The translations under genes were made by a program, and so were the position numbers. Below the pieces are notes generated by a model. That model made no database searches. It had not been told where the DNA came from and saw only the letters and a program-made list of their open reading frames with translations. A stretch of 64,000 bases of DNA from the human T2T-CHM13v2.0 reference genome, Homo sapiens: the NCBI RefSeq assembly GCF_009914755.1, contig NC_060935.1, one strand, 5' to 3'. Below, piece by piece: positions 1-64,000 of this stretch. The stretch's first letter is position 1, and every line of letters begins with the position of its first letter.

Positions 1-424
1 AAACATGGAACCAACCCAAATGCCCATCAATCAGAGTGGATAAAGAAACTGTGATATAGATGATGGAATACTACTCAGCAATAAAAAGGAATGAATTAGT
101 GGCATTCACAGCAAGCTGGGTGAGATTGGAGACTATTACTCTCAGTGAAGTAACCCAGGAATAGAAAACCAACCCTCATATGTTCACATTCATAAGTGGG
201 AGTTAGGCTATGAGGATGCAAAGGCATAAGAATGACATCATAGACTTTAGGAATTTAGGGGGAAAGGTGCCTGGGGTTGAAAGATAAAAGACTACAAATT
301 GGATGCAGAGTATACTACTTGGGTGATATGTGCACCAAAATCTCACAAATCACCGCTAAAGAACTTATGTAACAAGACACCACCTGTTCCCCAAAACCTA
401 TGGATATGAAATATTTTTTAAAAA
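1..424 (+). mobile_element. LINE-1 3' end (L1PB-like): ORF2 tail, 3'UTR and A-rich tail
   Basis: Motifs 'ggataaagaaactgtg', 'cataagtgggagttaggctatgaggatgcaaaggcataagaatga' and 'aaatcaccgctaaagaactta'; ends in an A-rich tail. Confidence 0.85.
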
Positions 425-720
425 AGCATACCATAGAAGATATATACAGTAAGATTTCCCTCATATGGAGTTTAAAATGGGCAAAGCTAAATGGTATATT
501 GTTTAGGCATAAACACAAATATGAAGTAAAGCTATAAAAAGCTGCAAGGGAGTGATTAGCTCAAAATTGAGGATAGTTATCTCTAGTGGCTGGGAGGGAG
601 ATTCATTGGGGAGGTACAATTAAGGAGTTTTGATAATCTGGTTGTATTCATTTTATTTTATATATTCATATATATTAATTTTATTACTCTTTGTATTATA
701 AATTTTACAAGAAAACAAAA
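425..720 (+). mobile_element. Old L1M (L1ME-like) 3' fragment
   Basis: 'gggcaaagctaaatggtatattgtttagg...ggatagttatctctagtggctgggaggg' resembles L1ME 3'UTR; highly diverged. Confidence 0.5.
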
Positions 721-1025
721 TTATAAAAAGAGTAGTCATGTAAGAATGTAGTGAGAAGAGGATGCAGGATCAGCATGGATAAAAGCATTCAGGTAGGAAC
801 AGCCTCAGCAAATTTGAGTATGGGTGGGGGAAAGCCTCTTACGCCTTGGACAGCCCAAAGTTTCCTATATCTATTCTGCCACTTTCCTATCCAGTTTATC
901 CGTGCATACTGCCAAAGTGTATTTTCCTGCATAGTGACATACAATAAAAAATGTTACATACTTTATTTTGGGGAGTTACTTTATTTCCTCCTTTTCTGAT
1001 GTACGTTTTTATTTGTTTTTTCTAG

Positions 1026-1154
1026 GTCATAACTTTTGTGCAGAAGGACCTAAATGTGGTGAAAACTCAGAGTGCAAAAACTGGAATACAAAAGCTACTT
1101 GTGAGTGCAAGAGTGGTTACATCTCTGTCCAGGGAGACTCTGCCTACTGTGAAG
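1026..1154 (+). CDS. NELL1: Internal coding exon of NELL1 (neural EGFL-like 1), encoding an EGF-like domain; probably exon 12
   Basis: Translation (G)HNFCAEGPKCGENSECKNWNTKATCECKSGYISVQGDSAYCE matches the NELL1 sequence as I recall it and has 6-Cys EGF spacing. Polypyrimidine tract plus TAG acceptor at 1023-1025, and AAG|GTAAGT donor at 1155-1160. Length 129 bp, symmetric phase 1-1 as is typical of EGF exons. Confidence 0.96.
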
Positions 1155-2210
1155 GTAAGTAAGCTATTTAATGAAGTCACTTGTGAGAGGTTGACTGAGA
1201 AGTGTATGCCTGGTAGATGTGGTTAAAGAGTGAAAACTATCACTTGGCTGTGGTCCTATGCAATCCTATAAGAAATCATATCAATTGCTGAGGGTTCTCT
1301 GTTCTCCTGGTTTATCCATGCTGCTCAGTAGCATGAGAAAGCAAGACCTTTGAAGGTCGTTATGAAGCACGGCAAAGAAGCAAAGGCAACAGGGACATAT
1401 CAAATCCCATGTTCTGCTGCTGTGCACATAACAATCACTAGATCAACCATAGACACATCATATTCTGTTTTCTTATTTGATGAGATTGCCATCTTCATAT
1501 TTAATTAAATGTACAGGGTGGTTTCTGTTTTCAAATGATACTTTGACATTAACTCATACTAGGCTGCTGTCTCCTTGACCTGACAAGATCAGGTTTTTAT
1601 TCTTTTTAGTGGGTTTCTTCGTGACTGGTTCATGCATTGCCAATTCCCAATCTCTACTAAAAGTCACAGTAATGGAGGGACTCATAACTTTGGCACATGG
1701 GCTGATGCCATTACAGTGGGATGGTGGCCTCAAGCATCAATGACCCACATTTCTGCTCTAGAGAAAGCAACTCCTCCGTCTTAAGAGAGCACCGTTTTTT
1801 CAGGCTTAGTACTGCAACCTGCTAGTGGTGAGCATTGCACATCTCTATTACCTTAACATGCCAGAGGAGTGGGAGTTAGTTCGACCTGGTCTGTATGTAT
1901 AGTACCATAATATCTGAGCCCATCCATTTCCAACGTGCTCATGGCTCCCTTCCATCAGTTTGCAAAAGCTTTAATAAGCAAAGTGATGGCTGGGCTATTT
2001 TTCTGTTTGTTCTGATTCCAATTATTCCTGCTGTCTTCATTAATAATACCTTGCACCATGATGATTTGGGTAGTTGTCTTCAATGAATGCTGCAAATTCC
2101 TGGTCACTTTCCTCTAAGTGGTCTGGCTCTCAGATAGGTCAGGTATTCTAAAGGTAAAGACAGTATTAACTGATGATAGTAATGGTAAATTCTTTCTATT
2201 CTCTATCTCA

Positions 2211-2452
2211 TAGTTGACCCTCGAACAACACGGGTTTAAACTTTGCATGCTGACTTATACATGGATTTTTTTTCAACCAGACACAAGTCAAAAATACAGA
2301 ATTCATGGGATGCAAAACCTGCCTATATGGGAGAGCCATCTTTTCCTATAGAGTGGATTCTGCAGAGCCTACTTTGGGATTTGAGTGTGTGTAGATTTGG
2401 GTATACACAGGGGCCTAGAACCAATTCCCTGCATATACCCAGGAATGACTAT
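2211..2452 (-). mobile_element. MER8 (TcMar-Tigger MITE)
   Basis: Begins 'agttgaccctcgaacaacacgggtttaaac' and ends 'aaccaattccctgcatatacccaggaatgacta'. About 240 bp, colinear with the reverse complement of MER8. Confidence 0.8.
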
Positions 2453-5299
2453 ATATTGTTAATCCCTGCTTAACTTTTTGGCTTTGACTAAAGACCTCTA
2501 GTTATCAAGAGGATATATCTTATTACTACTAGAGACCAGTACCTTGTAGGAACCCTCTGTTTTTTTCATTTCTTCTGGAAGACTTTCTTTGTTACTACCA
2601 TAATTTTTATTAACAATATATTCTAATAATATATAATAATTTTGTCTTCTTATTTTTCACTGTTTTTTTGGCTTGTTTTATGGATTTGAAGTTTTAAGGA
2701 GACATGTCACTTGGGAGAATGAAACTGTCCCTTTGCTTATGAACCTTTTCATCTGCCCTTTAATACATCTTAGTTATTTGTTAATTTGGGGTGATGGGAG
2801 TATCAATTTCAATACTTCATATTAATATTTATGTTTAGATCTTCCCTTATGCTATTTTCTATCAGAAAATTTAAGTAATTTTAAGAATTAAAAATGTGAG
2901 TATTCCCACTATTTACCATGGAAAAATCCTGTAAGCCACATAATGGTCTAAAATATTTACCTTCTTACCTTTTCCTATATGCAGGGATAGACGTCGAACA
3001 ATTATAAAAATGATAGAAGAAACCTCAAAAACAATGTGAATCCTGATTACGCCACTGGCAGACCTTTTAGTTGTTTGTTGAAATCAGCATAGCCACCATT
3101 CCTGACCCCACTTCTCTATTGAGAACCAGCAGAATATGAGACAAAACTGCTGGTGCTAATGCTGTTTGGGATTCTTTGATTCATTTCTCATTGATGTCAT
3201 TTTTTATTACAAAAGACTGGCTCCATGAGGAGCCATCTGCAGTATCAACCTGTTCTTTCTCTATGAGGCCTTATTTTATAATGCTGAGTGGATTTTAGGT
3301 CTGAATCACTGTTTTCTTGGGCATGCTCCTGTTTAGCTCAGTGTATGAGCCTGGCCTTAGGCCAGTATGCATTGTGGTGCTATTGCGGTTGGGTAATGGC
3401 AATGTGACTGGGCTTCAGTCATTTCCTTGTTGTATGGAGACTTTCCATAAGCTCCAGGGGATGTGTTCTTGGAGAGAAGGATAGCACCTAAGGAGAAATG
3501 GCTAAACATTGGACCCCTCCTAGCATGTAGGAACATAGCTCATGGGTTAAAGCAGGGGTCAAGTACTGGGCATCCGGCTGGGAGGCACAGAGAACCCAGT
3601 AGAGTGAATGCCAACATTTAGAGCAGATGCCTTTCTCGCATTCCTTCTGCCATCTTCAGCATTTGAACTTTGATCTTTGGGCCTATGTTTCCGTGATTGC
3701 ATGATGACTTCCATAGCTCTAAGAATGGTACCCTCACAGCAGCATCCTAAGCAAGGAAGAGAGGAAGGGGCAGGGCTTAAAAACCTTGTCTGTGTGAGGT
3801 TCTGTCATTTTATGCTCAAAGAAAGTCCTTCGTAGAAAGTCATTCCCCAACTCTACCCCTATTACCACCATAACCACATGCAGAAGACTTCCCCTGTGTT
3901 ATTTTTCAGACCCAGGTTACACCACTTCTATCCTCACCACACACACACTTCTAGACCGATGTTTGAGAAAGGAGAATGAGATGGCCATCACTGCTTTGGG
4001 CTAATTGTGTTTATTCCCTGGAGCTGGAGGAGAGGTTTGTCTTCCTGAAACCAAAAGAGCTTTGCTGGTTACAACAAAATAGGGTTTTAACCCTATTCAA
4101 TAAAATAGGGTTTTAGCAACCATTCTTTTATGATTACATTTAGATGAATTAAATGAGATAAATGGTCATGCAGGCCATTTCCCCAGCTCTCTCCTAAGAA
4201 TTGCCCTTTGAAGTGATCGGGTAGACAAGCTTACAGATGGCCAAATGCCCTCCTAGGAACAGAGACTCTCTGAGGCTTCATTCGTTGTCTCTCCACAGCC
4301 TAGAAAGAAGTAAATACTTATGAGCTGCTTGAAGCAAGTTATTTTTACTCTGAGTAAATGGGATGAAAATGACTCATACGATAAAAACCACAGTGAACAA
4401 GACTGGCTTGCAAATTAAAACAAAATATTACACACATTGTCCAGGCCATCTTGAAAAGCCTGTTCAGGCTCTCAGTGGAAAAGGAAGCACCAAAGGCTTT
4501 CAATTTTCTTAACTTCCTAAGGTAGAAGCAGAGAGGTGGCATATTGGCTCCTGCTCTGTAGAGATTGTCGTAGAAACTGCCGTAGAGAAGATAGCTGAAC
4601 TCCTGGCCAATCAATAGAAGATAATAAGACCTTTTGTCAGCTATGATACAATTCACAGGAGGCTGTTTCATTTTGCCTTTTCTGACTCCAGGAGGAGCAT
4701 TCTCCATTTTGAAAACTGCTCTAGTTGGATTTTAATGTTTTAGGAATCTTGTCGGCTGAGGCTTTTTCCTTTTTTAATGACATTTTCAACAGGTTGGTCT
4801 TAAGTAGTTTCTGATGCATTAGGAGTAGTGTCTGAGGAAAGTATAGCAATAGGGGCCCTACTCATGATCTTAATTCTTGAATTTGGAGTCTACCTAGATA
4901 GAGTCTCATAAACTTTTTCTTTCTGTGATAAAAAGTTACTTAGAAGCATAAAGAACAATGTAATATCATACACATCATGCCATCTGTCAGGTGTGGAAAG
5001 CACTACAATTAACATTAAATGATAATACCTTTTACTTGCAGAGTGTTTTAAATTTTTCAAACTCCTTTTATATATGTTACACTTTTTGAACGTTACAATG
5101 AATCTTTGAGAAAGTTGCGGCATTGGCCACATTAACTCCATTTTATGAGTACAGACAAGAGGATTCAGAGAAATGAAGTAAAAAGATGATCCTCAACTCA
5201 TTTCTACTCTAGAGCTTTCTGCCTGACTTAAATGCTCCCTCTTCTTCCACTACCCACACTGTTCCAATACTGTGCTAGTGTTCAAAATGTTGGTTGCCC

Positions 5300-5610
5300 T
5301 CCCGATTTTGCCGACATCAGTTTTGGCTAATGAAATGTGAGTGGACGTGACATGTAGTTTCAGAGTAGAACCTCAAGGAGCTTTTGCAGAATTCCACATC
5401 GTTCTCTTTTCTCTCTGAAACAAAAACTGGCAATGTTCCAGGTCAGGGCTTCTCCTTTAGCTGACATCCCAGAATGAAGATGACATGGAACCGTGTGACA
5501 ACTGACAGGTGATGGGTATGTGGCATGAGTGAGAAATAATCTTGTATGCCACTGACATTGGTAGGATTTGGGGGTGGGGAGTTATGCTACCTTGTGCGTA
5601 ATAGCGTAAG
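5300..5610 (+). mobile_element. MLT1-family MaLR LTR fragment
   Basis: 'tttggctaatgaaatgtgagtggacgtgacatgt...gcatgagtgagaaataatc' are typical MLT1I/J motifs. Confidence 0.6.
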
Positions 5611-6432
5611 CCTACGATATGTCTCCCTGAATTAATGGATCCAACTCTTGTGGGTTCAGAAGGATACCAAAATTCAGAGCTAACAACTGAAAGCAGTTTT
5701 TAATAGAGCAAGCATTGAGAGTTACCAAGGTACAAATTGTTGAGTCATCAGGAGTTTGCTCTGGCACTGCTGCCAAGCAACAGATTTTTTACAGACCACA
5801 AGTTATAAAGCAATGTTTTGTCATGCCAAATTCAACATGGTAAATGGATTTCCCAATTAAGATGATAATGAAACAGTGCATGTCAGAAATTTAGCAAATT
5901 GTCTGGTATTCACTAAATATTGAATAGATCACAGTTATTATTACCATTATTATTTACTTAAATCATTAATGTTTATGAGGATCTTTCTTGGAATTTGCAG
6001 GAGTGTGTGCTCATTGAGACCAATACTTTGAGAAAGAGAAAGAGACCAAATTGGCAGGTAGCAGGGGAGAATACATTTAGATGGAAGGACTAGGGTTCAT
6101 CAATTCTTCCAGGTGCATATTGTTAGCAGTGGGGCACTAAGCCTAATAATGTATAGGTGAACTCATTCCTTCCTTGGAAAAACACAAGTGGAATTGTATT
6201 CAAGGAAATATTTTGGAAAAAAATGACCTGAATTGGTATGAATTTAGTAATTTCATGTAACAAAACTGACATGTCTGAAACAGAGCAGCTGATTAGCAAG
6301 GTGATTTATAACTTCTTTCATATGACTAGAGGTGGTGGTGAAGGGTCTGACCCTTAGAATGGTAAGAGGCTGGGAAAGTGGTAGAGAGATCAGAGTTCAA
6401 ACAGAACGCAGCCCACAGAATACCTAAGTGGG

Positions 6433-6634
6433 TAGATACTTACTAGACATGGAGACTAATGTAAATGCACTTCTATAGAAACAAGATCCTGCAAATTCTT
6501 AATTAAGAGATTGTGTAGAGGAAATGGGCTAGTTTACTTAATTACACTTCTAATTATCCAATATTTAGGTAACTTCTTTTACATTTAAATATTTTGCATT
6601 TTATAAAATGTGTGAACATCATGATCTACATAGC
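6433..6634 (+). repeat. Local direct duplication, copy A (~200 bp; partner 7787-8002)
   Basis: Directly alignable, including identical 'acatttaaatattttgcattttataaaatgtgtgaacatcatgatcta'. Confidence 0.92.
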
Positions 6635-6695
6635 CCAGTTTCTTCTCAAGTGTGGGCTTCAGTCTCCTAAAGCTCTACTTTAGACAGCAAAGCAT

Positions 6696-7021
6696 TGCTT
6701 TAGTTCGTTCATGCCGCTGTAACAGAACACCTGAGGCTGGGTAATTTACAAAGAATGGAAATTTATTTTCTCATGGTGCTGGAGGCTAAGAAGTCCAAAA
6801 TGAAGGTGCCAGCATCTGGTGAGGGCCCTTTTGATTCATCATCACAGGTGAAAGGCAGAAGAGCAAGAAGTGGGCAAGAGGGGGCAGAACTGGCCTTTTT
6901 ATATGAGGGCAGAGCCATCATGTCCTAATCACCTCTTAAAAGTTCCACTTCTTAATATTGTTACAATGGTGACTAAATTTCAACATGAATTTTGGAGGGG
7001 ACAAACATTCAAACCATAGTA
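6696..7021 (-). mobile_element. MST-family (MSTB/MSTC-like) MaLR solo LTR
   Basis: 'aacagaacacctgaggctgggtaattta...aagtccaaaatgaaggtgccagcatctggtgaggg...ttttggaggggacaaacattcaaaccatag'. Confidence 0.85.
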
Positions 7022-7786
7022 GAGATCAAAAGCCTCTTCTGATTGGTCATTGTCAGCAAAACCTTAATTCTTAGTTCCTGCTCCCATTTATTTCCAGATA
7101 TTCAGAATGCTTGAGATAAGAATACCTTGGGGTATCTTTCTTTTCTGTTTTCTCATTAGCCTGCCTCACTAATGGAGAGATCTTCCAGTACCCAGGTGTC
7201 TGTCAATCCCCACCTCCCCTTTCCAAGGCACAGAGATTCCTAGCCTTTGCTTTGTTCTGGATAACTAACATGTCATCTTCCTCCCAGCAGGAGATGCAGC
7301 TGAGCCTTGTTCCTGGGCCTGGCTTTTCTCTGCCTCTGCTTTGTTATTTCCTAGGCTACTTAGCCAAAGTGCATCTATTCCTGCTCTCCTACCCACTTGA
7401 AATCTTCTTAACCATCACCTCCCCACCCCCTGCCGCCCCCTGCCCCGACACACACACGATTTTCTTCTTGAAAGTATAACACAAAGAAAAATAAAGTTCA
7501 AATTCAAATCCTGGTTATTCCACCTAGGGTTAAAAGAAGGGGTAAATTCCTAAGCTCTGCCCTTAGGAATGAACCCCAGTCAAACTAACCGGGGCAATGG
7601 TCAGGATGGAACTTCAAATAGCACTGTTTTGTTTTTGTTTTGTTTTATTTTATTTATTTTTTACCACGCTTCATGCTTCAAAAATTTATTTGCAAGATAT
7701 ATGCAGAAATTTTAGTTATTTCTTTGTGACAGAAGTGGTGTAGGCATTGATTAGGTTTTCAGGCCAGTTCATAGAAGCCCAGGGCA

Positions 7787-8002
7787 TAGGTATTTACTAG
7801 ACACAGAGACTCGTGTGAATGAACTTCTGTGGAAACAAGACCCTGCAAATTCTTAGTTAAGAGATTGTATAGGAGAAATGGGCTAGTTTGCTTAATTATG
7901 CTTCTAATTATTCCAATACTTAGGTAACTTTTTTTTTTTACATTTTTTACATTTAAATATTTTGCATTTTATAAAATGTGTGAACATCATGATCTATGTA
8001 GC
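7787..8002 (+). repeat. Local direct duplication, copy B (partner 6433-6634)
   Basis: As for copy A; carries an extra T-rich expansion near 7930-7950. Confidence 0.92.
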
Positions 8003-8104
8003 ACCACGATCTTCATGTAGCTGAAGTATTGTACTACAAAGATATCCTGAGTTCCAGGGTGTTGAAAACAGAGAATCAGGTACTTTTCTCCCAATTTCGG
8101 GTAA

Positions 8105-8950
8105 GGGTACATCCACTTAGTTGCTCAGGTCATAAGACATAGACATCATCCTTGATTCCACTCTTTTCTTTATCCCCAACATCTGCTACATCAGAAAGTC
8201 CTGTTAGCTTTACCTCCAAAATTAATCACAAATTCACTCATGTCTTGCTGTCTTCACCACTACCACCCTAGACCAAGCTTCCTTTATCTTTTGGCTAGTG
8301 ATCCCAGTAGCATCCACTCTTGCCAACCATAGTCCATCTTCAAACATATTTAAAGTGAGCTTTTTAAGTGTAAGCAGATTATGCTACTCTCCTGTTGAAA
8401 TTTGTCTCATAGCTCCCATGCCTCTTAGAATAATACCCAAATTTGGTCCTGTGTCAGGCCCTATGTGAACTGGAACCTGCCTACTTCTCCAAATTCATCT
8501 TGTTTCACTCTCTCCAGTGTTTACTCTTTTCCCATCACACTGGAATTCTTTGCATCCCTCCAATAGGCCTGTGCAGTAGTTCTTTCCTCAACCTGGGAGG
8601 CCCTTCACTCAGATCTTTCCAAATCTGCTTTCCAGGCCTTGTTCAATATGTAGTTCAAATGCCACTTCTTTAGAAAGATCTCTCCTAACCACGCTGGCTA
8701 AATTAGCTCTGCTGCTATCATCAGTTACCCCCTATACCATTTGAATTTGATTTAATGTATTTTCTTTGTAGCACTTATTCTTTGAAATTGTGTTGTTTTC
8801 TTATGTGTGTTTTTCTGTTTAAAGTTTTATTATCTGACCCTTTGGAATATAAACTGCATGAGGGCAGCAATTTTATTTTATTCACTATCTCTAGCACCTA
8901 AAATAGTGCATGGTACATTATAGACACACAAACATTTGCTTAAAGAAAGA
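8105..8950 (+). mobile_element. L2 (L2a-like) LINE 3' portion
   Basis: 'ttgctcaggtcataa...catcatccttgattcc', 'aaactgcatgagggcag' and 'ctagcacctaaaatagtgcatggtaca...aacatttgcttaaagaaagaa'. Confidence 0.8.
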
Positions 8951-8977
8951 AAGGAAGGAAGGAAGGAAGGAAGGAAG
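8951..8977 (+). repeat. (GGAA)n microsatellite
   Basis: About 6 tandem GGAA units at the L2 tail. Confidence 0.9.
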
Positions 8978-9309
8978 ACAGTGCTTTTCTGTATCTGACA
9001 CTGTTTTCTTATGTCAAGTTCATTTTACTAGCATTGCTCAAGGGCTGCTTTTTAAAGTGCAGAGTCTGTAGGTCAGGGGCTGCTTCTGCCCACTTTTGCT
9101 AATACTCAGTTCATGTAATGGTGAAACGCTGTGTGTTAACTTTATTTCATATGAACGTCACTGCCTTTATTTGCTACGGAATGCCTTTCCTTCACTACAT
9201 GACAAGAGGGTAGCTGTCCCTTCATTTTGATAAAAAGATAATGGTTTTTCAAAAAATCATTTTATCAGCTGTTTATAGAAAATTGGTTTTCTATAGATTT
9301 TCAAATGGA

Positions 9310-9600
9310 TGTTCCAGCTTAACACGTGGCTCCCCTCAAAACCATGATTCAGGGACCCTGGCTCCTTTCCTCTTGTGGTCCTAGCATGGGCAGTATGTGC
9401 CTCTCAAGGTCACCAGGGAAGGGGAAAAGAATGGAAGGTTACCAGTGGGAGGTTTTTATGGGCCAGGGCTGTTCACATTTCACTGGCCAGAACTCAGATG
9501 GTGGCTCTATCTAACTGCAAGAGGGGTTGGTAAATTTCGTCTAGCTGTGTTCCCAGGAGGAAAGAAAAATCTGTTTTGGTGAGTGGCTTTTTGATCTTGC
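9310..9600 (-). mobile_element. MLT1-family (J/K-like) MaLR LTR fragment
   Basis: 'cattt cactggccagaactcag...ctaactgcaagaggggttggtaaat...tctagctgtgttcccaggagg'. Confidence 0.6.
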
Positions 9601-10249
9601 CAGCTTTTCCAGTTATTTAATGAAAAAAATCTCCTCATTAATTATAAGCGTTTTACTTTTTATTTATTTCCTTTTTCCCATAAATGAGTTCTAGCTTCAG
9701 TTGATTGTGCTGAAGCTTGCTCACTTGGAGACCAGATAGGATTTGACTACTTAACCATGCCCTTTTCACTTTCCTGTTGTATCATCTCCAGGCTTCCCTG
9801 TGCCCCCCACTGTATCATCTCATTTGGATTTATTCTATCCTCAATATTCCTTATGTCTCAAGGTGACCCATCTCCTTTCTCTCCAAGCAAAATTCACAGT
9901 TTCCCCTGTGCTGCAGTTCTGAGTTTTGTGCTAGAAAGAAAGCAATTCATGGAACAAGCTTACATACATTTGTAAATGATTGATATCCAGCTAACACTAC
10001 CAGAGGTAAATGTATTCTTTAAAGAGGATGCTTTATAATTAAGAGAGTCTTCAAACCATTAAATTCCAAGCAACATAGCAAAAGAAAGTAAAAATTAAAG
10101 TAATGTGAACATGGAAGATAGAACTGCTTAGAGGACTAAGCAGATTGTCTCTGCCTGGGAGTTGGTCTTGGTGGTCAGCTATCCTCAAATATTTCTGTTT
10201 TCTAACATTTTTATTCCCTCCATTTTTTTCCCCTGACAACTCTCAGGGG

Positions 10250-10500
10250 AGTGATGTAGTAAAGAACAAAGGAAAAACATTGAAATAGGGACAAGAAGAT
10301 TTTGATGGATCCTGACTCTATCATTTAGCAGCCGGGTAACATTGGAGAGTCACCCAATTCTTGTGTGTTTTGGTTTCTTTCATGATCTAAACAGGACTTT
10401 TCAACAAGGCCAAAATAAAGGCCTTACTTTACCAATTGGTTGTGGAAGCTAAATAAGATATTGAATGTGAAAGCATTTTGCAAAGGCTAAAGCAGCATAG
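10250..10500 (+). mobile_element. MIR SINE
   Basis: MIR core 'gatcctgactctatcatttagcagccgggtaacattggagagtcac' and 3' 'gttgtggaagctaaataagata...gtgaaagcattttg'. Confidence 0.65.
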
Positions 10501-10650
10501 CTATGTATTGTAACATTATTTATAATTATATTATCATGCATTATTATACCAACAATATTATTTTAGTCATTGGCAGTATTTGTTCTAGAACACTAGAACA
10601 CAGGTCTTTAGATCTTCATGGCGTATATAAATATCTAATCTATCTCTCTG

Positions 10651-10681
10651 TCCATCCATCCATCCATCCATCCATCCATCC
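10651..10681 (+). repeat. (TCCA)n microsatellite
   Basis: About 7 tandem TCCA units. Confidence 0.9.
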
Positions 10682-10934
10682 GTACTCTGAACATAGAGAT
10701 ATATCTACCAACATGTATATTGAGCCATAGTTTGTGTAGAGTCATTGTGGGCTTTATAAAAGTGGGGCTTCTGTGTTGTACAACTCCATGGGGCATCATT
10801 TATGTAGTTGTCTAGGTGAGTGGCAGCTGCTGGAATTATGCAGTATAAAGTCTGCAAGGTTGTACACTGCAGCCCTACGAAAGGCATAAAGGAAAGGGTC
10901 AGGCCCAGAGTCTTGTCTCATTCTTTAAGTGAAA

Positions 10935-11400
10935 ATTAATTGACCATCTATTGTGGCTGGGTCTTGTGTTGGCTAAAGATGATTAAGCCATAGATCGTAT
11001 CCTCAAGGAGCTTAACAGTTTAAAAGGGGGAAAAGAGCCTTGTATCAGATAAGAAAATTACAATAGGATTTGTTCTATCCTAGGATTTAAATAGTGTTGT
11101 AGGAATACAATGGTGAGAGCAATACATTCTGCCAATAGGAGTCAGCACAGGCTGCCCAGAGGAAGTGACATTTGAACGGAGTTCTTAAGAATAAGATGTT
11201 CTGCAAGAAGAGGTATGCAGGAAGGCCATTCTCAGTAGGGGGATCAGCAGATACAAAAGCTCAAAGTGAGAAGTTTGACATGGCTGGACCAAAGGATTTT
11301 GGTAGGAGATGAGAGTAAAGATATGGTTGATAGTTGGATGGGGAAAAGCATTTTGAATGTGCTAAGAAGTCTAAATTTTTTTTTTTGTGGGCCAGTATAT
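10935..11400 (-). mobile_element. L2 fragment
   Basis: 'cctcaaggagcttaacagtt', 'cagaggaagtgacatttgaac'; diverged. Confidence 0.55.
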
Positions 11401-12214
11401 ACACATATAGGATGCTGGTATCACAGTGGGTGCAAAACTGGATCCATTGGGTTATGGAAAAAAAAATTAGAACTTTTATTTATGCTTATTTTCATCTCAT
11501 CCTCAATGAAATAGTTGTTGTCTCGATGAATTTTCAAACATGGCTATGATGGGTAAGAAGGAGATAAAGCATCGTTGAGGTCATAAGAATGAACTTGCAT
11601 GGCCTTGCTTTGTGTCTGTCCCCAAACTCTCGCAGTCAGGCTGCATCTGATTCTTGATCATGTCTTCCCTCTGATAACTCAGATACCTGGCATTTTTCCA
11701 GGTGAATCTATCTTGCTCTGCTTGTGGCTGGATGGTGCCCAGAAGCCAAGCCTATGTGTATGGCCTTACATTATTTTTTAGTGATGTACCTTCACCTTAA
11801 AAAATCATGCTGAGACATTTTTTTGGCTCACTTAATAATATTTTAGGACTTTAGCATATCTCCTTGAAAGACATTATGCATAAATTATGTTATTTATAGT
11901 GCTTAGCATTTTTATGTAGCAAAAAGAAGGAAGAGAAGAAGAAAAAAACAGAAGGGAAAAACGTCCCTGCTTTTCAGGGACAAGTCCAAGTTTTAGAGCT
12001 TTAAATGGAAATAGAAATGTAGTCGCTTTAAACTTTTTTGGTTATTTAAAAATAATACCTTTCAACTATCTCTAAGAAACCTAATATCCAGACAGAAATG
12101 AGAATTGAACTCACTCAGTTTTTATTGTACTCTTGTTATTGCAGCTGGTATGTTACTGCCTGCCGTGACTCAGCTTCCTGGCGAAGCTTGCCTGGGTAAA
12201 CAATTAGAGAAGAA

Positions 12215-12880
12215 TAACACAGGTTTAGTGGAAAGTTTAGATTTAGATTTGGGGTACCTGGCTTAGAAATCCTGGCTTTATCATTGTTTTGTGAACTTAA
12301 GCAGGGAACTTCATCTCTCATCATTTTCCCTTTGTAAAATTAGTGTGCTAATACTTATCTAAGTAGTCTTTTTAAAGAATTGCTATAAAGAAAATGTAGC
12401 ACATATAGCCCATGGAATACTATGCAGCCACATAAAAGAATGAGAGCATGTCCTTTGCAGGGACATGGATGAAGCTGGAAGCCATCATCCTCAACAAACT
12501 AACACAGGAACAGAAAACCAAACACCGCATGTTCTCACTCATAAGTGGGAGTTGAACAATGAGAACACATGAGCACAGGGAGGGGAACAACAGACACTGG
12601 GGCCTGCTGGGGAGCGGGGTGGGGGGCAAGGGGAGGGAGAGCATTAGGACAAATACCTAATGCATGCAGGGCTTAAAACCTAGACGATGGGTTGATAAAT
12701 GCAGCAAACCACCATGGCATATGTATACCTATGTAACCAACCTGCACGACCTGTACATATATCCCAGAACTTAAAGTAAAATAAAAAATTAAAATAAAAA
12801 TAAATTGCTATAAGAACTAAGGGGAATGAAAAGATTTAAGGCAGAATCCAGCACACAATAGGTGTTAGTTAAATTTGAAT
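12215..12880 (+). mobile_element. MIR split by an L1PA insertion
   Basis: MIR core at ~12255-12385 ('tttgtaaaattagtgtgctaatacttatct'). The MIR 3' part resumes at ~12814 ('...gcacacaataggtgttagttaaat'). Confidence 0.6.
12389..12802 (+). mobile_element. 5'-truncated L1PA (about L1PA8-10) with TSD AATTGCTATAA
   Basis: Canonical L1PA 3'UTR ('gcagggacatggatgaagctggaagccatcatcctc', 'ggcttaaaacctagacgatgggttga'), A-rich tail, and TSD at 12378-12388 / 12803-12813. Confidence 0.92.
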
Positions 12881-13199
12881 ATAATAAAGTTCAATAAGAT
12901 ATAAGTAAGTCCTAAAACATATTGTTCAGGGTGTGTGTCAATGAGTAGTTAGGAAGGGGAGGGCTAATTCTTGGAGTTAGCAGGAAAGATACCAGTCAAG
13001 AGGGGGTGGGTTGAAAGATCAGGACTACAGTGACTATGATGAATGCTGGATGTCTGATGGAGAAGTGTGGGGTGGTATAGGAAATTCACACTGAGACCGT
13101 AGCATGAGATAGAATTAGAAACTAGAGGGAGGCTGAGAAGGGAGGAGGTTGATGTACGAGTTTGGAGCAGTGTGACTGAAAACCTGGAGTTACCAAAAA

Positions 13200-13560
13200 G
13201 CAAAAGAGCATTTAGTGTGTTTGGAGCTCAGTGTGGGAGATTGAGAGTGTTGAGCGCAGAGAGAAAAAGAATTGGGAGGCATTGTAGGCCTTGTGAAATT
13301 TGGATTCAGTAGGAAATGAAATGTTGATGAGATTTTAAAAGAGGTGATAAGATCCAGTTTGTATTTCTGAAAAATCTTTCTGGTTTCAGTGGGGGACAGA
13401 AGGTAGCAGCAAATCAGGGACATCAGTTGTTAGTCTGCTGCTGCAGTCCAGACAAGATGCAATGGTGGACATGGAAAATGTGGGCAGGAGGTGAAACCCA
13501 TAGGATCCATTGATTGGGTGTGAGGAGTAGATTGGATATTGTATGAAAAATGAATTTAGA
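13200..13560 (-). mobile_element. L2 fragment
   Basis: 'ataagatccagtttgtatttctgaaaaatctttctgg', 'ctgcagtccagacaagatg'. Confidence 0.5.
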
Positions 13561-13690
13561 ATCACTGGCTATTTCATCTTTATCAAATCAAACTCTAATG
13601 GCTGACTTTGAGGCTTCCTCCTCTGGGTTCTAGTAGCACTTTGTCAAACCTTATTAGAGTGCCTATCAAACAGGATCTTCATTACTTTTT

Positions 13691-14025
<335 letters not shown>

Positions 14026-15584
14026 TAAGAGCTATTCAAAGGCCAGAGCTGTTTCTGATTCATCTTTATATCCGCAGCCTAGCACCTGTAATATACTAGT
14101 TACTTTCTGAATGAACTGATGAATAAATGAAGGTAGAAGAATGTGATTCCATGGATAAACTTTAGTGCTCTATGGATTCTTCCCACTGACATTTGGCATC
14201 TCATAGATATATCTTGTTAATTTCTTTCCAATTTTAAGTTGGAAAAAGCCACCTTGAAATGTGTTCCAGTTACAGCTTGCACATCTTTATAAGAAACCTC
14301 GTGTCCTCCTTTTAGGATTGAAAGGATTTACAGAAAGCCCAGTGCTAGCTAACAGTTTCTAAGGAGCTGCTATAGAGATTCAGGGACTTTTCCCATTCAT
14401 TTCTGGATCTTTATCACTTTTCCTGCTACTGCCGAATGCTGAATTTTGTCTTTTGATGCTGACACCTGGCTCCTCAAAACTCTAATGGGAACTTTCTGAG
14501 CCCAGCTAAAGAAACTTGGTTTGTCAGATAGATTATAGTTCACGTGTTGATGCTTCCAGCATTGTGTGAAGTCATGTGTTGCATTTGACTGAAAAAGGAA
14601 TAAGTTTACTTGTTTAGGCTCGGGAGGAAGGAATGGAAATGAGCATTCTCTTTACAAGTGCCAGAATGTAAGCCTTATGAAGACTGGGATTGTTGCCTGT
14701 TTTGCAGATTGTTTTTTCCCTAGCACCTCGGACAGTTCCTGGAACAGAGTGGGTGCTCAGTAAGTATTCGTTGAATAAATGAACAGCTGGTGGTATGAGG
14801 TGGGACACTCCGAGGTGTTTGATAAGTTTTTCTTGCTAAAAAAGGAAAACTAACATTTGTGTCAGGCATTGTGCTAATCAGGTCTTAATACCTGTCATCT
14901 TGCTCAGTCCTGTCTGTAATTGGTCAATAAATAAACCAAGGCTTGTCACACACTATATGACAGAGTCAGGATTTAATCTCAGGCCCGTCTGACATCAGAA
15001 ATAATTCATGGCCCTATAAGACGATCCAGAGGAAAAATAACTCCAATTGATTCCTGTTATCTTTTTTTTTTTCCCCAGGATACATTTGGTTAGTTGTCCA
15101 TTTTCTCCAGTTCTAGACTTTTGCAGATTTCTTTCACAGAAATAATATTTTCTCTGAATTTGTTTTTCTGATACACCAACTCAGCATTTTTTGGTGCGGA
15201 GGGTAAACAGAGCATCCTTTCACAACTTCTCATAAGCTATGATGAATAGCATTTCTCAGGATTGTCAAAAATCTTTAGTTAGCTCTCCCTTCTGGGCTGC
15301 TCTTCTGGGAATCTATAGCAGACTGGGTGATTTCTCTTACACTGAAGGCTTCAGTATCTCTATTGGTCTGGGGTATAGACAGTCAAAGGGAATCTGCTTA
15401 ATGTAAACTTAGAAATGCTTAAATTTAAAAAAGATAAATGGTTTTAATACTTTCTACAACCTGATGCCTCAATCTACTTCCAGGAAGTGGATTTTTTTCC
15501 TAAATCAACTTCGACAAATTGCAACTCATTTTTAGTGAAAGGTTATTCACTGTTATTCATTAACATTATTTCCATAGGTGATAA

Positions 15585-15900
<316 letters not shown>

Positions 15901-16074
15901 GGGGCTTCCTTTTTGTGTTCTTTAACACATCTAAATGTATATCATCCATTCTTCTCCAGTCCAGTGGTAACAGCTTGCCCCTCACTGAGAAGGCCATTGA
16001 AATCCACTGTTTATTGTATGATTAGTTCTGGTATAGCTTCAAAATAGATATTTCTTATTCTTCATGGATATAGC

Positions 16075-16895
16075 TACATATTCAATATATTATATATTAT
16101 TTAATATATATTCAATATATTATGTATTATATATACATATATGTACAGATATAATGTATTATATACACATATGTAGATATAATGTATTATATATACATAT
16201 GTAGATATAATGTATTATATATACACATATGTAGATATAATACATATATGTATTATATAATGTATGTATTATATAATATACATATTATATATGTATTATA
16301 TAATGTATGTATTATATAATATACATATTATGTATGTATTATATAATGTATGTATTATATAATATACATATTATATATGTATTATATAATGTATGTATTA
16401 TATAATATACATATTATATATGTATTATATGATATACATATTATATATGTATTATATGATATACATATTATATATGTATTATATATGTACATATGTGTAT
16501 TATATATACATATATGTGTATTATATATACACATACATGTGTATTATATATACATATATGTGTATTATATAAACACACATATATGTACATATATGTGTAC
16601 ATATATGTACATTATATATACATTATATATATTATATCTGTACATATATGTGTATTATATATACATTATATCTGTACATATATGTATTATATACATTACA
16701 TTTATATATACATATATCTGTACATATATGTATTATATACATTACATTTATATATACACGTATCTGTACATATATGTATTATGTATACACATGTACACAC
16801 ATGTATATATATACACACATTATATCTGTACATATATATGTTTATATCTGTACATATATATGTACAGATATGTGTGTGTATATATATACATGTAA
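16075..16895. repeat. ~820-bp TA-rich compound minisatellite / low-complexity array
   Basis: Successive units of ~28-30 bp, 43 bp (x4 at ~16249-16420), 27 bp, and TATACA/TGTACA-rich units. Confidence 0.95.
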
Positions 16896-17891
16896 TGTTC
16901 AGGTTGATTTTTTACTTTGACTTTTGAACATAATTTGTAATAAATTTCAGTATAGACAATGAATGCCCATGACGTGTAGTAATTGGCCAAAACACAATCA
17001 GAATGTAACTGGCTACTGAGTGACAAGCAGACCATTTGATATCTAGATCCCAACCCAACTTTGGGCTTTGTGATTCTCCACTGTCACTGAGTATTGAATG
17101 CCTCTTGTTGAAAATTCAAAGGGGTAACTTAAATGTTTCAGCTGTGTTTACTTACATTTCTTAAAGTTTATTCCATTTTTCCTAAGAAGAGAGGGAAAAT
17201 GTTTCCTTGTTCAAATATGTTTAGAACATTTTACATACCAGATATCAAATTTGCATATAATGGCTTTGAAAAGCTCACTGCAAACTGTGTTTAACATAGC
17301 ATCTGTTTAACTTACTTGTACATGGAATTATTGTAATTCACACATGAAACTTAATATCATTCCATAAAACCAGAATTCTGTGGATCATATTTTCAAAAAT
17401 GCTCCTTAATGGCTTTTACTACATAATTATAAGCTTTAGTAATATTTACAAATCTGGGAATTCCTAAAAATCTCTGTATATTTATATTATAAGTGGCAGG
17501 ATTTTTTTTATGGTAACTGTAGTGAGTTATGAAAGTTTGTTTTCTTTAACGCAAACTCCTACAAAACCTGTTGTTTCTCTTCCATAATTTACTGAACCTG
17601 TGTGCAAATTTTTTTTTTTTTGAATCATAATTAAGAAGAGAATGGTTCGTCATTTTGCTTTCCTCTTTGGGTAAAGTTTGGGTATGATGTTTCTGAATAT
17701 GTGGCCATTAAGCCCGTGTATAGCTAGAATAAATATGACAATAACAAATATTTGTATAAGGCATTTTAATTTATGAAGTGCTTTAATATATATTGTTTCC
17801 TTAGTATCCTATAAACTCTCATAATTTAGGGATTTTTTTTCCTTAGGGTATTTTATAGTTGAGGAAACTAGGGCCCAGAGAGGTAAAGTGA

Positions 17892-18220
<329 letters not shown>

Positions 18221-18479
18221 GGCAAATTAAATCTTAGTCCAGATTAGGACTTTTTTCATGCTGTCCTCTCTTAAAACATACTCAAATTATTAAATAAATA
18301 CTTAAGTGCATAAGACACTCTTATTAGCATGGAGAGCAGGCTCCAAGATGTCAGAGATTTTTGTCTGCTTCATTCACTGTTGACTCTCTAATAACCAGCC
18401 TTGCCTGGCACATAGCAGCTACTTGGTAAATAATTGTTGAGTGCATAAGTGAATAAATAAATCCTAGTTGTTGTTGCTG

Positions 18480-18680
18480 CTAATATTTATCAGTACAACT
18501 TCTATGTTTATATTCTAAGTACCTTACATGGTTTTTGCTATTATACTCCAGTAAAATATTGTTATTCTCATTCTACATGTGAGGAAACTGAGACTAAGGA
18601 AAGTTGAGAGACTTGCCTGAGGTCATCTAGCTAGTTAAGTAGTGGAGTTAGAGCTCTGATTCTGCAATGCTATTTCTCAT
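18480..18680 (-). mobile_element. MIR SINE
   Basis: 'attctcattctacatgtgaggaaactgagactaagg...acttgcctgaggtcatctagctagttaagt'. Confidence 0.7.
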
Positions 18681-18797
18681 CTTTGTAAGAGAGAATTGAG
18701 ACTCACCCTAAGCTTACCTAGGAAGTTAAGTAGTAGAGTTAGAGCTTTGATTCTACAATCCTAGTTTTCATCTTTGTAAGAGGGAATTGAGGCTCAC
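18615..18797 (+). repeat. Tandem duplication, ~91-bp period, 2 copies
   Basis: 18633-18706 aligns with 18724-18797 ('agttaagtagt(g/a)gagttagagct...tcatctttgtaagag(a/g)gaattgag(a/g)ctcac'). Confidence 0.9.
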
Positions 18798-21439
18798 ACA
18801 TACTTAAACTTGTATCTTTTTATACTGAATCCAGTTGTTTCTGTAACAAACCATCTCATTTGTCTTGTTCTGATTCAGTCGTGGTTGACAAAAGATGACA
18901 ATGTTGCTGCTGTTGTCGACAGCCAGTATTTCCTCAGCATGTACTCTATGATAGTCACCGCGAAGCTAGGTATTACTATTATTCCCATAAAACCAAAGAT
19001 CCAAGAGAATTAACGATTTACCCAAGTTTATACTGTTAATAAATAAATGACATGCCTTCAATCCTAATCCAATATTATATTTGTCTTCATGAAAAAAAAA
19101 GCACACACACACAACAAAGACCAAATATCAGAGTCTAAATGAGGGATTTTGCCTGTTTATATTTACTCTCTTTATGGGTCCTGAGGGAACATAATTTGTG
19201 TATCTTAGATAGAAGACATTTGGGCAACTCTTATTTTACAATTTTAGGTCAGCATAGATAAGGAATTAGTCTCCCATAGATTCAGGCATGCTTCCACAAT
19301 CCCCTTCCAAATTTCTCCCCTATGGAGAACTTCAGGATAGAATTTAGCAGAATACTTAACCTGGCCCTGTCTGTAATAAACCTGTCCTTAGCAACCTTCG
19401 GATTCTCATCCCCTTCCTTCTCCCTTCAAGATGCAGGAGTCCTCTCCCTCAGCTTCTTTTCTTTCTTTTTAGGTTACCCTGCAAAATCAGATTCTCCCAC
19501 GTTACTGCTCTAGGTCTCCTCTCTTTCTAATCTCCCAATTCCCTCCTTTTCTAATTATTATCAACATTATTGATGCTTACTGCTTAGTGTGATGGGACAT
19601 GCTGTTTGCAGTGGCCACAGGTAGTTACACTTGAAAATGAGTGGATAGGATTTTGCAGGCCCCCCAGCATATTTACTGGAGAAAGACAAAGGGTTTAAAT
19701 TAAAGGATTAATTGGAAAGCTCTTAAGTGCCCTTAGTTTTTGGTCGACTGAACCAAGTTCTTCTCTTGAAAGGTCAATGAGCTTTTCCATAATTTTTAGC
19801 TGCTGTGAGGAAGAAACTGTAAATCTTTCCATTTATTTGCTTTATAAATCTCCCTTCAGCTCATTTAGTAAGGAGCTGAACATAATAAATCTGTGACTTT
19901 TTTTTAGAAATGAAAAAACAAAGCATATTTGGTAACCATGCTATCATAAAAGGAAACCTGAACTGCTAAAACCTTAAAAAACTATAAATTAAACTTTTCT
20001 TGAATGGAAGATATGTCAGTGTGTGTGTGTTTGTGTGTGCACACGTGTGTGTTTTATGTTAGAATAAATCATGCTACTGGGCCTACCCCCATGTTATCTT
20101 CCATGTAAATAGCCTGTTTTATGATGTTCCCAAAACAATGAAATAATCTTTGCTCTGAAATAATACCTGCTTTAAACCAGCACTGTAAAGTTGGAAATAA
20201 TGGAAAACACGTTCAAACTGATTAATGATGTACTCAGAGAATGGCGTATTCTGCCTAATTGGAATTTTTGAGTATCTGAGGAGAAAATCTTGGAACTCTT
20301 AAATTCCCCCTTTGTTGTTGAAATCTTTAAATTCTTGAATCCTCTTTCTGCTCTTAGAGTGATAGGCCGTGTTCATTGTTGAATTTCTTCTTGGTGACTA
20401 GGAATACTCATGGGGCCACCAGGCTAACAGTAGGTATTGCTTCTGAGCCTCTTCATTTACAATGTTAGATTTACATGACCAGGTTGAGGCTTCTTGCCTG
20501 TAGTTGTGTGTGCTCCAGGGCACGGTTTTGGAGGTTATTTCTGTACCCCATTTATCATTTTGGCTTTTTTCCTTGAAGTGACATGCAACAAAGGAAGAAC
20601 AGGACCTTCTTAAGGTCAGGGATGAGATCTTATTCACTGTTGCTAGTAAAATACTAGCACTTAGTATTGTACATGGTACATTGGTCAGGATGCATTTTTC
20701 TAAATACTCAATGACTTAAAGTAGACATATTTGAATCACTAAAGTTTTTTAAAAGTTTGAAAAGTTGACTTTCCTTCCTCTTTTCCTTTTATTGTCTGAA
20801 TTTATCGAGCATCTCTTGTTCTCAGATACTGTGCTAGGTACTAAGACTACAAAGGAGGAAGGAGGTTAACGTTTCCTGAATCCCTCTTACACAGCAGACA
20901 TTGTGTTGGGTGCGTTTACGTATATTATTTTATTTAATGGTCATAGGGGACTATGCAGTAGATTTCACAATCTTCATTTTTAAAGATGAACATATAGATT
21001 CCAGAAGAATTAGGACTAAGATTGGAATTTAGATTGGCCCATTATACCTATTCTTTTGTCCCTGTGGTTCTTGAATGTGGTGAGCTGCAGTTTCCTGATG
21101 AATTCTGCAAAAATTCACTCTTCTCTAAGACCTCTTCTGGACCTAGAGTCAGAGTTGAATCTTTAGAGACCTGAACCACTGAAAGGTTTGTGGTGTATCT
21201 CAAACTTTTGGGAGAGCCCATAAGTAATTCAGTATTTTTGAAAATAAAATGTAGAAATAAGCCTAAATAAGTTCTATACAGTTCTGAATTTTTTAAGATA
21301 GTAACTTGACAATATTGCATATCAATTTATCTCTAAAATTCTGTCTATCTCCTCTCTCTGTCTCTCTTTGCTTTGCTAATGCCCTACCCCATAGTCTGAC
21401 CACTGGGTAACCCAGGGAGTCCAAGGCCCTGGGATTCTG

Positions 21440-21785
21440 ATGTGCAGCTGTTAAGCAGTGCACCAAATATTTTTGATTCTATCCCCTTCTGGGCACTAAT
21501 GTGTTTGCCATGGGACTTGTAGTTCTGGCCAAGGAGTTATGAACAGAAGCAATGTGTGTTGCTTCCAAGCCAGAGCAGTGAGTCAGTGAGCAATACCTCC
21601 AAAATTCCTTCCAGCCAGCAATCTGAGAAAAGGACTGTTTTGTCAGCCTAGGTTCCTGAGGCTTTCAGTAATCTGAGCCCACTTGCTGACATGTAATAGT
21701 CATATAACATGAGTTAAATGGACTTTGTTGTTTTAAACTACTGAAATGTTGGGATTGTTTGTTATCACAGCTAAACTGTGACAGC
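21440..21785 (+). mobile_element. MLT1-family MaLR LTR
   Basis: 'ttctggccaaggagttatgaacagaagcaatgtgtgttgcttcc...ctttgttgttttaaactactgaaatgttgggattgtttgttatcacagc'. Confidence 0.7.
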
Positions 21786-22439
21786 TGTATGTGGAATCCA
21801 CCATGCAAGGCACTTAAAACTGAATTTTAAAGTATTTTGCCAGACAAATAGGGAGAAAAAAGGATGCCAGACAGAAGGAAAGGCATATGTATTTTGACAA
21901 CTTTATTTATCAAATTCTTAATTTTTTTCATTTTAAAAGTGCTTTTAGAAGAGTTTGTAGAAGTTGGCTAAATAATTTTAGTAGGAATCATAAGTCTGTT
22001 GGTATCTCAGGCCCCATCAAAGGTATGTGGGTATGACAGAAAAGAGTTTCTAGACTGAGCAGGAGATGATATGATGGCAAAATACATTTGAAAAGTTGAC
22101 TATATCTAGAACATAAATTACATATAGGACAGTGGTAGGATATGAAGTGATGTAAAGTTCCTACTTTAACTATGATTATTAACAGTGCCCACTATGCACT
22201 CCTAATCTTCTGAGCAGAGCAGAGCCATACTGGGGGCTGTTTCTCAATTTTGTGAATAGTTTGCAAAAATCATTAGATCTTTGACAAGTGCAGTTAAGCC
22301 TAAAACATTTGCCTTGGCCCTATTTCTATTTGTCACCTTCTGATTTCTCTTATATCAATAAGCTAAGAAAGTGTAGATGTGTGGTAGATTCATTAAAATA
22401 AGGAACTCGTGTTGGTATATAAAAGGGCCAATTGTGCTG

Positions 22440-22602
22440 ATCAGGATTCTTTGATATGCAAATGGTAGAAAATCAAATTCAACATGGCTTAAGCAGAGAA
22501 AATATATGGCTTCAAGTAACTGAAATTTCAGGAGTAGCCTTCAGGCAAAGCTGGATTCAGGGCTCAAACAATGTCACCAAGGCTCAAACAATGTCACCAG
22601 GG

Positions 22603-22648
<46 letters not shown>

Positions 22649-23000
22649 TTCTCCTTCTGACTTTTGTTGATTTTATTCACAGGCAGATTGGTTCAACTGC
22701 TACCATCATCTTGAAGCTTGTCTTCTTAACTAAGTAATCCCAGTGGATCTAGCAAGTGTCAGAGAATTGATGAGTCTGTGGGGGTCCAAGTCTTGGCCCC
22801 AAACAACTCAGGTATCCAAGAATCTGTAACATAGTGAGTAGCCAGTCCTGAAACACAGTCCCATGCCTGGAAAGTGAGGATGAGAATTCACGTTCACTCA
22901 AACCATGTGACTGAGAGTAGGGTAGAGATGCCTGCTCAAATGAAACTGAGGGTGTTGTATTAGAAGTGAGGGGATAGTTTATGGGTAGGAAAAACCAATA
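22440..23000 (-). mobile_element. MLT1K-like MaLR LTR containing a 20-bp tandem duplication and a (CT)n tract
   Basis: 'caacatggcttaagc...gcttcaagtaactgaaatttcaggagtagccttcaggcaaagctggattcagggctcaaacaatgtcacca'. (CT)n at 22603-22652. Confidence 0.65.
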
Positions 23001-23939
23001 GCTATCTTTTACTCTGACGTCTTTCAGTTTTGCAGATGAGGGACCTGTAAAATGATGATATGATTGAGAATGATTATGTGGAGCAAACACTGAACTGAGA
23101 TTTAGGAGACCCAATTTAGGTCCCTATTTGCTGCTATCTGGCTATGTGATCAAAACCCCAGGTTCCTTAGTTGCCTCACCTGTTCAATGGTAGTAATGAT
23201 GTTCATCCGCTATGAGATGCCACAGTGCTTGTAGTGAGATATAGGATGTTATTCATATGATGTCTTCAGTATTATTTAGCCCCTTCATTTTGTAGAAGAG
23301 GAGGATCAAGTGACTTGGCCAAGGCCATATTGTCAGTAAATGTAGAACCGTAAGCAAAGTCTCTCTCTCCTCATATTAAAGACAGAATTTTAATAGCAGT
23401 TGTAAAAGTGCCCTGGGAGAGTTTAAGAATTATGCCAATGTGATTTACAGTTTCTAAAAAGTTGTTTGTATAGGGAATTTTTGTTAAAGAATCTTAAAAG
23501 CGTAGAGCTTACTACTTGAATGATTTCTATGGTTAATGATTTGGGATCTTTGTGGAAAACCTCCAACAAATTTACCTTTGTTTTGGTAAATATTTTTCAG
23601 ATATCTCTTTTATTAGAGTGTGGTCAGATCTATTTATTACGTTATTTTAAGATCTGATTTTCATTGTTTTCAGCATAATACAGTGGAAAGAGACCTTCAG
23701 ATCAGTAAGACTTGGGTTCCAATCTTGGTTTGGCTCCTGTTAAGTTTTGTGACTGTGGCAAGTTATTGAGCCTCTGGGGACCTGCAAGTATTCGCTGTTT
23801 ATAGTTCTGTATCAGTATCCTCAATAGCATTCTAAACTTAATTCACACTCCATTTGCACCTTCTTAAAACACACTTTATTGTGATATGTCACTCTGGAAT
23901 TTGTGCCACCTCTTGGCTCGCTTTCCTTTCCTCAGACAA

Positions 23940-24945
23940 CAGATGATGGAGTGCCTTAAGGCTTGATCCCAGACATTGGCCTCTGCTAACTCCCCATCCC
24001 CCATCCCCAACCCATCTATACCAGTGCCATAACTCTGATAAGTGGTTTACTAACACAGTTATATACTACACCCCCCAGCTCAGACCACTTGTCTAAACTT
24101 CATGTTTTAAAGATGTATGATCTCTGCCCTGAACACCTGCTCTTCTTTCAGTGTTTCCTCTATCTGTGAGTGATAGCACCAACCCTCCCATTACATAGTC
24201 ACATATTTAGGAGACATTCTTAATGCTTTCCTCTTTTTCACCCTAAAGTCCAGTCGATTACCAGACTCACTTGTTTTTATCTACTGAGTATCTTTTCAAA
24301 TCATCAACTCCCCTCCACATGTTTTGACATCCTTTAGACCCAGCGTTTCATGTTTCTCATCTCAACGTTGGTGGTGGCCTCTTCACTTCCTTCATTCTAG
24401 CTCTCTTTAATTGGTTTTGGATGTTGTACACAGAGTAATCTTTCACAATGCAAAACTGAACATTTTGCCCTCGTGGCCTTGGTGCACAGTTTCTCATTGC
24501 TGTAAGGAACAAGATGGATCCTTATCACAGACCACAGGAACCTTCAGGATCTCTCTGCCTTCTGATCTCATTTTGCACCATGCTGCCTCTTTGTCTCCAT
24601 TCACATTAGCCATCCCTCAGTAACATATCTTCTAGTCCCTCTTCCTGCAGCATTCTTCCCCTACTCCTTACTAGCTTCACTTAGTTATCGTCTATCTTTT
24701 TTTTCAGATCTCAGGTTAGTTACCACCTTCTCAGTTAACTTCCCTGCCCAGTTCCAGTGTAATTTCCAATATGCATTCTCCTAGGATCATGTATCTCTCC
24801 TTTTTTGTACCCTCACAATGCTAATTTTATATTTGTTTGTAGGATTTCTCAATGATTCTGGACATTTTCCCCATGAACATTGTATCTCTAGCACCTAATA
24901 AACTGTTTGATACATATATTATGTAAGTAATAAATATTTGAATCT
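23940..24945 (+). mobile_element. L2 LINE 3' region
   Basis: 'acctgctcttctttcagtgtttcctctatctgtgagtgatagcacc', ending 'tgtatctctagcacctaa...aataaatatttgaat'. Confidence 0.7.
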
Positions 24946-24979
24946 CAGCTGTTATTTTACTGAAAATGGAAGATCTCTG

Positions 24980-25170
24980 AAGCCAAACAGATCTGAGTCC
25001 GTATCTTGGCTTTACTTCTTAATTGCTACCTGACTTTGAGTCAGTTACTTGAATTGTCTGGATTCTCAGTTCTCTGATCTGCAAAAAGGGTTAGTAATTC
25101 TACTGCATAGGTTGGAATCAAATGAGATAATGTAGTTCACTACCTAGTATGGGCTTGTCTGATGTAATTC
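24980..25170 (+). mobile_element. MIR SINE
   Basis: 'tgactttgagtcagttacttgaattgtctggattctcagttctctgatctgcaaaa...aatgagataatgta'. Confidence 0.7.
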
Positions 25171-27169
25171 ATTCCCTTTCTTCTTTCCTCCCATCCTTCC
25201 AATCCCCACTTAGAATAGAATAGGTTATGTTTCACAAATGTTGGGAAGCTCTTTCTTTACATTTTTCCTAGCCTTTACGGCCATCTCCTCCTTTAACCTG
25301 GCCGGGCATCTGCATGACTCCTACTGGATGCTGTTCAGTTCATTAGTGATGAGTCATCACCATCCTGTGTCCTCTTGGTGGTCTCTGCAGAATCATATGG
25401 CACCTTAATGACCAACATTTATGATGATGGGTCATTTGCAGAGAGAAGGGAGTAATTGGCTTATTTTGAAGGTACATTAACTCGCTTTGGTCGCTAAGAC
25501 TAGATGATTAAATTTCTTCTTAGAGTCCCCAAATAGCATTTCTACTTGGACCCTCTTTGATTTAAACCAAGTTTCAATGAATTTTAAAAATCCACATTGG
25601 TCTGACCAAGTTAGTGGTTTCCTCTCAGTTACATTGATTCCCAAAATGTTTCAGGTTGATTGGGTCAACTTTGTTTGCTGAAAAATATGTAAAATAATTT
25701 TTTTGGATGTGATTCACCTGGTCAACTTACAGAATGATTAAACTGGGTCAAGTTAATTTACCTGTTGTTAGATATATCTCGCCTCATTTCCTAGAATTTG
25801 AAGTGGTTACTATTCTTTGAATAGTAGAAAATTCATTTCTACTATTTTACTCTATTTACAAGAATATGCAAGTACAGTAAAGCAGTAGAAATGAATTTTA
25901 AGGTAAAATTCCAGTAGTCAGTGAAATCATGGCTAGCTAGAAAGATAAAACTTTATATATGTTTTCTTAGTTTATCTGCACAAACCCTAACCCACAGTTA
26001 GTACTCAATAAAATATAGCTATCATTTTTATTTTTGAATATCTGTCTATATTCAACTTTGCTGAGTGGTAAGTAGAACTAGGGAGATTTTAGAAATTATA
26101 TACAGTTATGGAAAATCTATGACTGCTGCTCTCAGCTTGGGCGTATGGACAGCTAATTAAATAAATCATAAAGCTGTGTGATGAGGGCAATGTGCAGAGT
26201 TGGGTATGGTGCCATAAGAACCCACAGATGAGGGACTGAGGGCATCTCTCAGAGAATGTTGGGCCCTTTTGAATCTCTAATTTTTCAGTTTCCTGTATTT
26301 TGGGAAGTGGGGGGAAGAAGATTAGAAGAAGATTAGAGTCTTTTCCTTTATCTGAAGAATAAACCCATGCTAGTTTAGATAAACTGGCCAAAAGTCAAAG
26401 CAGGGGAGAATTTTTATCTGAATTTCTTGGCCACAAGTCTTATATAATTAGTGAAATTGTGCTGTACTTTTTTTATGGAGCAGAAGAAGAACCTTGGTTA
26501 GTTGCAAGATTCACATTATCCATGCACAAAAATTATGACATTTCCTGGGAAGAAGGAGTCTTTTGGATTCAGAGCTAGGCTACTGCTGTCACTGTCTTGT
26601 GAGGCTTTACTAATGGACTTCACCTCATTGACCAGTTTCTGTCTTCACAATGAAGAAGTTAGAATTAGAAGCCCAAAGTTGGCATGCTATGAGCTACACT
26701 TGATATGAAGTTTGTTTTTTTTTGGCTCACAGGCACTTTGGAGACTTTAATTTGATGCCTGTTGGCAGAGTCTGCAGCCTCCAGTTTGCCATGCTACCCT
26801 CCGCTCCCTTTTGTGATACACCCAGCCCTCTTTACAAGCCAGGGAGCCTTCAGCAGAGCAGACTAGGCAATACTTCAAGTTAGTCTCAAAAGAGAATATG
26901 TTAGATCAGGACTTTTCAGAGCCTCAGGACCCTCCTTTCACATTTGCAGTTGTATTCCAGGTCCCGTTCTCTCCCATGACAGATCTGCCCATGTTCCAGA
27001 TGTGGAGTGAAAGGCGTTGTTAAGAAAGATTGCATTTTTCAGCTGGCCATTGTCACCTTCACCTCCAATTTGGAGATGCTTGTCTTATTGACCTTTTCCT
27101 TGTGCACCCTTGGCAACTGAAATCTTTAGCACCTGCACAAGGCCCCAGAGGATCAGTTTTACCAGATGC

Positions 27170-27356
27170 TGGTGGTTCATAAATTTCCATGTGCATCAAA
27201 ATCACTTGGACCCAGGTGCCTGGGCCCCACACTTAGAGTTTCTGATTCATTAGGTCTCAGGTAGGGCTTGATAATTTGGCATTTCTAACAAGTTCCCAGA
27301 AGACACAGCATCCTTCCTGTATTTCTGAGGTCAGGAACATGCTTTTAGAATCACTG
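27170..27356. mobile_element. MER5A (hAT-Charlie MITE)
   Basis: 'gtggttcataaa...gcatcaaaatcac...cctgggccccacacttagagtttctgattcattaggtct...gcatttctaacaagttccc...ttagaatcactg'. Confidence 0.8.
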
Positions 27357-28012
27357 TTCTAGACATTTGGGCACCTTTTTTTTTTCTTACCCTTCTTAAG
27401 CCCACATGAATAAAACAAGTGACTGTCAATATTTGTATCATTGTACATGCTTTCAACTACAATGATGGGAAAATATAGCACTCTTTAAGAAAATTAGGGA
27501 ATGCAGTTATCACCAGGTCGCTCCCCTACGTCAGTTTTATAATCTTCACTTACATAATATGTAAGAAAGCATTTTCTATGTAAATAAATTTCAACAGTCA
27601 TAATATTTGTTATTATTTAACTGGGTTGAAGAATTAAATATTTTAAAGAATTATTTCAGAAGAAAACTAAAAACTTCAGAATATCTAATGCAATTTTGCC
27701 TGGTACACCCCTGGCATATGGGAGCCAATAATCAAAATGGCTTTTTTTAATAGATAAGAAGGAAACCCCATAAGGCTGAAACATTGCCTAATTCTAATGA
27801 AAAAGGCCAAAGCCATTTTAACTTGGGTAGATTTTACTCTACACTGATCCTATTTTATTTCTTATTCCCCCTTTGAAACCATCCTTAACTAACTTAACCT
27901 TGGATGTACTTATTCTTATCTAATCAAAACCTACGCATCATGGGCTCTGGAGAGATATTGCTCAGGTTAAAATCCCTTCTCTACAAGTTACTAGCTATGG
28001 ATGTTGGGGAAC

Positions 28013-28386
28013 TTTATTAGTCTGTTTTCATGCTGCTCTGAAGAAATACCTGAGACTGAGTAATTTATAAAGGAAAGAGGTTTTAATTGACTCATAGTTC
28101 TGCACGGCTGGGGAGGCCTCAGGAAACTTACAATCATGATGGAAGGGGAAGCAAACATGTCCTTCTTCACATGGTGGCAGCAAGGAGAAGTGCAGAGCGA
28201 AATGGAGGCAAAAACCCCTTATAAAACCATCATATTTTGTGAGAACTCACTATCACGAGAACAGCATGGAGGTAACCACTCCGATGATTCAATTACCTCC
28301 CACCGGGTCCCTCCCAGAATACCTGGAAATTATGGGAACTACAGTTCAAGATGAGATTTGGGTGGGGACATAGCCAAACCATATCA
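28013..28386 (-). mobile_element. THE1 (THE1C-like) MaLR solo LTR inserted into a MIR
   Basis: 'tattagtctgttttcatgctgct...gagatttgggtggggacatagccaaaccatatca'. 5-bp TSD-like GGAAC/GAAAC. MIR halves at ~27940-28012 and 28392-28510. Confidence 0.9.
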
Positions 28387-29004
28387 GAAACTTAAATTTC
28401 TTTGTACCTCATTTTTTTTCTATCAGTATAATGAGGATAACAATAGTACTTACATCATACCATTGCTCTGAGAACAAATTAATATACATAAAGGATTGAA
28501 ACAATGTTTAACACATTTTAATATTATAATGAAATTCTTACCTTCTTCAGCTCACAGAGTATTTTGTGGAATAATTTGTTGGTTCTTAAAACCGTGATAT
28601 ATTGATTCCTAGTTAATAGAAAAGAAAACTAACACAAAAAACATAGGGATTTTCCTGTGTTTACAACAACTAAACCATCCCTGTGCTCAGCGTTCTGAGT
28701 CATGCTACACTTAACAACTTCTACTTCAGAACTTAAATATGTTGTGGTATCTTCAATCTGCTATTTGTTAGTTGAAATTTCATATCATTTAAGGAAATAG
28801 TGTTTCCTTAATGCAATAAATTCCCCTTTGCCTTTTCTGCTATTTTATCACATAGGGATGGACTGTACTTCATATACTAAGAGCCCTTCTTCTGGGTAGA
28901 AGTTCATCATCTGAATCAGAATTGAATGACCTATCATGGTGAATAATAAGTGTAAATTTAATTCCACAAGACCTATTACCATCTGCTTGTAGATAATGGC
29001 ACAA

Positions 29005-29168
29005 ATATACATATCTCTATATATACACACGTACATATATATGTGTATATATATACATATCTATATATACACATGTACATATGTGTGTATATATATCTAT
29101 ATATACACATGTACATATATGTGTGTATATATACATATCTATCTATATACATATATGTATGTATGTAT
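29005..29168. repeat. TA/CA-rich low-complexity repeat
   Basis: Repeated 'tatatatacacatgtacatatatgtgtgta' units. Confidence 0.9.
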
Positions 29169-29228
29169 TTGAAAGTATTTTCTTCTTACTGGGTTGTCAG
29201 GACACTTTAGAGAGGTTTGTTCTTTTCT

Positions 29229-29507
29229 TTTTTTTTTTGAGACGCTGTCACCCAGGCTGGAGTGCAGTGGCATGATCTTGACTCACTGCAAGCTCCGCCT
29301 CCCGGGTTCACGCCATTCTCCTGCCTCAGCCTCCTGAGTAGCTGAGACGACAGGCGCCCGCCACCACACCTATTTTTTTTTTATTTTTAGTAGAGATGGG
29401 GTTTCACCATGTTAGCCAGGATGGTCTCGATCTCCTGACCTCGTGATCCGCCTTGCCTCAGCCTCCCAAAGTGCTGAGATTATAGGTATGAGCCACCGTG
29501 CCCGGCC
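29229..29507 (-). mobile_element. AluY with small internal deletions
   Basis: 'gcaagctccgcctcccgggttcacgccattc'. Degenerate TSD gaggtttgttcttttct / gaggtttgctattttct. Confidence 0.95.
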
Positions 29508-30330
29508 GAGGTTTGCTATTTTCTCACCTTGGTACCAAAGACAGCTTTAGAGTTGGACATATCTGAGTTCTCCTCTTGACTCCTCCACTAGCTAACTATT
29601 TGATGCTAATTCTTGCAAGGTGCTTAACCTCTGTTGACCTCAGTTTTCCCATCTGTAACAATAGTGTCCCTTGGTGGTATTGGTGAAAGACAGCAAGGTT
29701 AAGCCACTTGCCTATACTCATATAGCCAATAAGTGGCAGAGCTGGGTACAAATCCAAGTCTTCGTGATGCAGAATGCTCTTTCTTCACTGTTTTCCTCAG
29801 TTTCTGAAGAGGAAGAGTTTGTGATCTCTGGTCCTAATCCCCTGTGGAACACGTGAGGCTTGGGGTTCTCTGAATAGGGGCTTCTATCCCAGCAGTTTGT
29901 TTGCAGTGGGTAAGGCAGATGGGCTCCATTCTTGGGTATTAGCATGTTCCCAATTCTGGGCTGGAAAATCAGGCCTGTCTATTCACGCAGAAAGGTTATG
30001 AATACAAAAAAGGGTGATCATTACATAAAAGGCCAGGGTATTGAGACTGCTTTGACTTCTCCAGGTCCTTCTCCCATTCTCTTGTTACCCTTTCTGTTCC
30101 ATTACCTTATCTTCTTGACTTTGATTTTCTTTTCAGGTCTTGACCTCATTTCATACTTGACAGCAGAATTTGGCATAACTGATTAATTGAACAGTCTGAA
30201 ATTAGCTGGGGTATAAAGCATGAAGCAGTTTTATTTTTCTTCAATAACTGCCCTCAACTATTCCCTTGACAACATCATAGGCAGATTCCGTAGCTTTTTA
30301 GTGACTTCTGTTTATAGAAATTCCAGTCTA

Positions 30331-30760
<430 letters not shown>

Positions 30761-33322
30761 TCAGTTTTGCCTTGCCTTGGGCCTGCAAATATTTGCCCTT
30801 TCATGGGTCAGTAAGGTCTGTGGCAGGTCCTGTATGACCATCCCTTTGCACGTGTCCCTAACAGGGAGATTCATTCTGGCCTGGCCTCATATCTAACCAC
30901 TCCTCCTTTTTAGATCCTTTTCTTAATAGCGTGCCTCTGTAGCCTCTTACTGCTGAAGTCTCCTCACCCAACCGGTAACTATTTTGGATGTGGCCTTGGC
31001 AAAGTGGCTCAAGGCTAGTTACCTTTCACAGTGCCCACTTGACCATAGAAAACATACATTCTTGACATGGCAGTACCAGGACATGCCAGTACCAAGAGAT
31101 TATTCTGCTGTTGAACTCTTTTTGTCATTTTTCTGCCATTTTTCTCCAGCATTTTTCTCTCCATGCTCAGACACAGACATTGGTAGTTTCATTGCATAAT
31201 AGATACCCAGCTGAGGAATGGCATCTCAGCCTGTTCTTGCTGGCACCTCCAATCTCTTAGAAGGTCAAAGCATTCCTTCTGAGCTAGTGACTCATACCAC
31301 ATTATCCTTTCTCCCTGAGCTGTCATTTTTGCTTCTATGCATAGGCGAGGGGATGGAGTTGTAATGATTTAGATAGCAACACTTGGAGATGGTGTCTGGC
31401 ACCTAATTGTTTTTTTAACTTTCTTTAGGATTTGAGTACTTGGCTTCATTTCATCCTCAGCTTTGATACTAATTCTGGCTCTGGGGAGAAGTCCTGCTCA
31501 ACATCCAATTGCACTGGCTTCTCTGGCTCTTGACCCCAGGTGCTTCCTTAGCCATGCTCTGTGGGTATCTTCTGGTGGTTTCCACTCCTGGATTCCACAG
31601 CTCACTATTCTCCTGACCCAGTCCTGATCTTGAAAACCAACTCTGGTGTTTGCCCAACAGGTCCAGCATTTTCAGATGGCCTCTGATTCCTAGGATGGGG
31701 ATTATCCTAAGGAAGTATTCAGACACCATGATCTGATGAGAGCCTAGAGCCATGTGCCATCACAAGGGGAGCAAAGTCTTGCCTACTAAGGGAACACATG
31801 CCCTGGACTGCATTTCCCTGTCTCATTATTCCTGCCTCTGACACCAACATTTCTGGAGACTAAGATTTTTGTTGTAATGCATTGTCTTTGTTCCAGCAGA
31901 TCAGGGACTGGGCAGAGTTGTAGAAGTCCACTGTTTTACTGCCACTGAGATTTCTAAGGTGGATTTTCAGAAAGGGAGAGACAACATATGTCAACCCTTA
32001 TTGAGTGCCTTCTAAAATTAATAATATGCTCTTATTTAATTTTTGTACCAATTATGTGCAATAGGTGACCTTATTCCCATTTTAAGGAGGAGTAAAGGGA
32101 GGCCCTGCCATAGGCAAGTCACATGCTCAGTTCAGCTAGATCTTGGGCTAGAATTAAAATCCAGATTGGTCTGATTCCAAAATTCATTGCTCTTTCCCCT
32201 ACATAACAATAAAACAACAATGGAGAAGGCATGTCTGGCCAGGCCAGCACATTGGGACGTGCCTAGGATTGGTCGTTTGTTTGCATCAAATGGCACATGC
32301 CTCAGTCAATGCCTCCTGGCGCTGATCCTGCCTGCCTTTAGGTGTGGCTGCTTTTGAACTGGAACCTGCTCTGGGAACGATACTCGCTAGTCCACACTGA
32401 CTTTCCATTCTCCAGGCTTATCATTATGCATGTTACTTGCAGCAGCAGAGGAAGTTAATTTGGCAGAAGGAAATTAAACTCATCTCTTATTCTGCATTCT
32501 CCCAGAAGTGTTGTACTTGAGGAGAATCACATTCCCAAGGTGACAGGTATTGTACAGAAAGGGCATAACAACCCCTCTCCTTCTTTGGTTCTTTCAAACC
32601 AGTGTAGCATGTAAAAAAAAAAAAAAAAAAAAAAAAGTTGAAAATATTTGTATTTAAGTCAATAATGTTTTTAGGAAGACAAAGATATTTACATGCAAGG
32701 TTATTAATTCAGAGATACAGGCTGCTTAATACATAAGTAAGAACAATTTCTGGGGCAACTCTGTAAACAGGGCTTCTAAGATGGGGAGGCCAGGCCAGGA
32801 GACTGTTTCAATTTAAATGTGATCTCAATTACTGAATGCATACCTAACAAAGAGGACTGGGTTTCTAAGTCTCTTGCTTAATCCATGCTTTTAATTTCTG
32901 TGCAGTCCTTCAAAATGAATTCGTTACATATTTCACTGCTGTCCAGGATGCTGGATGCTAGGATTTGCAGTCTGCCAGAGGATTGAACGTTTTTGGGTAT
33001 TTTGTTGTTGTTGTTGGTTCTGTTTTCAATTTTAGCTTGTGGAAATTTAGCCTGTAGGGACCTTTGGAAATTATTTCAAACCTGCTCGTTTTGTAGATTA
33101 GGAAAGGAGATCCAGAGAAGTTAAGAAGGTGGGTTCTAGTTCTGTTCATAGTTTTTTGTCATTTATAAGTCTGTAGCCTTGGGAGAGTCTTTTCCCTTCT
33201 CTGGTCTTGAATGGGTCAAGGTCAGGTGAAGAGTAATTGGTACTGCCTGGAGCATAAACTTTGTCTTCTAACCAATGTCCAGGGCTGTTGCCATTGGATT
33301 GGAATGACTGCTACTTCCCTAG

Positions 33323-33625
<303 letters not shown>

Positions 33626-33699
33626 TGACCACCTTCTAGAAGCTTTGTGTTAGGCGGTTTGTGGCAATCATTGCCTTGTCATACTTTCCTCTTTTAATG

Positions 33700-34005
33700 A
33701 AGTGAGTTTCCACCTGTCTAGAATGCCATCCTTACTTTGTATGCCTGGCAAACTCTTACATGATATTCATGGCTCGATTTAGAAGCTATCTCCTTGAAAT
33801 TTTCCTTGACTCCCCAGGCAGACTTAGATTTTCTCTACTAAGTTTCATTTGATATCATCTACTCATTATAATTCCACCTAACATAATCATGATGTCATGA
33901 TTGCTGAGTGACACATCATTCACCACAATGGGTTCCTTGTGGGCAGGGGATACTATAATTAGTTTATCACTGGTGCTCAATACTTGTTTGTTGACTACAT
34001 GAACA
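33700..34005 (+). mobile_element. L2 3' fragment
   Basis: 'ttccacctgtctagaatgcc', 'ggttccttgtgggcaggga...gtgctcaatacttgtttgttgac'. Confidence 0.55.
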
Positions 34006-34157
34006 CACAGAAATGGGCTGTGGTAAATTTGATGGTAAGGCTTTTGTTGGAAGCATCCCATCACTTCTTAATTAGACATGATGGCCATGGAGTGATTTGG
34101 GCTAGTGTCCATTAGCTTGGTCAGTGAACAGAGTCTTAATGAATATAGTAAAATGTA

Positions 34158-34508
34158 CATTCATCCCTCAGTGTCTGTGGGGGATTGGTTTCAGGACCCC
34201 CTCAAGGACACCAAAGTCCACGGATGTTCAAGTCTTGGACATAAAATGGATAGTATTTGCATATAACCTATGCATATCCTCCTGTGTACTTTAAATCATC
34301 TCTAGATTACTGATAATACTTAATAAAATGTAAATACTTTGTAAATAGTTATTATACTGCATTGTTTCAGGAATAATGACAAGAAAAATGTCTGTACATA
34401 TTCAATACAGACACAAACATCCATTTTTTTCCCCAATATTTTTGACCTGCAGTTGGTTGAATCCATGGATGGGGGGATGGGGGACCCATGGATACAGAGA
34501 GCTGACTG
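34158..34508 (+). mobile_element. MER2 (TcMar-Tigger), full length
   Basis: 'tccctcagtgtctgtgggggattggtttcaggacccc...tagtatttgcatataaccta...tttaaatcatctctagattac...ggttgaatccatgga...ctgactg'. Confidence 0.88.
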
Positions 34509-35929
34509 CATTGTCTTTGTTGCCAAAAAAAAAAAAAAAATCAGTACGAATCAGGCATTACCATTTTATGCATCCTCAATAATATTTGATGACAAATATG
34601 ATTCTAATATTCCTTTATATCTTCAAAGATAGAAATGCAAAGATAAACTGTGGTAATCATGTAATCCCTATCTAGCTTACAAAATAATGTTCTAGCTAAT
34701 TAGGACAACTTTTAAGAAATCTAATTTACTTTTGTGCATTTCTATAGCATAAACAGGTTCAGGGCCTTATATTAGCTTTTAAGCCATTATTAGTTAGGAT
34801 TTGAATGCCAGGTTTGAAAACACATACACCTATTTCCTCCCCATACAGCACACTATCAAAAACAATCATGGTACAAACTCAGCAGGCCAGTTTTGAAAAT
34901 AAGCACTGAGTATTGTCATGAAAAAACATGAAGATTCTCTGAGCAGTCAAAGCTGCGGTAAAAGAAATTTGATGAATCTTATGTTAGACATAACAGTTAG
35001 AAATATCTGTAGTGATCAGTGCTTCTACTGGCTCACAATAGCATGCCAATTTTTATAATCTGATGTATTGTTTACTATGATTCAAAGAGCAGAAAGTCAA
35101 TCAGCTAAAAGCTATGCTTTGACATCCACAATTAAAAACAAGAAAGAACAACAAATAAATTGCTAATGAATAAAAAGTTTTTTTAAGTTGGAAAATGTAA
35201 AACCAAGGAGTGGAAATTTGTAGGGAAAATGTAAATTACATATGTCCCCAAAGTGGTGAATATATAATATTTATCCTCATGCTTGCAGTAGATAGATTGC
35301 TTACATTTTCCAAATATGCCATTGTACTTACATTTTATATTACAAGTGCCAGGCCTTAGAAGAGCTAAACTAGAATTATTTGTTGTCCCCTGGAGTTACT
35401 CTAGTTATTTTAGTGTAATATCCTGCTGAGATTTATATGAAAATGAATTTTAATTTCTAATAAGGTAACCATATGCTTTGGAGGCTGTTGCAATAAAATG
35501 TCATAAATAATTATTGTTTCTAACAAATTCCACCTTGAGACAATCAGGTCTTGTTTTAACAGCCCATGTTAGACATGGATTTTAGCCATTTTCATATTTC
35601 CACCACCCTCACCTTGCAGTCTTCAAGTGGCAACAGGAGAGATACCCTGGTGGAAACTTTTTTTCTCTTTCTACTCCTCACCTGCATGATGTTATTTTGT
35701 TTTAGAATTGCAAGCTTCAAAAGGAGGCAGATATCTAACAGACTTAATTTTCTGTTTTTTTTTTTTACTCCTAATTGCTGCAGAGAAAATTGATCACATT
35801 AGGTATAGTGTGTGTGACTTGTCCAGAGGAATTAACTTTGCTCATCCTTTTCTTGTGATTAATAGTTAACTAATTTTAGTAGCTGTAAATAACTAAGAGT
35901 TAGAAGAAGCAATAAAAAAATCAGCTTCT

Positions 35930-36215
<286 letters not shown>

Positions 36216-38049
36216 AATCAGCTTCTATAAATTGCTTCACATTTCTACATCCCAGAAGAGAAGAGTGGCTCCAGTTCTTAACTCAGTTCTTCCCCTTTGT
36301 TATATCCCTTCAACCAGCTTTCTTTGCCTTATTGTGTATCAATCAATAAGTCAATCAACACATATTTATGTGCTGCTCTGTTTCATGCTGGGCAGTGTGG
36401 GATATCAAAAAAGAGTAAGACATGATCTCTATCTTCTGTAAATCACCTCCTTAGAGCTAATCTGGCTCACTGGAATGCTACGGAATTTAAGTTAGGGAGG
36501 AATTCAGAGAAAAGTTAGGTCACTGGGCACTGAACTAGATGGAAGTTTCATGAAGAAGGCAAGGGCTGAAGAATGAACGAGATTTGGATTAAAGGACAAA
36601 AGAAGAGAAACATTTTGTGCTCATTCTACAGGGGTTTATTTTTACTTAATGTATTAGTCTTCAGGTATCAGGGTTGAAATTATTACCCTGCCATTTAATG
36701 TATAAGAATTTATTTTCTTCAGTATGATCTCATTCTCATTCCCTGTTCTTAATAAAAGGAGGACCTGTGTGATTATAGGTCCTTGGATCTCACTTAACTT
36801 AAAACTGTTGTTTGGATGGACTCAGCTCATTTAGGTAAGCTAAGTATTCAGCTTATTCAAAGTTTAAAGCTTCCTCACAGCTTTTGGAGACCTCCTCTTT
36901 CCCTTATGCTCAAGATAGTACTTGCATGTTCTGTCAGAGGACTGGAGTGACTGATGTAATTCCTCTTACCCAGTCTTTGGGTGATAGTCTTTGTTCTTGC
37001 TGTAGCCTAGCATGGGTTTCCATGCATGATGAGTGCTGCCAGGAAGCCTTTCTATCTTAACCACTATGCTCCCACCTCTGCTGTCACTGGGGCTACTGAT
37101 TCTCCAGGACCTAATTTCAGCTTCCATTTGCTCACCTGCCTGGGCGGTCCACCTTGAAATCATCTGTATCTCACCCTGTGACTCTTCCCTGGTGACCTCA
37201 GCAGCTGGATACTCAGTAAGCTTCTCATGGTGGGGATGGGAAACTCTGGATCCCTTTCTTCCCATATCAGGAGTTCAGGGACCCTGGATATGCCACATCC
37301 CCATTTCTGTTAAATTACAACTTTTTTCTGTGGGCATGGGAGTCCATCTTTAGAGGCTCTCCTTCTAGACTTCCAGACAGCAAATTGAGTAGCAAATTCT
37401 TTGTTCTTTAATCCTCCTCTGCCCTCTCTAGGGTTTTTATCTTCCCGATTTACCCATCTCCGTAAAACTGAACAGTTGGAGGTATTAGGTCCTTAACACC
37501 TTTGTTCTCCTTACATCCTCTCTGAATCTCCCCCACCTCCATATCCTCCACTGGAATGGCTTCAACTTCCTTTTCCTATATTTTAGGAACTTCTCCTACA
37601 TCATATTTCTTCTTTTTCCCTACCCCATGAGCATATCGTCCATTTTGCTTTTGCAAAAAAACTTTATCCTAAAGATGAGAGAAGCTATAAGGGAAGAAAA
37701 AAACAACACTGTAACAACTAGATGATTAAGAGGAAAAACACATCAAAGTGTATTTCACAAAATTTGTCTACTAATAAATACAATGTATGACTATAACCAA
37801 ATGGTACAATAATATTTGTTGGTTTCCAATTCAATGACTATTGAAAGGTGGTGAGTGCTTTGGATTTAAGAGTTTAAGTTTCCTATCACCATGTCAGTAG
37901 TATGGGTGAGACATGGTAAGACTAAACATTAGGCATCATAAAAAAGCTAAAGGACAAGATACAGTAACTCAGTGGTTCGTCTGTATGTTACAGCCATTCC
38001 AGAGCACTGGGATCAGATTCTATCACCCCAAGTCAGGCTGAAAAAGAGA

Positions 38050-38325
38050 ATGATGCTAAATGTAGCATGTTATCATTGGTGGGGATTGTGGAACAGAATA
38101 AGGGCATTAGTGAAAAAAATCTGTGGAATATGAATATAATTTGGAGTTTAGGTAATAGTGATGTGCCAATCAATGTTGGTTTCTTAGTTTTGACAAACTC
38201 ACCATGGTATATAAGATGTTAATATAAGGGGAAACTGTGGTAGAGGTATTCAGGAGCTGTCTGTACTATCTTTACAACTTTTTTGTGTGTGTAAAATTAT
38301 TCCCACGTAGAAAGTTTATTTAAAA
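38050..38325 (+). mobile_element. Old L1M (L1MC/ME-like) 3' end
   Basis: 'ggaacagaataagggcattagtgaaaaa...aagatgttaatataaggggaaactg...ctgtactatctttacaacttttt...taaaattattcc'. Confidence 0.7.
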
Positions 38326-38336
38326 TAAATTATTTG

Positions 38337-38640
38337 GGATCAGGCACGGTGGCTTACGCCTGTAATCTCAGCATTTTGAGCATTGCTTGAGCCCAGGAGT
38401 TCAGGACCAGCCTGGGTAACATAGCAAGACCCTGTCTCTACAAGAAATTAACAAATTAGCTGGGTGTGATGGTGTGCCTGTAGTCTTAGCTGCTCAGCAG
38501 GCTGAAGCAGGAGAATCACTTGAGCCCAGGAGTTCTAAATTTCAGTGAGCCATGATCACACCATTGCATTCCAGCCTGGGTGATAGACCAAGACCCTATC
38601 TCTAAACAAACAAACAAACAAAAAATGAATAAAAATAAAA
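38337..38640 (+). mobile_element. AluJ with a left-arm deletion and (AAAC)n tail
   Basis: 'ttgcttgagcccaggagttcaggaccagcctgggtaacatagcaagaccctgtctctaca' are J-type diagnostics. Confidence 0.9.
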
Positions 38641-40819
38641 AATTAAATTCTTTGTACCTATGGACAAGCCCACAAGCAACAAGCAAAATGCAAACTATTA
38701 TATTTCTTGTTACAATCTTCTTAAAATTGTTAACATTTTCCATCTCCTGAGATTTTTAGAATATTTTAAAAATTATAAGAATATTAAGAAGTGAAAAACT
38801 CTCATATTTCTTTGTGTATGTATATATGTGTATTTTCATTGTTTTACTTATAGCCCTGTTTTCAATAAATAGCTATTTAGTAAATAGCCATGCAGATATT
38901 ACAAAAGAGAGAGAAAAATGTTGATTTTCTAACACTCCTGATAGATTAATTTTCCCTCAGAGTGCAGGATATTCTGCATTTAGTTTAGATAACATAAGCT
39001 TTTTTTCATTTTGTTTTAGCCATAGCTGAATTTTGTTTGTTACCCCTTCTGAAGTTTCTTTTGCTAAGATATATTTTTGTACTCTTAGTTTACAATTTTT
39101 TTTTCCACAGTGAGGATGGTGACAATTTTCATTAAACACCTTATAAATAGTCCTACACCATCTCTATATACCTCCAGTTCTGTTATTATCCAAATTTATC
39201 ATCTCTCCTAGGTGTGTAAGCACCTTGACACAAAATGCATCTTGAGAACTGTTAAGCCAAAGCAGCAGCTAATTTAACAGCTTTGGCTTGGTCAATAATG
39301 TTGACCAGTAGGAAAACATCGGCTGTCTTCCATCTTCCTGCTGGTCAGCATTATTAACTCCACAGTTTAATGAGTGAGCTTGAGAACTGCTGCCTGTGTA
39401 TGCTTCTGTAGAAGATGAGATTGGATTAAATTCAATCTATATAATGCCAGGGATGATGAAAATTGCATGTCCTCTTACATTCATGTAAAAATTGCTTTTA
39501 TGGAGCTCTTCCTTCTTTCTGTAAACTCAGCCTTTCTTAAAATGAAATATACATTTTCAATAGGAATCAGACGAAGGGTGACTTCTACCATTACTTGAAA
39601 AGCAGCAAATGCAACTTGGACAAAATTAAATGAGAGTTCTATCACACATTTGGCTAAGTTCAGGTTTGCAAAAAAGACTCATAGAGTCCAAGTTTGGTGT
39701 ATATGGTGGTTTGTGATGTTTTACATTATTTGCCACATCCCCATGCTAAGTCAATGATGGATATCAAATGCTGGGGTTAAGGTTCCAAGCCTGTAAGACT
39801 CTCAGAAACCCTGTCATGGCAGAATTCTGTACGTAAAAGAGATACCACAACCTTCTGTTTAGTTCCTTTGCTTCTTTGTTTGCCACATTGCCCATCATTC
39901 TTGGCTCCTATCTAAGATTTGGGACTCCATTAAGCTTTAATGTGATGCTACTGTCTCATCCTCACCTCAGTCTGTCCATAGCTTTGCTTTTGTTCTACAT
40001 GCTAGTTCTTAGGACCCTGGCTGCACTCTATGTGGTGTATGACATTTTAAATGGTGACAACCACCTGTTGTTCTGTTCCGTGAATGTGGGCTTCCACTCA
40101 TTGGGCAGAAAGAGTCCTACCTAAGAGACTCAACTTATTCCTTAGACTTTCCTACTAAAAATGTGTGACCAGTTTGAATTTCCTTTGATCACATGCTGTT
40201 TTTTATTTCCAAAGCATGAGTATGAGTCTTTAGGGGAAGTTGAGGAGCATCCATTGAATTCACCCTCAAAATTAGTAGCCTATCCCCTCATATGTATCTT
40301 CCAGACCTTGTTTTCTAAAAAGTTCATTATATAAAACCTTTGGTACCCTTGCAAAAAAAAAAAAGCCCCAACTTCGCTTGAGTCTTCCAACTTTAAAAGG
40401 TATGGACTTCTCTTGATTTGAATTTTCAGCTGTTTTAACTGGAAATGTCTCTCAGCTTCAGTCAATTAAGGTAGCTTCTGTTGTTGTTTTCTTCATTATG
40501 GTGTTAAAGTTTTAGCTCTAATCTGCCACCTGCCCTGTAAAGGACATCGATACTCCAGAGCATGTTTGCTAATTATATTTGATTAGTTGAAAGGTCATAT
40601 GAAGGTTGTGTGTGTGTGTGTGTCTTTGGATGGGGATGTCTCAGAGCACTAATAGATGATGTTCCTCAGATCCACCAAGGGTAAATAAATGGAGTTGAAC
40701 AAAAGGTGTTGGCAATGATTGACTAAATCACAGTGAAAGATGTGGATCTGGCCTTGGAAAACTTTTCTACTTAGCTGACATTCTTAGCTATTGTTTGACC
40801 TTGAATAAGAATCTTAATC

Positions 40820-40905
40820 GCACCAGCACGGCACATGTATACATATGTAACTAACCTACACAATGTGCACATGTACCCTAAAACTTAAAGTATAATAAAA
40901 AAAAA
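40820..40905 (+). mobile_element. 86-bp young L1 3' end (L1PA2/pre-Ta-like) with perfect 13-bp TSD
   Basis: 'gcaccagcacggcacatgtatacatatgtaactaacctacacaatgtgcacatgtaccctaaaacttaaagtataat' plus an A tail. TSD AAGAATCTTAATC at 40807-40819 / 40906-40918. Confidence 0.93.
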
Positions 40906-41470
40906 AAGAATCTTAATCCAGTTTACTGTGTCAGAGGGTGGTGAGATTCAAGATCATTATAAAGTGTTTGTGTATTACCTACTTAAGGGAACCTTTATGA
41001 ACTTTGTCATTCAAATAATCTTTTCGGAACCCAGAGTTAAAATTTCCCAGAGCTATTGTTGTCTGTTGATCTTTACCCAGAATCCTCTGACGAAATCAGA
41101 TTCCCAATCTAGCAGTTAGGACATGACATAATGCACTTTTAAAAAAGCAAAAGGAAAACCTAGGAAAGACAAAGCCAGCTTTAAGTCACTTTCAAAGTCT
41201 CATGATTTTCCTGAAGTGAGGAGACTCCATGGAAAAGAGTGATATAATGCCTCCAATTTATCTCAATGGAGTACATTTGACCGGGATTTATATAGATCAA
41301 ATTAATTGCTTTTCTGCAAGATACAGCAGAAGATGAGGCTTTTGATAGACATTTCTGAAGTTAAATATTCTTTATGCAGCAGGATGTTAAAATAGTACTC
41401 TTTCTGTCCCATGGGTGGAAGCCCACATGCGTAGAACAGAATAGCAGGTGGACACTCTACTCCCCCATTC

Positions 41471-41596
41471 CAGACAAGATCAGGCACATTCAGGGTGTTA
41501 TGGTCGTAGACAGCCTACAGCACCCGGTATTCCCAGGAGGTCTCCCATCCAAGTACTAACCAGGCCTGACCCTGCTTAGCTTCCAAGATCAGATGA
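41471..41596 (-). pseudogene. Circularly permuted 5S rRNA retropseudogene (5S nt 35-119 joined to nt 1-41)
   Basis: Reverse complement of 41596-41512 = TCATCTGATCTTGGAAGCTAAGCAGG...ATACCGGGTGCTGTAGGCT (5S 35-119). It is followed immediately by 41511-41471 = GTCTACGACCATAACACCCTGAATGTGCCTGATCTTGTCTG (5S 1-41). Flanked by direct repeat TACTCCCCCATTCCA (41458-41472 / 41597-41611). Confidence 0.95.
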
Positions 41597-41938
41597 TACT
41601 CCCCCATTCCAAACTGGAAATGCTGGGCCATGTAAGCAGGGCTCACAAAGAACTCTCTTTTCTTAAACTAAAGTGTGATTGAAATGTAAAACTGTCCATA
41701 TTTTGGGGATGAGTATACACTCATGAAAAGAGTAGCATCTTCAAGGCCATAGCTGTATCAATCACCTTCCAAAGTTTTCTCCTATCCCATCATTATTATT
41801 ATTGTATTTATTATTATCCTGTGGTAAGAACTCCTGACTTCTCACTTTATTCTATTAAGTGGTTGGAAAGGTATGAGGGGAGCTGAGGATTAAATAAAAC
41901 ATTTATTTGGACAAAGTTGTTAAGTTGTTCCCACTTTT

Positions 41939-42138
41939 TCCCACATTGGAAAGGGGAGAGGTGGATTCTGTCTTCCGCTTAAGCCTAGTGAGAACAGCCT
42001 CAAGGATGCTCTGGAGAAGTTGTGCATTTCCCAGAGCTAGGGGAAGACCGTTCACTGATGTCTGACTCACCACTTGCCAACCTGAAGAGTGACAGCTGAT
42101 GGAAGCAGCCCTGGGCAGCAGGCTAAGGGGCATGAATG
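41939..42138 (+). repeat. Local direct duplication, copy A (~200 bp; partner 42367-42566)
   Basis: 'tcccacattggaa(a/g)ggggagaggtggattctgtcttcc...gcagcaggctaagggg' is present twice at 428-bp spacing. Confidence 0.95.
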
Positions 42139-42184
42139 GAAAGGATCTGCACCCCCACTGGAGTTACATTCCAGATATCCCTGG

Positions 42185-42785
42185 TGTGTTATTTGGGTTC
42201 TCTGGGAAGCGGATGCTGAGACCGAGCTAGAGGGGCAGATGGTTTATTAAGAAAGAGGGGAATGCCTATGAAAAATGAAGAGGAAAGAAAGAAGCAAAAT
42301 AGAGAAAATAAGAGAGCCTCAGACCAAATGTGAATCTTACAAAGTCTTGGGCAATCAACGGGGAGCTCCCACATTGGAAGGGGGAGAGGTGGATTCTGTC
42401 TTCCTCTTAAGCCTAGCGAGAACAGCCTCAAGGATGCTCTGGAGAAATTGCACATTTCCTGGAGCTAGGGGAAGACTGTTCACTATCTGACTCACCACTT
42501 GCCAATCTGAAGAGTGAGAGCTGATGGAAACAGCCGTAGGCAGCAGGCTAAGGGGCCATTTGAATGAAGAGTGTCTGTTAGAGTCCCATGTTGGGCAAAA
42601 TGGCCCAGCCTTAGTACCCCTGTAATACTCAGTCATTGGTTGAAGAACCTCAGCTCTGATGCCACTGTAGTGGATTCCAGGGCTAATGCACATGAAGTCT
42701 GTTGGCTAACTATACTTTTCACAACTGAGTAGCAAGGTCTTTCTTGAAGAGAGATTCAAGCAGTGTACCTCTATGGGTACTGGGA
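42185..42785 (-). mobile_element. LTR16A-like (ERVL) LTR interrupted by duplication copy B
   Basis: 5' part 'tttgggttctctgggaagcggatgctgagac...gggagctc'. 3' part 'agagtcccatgttgggcaaaatggccc...tcagtcattgg...agcaaggtctttcttgaagagagat'. Homologous to the element at 51918-52338. Confidence 0.7.
42367..42566 (+). repeat. Local direct duplication, copy B
   Basis: Aligns to 41939-42138 at roughly 90% identity by eye. Confidence 0.95.
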
Positions 42786-44407
42786 ATGGCAAACTGCCTC
42801 TCCATATATTTCACAGCCATTTCAGCATCTCTACAGCTAGCATTTCAGAGGAGAATCTACATATCGAAGCCATAAAAGGCTTTAGACTAGAAGAATATCA
42901 AAGCTGAGCAAGAATATATTATAACAGTTACCTACATTCCTTTTGTAAAAGGAAAGTCTGTGCAGATATTTGGACATTCTGACTATTCCGTCTTTGGTAA
43001 ATATTATGCCTATAGCAGGGAAATGCTGTTAGTGGGGTTGGGCTTGGGTAGGTGAATGGTAGATTGGAAAGTCTTTCTGTTTGTCTGGACAGATTACTAC
43101 TTTCTGTTTTATTAGAAAGCTTTAATCAGAAAAATAAAGATAGATAGGATACTGCAGAGCAAGGGTTAGCTACACTTAGGGACTTCCTCAGCCAGAAAAG
43201 TCTCCATGGGCCTGCATTAAACCTGCCTCTACATTCCATCCAACAACAGTCTACCCTGCTCCATCCAAAAAATATGGCAGAAAGAGGTTCTCTTGTCTAG
43301 GGTTCTGCTTTACTGAGAGAATTGCCTCATGTATTGTGGATCTAAGCCAGTGGAAAAATTTCCTCTTCTTATAAGTCACCTTGGTGAGGCACAGTGTCCT
43401 TAAACTTGTTCTTCTGCCAATCCTATTTCCACCTGCAGTTGTCACACTCTGTCTCCTGACAATTTCACTTGCAGTGAATTATTTTCAGCAAACTTTGGCT
43501 ATTCTAGGAGCATCCATGAATGCTAAGAATTTATCTTAATTCCCCCAATTCCTCTTCTTCTTGGGTTTTGCACTGAATCCTTAACATGATTATATTTTTT
43601 AACTACTAATAGAATTAATATTAAATTAATATTTCATCCATTAGTGGAATTGATTTCTTTTTTGTATTTTTAAATGTGCGATCTCTTCTCATCTAATTGA
43701 TAATTAATTGAATAAGCATTTTCTATTGAATAAACATTTGCTGAGCATTTCCTATGTTCCAGGATCTGTGCGGAATAAATTTGGGAATAAACTAATTTAG
43801 ATATAGTCTCCAACTTCAGGATGCTCAGTCTTTAGCTTTTCCTGCAAATCATGCCTATAAACATATAACTTCTTTTCTGAAAAAATGTGTTGTTTTTCCC
43901 ATTTAGCTTAATGATTAGATCTCTGGTTTCTTGACAGAGTGGGGAAATAATTGGTGAACAACTACCTCTGAATCAAGATATACAATGCAAAGAACAAACT
44001 CAAAGTGCATCAACAATGCAATGGTTACTAAAATGCCAGTTTTTTTGCTAGGTCACATAAATCTTGTGCTTTGGACATCCTGAAAAGTTTAGGCTTGCAG
44101 AAGTATTAGAGGTCATCTAGTGCAAACTCTTTATTTTGTGGTACAGAGACAAAAGCTTGAAGAGAAAAAAATGTCTTGCCCATAGTCATGGGGCCTGTAA
44201 ATGAAAGAGCTGGGACCCTGTCTCCTTCTCTATACTCTGTTTTGCCCTGCTGTTTTTGGTACAGAGACCTATGGACCTGTGTCAGGGAAGCTGGAAGAGA
44301 TTTTGTCACTTGGTAAGCTGCAGGATGAGTTGGATCCAAGGTCCTCCTCTCTGAGGGTCTCTGACTCCAAGAAACAAACTGTGAGCACTAATGCTAGATT
44401 ACCTTTT

Positions 44408-44445
44408 TTTAATTTTTTTATTTTATTATTATTATACTTTAAGTT
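44408..44445 (-). mobile_element. 38-bp L1PA extreme 3' end (tail plus ~17 nt) with 13-bp TSD
   Basis: T-rich tail plus 'ttattatactttaagtt'. TSD TAGATTACCTTTT at 44395-44407 / 44446-44458. Confidence 0.8.
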
Positions 44446-46740
44446 TAGATTACCTTTTGCATTATCCATAAATTATTGAAGTTCAGTACCTCTAAACTTT
44501 GTAGATTCAAATTCTCAAAGTTGAGAAGTACTAAATATAATATACAGATGAATATTCTTCTAGATAATTGTGGAGTGATGAATGTGAGAAAAATAGAGGA
44601 CTCATACAGATTTTCTTGCACTTTCCATTGCCCTTGAATCTCTTCCTCAACTTCTCTGCCTGGGAAACTTTTATTCATCCATGCATCACTAATGCCCTTT
44701 GATCCATCTTGCAGAATAGATTGTTGTCCCATCTGTGTTCCTATGCACTTTATAGTACTTGTGGTACTAAGGTTTAGTTATTTTAGTTATTTCTGTGACT
44801 CTCCCTGGCTGTGCTGTGAGTTTGAGTGGCGGGGAATAGCTGTATTCATCTTTATGTCCCTAATGCTTATTATGTGTACTGGCATGTAGTAGATGTTCAA
44901 AATGCAGTAATTGAAGTGGTTAATAAAAACTAATTAATTAGAGTCAGTCTAGTTTAGCTAATATTATACATTATAATAAACATTTTTATAATATTTTAAA
45001 TTATAAAGTATTTTTGTTTATTGTCTTGCTCGATTATGATTCTAATATCATCCCCATGAGGGAGTTGTGATTATCACTGTTTCTATAGGAAGGCACAGAA
45101 TCAGAGAAGCCATATTTAATGTTATCTAATGAGAAATTGAGTTTTCCACCCATCCGGGCATCAGTCCACATGCCTTGGTCTCCACAGGGAGGTTTTCAGA
45201 TACCAGGTATGGATTGCTAGTAGTTGGATAATTTTATATGTCCATGATTAAGTGAGATAAGAGTAATAAAAGTGAAGTTTTTTAAATAATGCTAAGATAC
45301 ATTAATGTATAGTGCTAAGATTATGTTAAGATGAAGGGCCATCCTTGTGTGTGTGTGTGCTAAAATGTCCCCTTTTAAAATAAAATTAGAGTGGCAGCAT
45401 ATAGTATATTAAAAAATCGTGTGTCCAAAGGAACATTGGCTGCAATTTGTAAGACATATATTATTAAAAATAATTTTTTGAAGTGTTACTAGTCTGCTAA
45501 ACCTCAAAGCCTAGGAACCATAGCTACCTTTGTGGAACACCTCAACTAGTTAATTTTTTCTATACCTGTCTTTTGGAAGCAAATAATGAGAAAACAGGCT
45601 TATATCAGGAATTTAATTAGGATAACATCCATCCAAAAACCATTTAGGGTGTGTCCTGGAATAAGAATGTACTAAATTTAATTTCTTATATTTGTTTTAG
45701 CTATAGCCCTGAAAAGGGAGAGCTCATATTCAGAATAATAACTCTGTAGGCATGTCATTCTTATCAACTTGTGTTTCATTATTATATTTACCAACATGAG
45801 TGGTTAAAAACATCGATATGATGATTTTCCACAATATGGTTTAAAGTGAGGTTTACTTCTACTTCTCATTTAAGCCACTTAAAATTAATATTGTATTATG
45901 TCCAGAGCATTGTAGACAATTACATGTTTTGTTTCTGTGTTTACAAATTAGGTAACATCACAGATTTCACTCTTTTTGACTTAGAGGCTAATGCAACAGA
46001 GTGAATGTGGTTTTATCTCAGGCTACATTTCCACCCTGTGGCTGTTCAGACTGGACAGTGGCAGGGTTTTTGCCAGGGAAGGAACATTGTTGGTTCACCA
46101 GACTGGTGGCATTTAGAGCCCAGCTCACAGCACAGGGGTGCTGCTGCTTGATTGCTGGCATTTTGCTACCTTCTGGCTCTTGTCTTTATAAATGGGTAGC
46201 ATGTATTTCCAATCTCTTCTCTTGTTGATAAAGACTGTGTTCATGAGCATTGGCATTAACAACACAGTTTTGCAGCCTGAGGTTAAAAGCTTTCTGATGT
46301 CTCATTAACTCACAATGGCATTTCATTTTTAATATTGTCTGTGCACACTTGCTTGAATCATCACAGTTCAAATGACTTTAATTTGCAGTGGCAAACGTAA
46401 CCGTGATGGATTCTTTAGAAATACAAACCAGAGTGGTGGGTGCCACCACGGTATACTTATTCTTGGTTAATGCCTTTTCAAAATATTAGGAACATCTCTT
46501 CTGTCACTGGTATAGCAAAGTAGCAATCACATAGGCTTTGGACTTAGACCAACTGAGGTTTGAATCCCACCTGTGTCAGTTATTAGTGGCCTTGAGCAAC
46601 TCACTTCATCTCCTTTAATCACAGTTTCTTATCCATTAAATAGATATAATTGATAATTTCATAGATTTGGGGGGGGGAGTGGGAAATTAAATGAGAAAAA
46701 AATATATACTTAGCATCTAGTGAAGTTCCAGGATGAGATC

Positions 46741-47123
46741 TGCTATGGTTTGAATGTGTGGGTCTGCTATGATTTGAATGTGTCCCCCAAATTTTATGTG
46801 TTGAAAGCTTAATCCCCAAATTTAGATGTTGATGATATTTAGAGGTGGAGGCTTTGGAAGGTATTAGAATTAGGATGGGGGATCCCATGATGGGACTGGT
46901 GGCTCTATAAGAAGGGGAAGAGGGACCCGATCTGATATGCTCTTGCCCTCTCACCATGCGATGCCTTCTGCCACGTTATAATGCAGTAATGCTGTCTTCC
47001 CCAGATATAGTCCCTTAACCTTGGACTTTTCAGACTCTAGAACTGTAAAAAGTAAATTTCTTTTTCTTATTAATTACCCAGTCTGTGGTATTCTGTTATA
47101 GCAACAGAAAACATATTAAGACA
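46741..47123 (+). mobile_element. MST-family (MSTC/D-like) MaLR solo LTR with duplicated 5' terminus
   Basis: 'tgctatggtttgaatgtgt' start and 'aattacccagtctgtggtattctgttatagcaacagaaaac...taagaca' end. Confidence 0.85.
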
Positions 47124-48006
47124 GGATTTCTTCTGTATGTTATTTTCCTGGTGGTATTCAAAAAACATTTTTATCAAATGCTTTGCCTGGAATCTCTAAG
47201 ACTCAGAATGGCAGCATGCATAGTCAGTCTCTCGAATCCCTTTTTGTTTTTTCTTTCCCCTTGGCGCTTATAAGTTTCAGTGACACGGTCTCTTTTTGCA
47301 GCTGGCTGAAGAGGGATAAGACCCCCAACGCCTCTCAGGGTTGAAAGCTTCAACTACATCATGTTTATCTGAGAGCTTGGCGTTGGAGTTTTGACCACTG
47401 TGATACAATACTTTCCACTTGGTATTACCCTTTACAAGACTGTTGTCTCTGACAACCCCACAGGGAAGCGGGCAGGCTGGGCCAAAGGAAATTCTTTGGT
47501 CTTAGAGTGAAATAAACATCATCTCTAGCAACCTTTAACATGGTGAATACCTTAGAATGCAAAGCACAAAATAAAGATCGAAGTTAACTTTGTATGGATA
47601 TCTACCTGTTGGAGGGGTAGCTGGTGATATATTGATATATTTATATATAACAATCTAGAAGCAAATGTTGGCTGACCCTGCTTTATTCCTATGATTAGAA
47701 CAGTCACAAGAATAGGCCTGTTCTCTTGAGCAAGGAAGGATTCTATTCCAGACTTAATCCTCCATCCTGTCTCATAAGTAGGGAGACAAGAGAAAGCAGT
47801 CAACTGCACCTCACATCTTTCCCTTATCCTCTTATTGTCTGGTTATACATTTTGTTTTCAGTGTTGAGGGTAGGCATTTCTGAAATCACTAGAACCTTTA
47901 AACTTGCTACAAATGTCAGTTTTTAGTGATCTCTCCTCTGCAGAAGACATAATAACATGTGACATTGATAGGATTGGGGCATTCACAACCAATGTGTATG
48001 TGTATG

Positions 48007-48058
48007 TACACACACACAGACACACACACACACACACACACACAGACAGACACGCACA
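48007..48058 (+). repeat. Interrupted (CA)n microsatellite
   Basis: Seen directly. Confidence 0.92.
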
Positions 48059-51000
48059 TCAGGCATGCAGTGAGAAACTGCAGAAATGATTGGGATGAAA
48101 GTTAGTCTTAGCCTGGGGCCGCTCTCTGCAGGAACTGCTGAAACCCTTGCCTGGAGCTTTTTGCATGCATATCTTACACTCTCTGTTAGCCTTCCTCACT
48201 GGCATTCTCTTCTCACTCTAAGATTTCTTTTTTTGTTAGAAACAAGGCAGCCAGATTCCATCCTTTTGGTGTCTCGGTGATGGGTTTGTGTAGGAGGGAC
48301 ACCTGTACATTCACACTTACTTGCAATTGTAGGTGCTATGCAATTATGACTTAACAGTGAGTAATTTTAACACATCCTTCCATTCTCAAAGAACAATGAT
48401 AATCGGATTTAGATGCCCACTTACAAAAAAGACATTTTGAAGTTAAGGTATGGCCCACTTACATAAGATGATTTTTGTAACACCTCAGATACATAGCTAA
48501 AGATGTCAATATGAATAGAAATATCCACATTTGTTAATTTGCAAAGGCTCAGATGAAGTTAATGCCTCAACCTGAAGCTTTCTGTGATTTGTCCTAGAGA
48601 CATATCAAGGAATTCAGAGCTCAGAGTGATTTTATAAATCATTTAATTCAGACTCCTCAATTTATGGTAGGGTAAATGGTTGCTTACAGAAGTGAAGTAA
48701 CTTGCCTTTAACTACTTGGTAAAAGAGGTTGGACTCGCTAGCTCTCATCTCCTACAATAATTATATCTCTGAATCCCCAAATAATTACAGACTGATCACA
48801 CATTTTGGAACTTCTTACATTACTCTTTATTGTTTCATATGTGCAGACTTGTCTAACCTACTTCATTGAAAATATTTAACGTATTTTCAGCTATACCTTA
48901 AGTGTAGCTGAATACAAACTACATCTTAAATCCTTTCTATTATGAAGGCTAAATTGATGCTAATTATTTAGTAGAAAGATTCAATGAATATTTATTTATT
49001 GACTAAAATATCTAAGTATTTTGTCTGCATGATTCTAAGTAAAGGGATACTAGGACATTTTTTCTTAATGTCTGAATGTTTCAGATTTCTTTCTAATATA
49101 TGGGATCTAGTCAGACTGGGACAGGCGCTGTATTATAGTAATTTTTAGAATCATAGTAGGTGCTGAAAAACATGTTTATTGAGTCAATGAATGAATGGGT
49201 AAGTAATGAAAAATGTGTATAAAGAACTAATAAGGAGAAAAGCTATGGACAGAAGTGTGGTGTGGGAGAGATAATTATAGGGAAAGGTTAGCTTTTTGGG
49301 AGACCTATACCCATCCTCACATGTATCCCAGGCAAGAATGAGGGGCAGGTGAAGTCCAGAGGTTTCTCTGTGGGGTCTGGGGCAGAGATAACTTTCTTTT
49401 GTATCATAGTACCAGCTCTTCTAGTAACTCATTAACATGCAATTATGATTTAACAGTGAGTAATTTAACAAAAGTAATTTAACAGGTAAGGGAAAGTAGA
49501 ATTTAACATGGAGGAGAAGAAGAAGCTTCTAAAATACTGTTGGTTTCGAGGTTCCATCAACTGCAGCATTCAGTGTGTCAAGTAAGGTAGAGTCTCCAAC
49601 GGGATCCAATCAGGTTCATCAGGGAGAGGGCAACTGTGGCAATTTGATTGGTGGGACATGAATGTTTATAAACACCTTGATGTCCATGGACCTGTGTTTA
49701 TTTGGTATGTGTGAAACTGTTGTGCTGCAATTTACTGTTGGAATCATGACAGCCACTTTTCATGGGACCCAAGGATGCTCATCTCTGATTCACGGCTGCC
49801 TCCAGCATAATTCCTGGAACATTAATTCACCTGATTGAGCATTCTCCTCGGCATTGATCCATCCCTATGTTGTTTCACATCAACTTCTATGTAGCCTCAT
49901 GGCAATTAGTATCACTTGTTCATTTATTCATTCATCCATTCAGCTAACAGTAATTGAAGGTCTTCTGTTTGTTAGATGGCATGCAAAGTGCTGAGGATAT
50001 AAAGAGGAAAAGATGCATTGCTTGTGTTCGTGGTGCTCACTGCTGATGAGGAGAGTAATAAAACCCAAATCCAAATTTGACCCTGTAAGTTCTCATAGGA
50101 CACATCTGTGGCTCACAGTGAGGCAGAGGGTATCACAGGCACAAGGGTGCATAATTGGTTACCCAGAGCTCACATGCAACGTGGCATTTCTTCTGCTTGA
50201 AATCACGACTACCCAGGGTCTGTGTCTTGCTGCCTCAGAAATCTGATTTTGCCAGTTTGCTGAGAAGAGTTCCGTCTCTTAGGGACAGGATTATATTTGA
50301 CATGCCCGTAGAACTTGATTATATATGATATCTCAGAATGTCAATTCAGTAATTTACAGTAACTGTCAGGCAGGTCAGACATTTATCTCAGACTAGGATA
50401 TTCTCACCTTGAAGGGAAGGAAAAAATGGTCAGAAGCTTCCTTAACGAGCGTGTGCTCAGAGGAAGGTTTAATAGCAGTGGGTTCTGGTAGGCTGGTTAG
50501 TACATCACAACAACATGCAAACAGAGTCAAGGGGTGGCAGTTTTTGAGCAACCATCAGCACCCCCTCCCCCTCCCCCCACCCACTGTTACGGGCCCTGCC
50601 AACTTGCTAATCTTCTCCCTGTGCTGTGGGATGTGGCTGTTTGCTATTCTGGCTTAACCCAGGAATGGTGGTGTGAAGGATTTATAGGAATGGATTGACT
50701 GCATCTCTCTCAGACTGTACCACACAAACATTTTTCTCTTAGTAGAGCATTGTTTAATTCATATAATTCATGTATTAATATGATATGTGTTACATGGCTT
50801 GTGATGAAAAACAGCAGTCTACTGCTCACTCCTCCCTATTCCTCCCCTAAGAAGTTTCTTCTTAAGTTGCTTCTACTGTTTACTTCCATTCTTTTCTTCT
50901 AATAATGTGCTTGTATTGCTATATTTTATACAATTTTATTTATTATCTATTGCCTTTCTCTTATAGTGAGGATTCAGCTTGCTAACTACCCCTTGCTCCA

Positions 51001-51917
51001 CCCTCCCTGCCTGTCTCCTTCTCTTTCCAAGTTCTAATACAATAGAGCTAGGATCAACTGGAAGCTTCAGGTGAGGTTTGAAAGGAATGAGCTTGCAGTT
51101 ATAAACCCCAATGCCTGGGGCATAATAGACCAGTGTGCAAAATCTCCATTCTTTGACCTAACAGCTGACTGAAGACACGTTAATTTACAATTTAGGACCC
51201 TGGTTTCCTTCTTCCTCAAAATCAAAGTGGTAATACTCGCTGTCTAGAAAGTGAGGGTGAACAATAAAATACATTTAAAGTGCCTAGAACTATACACCTT
51301 AAAAATAGGCTAAATAGGGAGTAAAGCTGAGGGGCTCTTTTGAAAAGTGAGGTGCCGTAAAGCTTGACTAGGAACATTTTTTACTAGGGAATTTTTAAGG
51401 CAGGCAAAAATACTCCCTTTCCCTGCCCCAGATAATTAGAAAACAGCAAACTGCCCTTAGCTTCCCCAGTCTTGAGCTGTGTCACCTTGTAAAGTACTGT
51501 TCTACCTTGGGCTGCCCAGCCCCCTTTCTGTTCAGTCTGTCTCTAAACAGGGTACAATGCCATTGATTAGACTTCCTTCTGCTTAGTAAATTACAATCAT
51601 ACTGCACTTCTCCTTCCTTGAAATTACTCCCAAATCACCTTGATTGGGGGTTTCAATGTTCCTGGTTTCCTCAGTCAAACATTTACAGACATTTTCTAGC
51701 TTTATTTCCCCAGATGGTTAATCTCACACATTGTATGTGGATTTTATGTATTTAATTCCCAGCTGGCAATTTTATTTCCCCTATCTTTGCTTCCTTAAAA
51801 TCTAATCAAATGCAGAAATCAACCCAAGAATATCCTCTATGATGAAGTCTTTCTGGATCTCCTGGTCTAGCCCAGAGTTATTTGTTATTCATTTTCATTG
51901 ACAAGTCCCTTTCTTCC

Positions 51918-52338
51918 TGTTACAAGTTGGATTCTCTGGAAGCAGATATGGCTGAGATGGCATTAGGGGTGCAAAATATTTATTAGTGATCAACACCTAT
52001 GAAAGGAAAGGGGAGGAAGCAGGATTAAGCAGAGAGAGAAGAGGAAGAAATTATAATTCTGGCATGACAAAGATCAGTAACAAATACTGTACCTGAGTTT
52101 CCTATGTTGGACCAAAATAACCAGACCCTTACACCTTTATACCTCCACCCGGCTCCCCTTGCCAGATGCAGACTGCCCTGGGGAGATTGTGTCCTCAGAC
52201 CAGGCATCTCTCTGGAGCTGAAGTGGACCCTGAAAGAACTGACAGCTGGGGAATGTCGGCTGATTACACTCTCTGCAGTTGGGCAGCAAGTCCTTCCATG
52301 AACGGAGATCTTAGGTTTCCATCTTTGTGCCTACTGCA
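51918..52338 (-). mobile_element. LTR16A-like (ERVL) solo LTR
   Basis: 'ggattctctggaagcaga...gctgagatgg...aactgacagctgg...gcagttgggcagcaagtccttccatgaacggagatct'. Confidence 0.75.
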
Positions 52339-53120
52339 CATGCAGAGTATTTCTTTTAGGTTCTTAGTGAACACACTCATGTGTATAGTTAATTGATTGT
52401 TGTCTACCTTTTCCACAGGCCTGTGAGCTCCCTCTCACTGATCTTTTGTTCCTCGCCTCCACCACTTAGTGCATAATGAACATCCAATAAACTATTAAAT
52501 AAGCATTCCACAAATAGGCATAAAACCAGTGTTTATTTTCATGTTCAACTTCTGGAGTTATTTCTATCACTGTATTCATCACCGTAATGTGAAGTGTAGA
52601 AAACTATTTTCTGTGCCCCTCTAGGGTGCCAACCACTGTGCTAAGAGCTTCTGGGCACCATGCTGAGAGCACTTTTTGGGTTAAGACCTGTGTTTTCTCT
52701 GGCTTCCATATTAAGAGTCCAACCCAATGTCGAATAACATAGGCCACCCCCAAGTTGAGCCCCACTGCAGCCGCTCTACTTTTCAGTTGCTGCCGCACTA
52801 CAGTAAGGAGAGTGCTCTGCTCCATCCAGAATGCTCTGTTTTTTACAGCATCCTGGCCTTGCACATCTTCATATGGTTTGCTTTGTTTATTCCAACCTTG
52901 AGAGCATATGTTAGATATTGTCTGTGTTCAACATTCAGAGTTGTTCTCCCTGCCAGCCTTCCATTCAAGACCACACAGTTTTCTTCTTTCATGACCTCCC
53001 TTTCTCCCCAGTTAGGGCCATTGTCTTGAAATTAGGGTCATCAGAAACCTGCTCACCCCCATCCTGCATGGGAGTGGCTGGCATCTATTAGGACAAGCTA
53101 TGATCCTTGGTCTCTCCCAT

Positions 53121-53858
53121 TGTAACTGCCTGATGAGAACCTCTTGCCCACTGTCCAGATATGCCAATTTATCAAGACAGGGGAATTGCAATAGAGAAAG
53201 AGTCTAATATACATACAGTTCGCTAAAAATGAGGCTGGAGTTTTATTATTACTCAAATTAACCTCCCTGAAAATTTGGAGGCTAGAGTTTTTAAAGATAG
53301 TCTGGTGGGCAGAGAGGTTGGGAATGGCAAATGCTAATTGGTTGGGTCAGGGATGAAATCATAGGGAGATGAAGCTGTCCTCTTGTACAGAGTCAGTTCC
53401 TGGGTAGGGGCCACAAGATCAGATGAGTCCATTTACGAGTCTGAATGATGCCATCTGATCCATCAGAATGCAGGGTCTGAAAAATACCTCAAACACCAAT
53501 CTTAGGCTTTATAGTAGTGATGTTATCTCTAGGAGCAATTGGGGGGATTAGTAATCCTGTGCCCTCTGGCTTCATGAATCCTGAGCCGTAATTTCTAATC
53601 TTGTGGCTGTTTTGTTTGTTTTTACAAAGGTGGTCTGGTCTCCAAGAAAAGAAAGGATTTGTTTTGGAGAAGGGCTGTTATCATCTTTGTTTCAAAGTTA
53701 ACTTATAAATTAAATTTCTGCCCAAGTTACTTTGGCCTAAGCCCAAGAATGAACAAAGGGCAGCTTGGAGGTTAAAGGCAAGATTGAGTCAGTTAGGTCA
53801 GATCTCTTTTACTGTCACAATTTTATCACTGTTCTAATTTTTTGCAAAGGCAATTTCA
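53121..53858 (-). mobile_element. LTR8/LTR8A-like (ERV1) solo LTR, ~740 bp
   Basis: TG...CA termini. Motifs 'tttatcaagacaggggaattgcaatagagaaagag', 'ggagttttattattactcaaat' and 'aatttttgcaaaggcaatttca'. Confidence 0.85.
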
Positions 53859-54224
53859 TCGTGGCCCTCTTTTTGACCTCATAAGCAGAACTTTGGCCAC
53901 CCGCTGGGACCTGCTGGCTTATGCCCCGTGTTGGAATGGACACTTGAGTCAGGCCCTCATTCTGGCCACAGGGTATAGGAAATAGTGCTCCAGGAAGATT
54001 AGAGCTGCTTGGAGATGGTTGAGAGGGGCCAATTTGGCTCCAAATATTGAGGCAAGTGGTGAAAATGGAGAGCTGCAGCACTGGGCTATGGACAAGGCAT
54101 CCAAGGAAGTAACCAGCCAGAAGATATCACCTGCCTATGGCAGCTGCCTAAATGGACTGCTGAGGAATAAATGGGTCCTACGTTATCTGCTAAGGATGTA
54201 TTTCCCCTCTTTCTCTCTTTTTTA

Positions 54225-54748
54225 ATGAGCTTCTTATTTTAGAACAGTTTCAGAGTCACAGAAAAATTGTGAAGATGTGTACAGAGCTTGCAGTCTTCCT
54301 TACTATTAACATTTTACATAAGCTTAGTACAGTACTTAGTTACAATTAATGAACCAATGTTAATACACTGTGTTTAACTAAAGTCTATACCTTTATTCAG
54401 ATTTCCTTAGTTTTTGCCTATTGTCCTTTATCTGTTCGGTATCCCATTCGGGCTACCACTTATATTTAGTCATTATGTTTCCTTAGGCTTTCCTTGCCTG
54501 TGACAGTGTCTTTGCTTTTCATGATTTTGACAATATTGAAGAGTACTGGTCAGGTATTTTTTTAGAATATCCCTCAGTTTGGATTTGTCTGATTTTTTTC
54601 TTATAATTAGGCTGGGGTTATGTGTATTGAGGAGGAAGACTCATTGATATTTATTTTACACTTAGGGTTATAATACAATACTGCTTTATTTTGTTTCTCT
54701 AATTGTTCCAGCTTTGGCAAATGGAGGCTGTTTCAGTTGACTCTTCTG
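54225..54748 (-). mobile_element. L1MC-like 3' fragment
   Basis: 'ttttagaacagtttcagagtcacagaaaaattgtgaaga', 'tgaagagtactggtcaggtatttt', 'aattgttccagctttggc'. Confidence 0.75.
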
Positions 54749-57649
54749 ACAGGGATTTTAAGTTTGACTCAACTAAGTCAACTCAATGATTCAGTTGGAT
54801 TTGATGTAATAGGCAACTGGGATTCTGAGTAGGGGTGGCCTGCACTCTTACTGCCTTTGACTATGACTCGATGCTTCCACTTGGCAGATTGCATCAAGCC
54901 ATGTGCCCTGCAGGTCTTCCTATGTTCTAAAATAGAAATTCTTGGGGTAGAGCCAAGCTTGCTTTCTTTTCCTTTTCTTTTCTCCCTGTTCACACTGTAA
55001 ATTCTGTTTGAAAACTAACTGGGAAAGATCCTTTCTAAGACAGCTTAATGAAGAAATGTAGTTGAATGTACCACTTTCTCAGCCCAGTAATGCTGGCATT
55101 CCTCAGAGAGTCTGAACTTTTCCTAACCAAAACTAGGTTACAAAACGAATATAGGTTTCATATTCACAGGGTTGATAAACCCATAACTCAATGCCTGCTT
55201 ACCTCCTGGTTTCAGCACTTATATTTCTGTAATTATTTGCCTGCAAATTGCTGTAATCTGAGGGTACTGTGAACTCTTGGAGGGCTGACACTATGTTTTA
55301 TACATATTTGTAAACCCAGTGTCTAACATGGTGCTATGTTAGCTGCCCAATAATGTTGATTGAATAAACGAAGAATATTGGATGGGGAATGTAATTAGTT
55401 TGTTTATCCAATTTAATTAACTTGAAATCTTATAATCAACATATATGATGAAATTAATATTCAAGCAAAGTTATAGTCTCCCTGCCCTTGTTGTGGTTAT
55501 TTCATTATGATGAACCTCTTAAAGTACTTCTGAGAAAAATAGTCTTGATTTTGGCTCTTGTTTTCGTCAGCTGAACTTCCCCATTGTATTTATCAGATAT
55601 TTTCTTTTTCTTGATTTTCACTTATCACTGAACACACTTGTTCACTGACTTGAACTTTGTTCATTTTTTTAGATCTCTGGATCTTTTCTTGTCATGTCAA
55701 TTCTCTTTTTCTTAAGGTAACTGTCTTTTGACACGTCTTCTTTCTGTTTTCTTTCTTCTTCCTTTTCCCCTTATTCTGTGAGTGTAGTGCTCAATTTTCT
55801 TGCAGCTTTAACATCAGGAGTTTGATGAATATATTAGTTTCATACATGACTGGGATGCCTGTACAAAGAATGAACAAGCCGCTAGAGAACCAAGTGTGAA
55901 TGAAGCAAGGTTGTCAATGAAAAGCCCAGAAGAGGGAGGAAAAGCAGAGATTCGTCCTCGCCGTTGAAATTATTGCTGTGATTACTTGATACGTGGGCTC
56001 ATGACTTGCTCTGTAAATCAGTACCCTTTTCCCTGTGCTCATAGTGGTTCCTACCTTAGAGTGACCTTGGTTAAAAATGCCTGTCCAGGTGGTGTTGGCC
56101 TGACAATGTATTTGCCTTTCAAGGTCAACTTCTTTCTTCTTTTCACAATTTGCTTTAAGCTGTTATACTGAGGTGACTTTATTTTATTTGCAGCTTTGTT
56201 TCCCCCTGTGGCTGGATCAATGCCATTGTGGAAAGGTCAGCAGCTTCTGAAACACCTTTGTTTGGTAATGGAGTGTAGGGCCCATTTTCAAGACTTTTTT
56301 TTCCCTCCTCTAGTTCTTTCTCCTTTCCCTCCCACTAAGAATCAATTCCAGAGTCCCATCTGTGCTTTCCCTCTAAATGACTCTCCTTTACAGGTGTTAA
56401 CATTGCATTTAAGTTAAAACATGCCATTGCCCCTCATAAGCCAGGCACGTCCTGTTGTCAACACAGTATATGCTCCATTCCCACAAGCCTCCTGCTAATC
56501 ATCCTTGCATTGTGACCGTTTCTGGGTGACTGTTTTGCTTTATAAATGACCATTTAGTCCTGGTTTGTGTGAATGCAATGTGTAGAGCTTTTGTGTCCGA
56601 GGGCTAAGCTGTAGGGTCTTGTAGCGTTTGCCTTTTGTGCGTCTGGTATTGGCAGAAAGTGAGCTTGTGGGTCCTGCAATGAGAAGCGACTGCCATTGTG
56701 GTGCTTATCGGCATTATTGGACACTAATGGATGGATAGCAGATAACGAATATATCCGAAGCCTTACCTTTCTTCCTCTCTTGTGTGTTAGGACCGACAGG
56801 ATCATTCAGGGCAAGGTGAGTGTAATAACATGCTTTGTTTTAAATGACAAATCAGCTTTGGCTTAATTCATTCACTTTCTCCCTTTCAATAGGTGAAGAT
56901 AAATTAACTAGAGAAGCTTTGGGATAAATCAAATAAGTGAACATACTACTTACTTTTTCTTAGGCCTCTGATGCATTTGGCTGAGTGATTTTTATAAATA
57001 TGAACTTTTCATGCTTCATACAGTCAGTAGCTCCCCAAACTCCCAAGCAGGGCACCTCAGGTTTGCCATGATTTAGTTCCACCACCTTTCTAGTCTCTTT
57101 CTCCATTCTTACCCACACGTACCCTTTGTTCTAGCCATAGTGAAGATATCACAGTTCCTGTAACAAATCATGCCCAGTCACCTCTTGGTGCCTTTATACA
57201 CAATGTGTTCTTACCTCAAATTACCTTTCCCTGCTATAGTCTCCCACTCTGCACCCACCAGCCGATAAACTCCTATGCTACATGCAGGTTACTGCCACAT
57301 GTCCTATCCTTGTTAAACCTCCGGTGACCCCTTTCCCACCTGTATATTGATCATTTCCACCTTCAGGCCACATCTCTACTTGGTACATGATTGTACCTAT
57401 TCTAAACTTAATAGCACCTAAGGTCATTTTCCAACTTGAAACCTTTCAGGAGTTTACTCTCTTTTTTCCCCCTAACTTCCCATATCAACATAGTGGTAAA
57501 ATTGGTAAGCATTGTAATATGACTGCAAAGTCCAAAATCCTGGCTCCACTTTTTATGAGCTATGTTACCCTGGGCAAATTATTTAATTTCTCTGGTCTCA
57601 ATTCCTAGGTGTTCTTGGGAAAGTCATCTAAATTTCCTTTGCCTCAATT

Positions 57650-58171
57650 TTTATGCTGGATTCCATGTTATCCACCTGGCATCATCACCACCATTCCCTT
57701 CTAAAGGTCCCTTCTGCATCATATTGCAGAGAAACAGGAACACTTTCCCAGCATTTCTTTCCCTATATGATTTCGTGTTAGAGATAGCCAATGACGGGCA
57801 CTGGCACAAATGTTGGGAGGCAGGAAAGGAGGAGCCACCATTCTCCAGAAGCTGTTGCAGCCAGACACCTGGGCAAATGTGACAGCCACAGTCATTTCCC
57901 AAGAAACTCTTGAGAATGACTTGTTTGCTGCTGTAGCTCTAAACAGTGGTAGAAGCTTCCTGGAGATTCTTAAAACTTTTAGAGGCTTGCTAGTGAGTTC
58001 TTAAAATAAGTGACTTTGTTGCTGCCTACAGCCTAGGATTGCTGGTGGCTGCTTCCCAGCTTTTGTGTTCCTAGTTCTTCCCAATGTTATGATTATCTCT
58101 AATTACCTATTTTTTATACCTGTAATACATGGAGTGGCTTCTGTTTTTCTAGCCATACCCTGAGTGGTGCA
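57650..58171 (+). mobile_element. Old ERVL LTR (LTR33/LTR41-like)
   Basis: 'tagccaatgacgggcactggcacaaatgttgggaggcagg' and 3' 'tacctgtaatacatggagtggcttctgtttttc...accctgagtggtgca'. Confidence 0.55.
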
Positions 58172-58529
58172 ATGTTCTCATCAGTTTAATGCAGAGAATT
58201 ATGGTACCGGCTTCAGAGAATTAACTGAAAAACAAACATACCTGAAGCTCTTTGAACATATTATATACTTCTTAATATTTTGTGTCCGCTACTGGAATAT
58301 GAGCTCCATTCTATTCTATACACCCTTATTGGGAGCCTTCTCTACTCTCAGTCTTGCTTGCATAATATATCCATTCCTTATTTTATTAGAGGAATACTAT
58401 TTCTAAATGCAAACTTGATCATGTCTGTCTTCTTATCACGAGGAGCTCCCCATCTTTCTATCATCCTTATCTATGAGGGGAAGTGGAAATCAGCTTGTTG
58501 GAATGAAAGAATGAAGTCTACCATGATTG

Positions 58530-58905
58530 ATGACTTATCTACTCACAGCCTCTGCTGTAGCCCTACTGAACTTCAAAAGGAACCCAAAACTTGCTCTAGT
58601 ATTTCACACTTCTGTGTCTTTGCTGTTGCTATTCCATCTGCTGGGGAGAACTTTCTATCTTTCATCCACGCCTCTGAGATCCTAGGCACAATTTGTCGCA
58701 TTTGGAGAGTCCTCTTTGATCCTGCTGTATTTCAGCCTTATTTATCAGGCTTGATTGACATATTCAATTACATATTTGTGTATTTGTATTTTCTTTAATT
58801 ATGCAGGATGTTTGGGAAGAGAATCCTTTCTTATTTCTCTTGGCATTTCTAGCCCGGAAACTAGGATAGAATAGGTTTCAATAATACATGTTCAATGAAT
58901 GAATG
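58530..58905 (+). mobile_element. L2 3' fragment
   Basis: 'tgtgtctttgctgttgctattccatctgctgg', ending 'aataatacatgttcaatgaatgaatga'. Confidence 0.55.
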
Positions 58906-60138
58906 ATCAAACACTTTAATACTAACATAGGCCTTATAACTTTCAAAGGAGTACACTTAGCCGTGGGAATTAGAGGCCATGCTGTTACAGATTCTGTCAT
59001 CCTGTAAGAGCTGTGCTGCAGTTTATGGAACTTCAAGCAACATTTTGGCCAGTGGGCACGAAGAGTGATCTGTTAGACTGATAGTGACTGGGAACAAACT
59101 TACTGCTGTTGTGGCTACAGCAGTGTCAGATGTTTGGTTTTGATCATCCTGATTAGGAGAATATCTAATTCTTCAGAGAGAGAGACAGAGCTATTTTCCT
59201 CTCTGTCAGTCTGGCCGTTGTCACTGCTGTTTCTTTCAATGTGGTAGGCACATTAGATTATGACCTCCTGCTGGCAAAAGAGGTCCTGGGTGCCCATGTC
59301 AACGTGAGGCCAGTGGGTAATGTCCTGTTGTTTCCCCACAAGCTGGTGCAAGAGAAGATGTATATTTTCAGTGATTGTTCAGCTGCACTTGGAAATTTTT
59401 AGCGAGTGGGTTTACTGCAGGAATGCTTAGATCTATTATTTACCAAATGGTATGAGTTAGAGATGGATGCTATGTGGCAGGATCCTTATTCATTTCTCAT
59501 CTGCAGAGGCTGCTTCCTATTCAGCTCTGTGTTCTACTTCATTTTAAGTATTCCTAATGTTTGGACATCTCCCACTCCACTCAAGATGATTTAGTCATCA
59601 GATTGCAGTTGGGAAGTTTTCGCCTATCTTTCTGCTTTAATTGGTCTTTTGAAAGCTCTACTCCCCTGCGGATGGCAGGGAGATATAATAGAGTTTGAGA
59701 TAAAAGGGTCTGGGCTTGAGCTCTAGCTCTAACATGAACTAGCTTTGTGATTTTGGACAAATACTTAACCTTTCTGAGCTTCATGTTCATGCTCTTTTAA
59801 ATGGAAATGATTATAATTGCTCTTCTTACCTCCTAGGGTGTGTTAGTCTGATTAAATTTCCTAATTCTAGGGCAAACCTAGAGGTAGTATTTCTTTTTCT
59901 CTAAATGAGTGAGCTTTTACATAGGAACATTGGATCCCAAGCAGTGAATAAAACACAGCTGAACTTTAATACTGCATCTTATCCTGCTGACATCCAGTCG
60001 GGAAAGAATGCACAAGTATATGTGGCCCAAGAAGGGTCATTCCAGGCACAGTATGGTATACTCTGATGGTAGAAAAGAGTAGAGTCATTCTGCACTCTGC
60101 GAGGCATTCTTGTCGAATTAGGGGCTATGTGTATCTTA

Positions 60139-60356
60139 TTGGTTCTCAACTGGGGGCAATTTTACCTTTCAGGGGACATATGAAAATGTCTGAAGACATT
60201 TTTTCCTGTTTCAACCACAGGGGAAGGAGGGAGTGCTCCTGGCATCTGATGGGTAGAGGCCACCAATGCTGCTGAACATTCTACAAGCACAAGAGAAGCT
60301 CCCAACAACAACAAATGATCTGATCTCAAATCCCAATACTGCTGTGGTTGAGACAC
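60139..60356 (+). mobile_element. MER20 (hAT-Charlie)
   Basis: 'ggttctcaactgggggcaatttt...ggggacat...ctggcatctgatgggtagaggcca...atgctgctgaacattctacaa'. Confidence 0.88.
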
Positions 60357-60589
60357 AATGATGTATCTTATTTAACCCTGTCCCAGAGTTCCAGGGCCAA
60401 GCAGGATGAGCTGCATTAGGATGCAGAGAACTCTGAGGAGGTGATGAGCACCCTGAATGGCTTAGCTTAGCCCCTGGGCCCACCTGAATTCTGCTTCAGG
60501 TTTCTAGCCTAATAAGCCCTGCACTTACATCAACCACTGTTAGATTCTTCTCTGTTCAGTTTCCTTGGAAATCTCTTGTTATCAATATT

Positions 60590-60845
60590 TGCTAATAGTT
60601 AAGAATTTAGACTTTGCAGCTAGAATGTCTACTTTGAATCCTTACCTGTCATTTACTAGCTATGTGACCCATAGGAAATTCTCTATGCCTTAGCTAACTA
60701 AACTATACAATGGAGATATGAGTATTCATCTTATATGGTTATATGTCAATTAATATGCACAAATAAAAATACTATATGCCAATTAATAAGCACCTTGAAT
60801 GGTACTTGGCACTTAGTAAGTGCTTAGCAGCTGTTAACCATTACG
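60590..60845 (+). mobile_element. MIR SINE
   Basis: 'catttactagctatgtgacc', 'ttggcacttagtaagtgctta'. Confidence 0.7.
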
Positions 60846-61642
60846 TAATTGACTATACTTCAGAACAATAGCATACCAACACAACATTATTGTGTGGTTC
60901 TCATACCATTTTACTTTAATTGGTCAAAGCTTTATTTCATGCCTTGCTTCATGCCAGACACAGCGTTGAGCAGTGGGAAATCACAAGTGCTCTAAGTGAA
61001 CTCACAGGCAATAAGTAAATTTGTTACTATATAGTCCAACGAGTGTAATAGAACCGTATATGCTCTACTATGGTGGCACCAGATTGGAATGATTAATTCT
61101 ATCTGAAGCCATCTGAGAAGAAAGTTAGTTTTGTTTTTTTTTCTTTTTTTGGAAGGTTAGTTTTTAAAAGATGACAAAGCAGATCAGGAAAAGTTGAAAG
61201 TAGAAACTTCTCCTTATTAGCCTAACCCAAGATGTGCTATTTCTTGAAGCTTCTGCACATCTAAGCTGCTCTGTCTCCCCAACTGGTATCACTTTGTATT
61301 CCTCTCCCTCATCTGCAGTAGCTGGAAGACATCACTCCTTCTTGCCCCTCTCCACTTTTTCTGCCTGGATACATAGATTTATGTCAGAAAATACATCTTT
61401 GTGTGGGAGGGTCTCTGAACAGGTGCCTTTCATTCCCTTTCCTGCTCAGAAGAGACACCACTGTAGGAAGCCCATAAACAACCACTAATCTTAAGAGCTC
61501 ATGCAGCTGGCCAGCTGGACATTGTATTGTACCAAATAGCAGTGATCTGTGGAGTTGTTTGAACTGGTTCACTCTCACGATAATCAGGAAAAAATCCTTC
61601 CTGGTAAGGAGGGGCCAGCTGATAGAGCAGAAAGAAACTTAG

Positions 61643-61643
<1 letters not shown>

Positions 61644-61680
<37 letters not shown>
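61644..61680 (+). repeat. (AC)n microsatellite, ~18 units, uninterrupted
   Basis: Seen directly. Confidence 0.95.
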
Positions 61681-61684
<4 letters not shown>

Positions 61685-62544
61685 TAAAATCTCTTTACTG
61701 TAGTTTTTAGACTTTCACAACTACCAAATGTTCTTTCCACAGAGAAACAGAGATGATGTTTTGCTTGCAACTGTATTTTTATGAACTATATTTGCCTTAA
61801 GAGTTGAGATAAATATGAGTTTACATATTCAGTCTTACAGCCAGTCTCCTGAGCCAAGCTGCATACTCTGAATGCAACAATGAATACTGAAGCTTGGCTT
61901 GATGGGGCTGGGGGTGGGGGTGGGGTGTGAATATGAAGAGAGCTTTAAAACTTCAATATCTCTTTCATGTTTATCTGCGAGTGTGAAAATGCCATGAATG
62001 ATCAATTAACTATGGCCCATAGAGTTGTGGATAATTGCTCATTCTCTTTCAAGGAACTTTGGTTCCCCCAAATAGTTGCTTTATTTTAGGCATGGGGCTT
62101 AAAACATTAAACTTATTTTCATTATCAGAGCACGTCTTAGGGAAGGCAAGTCAGATGAAAGCTTTATTATTGCTAATTATAGTTTCATATCTTTAGAGAA
62201 GCACCTGTGTAAATTGCACATGAACTGCTGTTCTTTGAATGCATGCAAATTGCATTATGTACATGGTACTTGGCCTCTTGTTTTCTTGCATAGCAAGTTG
62301 TCTCTGAGATGTGAGATGATTTCACGGTGGTGATAGGCCCATTTGCAAATCTGTTTATAGTAATTAAACTATCAAAATAATGTTCCATTTCTCTTGAATT
62401 CCAAATGGGCTGATTTCATTAGCTTCATGTTTGGGCTGACCCTCAATTAAACTGTGAGAAGCAAATTGAACTTGCGTCCTTGGCAGCAGACTTTCTCTAC
62501 CATGTCTTCTACTCTGGCGTTGAAGAATACAGTTTCACCAAATC

Positions 62545-62770
62545 TCTACCTTGGCATTGTTGCCATTGGGCATTAATAATTCTTGTTGTAGGGGCTTGTC
62601 CTGTACATTGTAGGATGTTTAGCATCATCTTTGACCTCTTCCCACTAGATGCCAGTCACATCCCCTGCCCCAGTTGTGACAACCAAAAATATCTCCACGT
62701 ATTGCCAAATATTCCCTGGGAAGCAAAATTTCCCCTGGTTGGCAAAATTATTCCTAGTTGAAAACCACTA
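62545..62770 (-). mobile_element. MER20 (hAT-Charlie) with 19-bp subterminal duplication
   Basis: 'tgtcctgtacattgtaggatgtttagcatc...cccactagatgccag...cagttgtgacaaccaaaaat...ttgaaaaccact'. Confidence 0.88.
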
Positions 62771-63284
62771 TGCTATTTGATGCTTCATGTATATGGAAAA
62801 GAAAGGATTCTAAAATGTTGAAACCCTAAAATTGTATGCTGGACCATGTGGCAGGTTCTTTGGCGTTACCTTTAAAGGACCATAGGTACTGATTTGCTCA
62901 GGCAACTCCTGTTTCACACCTGTTGTACCACCAAAATTATTAACAGAACCCTGTTTCACTTTCAAACTCTACTGATTCTAATGGTAAATTGTATAGGTAC
63001 TCTAGTTTTGGGGGAGATGCTCAAAACTTCGTAATTGCATAAAAGGAAATTAGGCTCAGAAGTTCAAGTAATTTACCAAAGGTCAGGTTACACAGCTACT
63101 AAATTGGGTTGCTAAACCTTGAAAATGGGACTAAGTCCAAAGTTGCATCAGTTGCTTTAATTTTCTCTTTCCAATTTCCCCAGAGTGATCTACAGTAAAA
63201 CTCTTGACGCTAAAAGGATTTCAAGAACAGCCTTGATGGCAAGAACTTGGAAGAGTTCATCTTTCTCAGTATCCAGACAGGAGG

Positions 63285-63490
63285 AGAGAGAGTTGAGAGT
63301 TGGACAATCCTAGTTTCAAGTCTGAGTTCATCATTTACTTTTTTGTGACCTTGGCAACATGCCTCCTATATTTCTATCTCTAGAAAATAGAGATAATAAA
63401 CTGAACACAAAGTTATCATAAGGGTTAAATTAGATTATGTATGTATAGTATGGCACCTGCCATATATTAAGCAGTCAATCAATTGTTGAT
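63285..63490 (+). mobile_element. MIR SINE
   Basis: 'tgtgaccttggcaa...agggttaaattagattatgtatgt...gcacctgccatatattaagcagtcaat'. Confidence 0.65.
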
Positions 63491-64000
63491 ATGATGATTA
63501 CTAACTCCAAAAGAAAGGGGATGATGGTAGAGTTCAAGATATTAAAGGGAAACAGGCAGGACCCTAGGGGCTGTGATAGGAAAGAAGGGCCACATGAGGA
63601 GTGGGGCTGAACTGAGGACTAGGGTGATATCTTACTCATTAGTGCTCTATGGTTCCCTCGAAGGGCCTGCATCTGGGAAGAATACTCACTGAAATTTTCT
63701 AACCCAAAGCTTAATAGGGTATTTCAAATTTATAGGGAAATTTGAAAAGCAAAACACTATAAAGACCCAAAGCCATAGAGATAGAACAGTGGGATATTGC
63801 CTTGGAAGGTTAGCACAGGAGTTAAAATGTCAGCGGTTAAGTTCTTTCCAGAGCCAAGCAGTGTGTGTTCTTCAGCCAGCCATTCTTCTCCTTTGAACCT
63901 TAGTTTTCTCATTGTAAAATGAAGAATTGTGACTAAGCCTTAGTACCTTAAAAAAGTCACAAAATGACTTTATAGTAATGCGAAAAGAGTACCAACAGAA

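What the first reader, a model, noticed from the sequence alone, without database searches (positions are those of the whole stretch)
41458..41611. Circularly permuted, tailless 5S rRNA retrocopy: a possible genomic fossil of a circular or end-joined 5S RNA
Seen in sequence: on the minus strand the insert reads 5S nt 35-119 and then, with no spacer, 5S nt 1-41 (junction ...CTGTAGGCT|GTCTACG..., between 41512 and 41511). It totals ~126 nt, slightly more than one full turn, so nt ~35-41 occur at both ends. One identical 14-15-bp direct repeat (TACTCCCCCATTCC[A]) brackets both segments, indicating a single insertion event. There is no poly(A) tail. Seven of the 10 differences from the human 5S sequence as I recall it are CpG transitions. 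The redundant CpG (nt 36-37) decayed to TG in one copy and CA in the other, which suggests the redundancy dates from insertion. Established: genomic 5S genes are separated by long spacers, so a seamless 3'-to-5' junction cannot be copied from the rDNA array. 5S helix I holds the two ends adjacent. L1 ORF2p makes ~15-bp TSDs and tailless small-RNA retrocopies. RNA ligation (RtcB, in U6/L1 chimeras) and RT template jumping are both documented. Inference: L1 machinery nicked at TTCC/AA (pyrimidine/purine, endonuclease-like), primed internally near nt 41, ran through nt 1 into nt 119, and went just past its start. This implies either a covalently circular or ligated 5S in the germline, or an end-to-end template jump. 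Ordinary annotation would likely report only a partial 5S hit and miss the permutation. I cannot confirm that it is undescribed.
Basis: partly seen in the sequence, partly recalled or inferred. Interest (0 to 1): 0.93.

Follow-up and report, generated by a model that had tools for sequence, protein, structure and literature searches.

The report
Circularly permuted 5S rRNA retrocopy
This is a dead, reverse-transcribed copy of 5S ribosomal RNA whose two halves sit in swapped order, and a second human copy with the same break points suggests the copying enzyme ran once around a single 5S molecule.

Summary
Window 41596..41471 (minus strand) aligns without gaps over 126 nt to a head-to-tail dimer of the real chr1 5S gene. 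It reads 5S nt 35-119 joined directly to nt 1-41, has no A-tail, and is bracketed by one perfect 15-bp direct repeat. Seven of its 10 differences are CpG transitions.

New here:
- Seven junction pattern searches of T2T-CHM13 found one more true 5S 3'-end|5'-start junction, on chr9. It reads nt 35-120|1-40, is also 126 nt, and has other flanks and no shared substitutions.
- Both copies start at the first and end at the last nucleotide of hairpin loop C.
- The 3' break is the main internal-priming hotspot of known tailless 5S retropseudogenes.
- A 5' end at nt 33 occurs in 3 of 80 ordinary 5S copies. That weakens the "exactly one turn" argument but does not remove it.

Best reading: one L1-type target-primed reverse transcription started in loop C, ran off nt 1 onto the 3' end of the same 5S molecule, and stopped on meeting its own start. 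A covalent circle is possible but not needed, and 5S ends do not fit RtcB chemistry. I found no prior description. It is a new variant of a known kind, of moderate interest.

The parts
41597..41611 (-). Target-site duplication, copy upstream of the insert in the 5S sense (TACTCCCCCATTCCA on the + strand)
   Evidence: 15 of 15 identical to 41458-41472; the only direct repeat family in 41300-41800
41512..41596 (-). Segment A: 5S rRNA nt 35-119 (85 nt), with 4 substitutions
   Evidence: Ungapped alignment to the chr1 5S gene and to its head-to-tail dimer; substitutions listed
41511..41512 (-). Seamless junction: 5S nt 119 joined to nt 1, with no spacer and no extra bases
   Evidence: The 119+119 dimer aligns without a gap; the 120 and 121 dimers need a gap
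41471..41511 (-). Segment B: 5S rRNA nt 1-41 (41 nt), with 6 substitutions. The last 2 nt (TG, 41471-41472) are shared with the duplication, so the copied part may end at nt 39-41
   Evidence: Rfam does not detect this piece on its own
41458..41472 (-). Target-site duplication, copy downstream of the insert in the 5S sense. Its + strand 3' end is the inferred primer for first-strand synthesis
   Evidence: the primer role is inferred from the standard geometry of target-primed reverse transcription

Best explanation
This is a non-functional retrocopy made in one target-primed reverse transcription event of the tailless (L1-dependent, internally primed) kind.

1. The nicked chromosomal strand primed cDNA synthesis inside hairpin loop C of a 5S rRNA, at nt 40/41. 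This is the usual start site of tailless 5S copies.
2. The enzyme copied down to nt 1.
3. Instead of stopping, it continued on the 3' end (nt 119) of the same RNA molecule. Helix I holds that end next to nt 1, and the end is freed as helix I is unwound.
4. The enzyme copied nt 119 down to 42 and then re-copied the six or seven loop nucleotides (41-35) by displacing its own first cDNA.
5. It stopped there, and the cDNA was joined to the other side of the staggered break.

The result is nt 35-119|1-41 between 15-bp target-site duplications. No covalent RNA circle is needed.

Shown: the anatomy, the single-event flanks, the second copy, and the loop C break points. Inferred: the enzyme, the same-molecule jump, and the displacement stop.
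For: - Anatomy and a perfect 15-bp duplication around both segments.
- A second, independent copy at chr9:85.90 Mb reads nt 35-120|1-40 and is also 126 nt. It has different flanks, a junction one T longer, and no shared derived substitutions.
- Seven junction patterns found these 2 loci as the only true junctions in the genome. The reversed-pattern controls gave 0 hits each.
- In the Rfam structure, loop C is human nt 35-40. Both copies begin at its first and end at its last nucleotide.
- The 3' break is the main tailless hotspot. In Noll 2015 Table S2, 49 of the 103 chr1+chr2 rows are 37-44 nt long. Examples met here end at nt 40 (chr19) and nt 41/42 (chrX).
- Among 33 ordinary 5S copies that keep the 3' end, 28 reach nt 10 or lower and 1 stops at nt 33. 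Among all 80 ordinary copies examined, 3 stop at nt 33. Two of two junction copies stopping at nt 35 has an expected probability of about 0.003-0.005 if the upstream unit behaved like an ordinary second template.
- The junction 3' ends (119, 120) lie within the natural range seen in the 23 newly fetched 3'-complete, mostly A-tailed copies: 120 in 11, 121 in 7, 119 in 2, 118 in 1 and 117 in 2.
- Dong 2016 raised reverse transcription through open-ended structured RNAs with close ends as an idea (main text read).
Against: - There are only two cases.
- Three ordinary copies (L120, L122, L130) also have their 5' end at nt 33. A stop at the 5' edge of loop C may therefore be a property of the 5S template or its bound proteins. 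That removes part of the one-turn argument.
- No experiment known to me shows ORF2p jumping between the two ends of one RNA.
- The chr9 copy has only a weak 8-bp duplication (7 of 8 matches; 201 of 5000 shuffles reach this), a non-L1-like target, and 7 unexplained extra T between duplication and insert.
- The chr11 nick site matches the L1 consensus only loosely.
- The data cannot separate a jump on a linear RNA from a covalent circle.
Confidence: 0.55

Rival explanations
1. Covalently circular 5S. A 5S RNA whose 3' end had been ligated to its 5' end was the template. The enzyme primed in loop C, went once round the circle and stalled at its own start.
For: - The anatomy is the same as for the best explanation: seamless junctions without extra bases in 2 of 2 copies, and just over one turn in both.
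- CircRNA-derived pseudogenes with non-colinear junctions and poor A-tails are documented for spliced circles (Dong 2016, main text read).
Against: - RtcB needs a 2',3'-cyclic phosphate and a 5'-OH. A 3'-OH or a 5'-triphosphate sharply reduced ligation, and 5S is said not to carry a cyclic phosphate normally (Moldovan 2019, passages).
- A full-text search for 'circular 5S' found 2 papers, both on plant rDNA and not on a circular RNA.
- The two junctions differ (119|1 and 120|1), so two differently trimmed circles would be needed.
- No multi-turn (rolling-circle) copy exists among the junction hits.
Confidence: 0.12
2. Intermolecular template switch. After reaching nt 1 of one 5S RNA, the enzyme switched to the 3' end of a second 5S molecule, as in chimeric retrogenes. 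It stopped in loop C because of a template-intrinsic stop, or because the second RNA was a fragment cut in loop C.
For: - Template switching is an accepted route to small-RNA/L1 chimeras (passages).
- A 5' end at nt 33 recurs in 3 of 80 ordinary copies, including an A-tailed one (L122, nt 33-120).
Against: - With a stop rate of 3 in 80, both copies stopping there has an expected probability of about 0.003.
- 28 of 33 ordinary 3'-complete copies run to nt 10 or lower, yet 0 of 2 junction copies carry a complete upstream unit.
- 5S/L1 chimeras make up about 10.5% of 253 catalogued cases. They are described as frequently antisense and truncated at loops C and D, so switching onto a 5S 3' end is not a frequent outcome for L1 templates.
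- No self-junction was found for U2 or 7SK, which are also sources of tailless copies, though few would be expected.
Confidence: 0.2
3. DNA-level origin or artefact: two adjacent insertions, a tandem duplication plus deletion of a colinear pseudogene, a spacer-less 5S dimer gene as source, or a misassembly.
For: None specific. It cannot be excluded formally without orthologous loci.
Against: - One perfect 15-bp duplication brackets both segments and none lies between them.
- The same architecture occurs at an unrelated locus.
- The genome holds no spacer-less 5S dimer, since only these two junctions exist.
- Array units are about 2.2 kb apart.
- The assembly is telomere-to-telomere, and RefSeq annotates a 5S pseudogene at this place.
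Confidence: 0.03

Closest known systems
Tailless retropseudogenes of small RNAs (Schmitz 2004, recalled; Noll et al. 2015, PMC5322556: abstract, part 1 of the two-part Results and Discussion section and Table S2 part 1 read)
   Same: Derived from 5S rRNA. No A-tail. The 3' end lies at the loop C hotspot. Flanked by a target-site duplication. TPRT with internal priming is inferred. The rough age fits the anthropoid burst they describe.
   Different: Their 'perfect' elements start at nt 1 directly after the duplication. Here nt 1 is internal and is preceded by nt 35-119 of 5S, so the element is circularly permuted and about three times as long as the usual 40-nt form.
Chimeric retrogenes and small-RNA/L1 chimeras made by template switching or RNA ligation (Buzdin, recalled; Moldovan 2019, PMC6789731; bioRxiv 10.1101/2025.02.02.635956: passages read)
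   Same: Two RNA-derived parts in the same orientation, joined seamlessly, inside one pair of target-site duplications.
   Different: Both parts come from the same RNA species and together make one turn. There is no L1, Alu or mRNA part and no A-tail. The upstream part is not a full-length small RNA.
CircRNA-derived pseudogenes (Dong et al. 2016, PMC4897178: main text read; supplement not seen)
   Same: A non-colinear (3'-to-5') junction fixed in genomic DNA, with a poor or absent A-tail. The authors themselves note that structured linear RNAs with close ends could give the same picture.
   Different: Their parents are back-spliced exonic circles with documented circular RNA. Here the parent is a Pol III transcript with no documented circular form, and the junction is the natural ends, not a splice junction.

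Membership tests
Tailless retropseudogene (Noll 2015 criteria) | Copy of a small cellular RNA without an oligo(A) tail | tested here: met
   5S-derived, no A-run at either end
Tailless retropseudogene (Noll 2015 criteria) | 3' end at a recurrent single-stranded site of the source RNA | tested here: met
   The copy ends at nt 40/41, the last loop C nucleotides. 49 of 103 tabulated Table S2 rows are 37-44 nt long
Tailless retropseudogene (Noll 2015 criteria) | Flanking target-site duplications | tested here: met
   15 of 15 identical
Tailless retropseudogene (Noll 2015 criteria) | 5' full length, with nt 1 abutting the upstream duplication | tested here: not met
   nt 1 is preceded by 5S nt 35-119
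Tailless retropseudogene (Noll 2015 criteria) | Target site resembling TT/WAAAAWW | tested here: inconclusive
   In the 5S sense the chr11 site reads TT/TGGAAT. The chr9 site reads GC/CACCCA
Chimeric retrogene by template switching | Two same-sense RNA-derived parts within one pair of duplications, with none between them | tested here: met
Chimeric retrogene by template switching | The 3' part is an A-tailed L1, Alu or mRNA copy and the 5' part a full-length small RNA (definition recalled) | tested here: not met
   Both parts are 5S, there is no A-tail, and the upstream part starts at nt 35
CircRNA-derived pseudogene | Non-colinear junction of the parent sequence in genomic DNA | tested here: met
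   nt 119|1; nt 120|1 at chr9
CircRNA-derived pseudogene | A documented circular parent RNA | not testable with these tools
   No RNA data here. The search for 'circular 5S' gave 2 unrelated plant rDNA papers
Functional 5S rRNA gene (Rfam RF00001) | Full-length colinear match with helix I formed by nt 1-9 and 110-118 | tested here: not met
   Score 47.3 bits against 114.6 for a real gene. Model positions 1-34 are aligned to flank with many non-standard pairs

The most novel reading that the evidence does not exclude
5S rRNA exists, at least rarely, as a covalently closed circle in the primate germline or early embryo. L1 machinery copied such circles at least twice, leaving the chr11 and chr9 elements as the only genomic record of a circular Pol III ribosomal RNA.
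Probability: 0.12. Interest if true: 0.8.

Novelty: new variant of a known kind. Interest (0 to 1): 0.55.

Why it matters
- The two copies are natural, fixed products showing that a reverse transcriptase working at a chromosomal nick can pass from the 5' end of a small structured RNA to a 3' end and go once round. The break points are set by one hairpin loop.
- This gives a sequence signature for end-to-end template jumping, or for RNA circles: one turn plus the loop. It can be searched for in any genome and reproduced in vitro with ORF2p.
- It shows that covariance-model annotation misplaces such elements. RNA5SP336 is drawn over 32 nt of non-5S flank and omits 41 nt of true 5S.
- It has no apparent function for the host. 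It lies antisense in a NELL1 intron.

Tried and rejected
- A 70-nt junction-centred DNA search scored only 40 of 137 candidates. Apart from the window's own locus it returned only half-length matches to the chr1 array. It was uninformative, so I used patterns instead.
- The chr19:37197122 hit is an ordinary tailless 5S nt 1-40 whose duplication happens to resemble the 5S 3' end. The chrX:37457179 hit is likewise an ordinary nt 1-42 copy. Both were rejected as junctions.
- A source-gene model, in which one permuted copy is the parent of the other, was rejected. There is no shared flank, no shared derived substitution, and the junctions differ.
- A nicked-in-loop-C 5S copied fragment by fragment was rejected as sufficient on its own. 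It predicts no overlap, whereas nt 35-40/41 occur at both ends.
- Cut-and-trimmed fragments were also rejected. Exonuclease trimming to the stems predicts the opposite pattern, with the loop lost rather than kept on both pieces (inference).
- Self-junction searches were negative for hY1/hY3, U2 and 7SK. Given roughly 2 cases per several hundred 5S copies, the expected numbers are below about 1-2, so this says little.
- tRNAs, the other class that is both end-paired and prone to tailless copies, were not searched.
- Supplement reading closed. I did not see Supplementary Figure S1D of Dong 2016, parts 2-10 of the Noll supplement, or the chimera table of the 2025 preprint. Any of these might list such an element.
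- No other primate genome is held, so empty sites and dating by presence or absence could not be done.

Full report
**1. What is in the sequence**

I took the reference 5S sequence from the genome itself. Rfam RF00001 searched in the window's own assembly found the chr1 array, with units about 2.2 kb apart. The gene was read from locus L002.

- Window 41596..41471 (minus strand) aligns in a single ungapped block of 126 nt to a 119+119 head-to-tail dimer of that gene. This is nt 35-119 (41596-41512) followed directly by nt 1-41 (41511-41471).
- A monomer explains only the first 85 nt. Dimers with 120- or 121-nt units need a gap.
- The only direct repeat in 41300-41800 is a perfect 15-mer at 41458-41472 and 41597-41611. 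It brackets both segments and does not occur between them.
- There is no A-run.
- Of the 10 differences from the gene, 7 are CpG transitions, 1 is another change at a CpG site and 2 are non-CpG. The duplicated CpG 36/37 decayed differently in its two copies.
- The Rfam and RefSeq span 41512-41628 comes from forcing model positions 1-34 onto unrelated flank. It scores 47.3 bits, against 114.6 for a real gene.
- The nt 1-41 piece alone is invisible to Rfam even at E<=10.

**2. Is it unique?**

I ran seven pattern searches of the whole T2T-CHM13 assembly for a 5S 3'-end|5'-start junction. The reversed-pattern controls gave 0 hits in every search.

- They returned the window locus and one other true junction, at chr9:85,902,3xx (minus strand).
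- Two further hits are ordinary tailless 5S copies whose target-site duplications mimic the 5S 3' end: nt 1-40 at chr19 and nt 1-42 at chrX, examined.
- The chr9 element reads nt 35-120|1-40, ungapped against a 120-nt dimer, and is also exactly 126 nt.
- It has different flanks and a junction one T longer.
- It has 14 substitutions, none shared as a derived state with chr11. The two are therefore independent events, not a parent and a copy.
- Its duplication is short and weak: CACCCATT against CACCCGTT, a level that 201 of 5000 shuffles reach.
- Seven extra T lie between the upstream duplication and the insert. I cannot explain them. A short second-strand extension on an A-tail, or untemplated addition followed by slippage, are guesses.
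- Copies more than about 10-15% diverged could have escaped these patterns.

**3. Where the breaks fall**

- In the Rfam alignment of the real gene, the terminal hairpin of helix III (loop C) is human nt 35-40, closed by C34-G41 and U33-A42.
- Both permuted copies start at nt 35 and end at nt 40 or 41. The whole loop is therefore present at both ends.
- The 3' break is the known hotspot. Noll et al. 2015 report 555 human 5S tailless retropseudogenes that are truncated in loops, and they argue for internal priming (abstract and Results read).
- I tabulated the chr1 and chr2 rows of their Table S2. These are 103 of the 555 entries, taken from part 1 of 10 of the supplement. Of these, 49 are 37-44 nt long (mode 42) and 27 are 86-92 nt long.
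- A 2025 preprint likewise reports 5S pieces in 5S/L1 chimeras truncated at loops C and D (passages).

**4. Control for the 5' break**

I collected 80 ordinary dispersed 5S copies in two sets.

- Set 1 has 57 copies. They hold nt 60-82 with a decayed CpG 63/64. This was all hits except the two permuted loci, fetched.
- Set 2 has 23 further copies that keep the 3' end. These are the distinct new loci, fetched. Two of them, L150 and L151, match only nt 101-119 and may be chance hits, since the control pattern gave 3 hits.
- In set 1, 44 of 57 copies start at nt 1-3. On re-alignment, four more are decayed full-length copies.
- Among the 33 copies from both sets that keep the 3' end, 28 reach nt 10 or lower.
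- Three copies (L120, L122, L130) start at nt 33, and L122 is an A-tailed nt 33-120 copy. A 5' end at the 5' edge of loop C therefore recurs in ordinary copies, at 3 of 80.
- This weakens the claim that ending just past the start can only mean one turn.
- It does not remove the claim. If the upstream unit were an ordinary second template, both junction copies stopping there has an expected probability of about 0.003, or about 0.005 using only the 33 3'-complete copies. The usual outcome, a complete upstream unit, is seen in 0 of 2.

**5. Mechanism**

The best-supported reading is a single tailless TPRT event:

1. cDNA synthesis is primed in loop C.
2. Synthesis runs to nt 1.
3. It continues on the 3' end of the same 5S molecule.
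4. It stops after re-copying the loop, where the enzyme meets its own cDNA attached to the chromosome.

Several points bear on this reading.

- Helix I pairs nt 1-9 with nt 110-118. The 3' end is therefore next to nt 1 and is released as the enzyme unwinds the helix (inference).
- The junction 3' ends (119, 120) fall within the spread of natural ends seen in the 23 newly fetched 3'-complete, mostly A-tailed copies: 120 in 11, 121 in 7, 119 in 2, 118 in 1 and 117 in 2.
- A covalent circle gives the same product and cannot be excluded. However, RtcB needs a 2',3'-cyclic phosphate and a 5'-OH. Ligation dropped sharply with a 3'-OH or a 5'-triphosphate, and 5S is not normally cyclic-phosphate ended (Moldovan 2019, passages).
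- I found no paper on circular 5S RNA. The search for 'circular 5S' gave 2 plant rDNA papers.
- Intermolecular switching remains possible if loop C is a strong intrinsic stop, or if loop-cut fragments are preferred acceptors.
- DNA-level origins are very unlikely, given one duplication around both parts and the recurrence at a second locus.
- L1 involvement is inferred from the class. The chr11 target reads TT/TGGAAT in the 5S sense, a loose fit to Noll's TT/WAAAAWW. The chr9 target does not fit.

**6. Age (inference, with recalled substitution rates)**

- Non-CpG divergence is 2 of 106 sites at chr11 and 5 of 106 at chr9.
- At chr11, 8 of the 10 CpG dinucleotides inside the insert carry a change (7 by transition); at chr9, 8 of 10 do.
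- Both insertions are therefore tens of millions of years old. This agrees with the anthropoid burst of tailless insertions described by Noll et al..
- No other primate genome was available to test this.

**7. Generality**

- No 3'-end|5'-start junction was found for hY1/hY3, U2 or 7SK. The motifs were taken from the genes located.
- Of the RNAs tested, 5S is the only one that combines paired ends with frequent internal priming. This fits the same-molecule model, but expected counts are too low for weight.
- tRNAs were not tested.

**8. Prior description**

- Full-text searches found no description of a permuted 5S or small-RNA retrocopy. The terms were: '5S rRNA' + 'circularly permuted' + 'pseudogene' (5 unrelated papers); 'permuted' + 'retropseudogene' (2 unrelated); 'template jumping' + 'LINE-1' + '5S rRNA'; 'circRNA' + '5S rRNA' + 'retrotransposition' + 'template switching'; 'chimeric retrogenes' + '5S rRNA'; and 'circular 5S'.
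- The nearest idea is one sentence in Dong et al. 2016. It says that non-colinear pseudogenes might also arise by reverse transcription through open-ended structured RNAs with close ends.
- Subscription-journal papers are outside the searched library.

**9. Verdict**

This is a real, verified, apparently undescribed structural variant of the tailless retropseudogene class, with two members in the human genome. It is mechanistically informative and has no evident function. The circular-RNA reading is the boldest one that the data do not exclude, and I give it about 12%.

Noticed in passing
L041 (CHM13 chr9:85,902,331-85,902,456, locus 1474-1599, minus strand): A second circularly permuted 5S retrocopy (nt 35-120|1-40, 126 nt). 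It has a weak 8-bp duplication (CACCCATT / CACCCGTT) and 7 unexplained extra T between the upstream duplication and the insert.
   Followed up: yes
L120, L122, L130 (CHM13 chr6:2.95 Mb, chr6:153.49 Mb, chr15:91.18 Mb): Three ordinary 5S retrocopies start at nt 33, the 5' edge of loop C (nt 33-92, nt 33-120 plus A-tail, nt 33-92). This looks like a recurrent 5' end. I did not find it mentioned in the passages I read, and its cause is unknown.
   Followed up: partly
window 41597-41628: The RefSeq pseudogene RNA5SP336 (41512-41628) includes 32 nt that are target-site duplication and flank rather than 5S, and it omits the 41 nt of true 5S at 41471-41511. This is a consequence of a global covariance-model alignment.
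   Followed up: yes
L046 (chr19:37,197,1xx) and L163 (chrX:37,457,1xx): Two clean examples of ordinary tailless 5S copies ending in loop C (nt 1-40 and nt 1-42), with 15-nt and 13-nt target-site duplications. Both duplications happen to mimic the 5S 3' end, which produced false junction hits.
   Followed up: yes
L001 (chr1:227,865,319-227,865,437): One unit of the chr1 5S array carries G106A and scores slightly higher against Rfam than the majority units (115.9 against 114.6 bits).
   Followed up: no
window 40711-40777, 42294-42380, 40562-40673: Weak Rfam matches (GlsR7, RFPL3-AS1_1, SCARNA7), all far below their gathering scores. I take them as chance.
   Followed up: no
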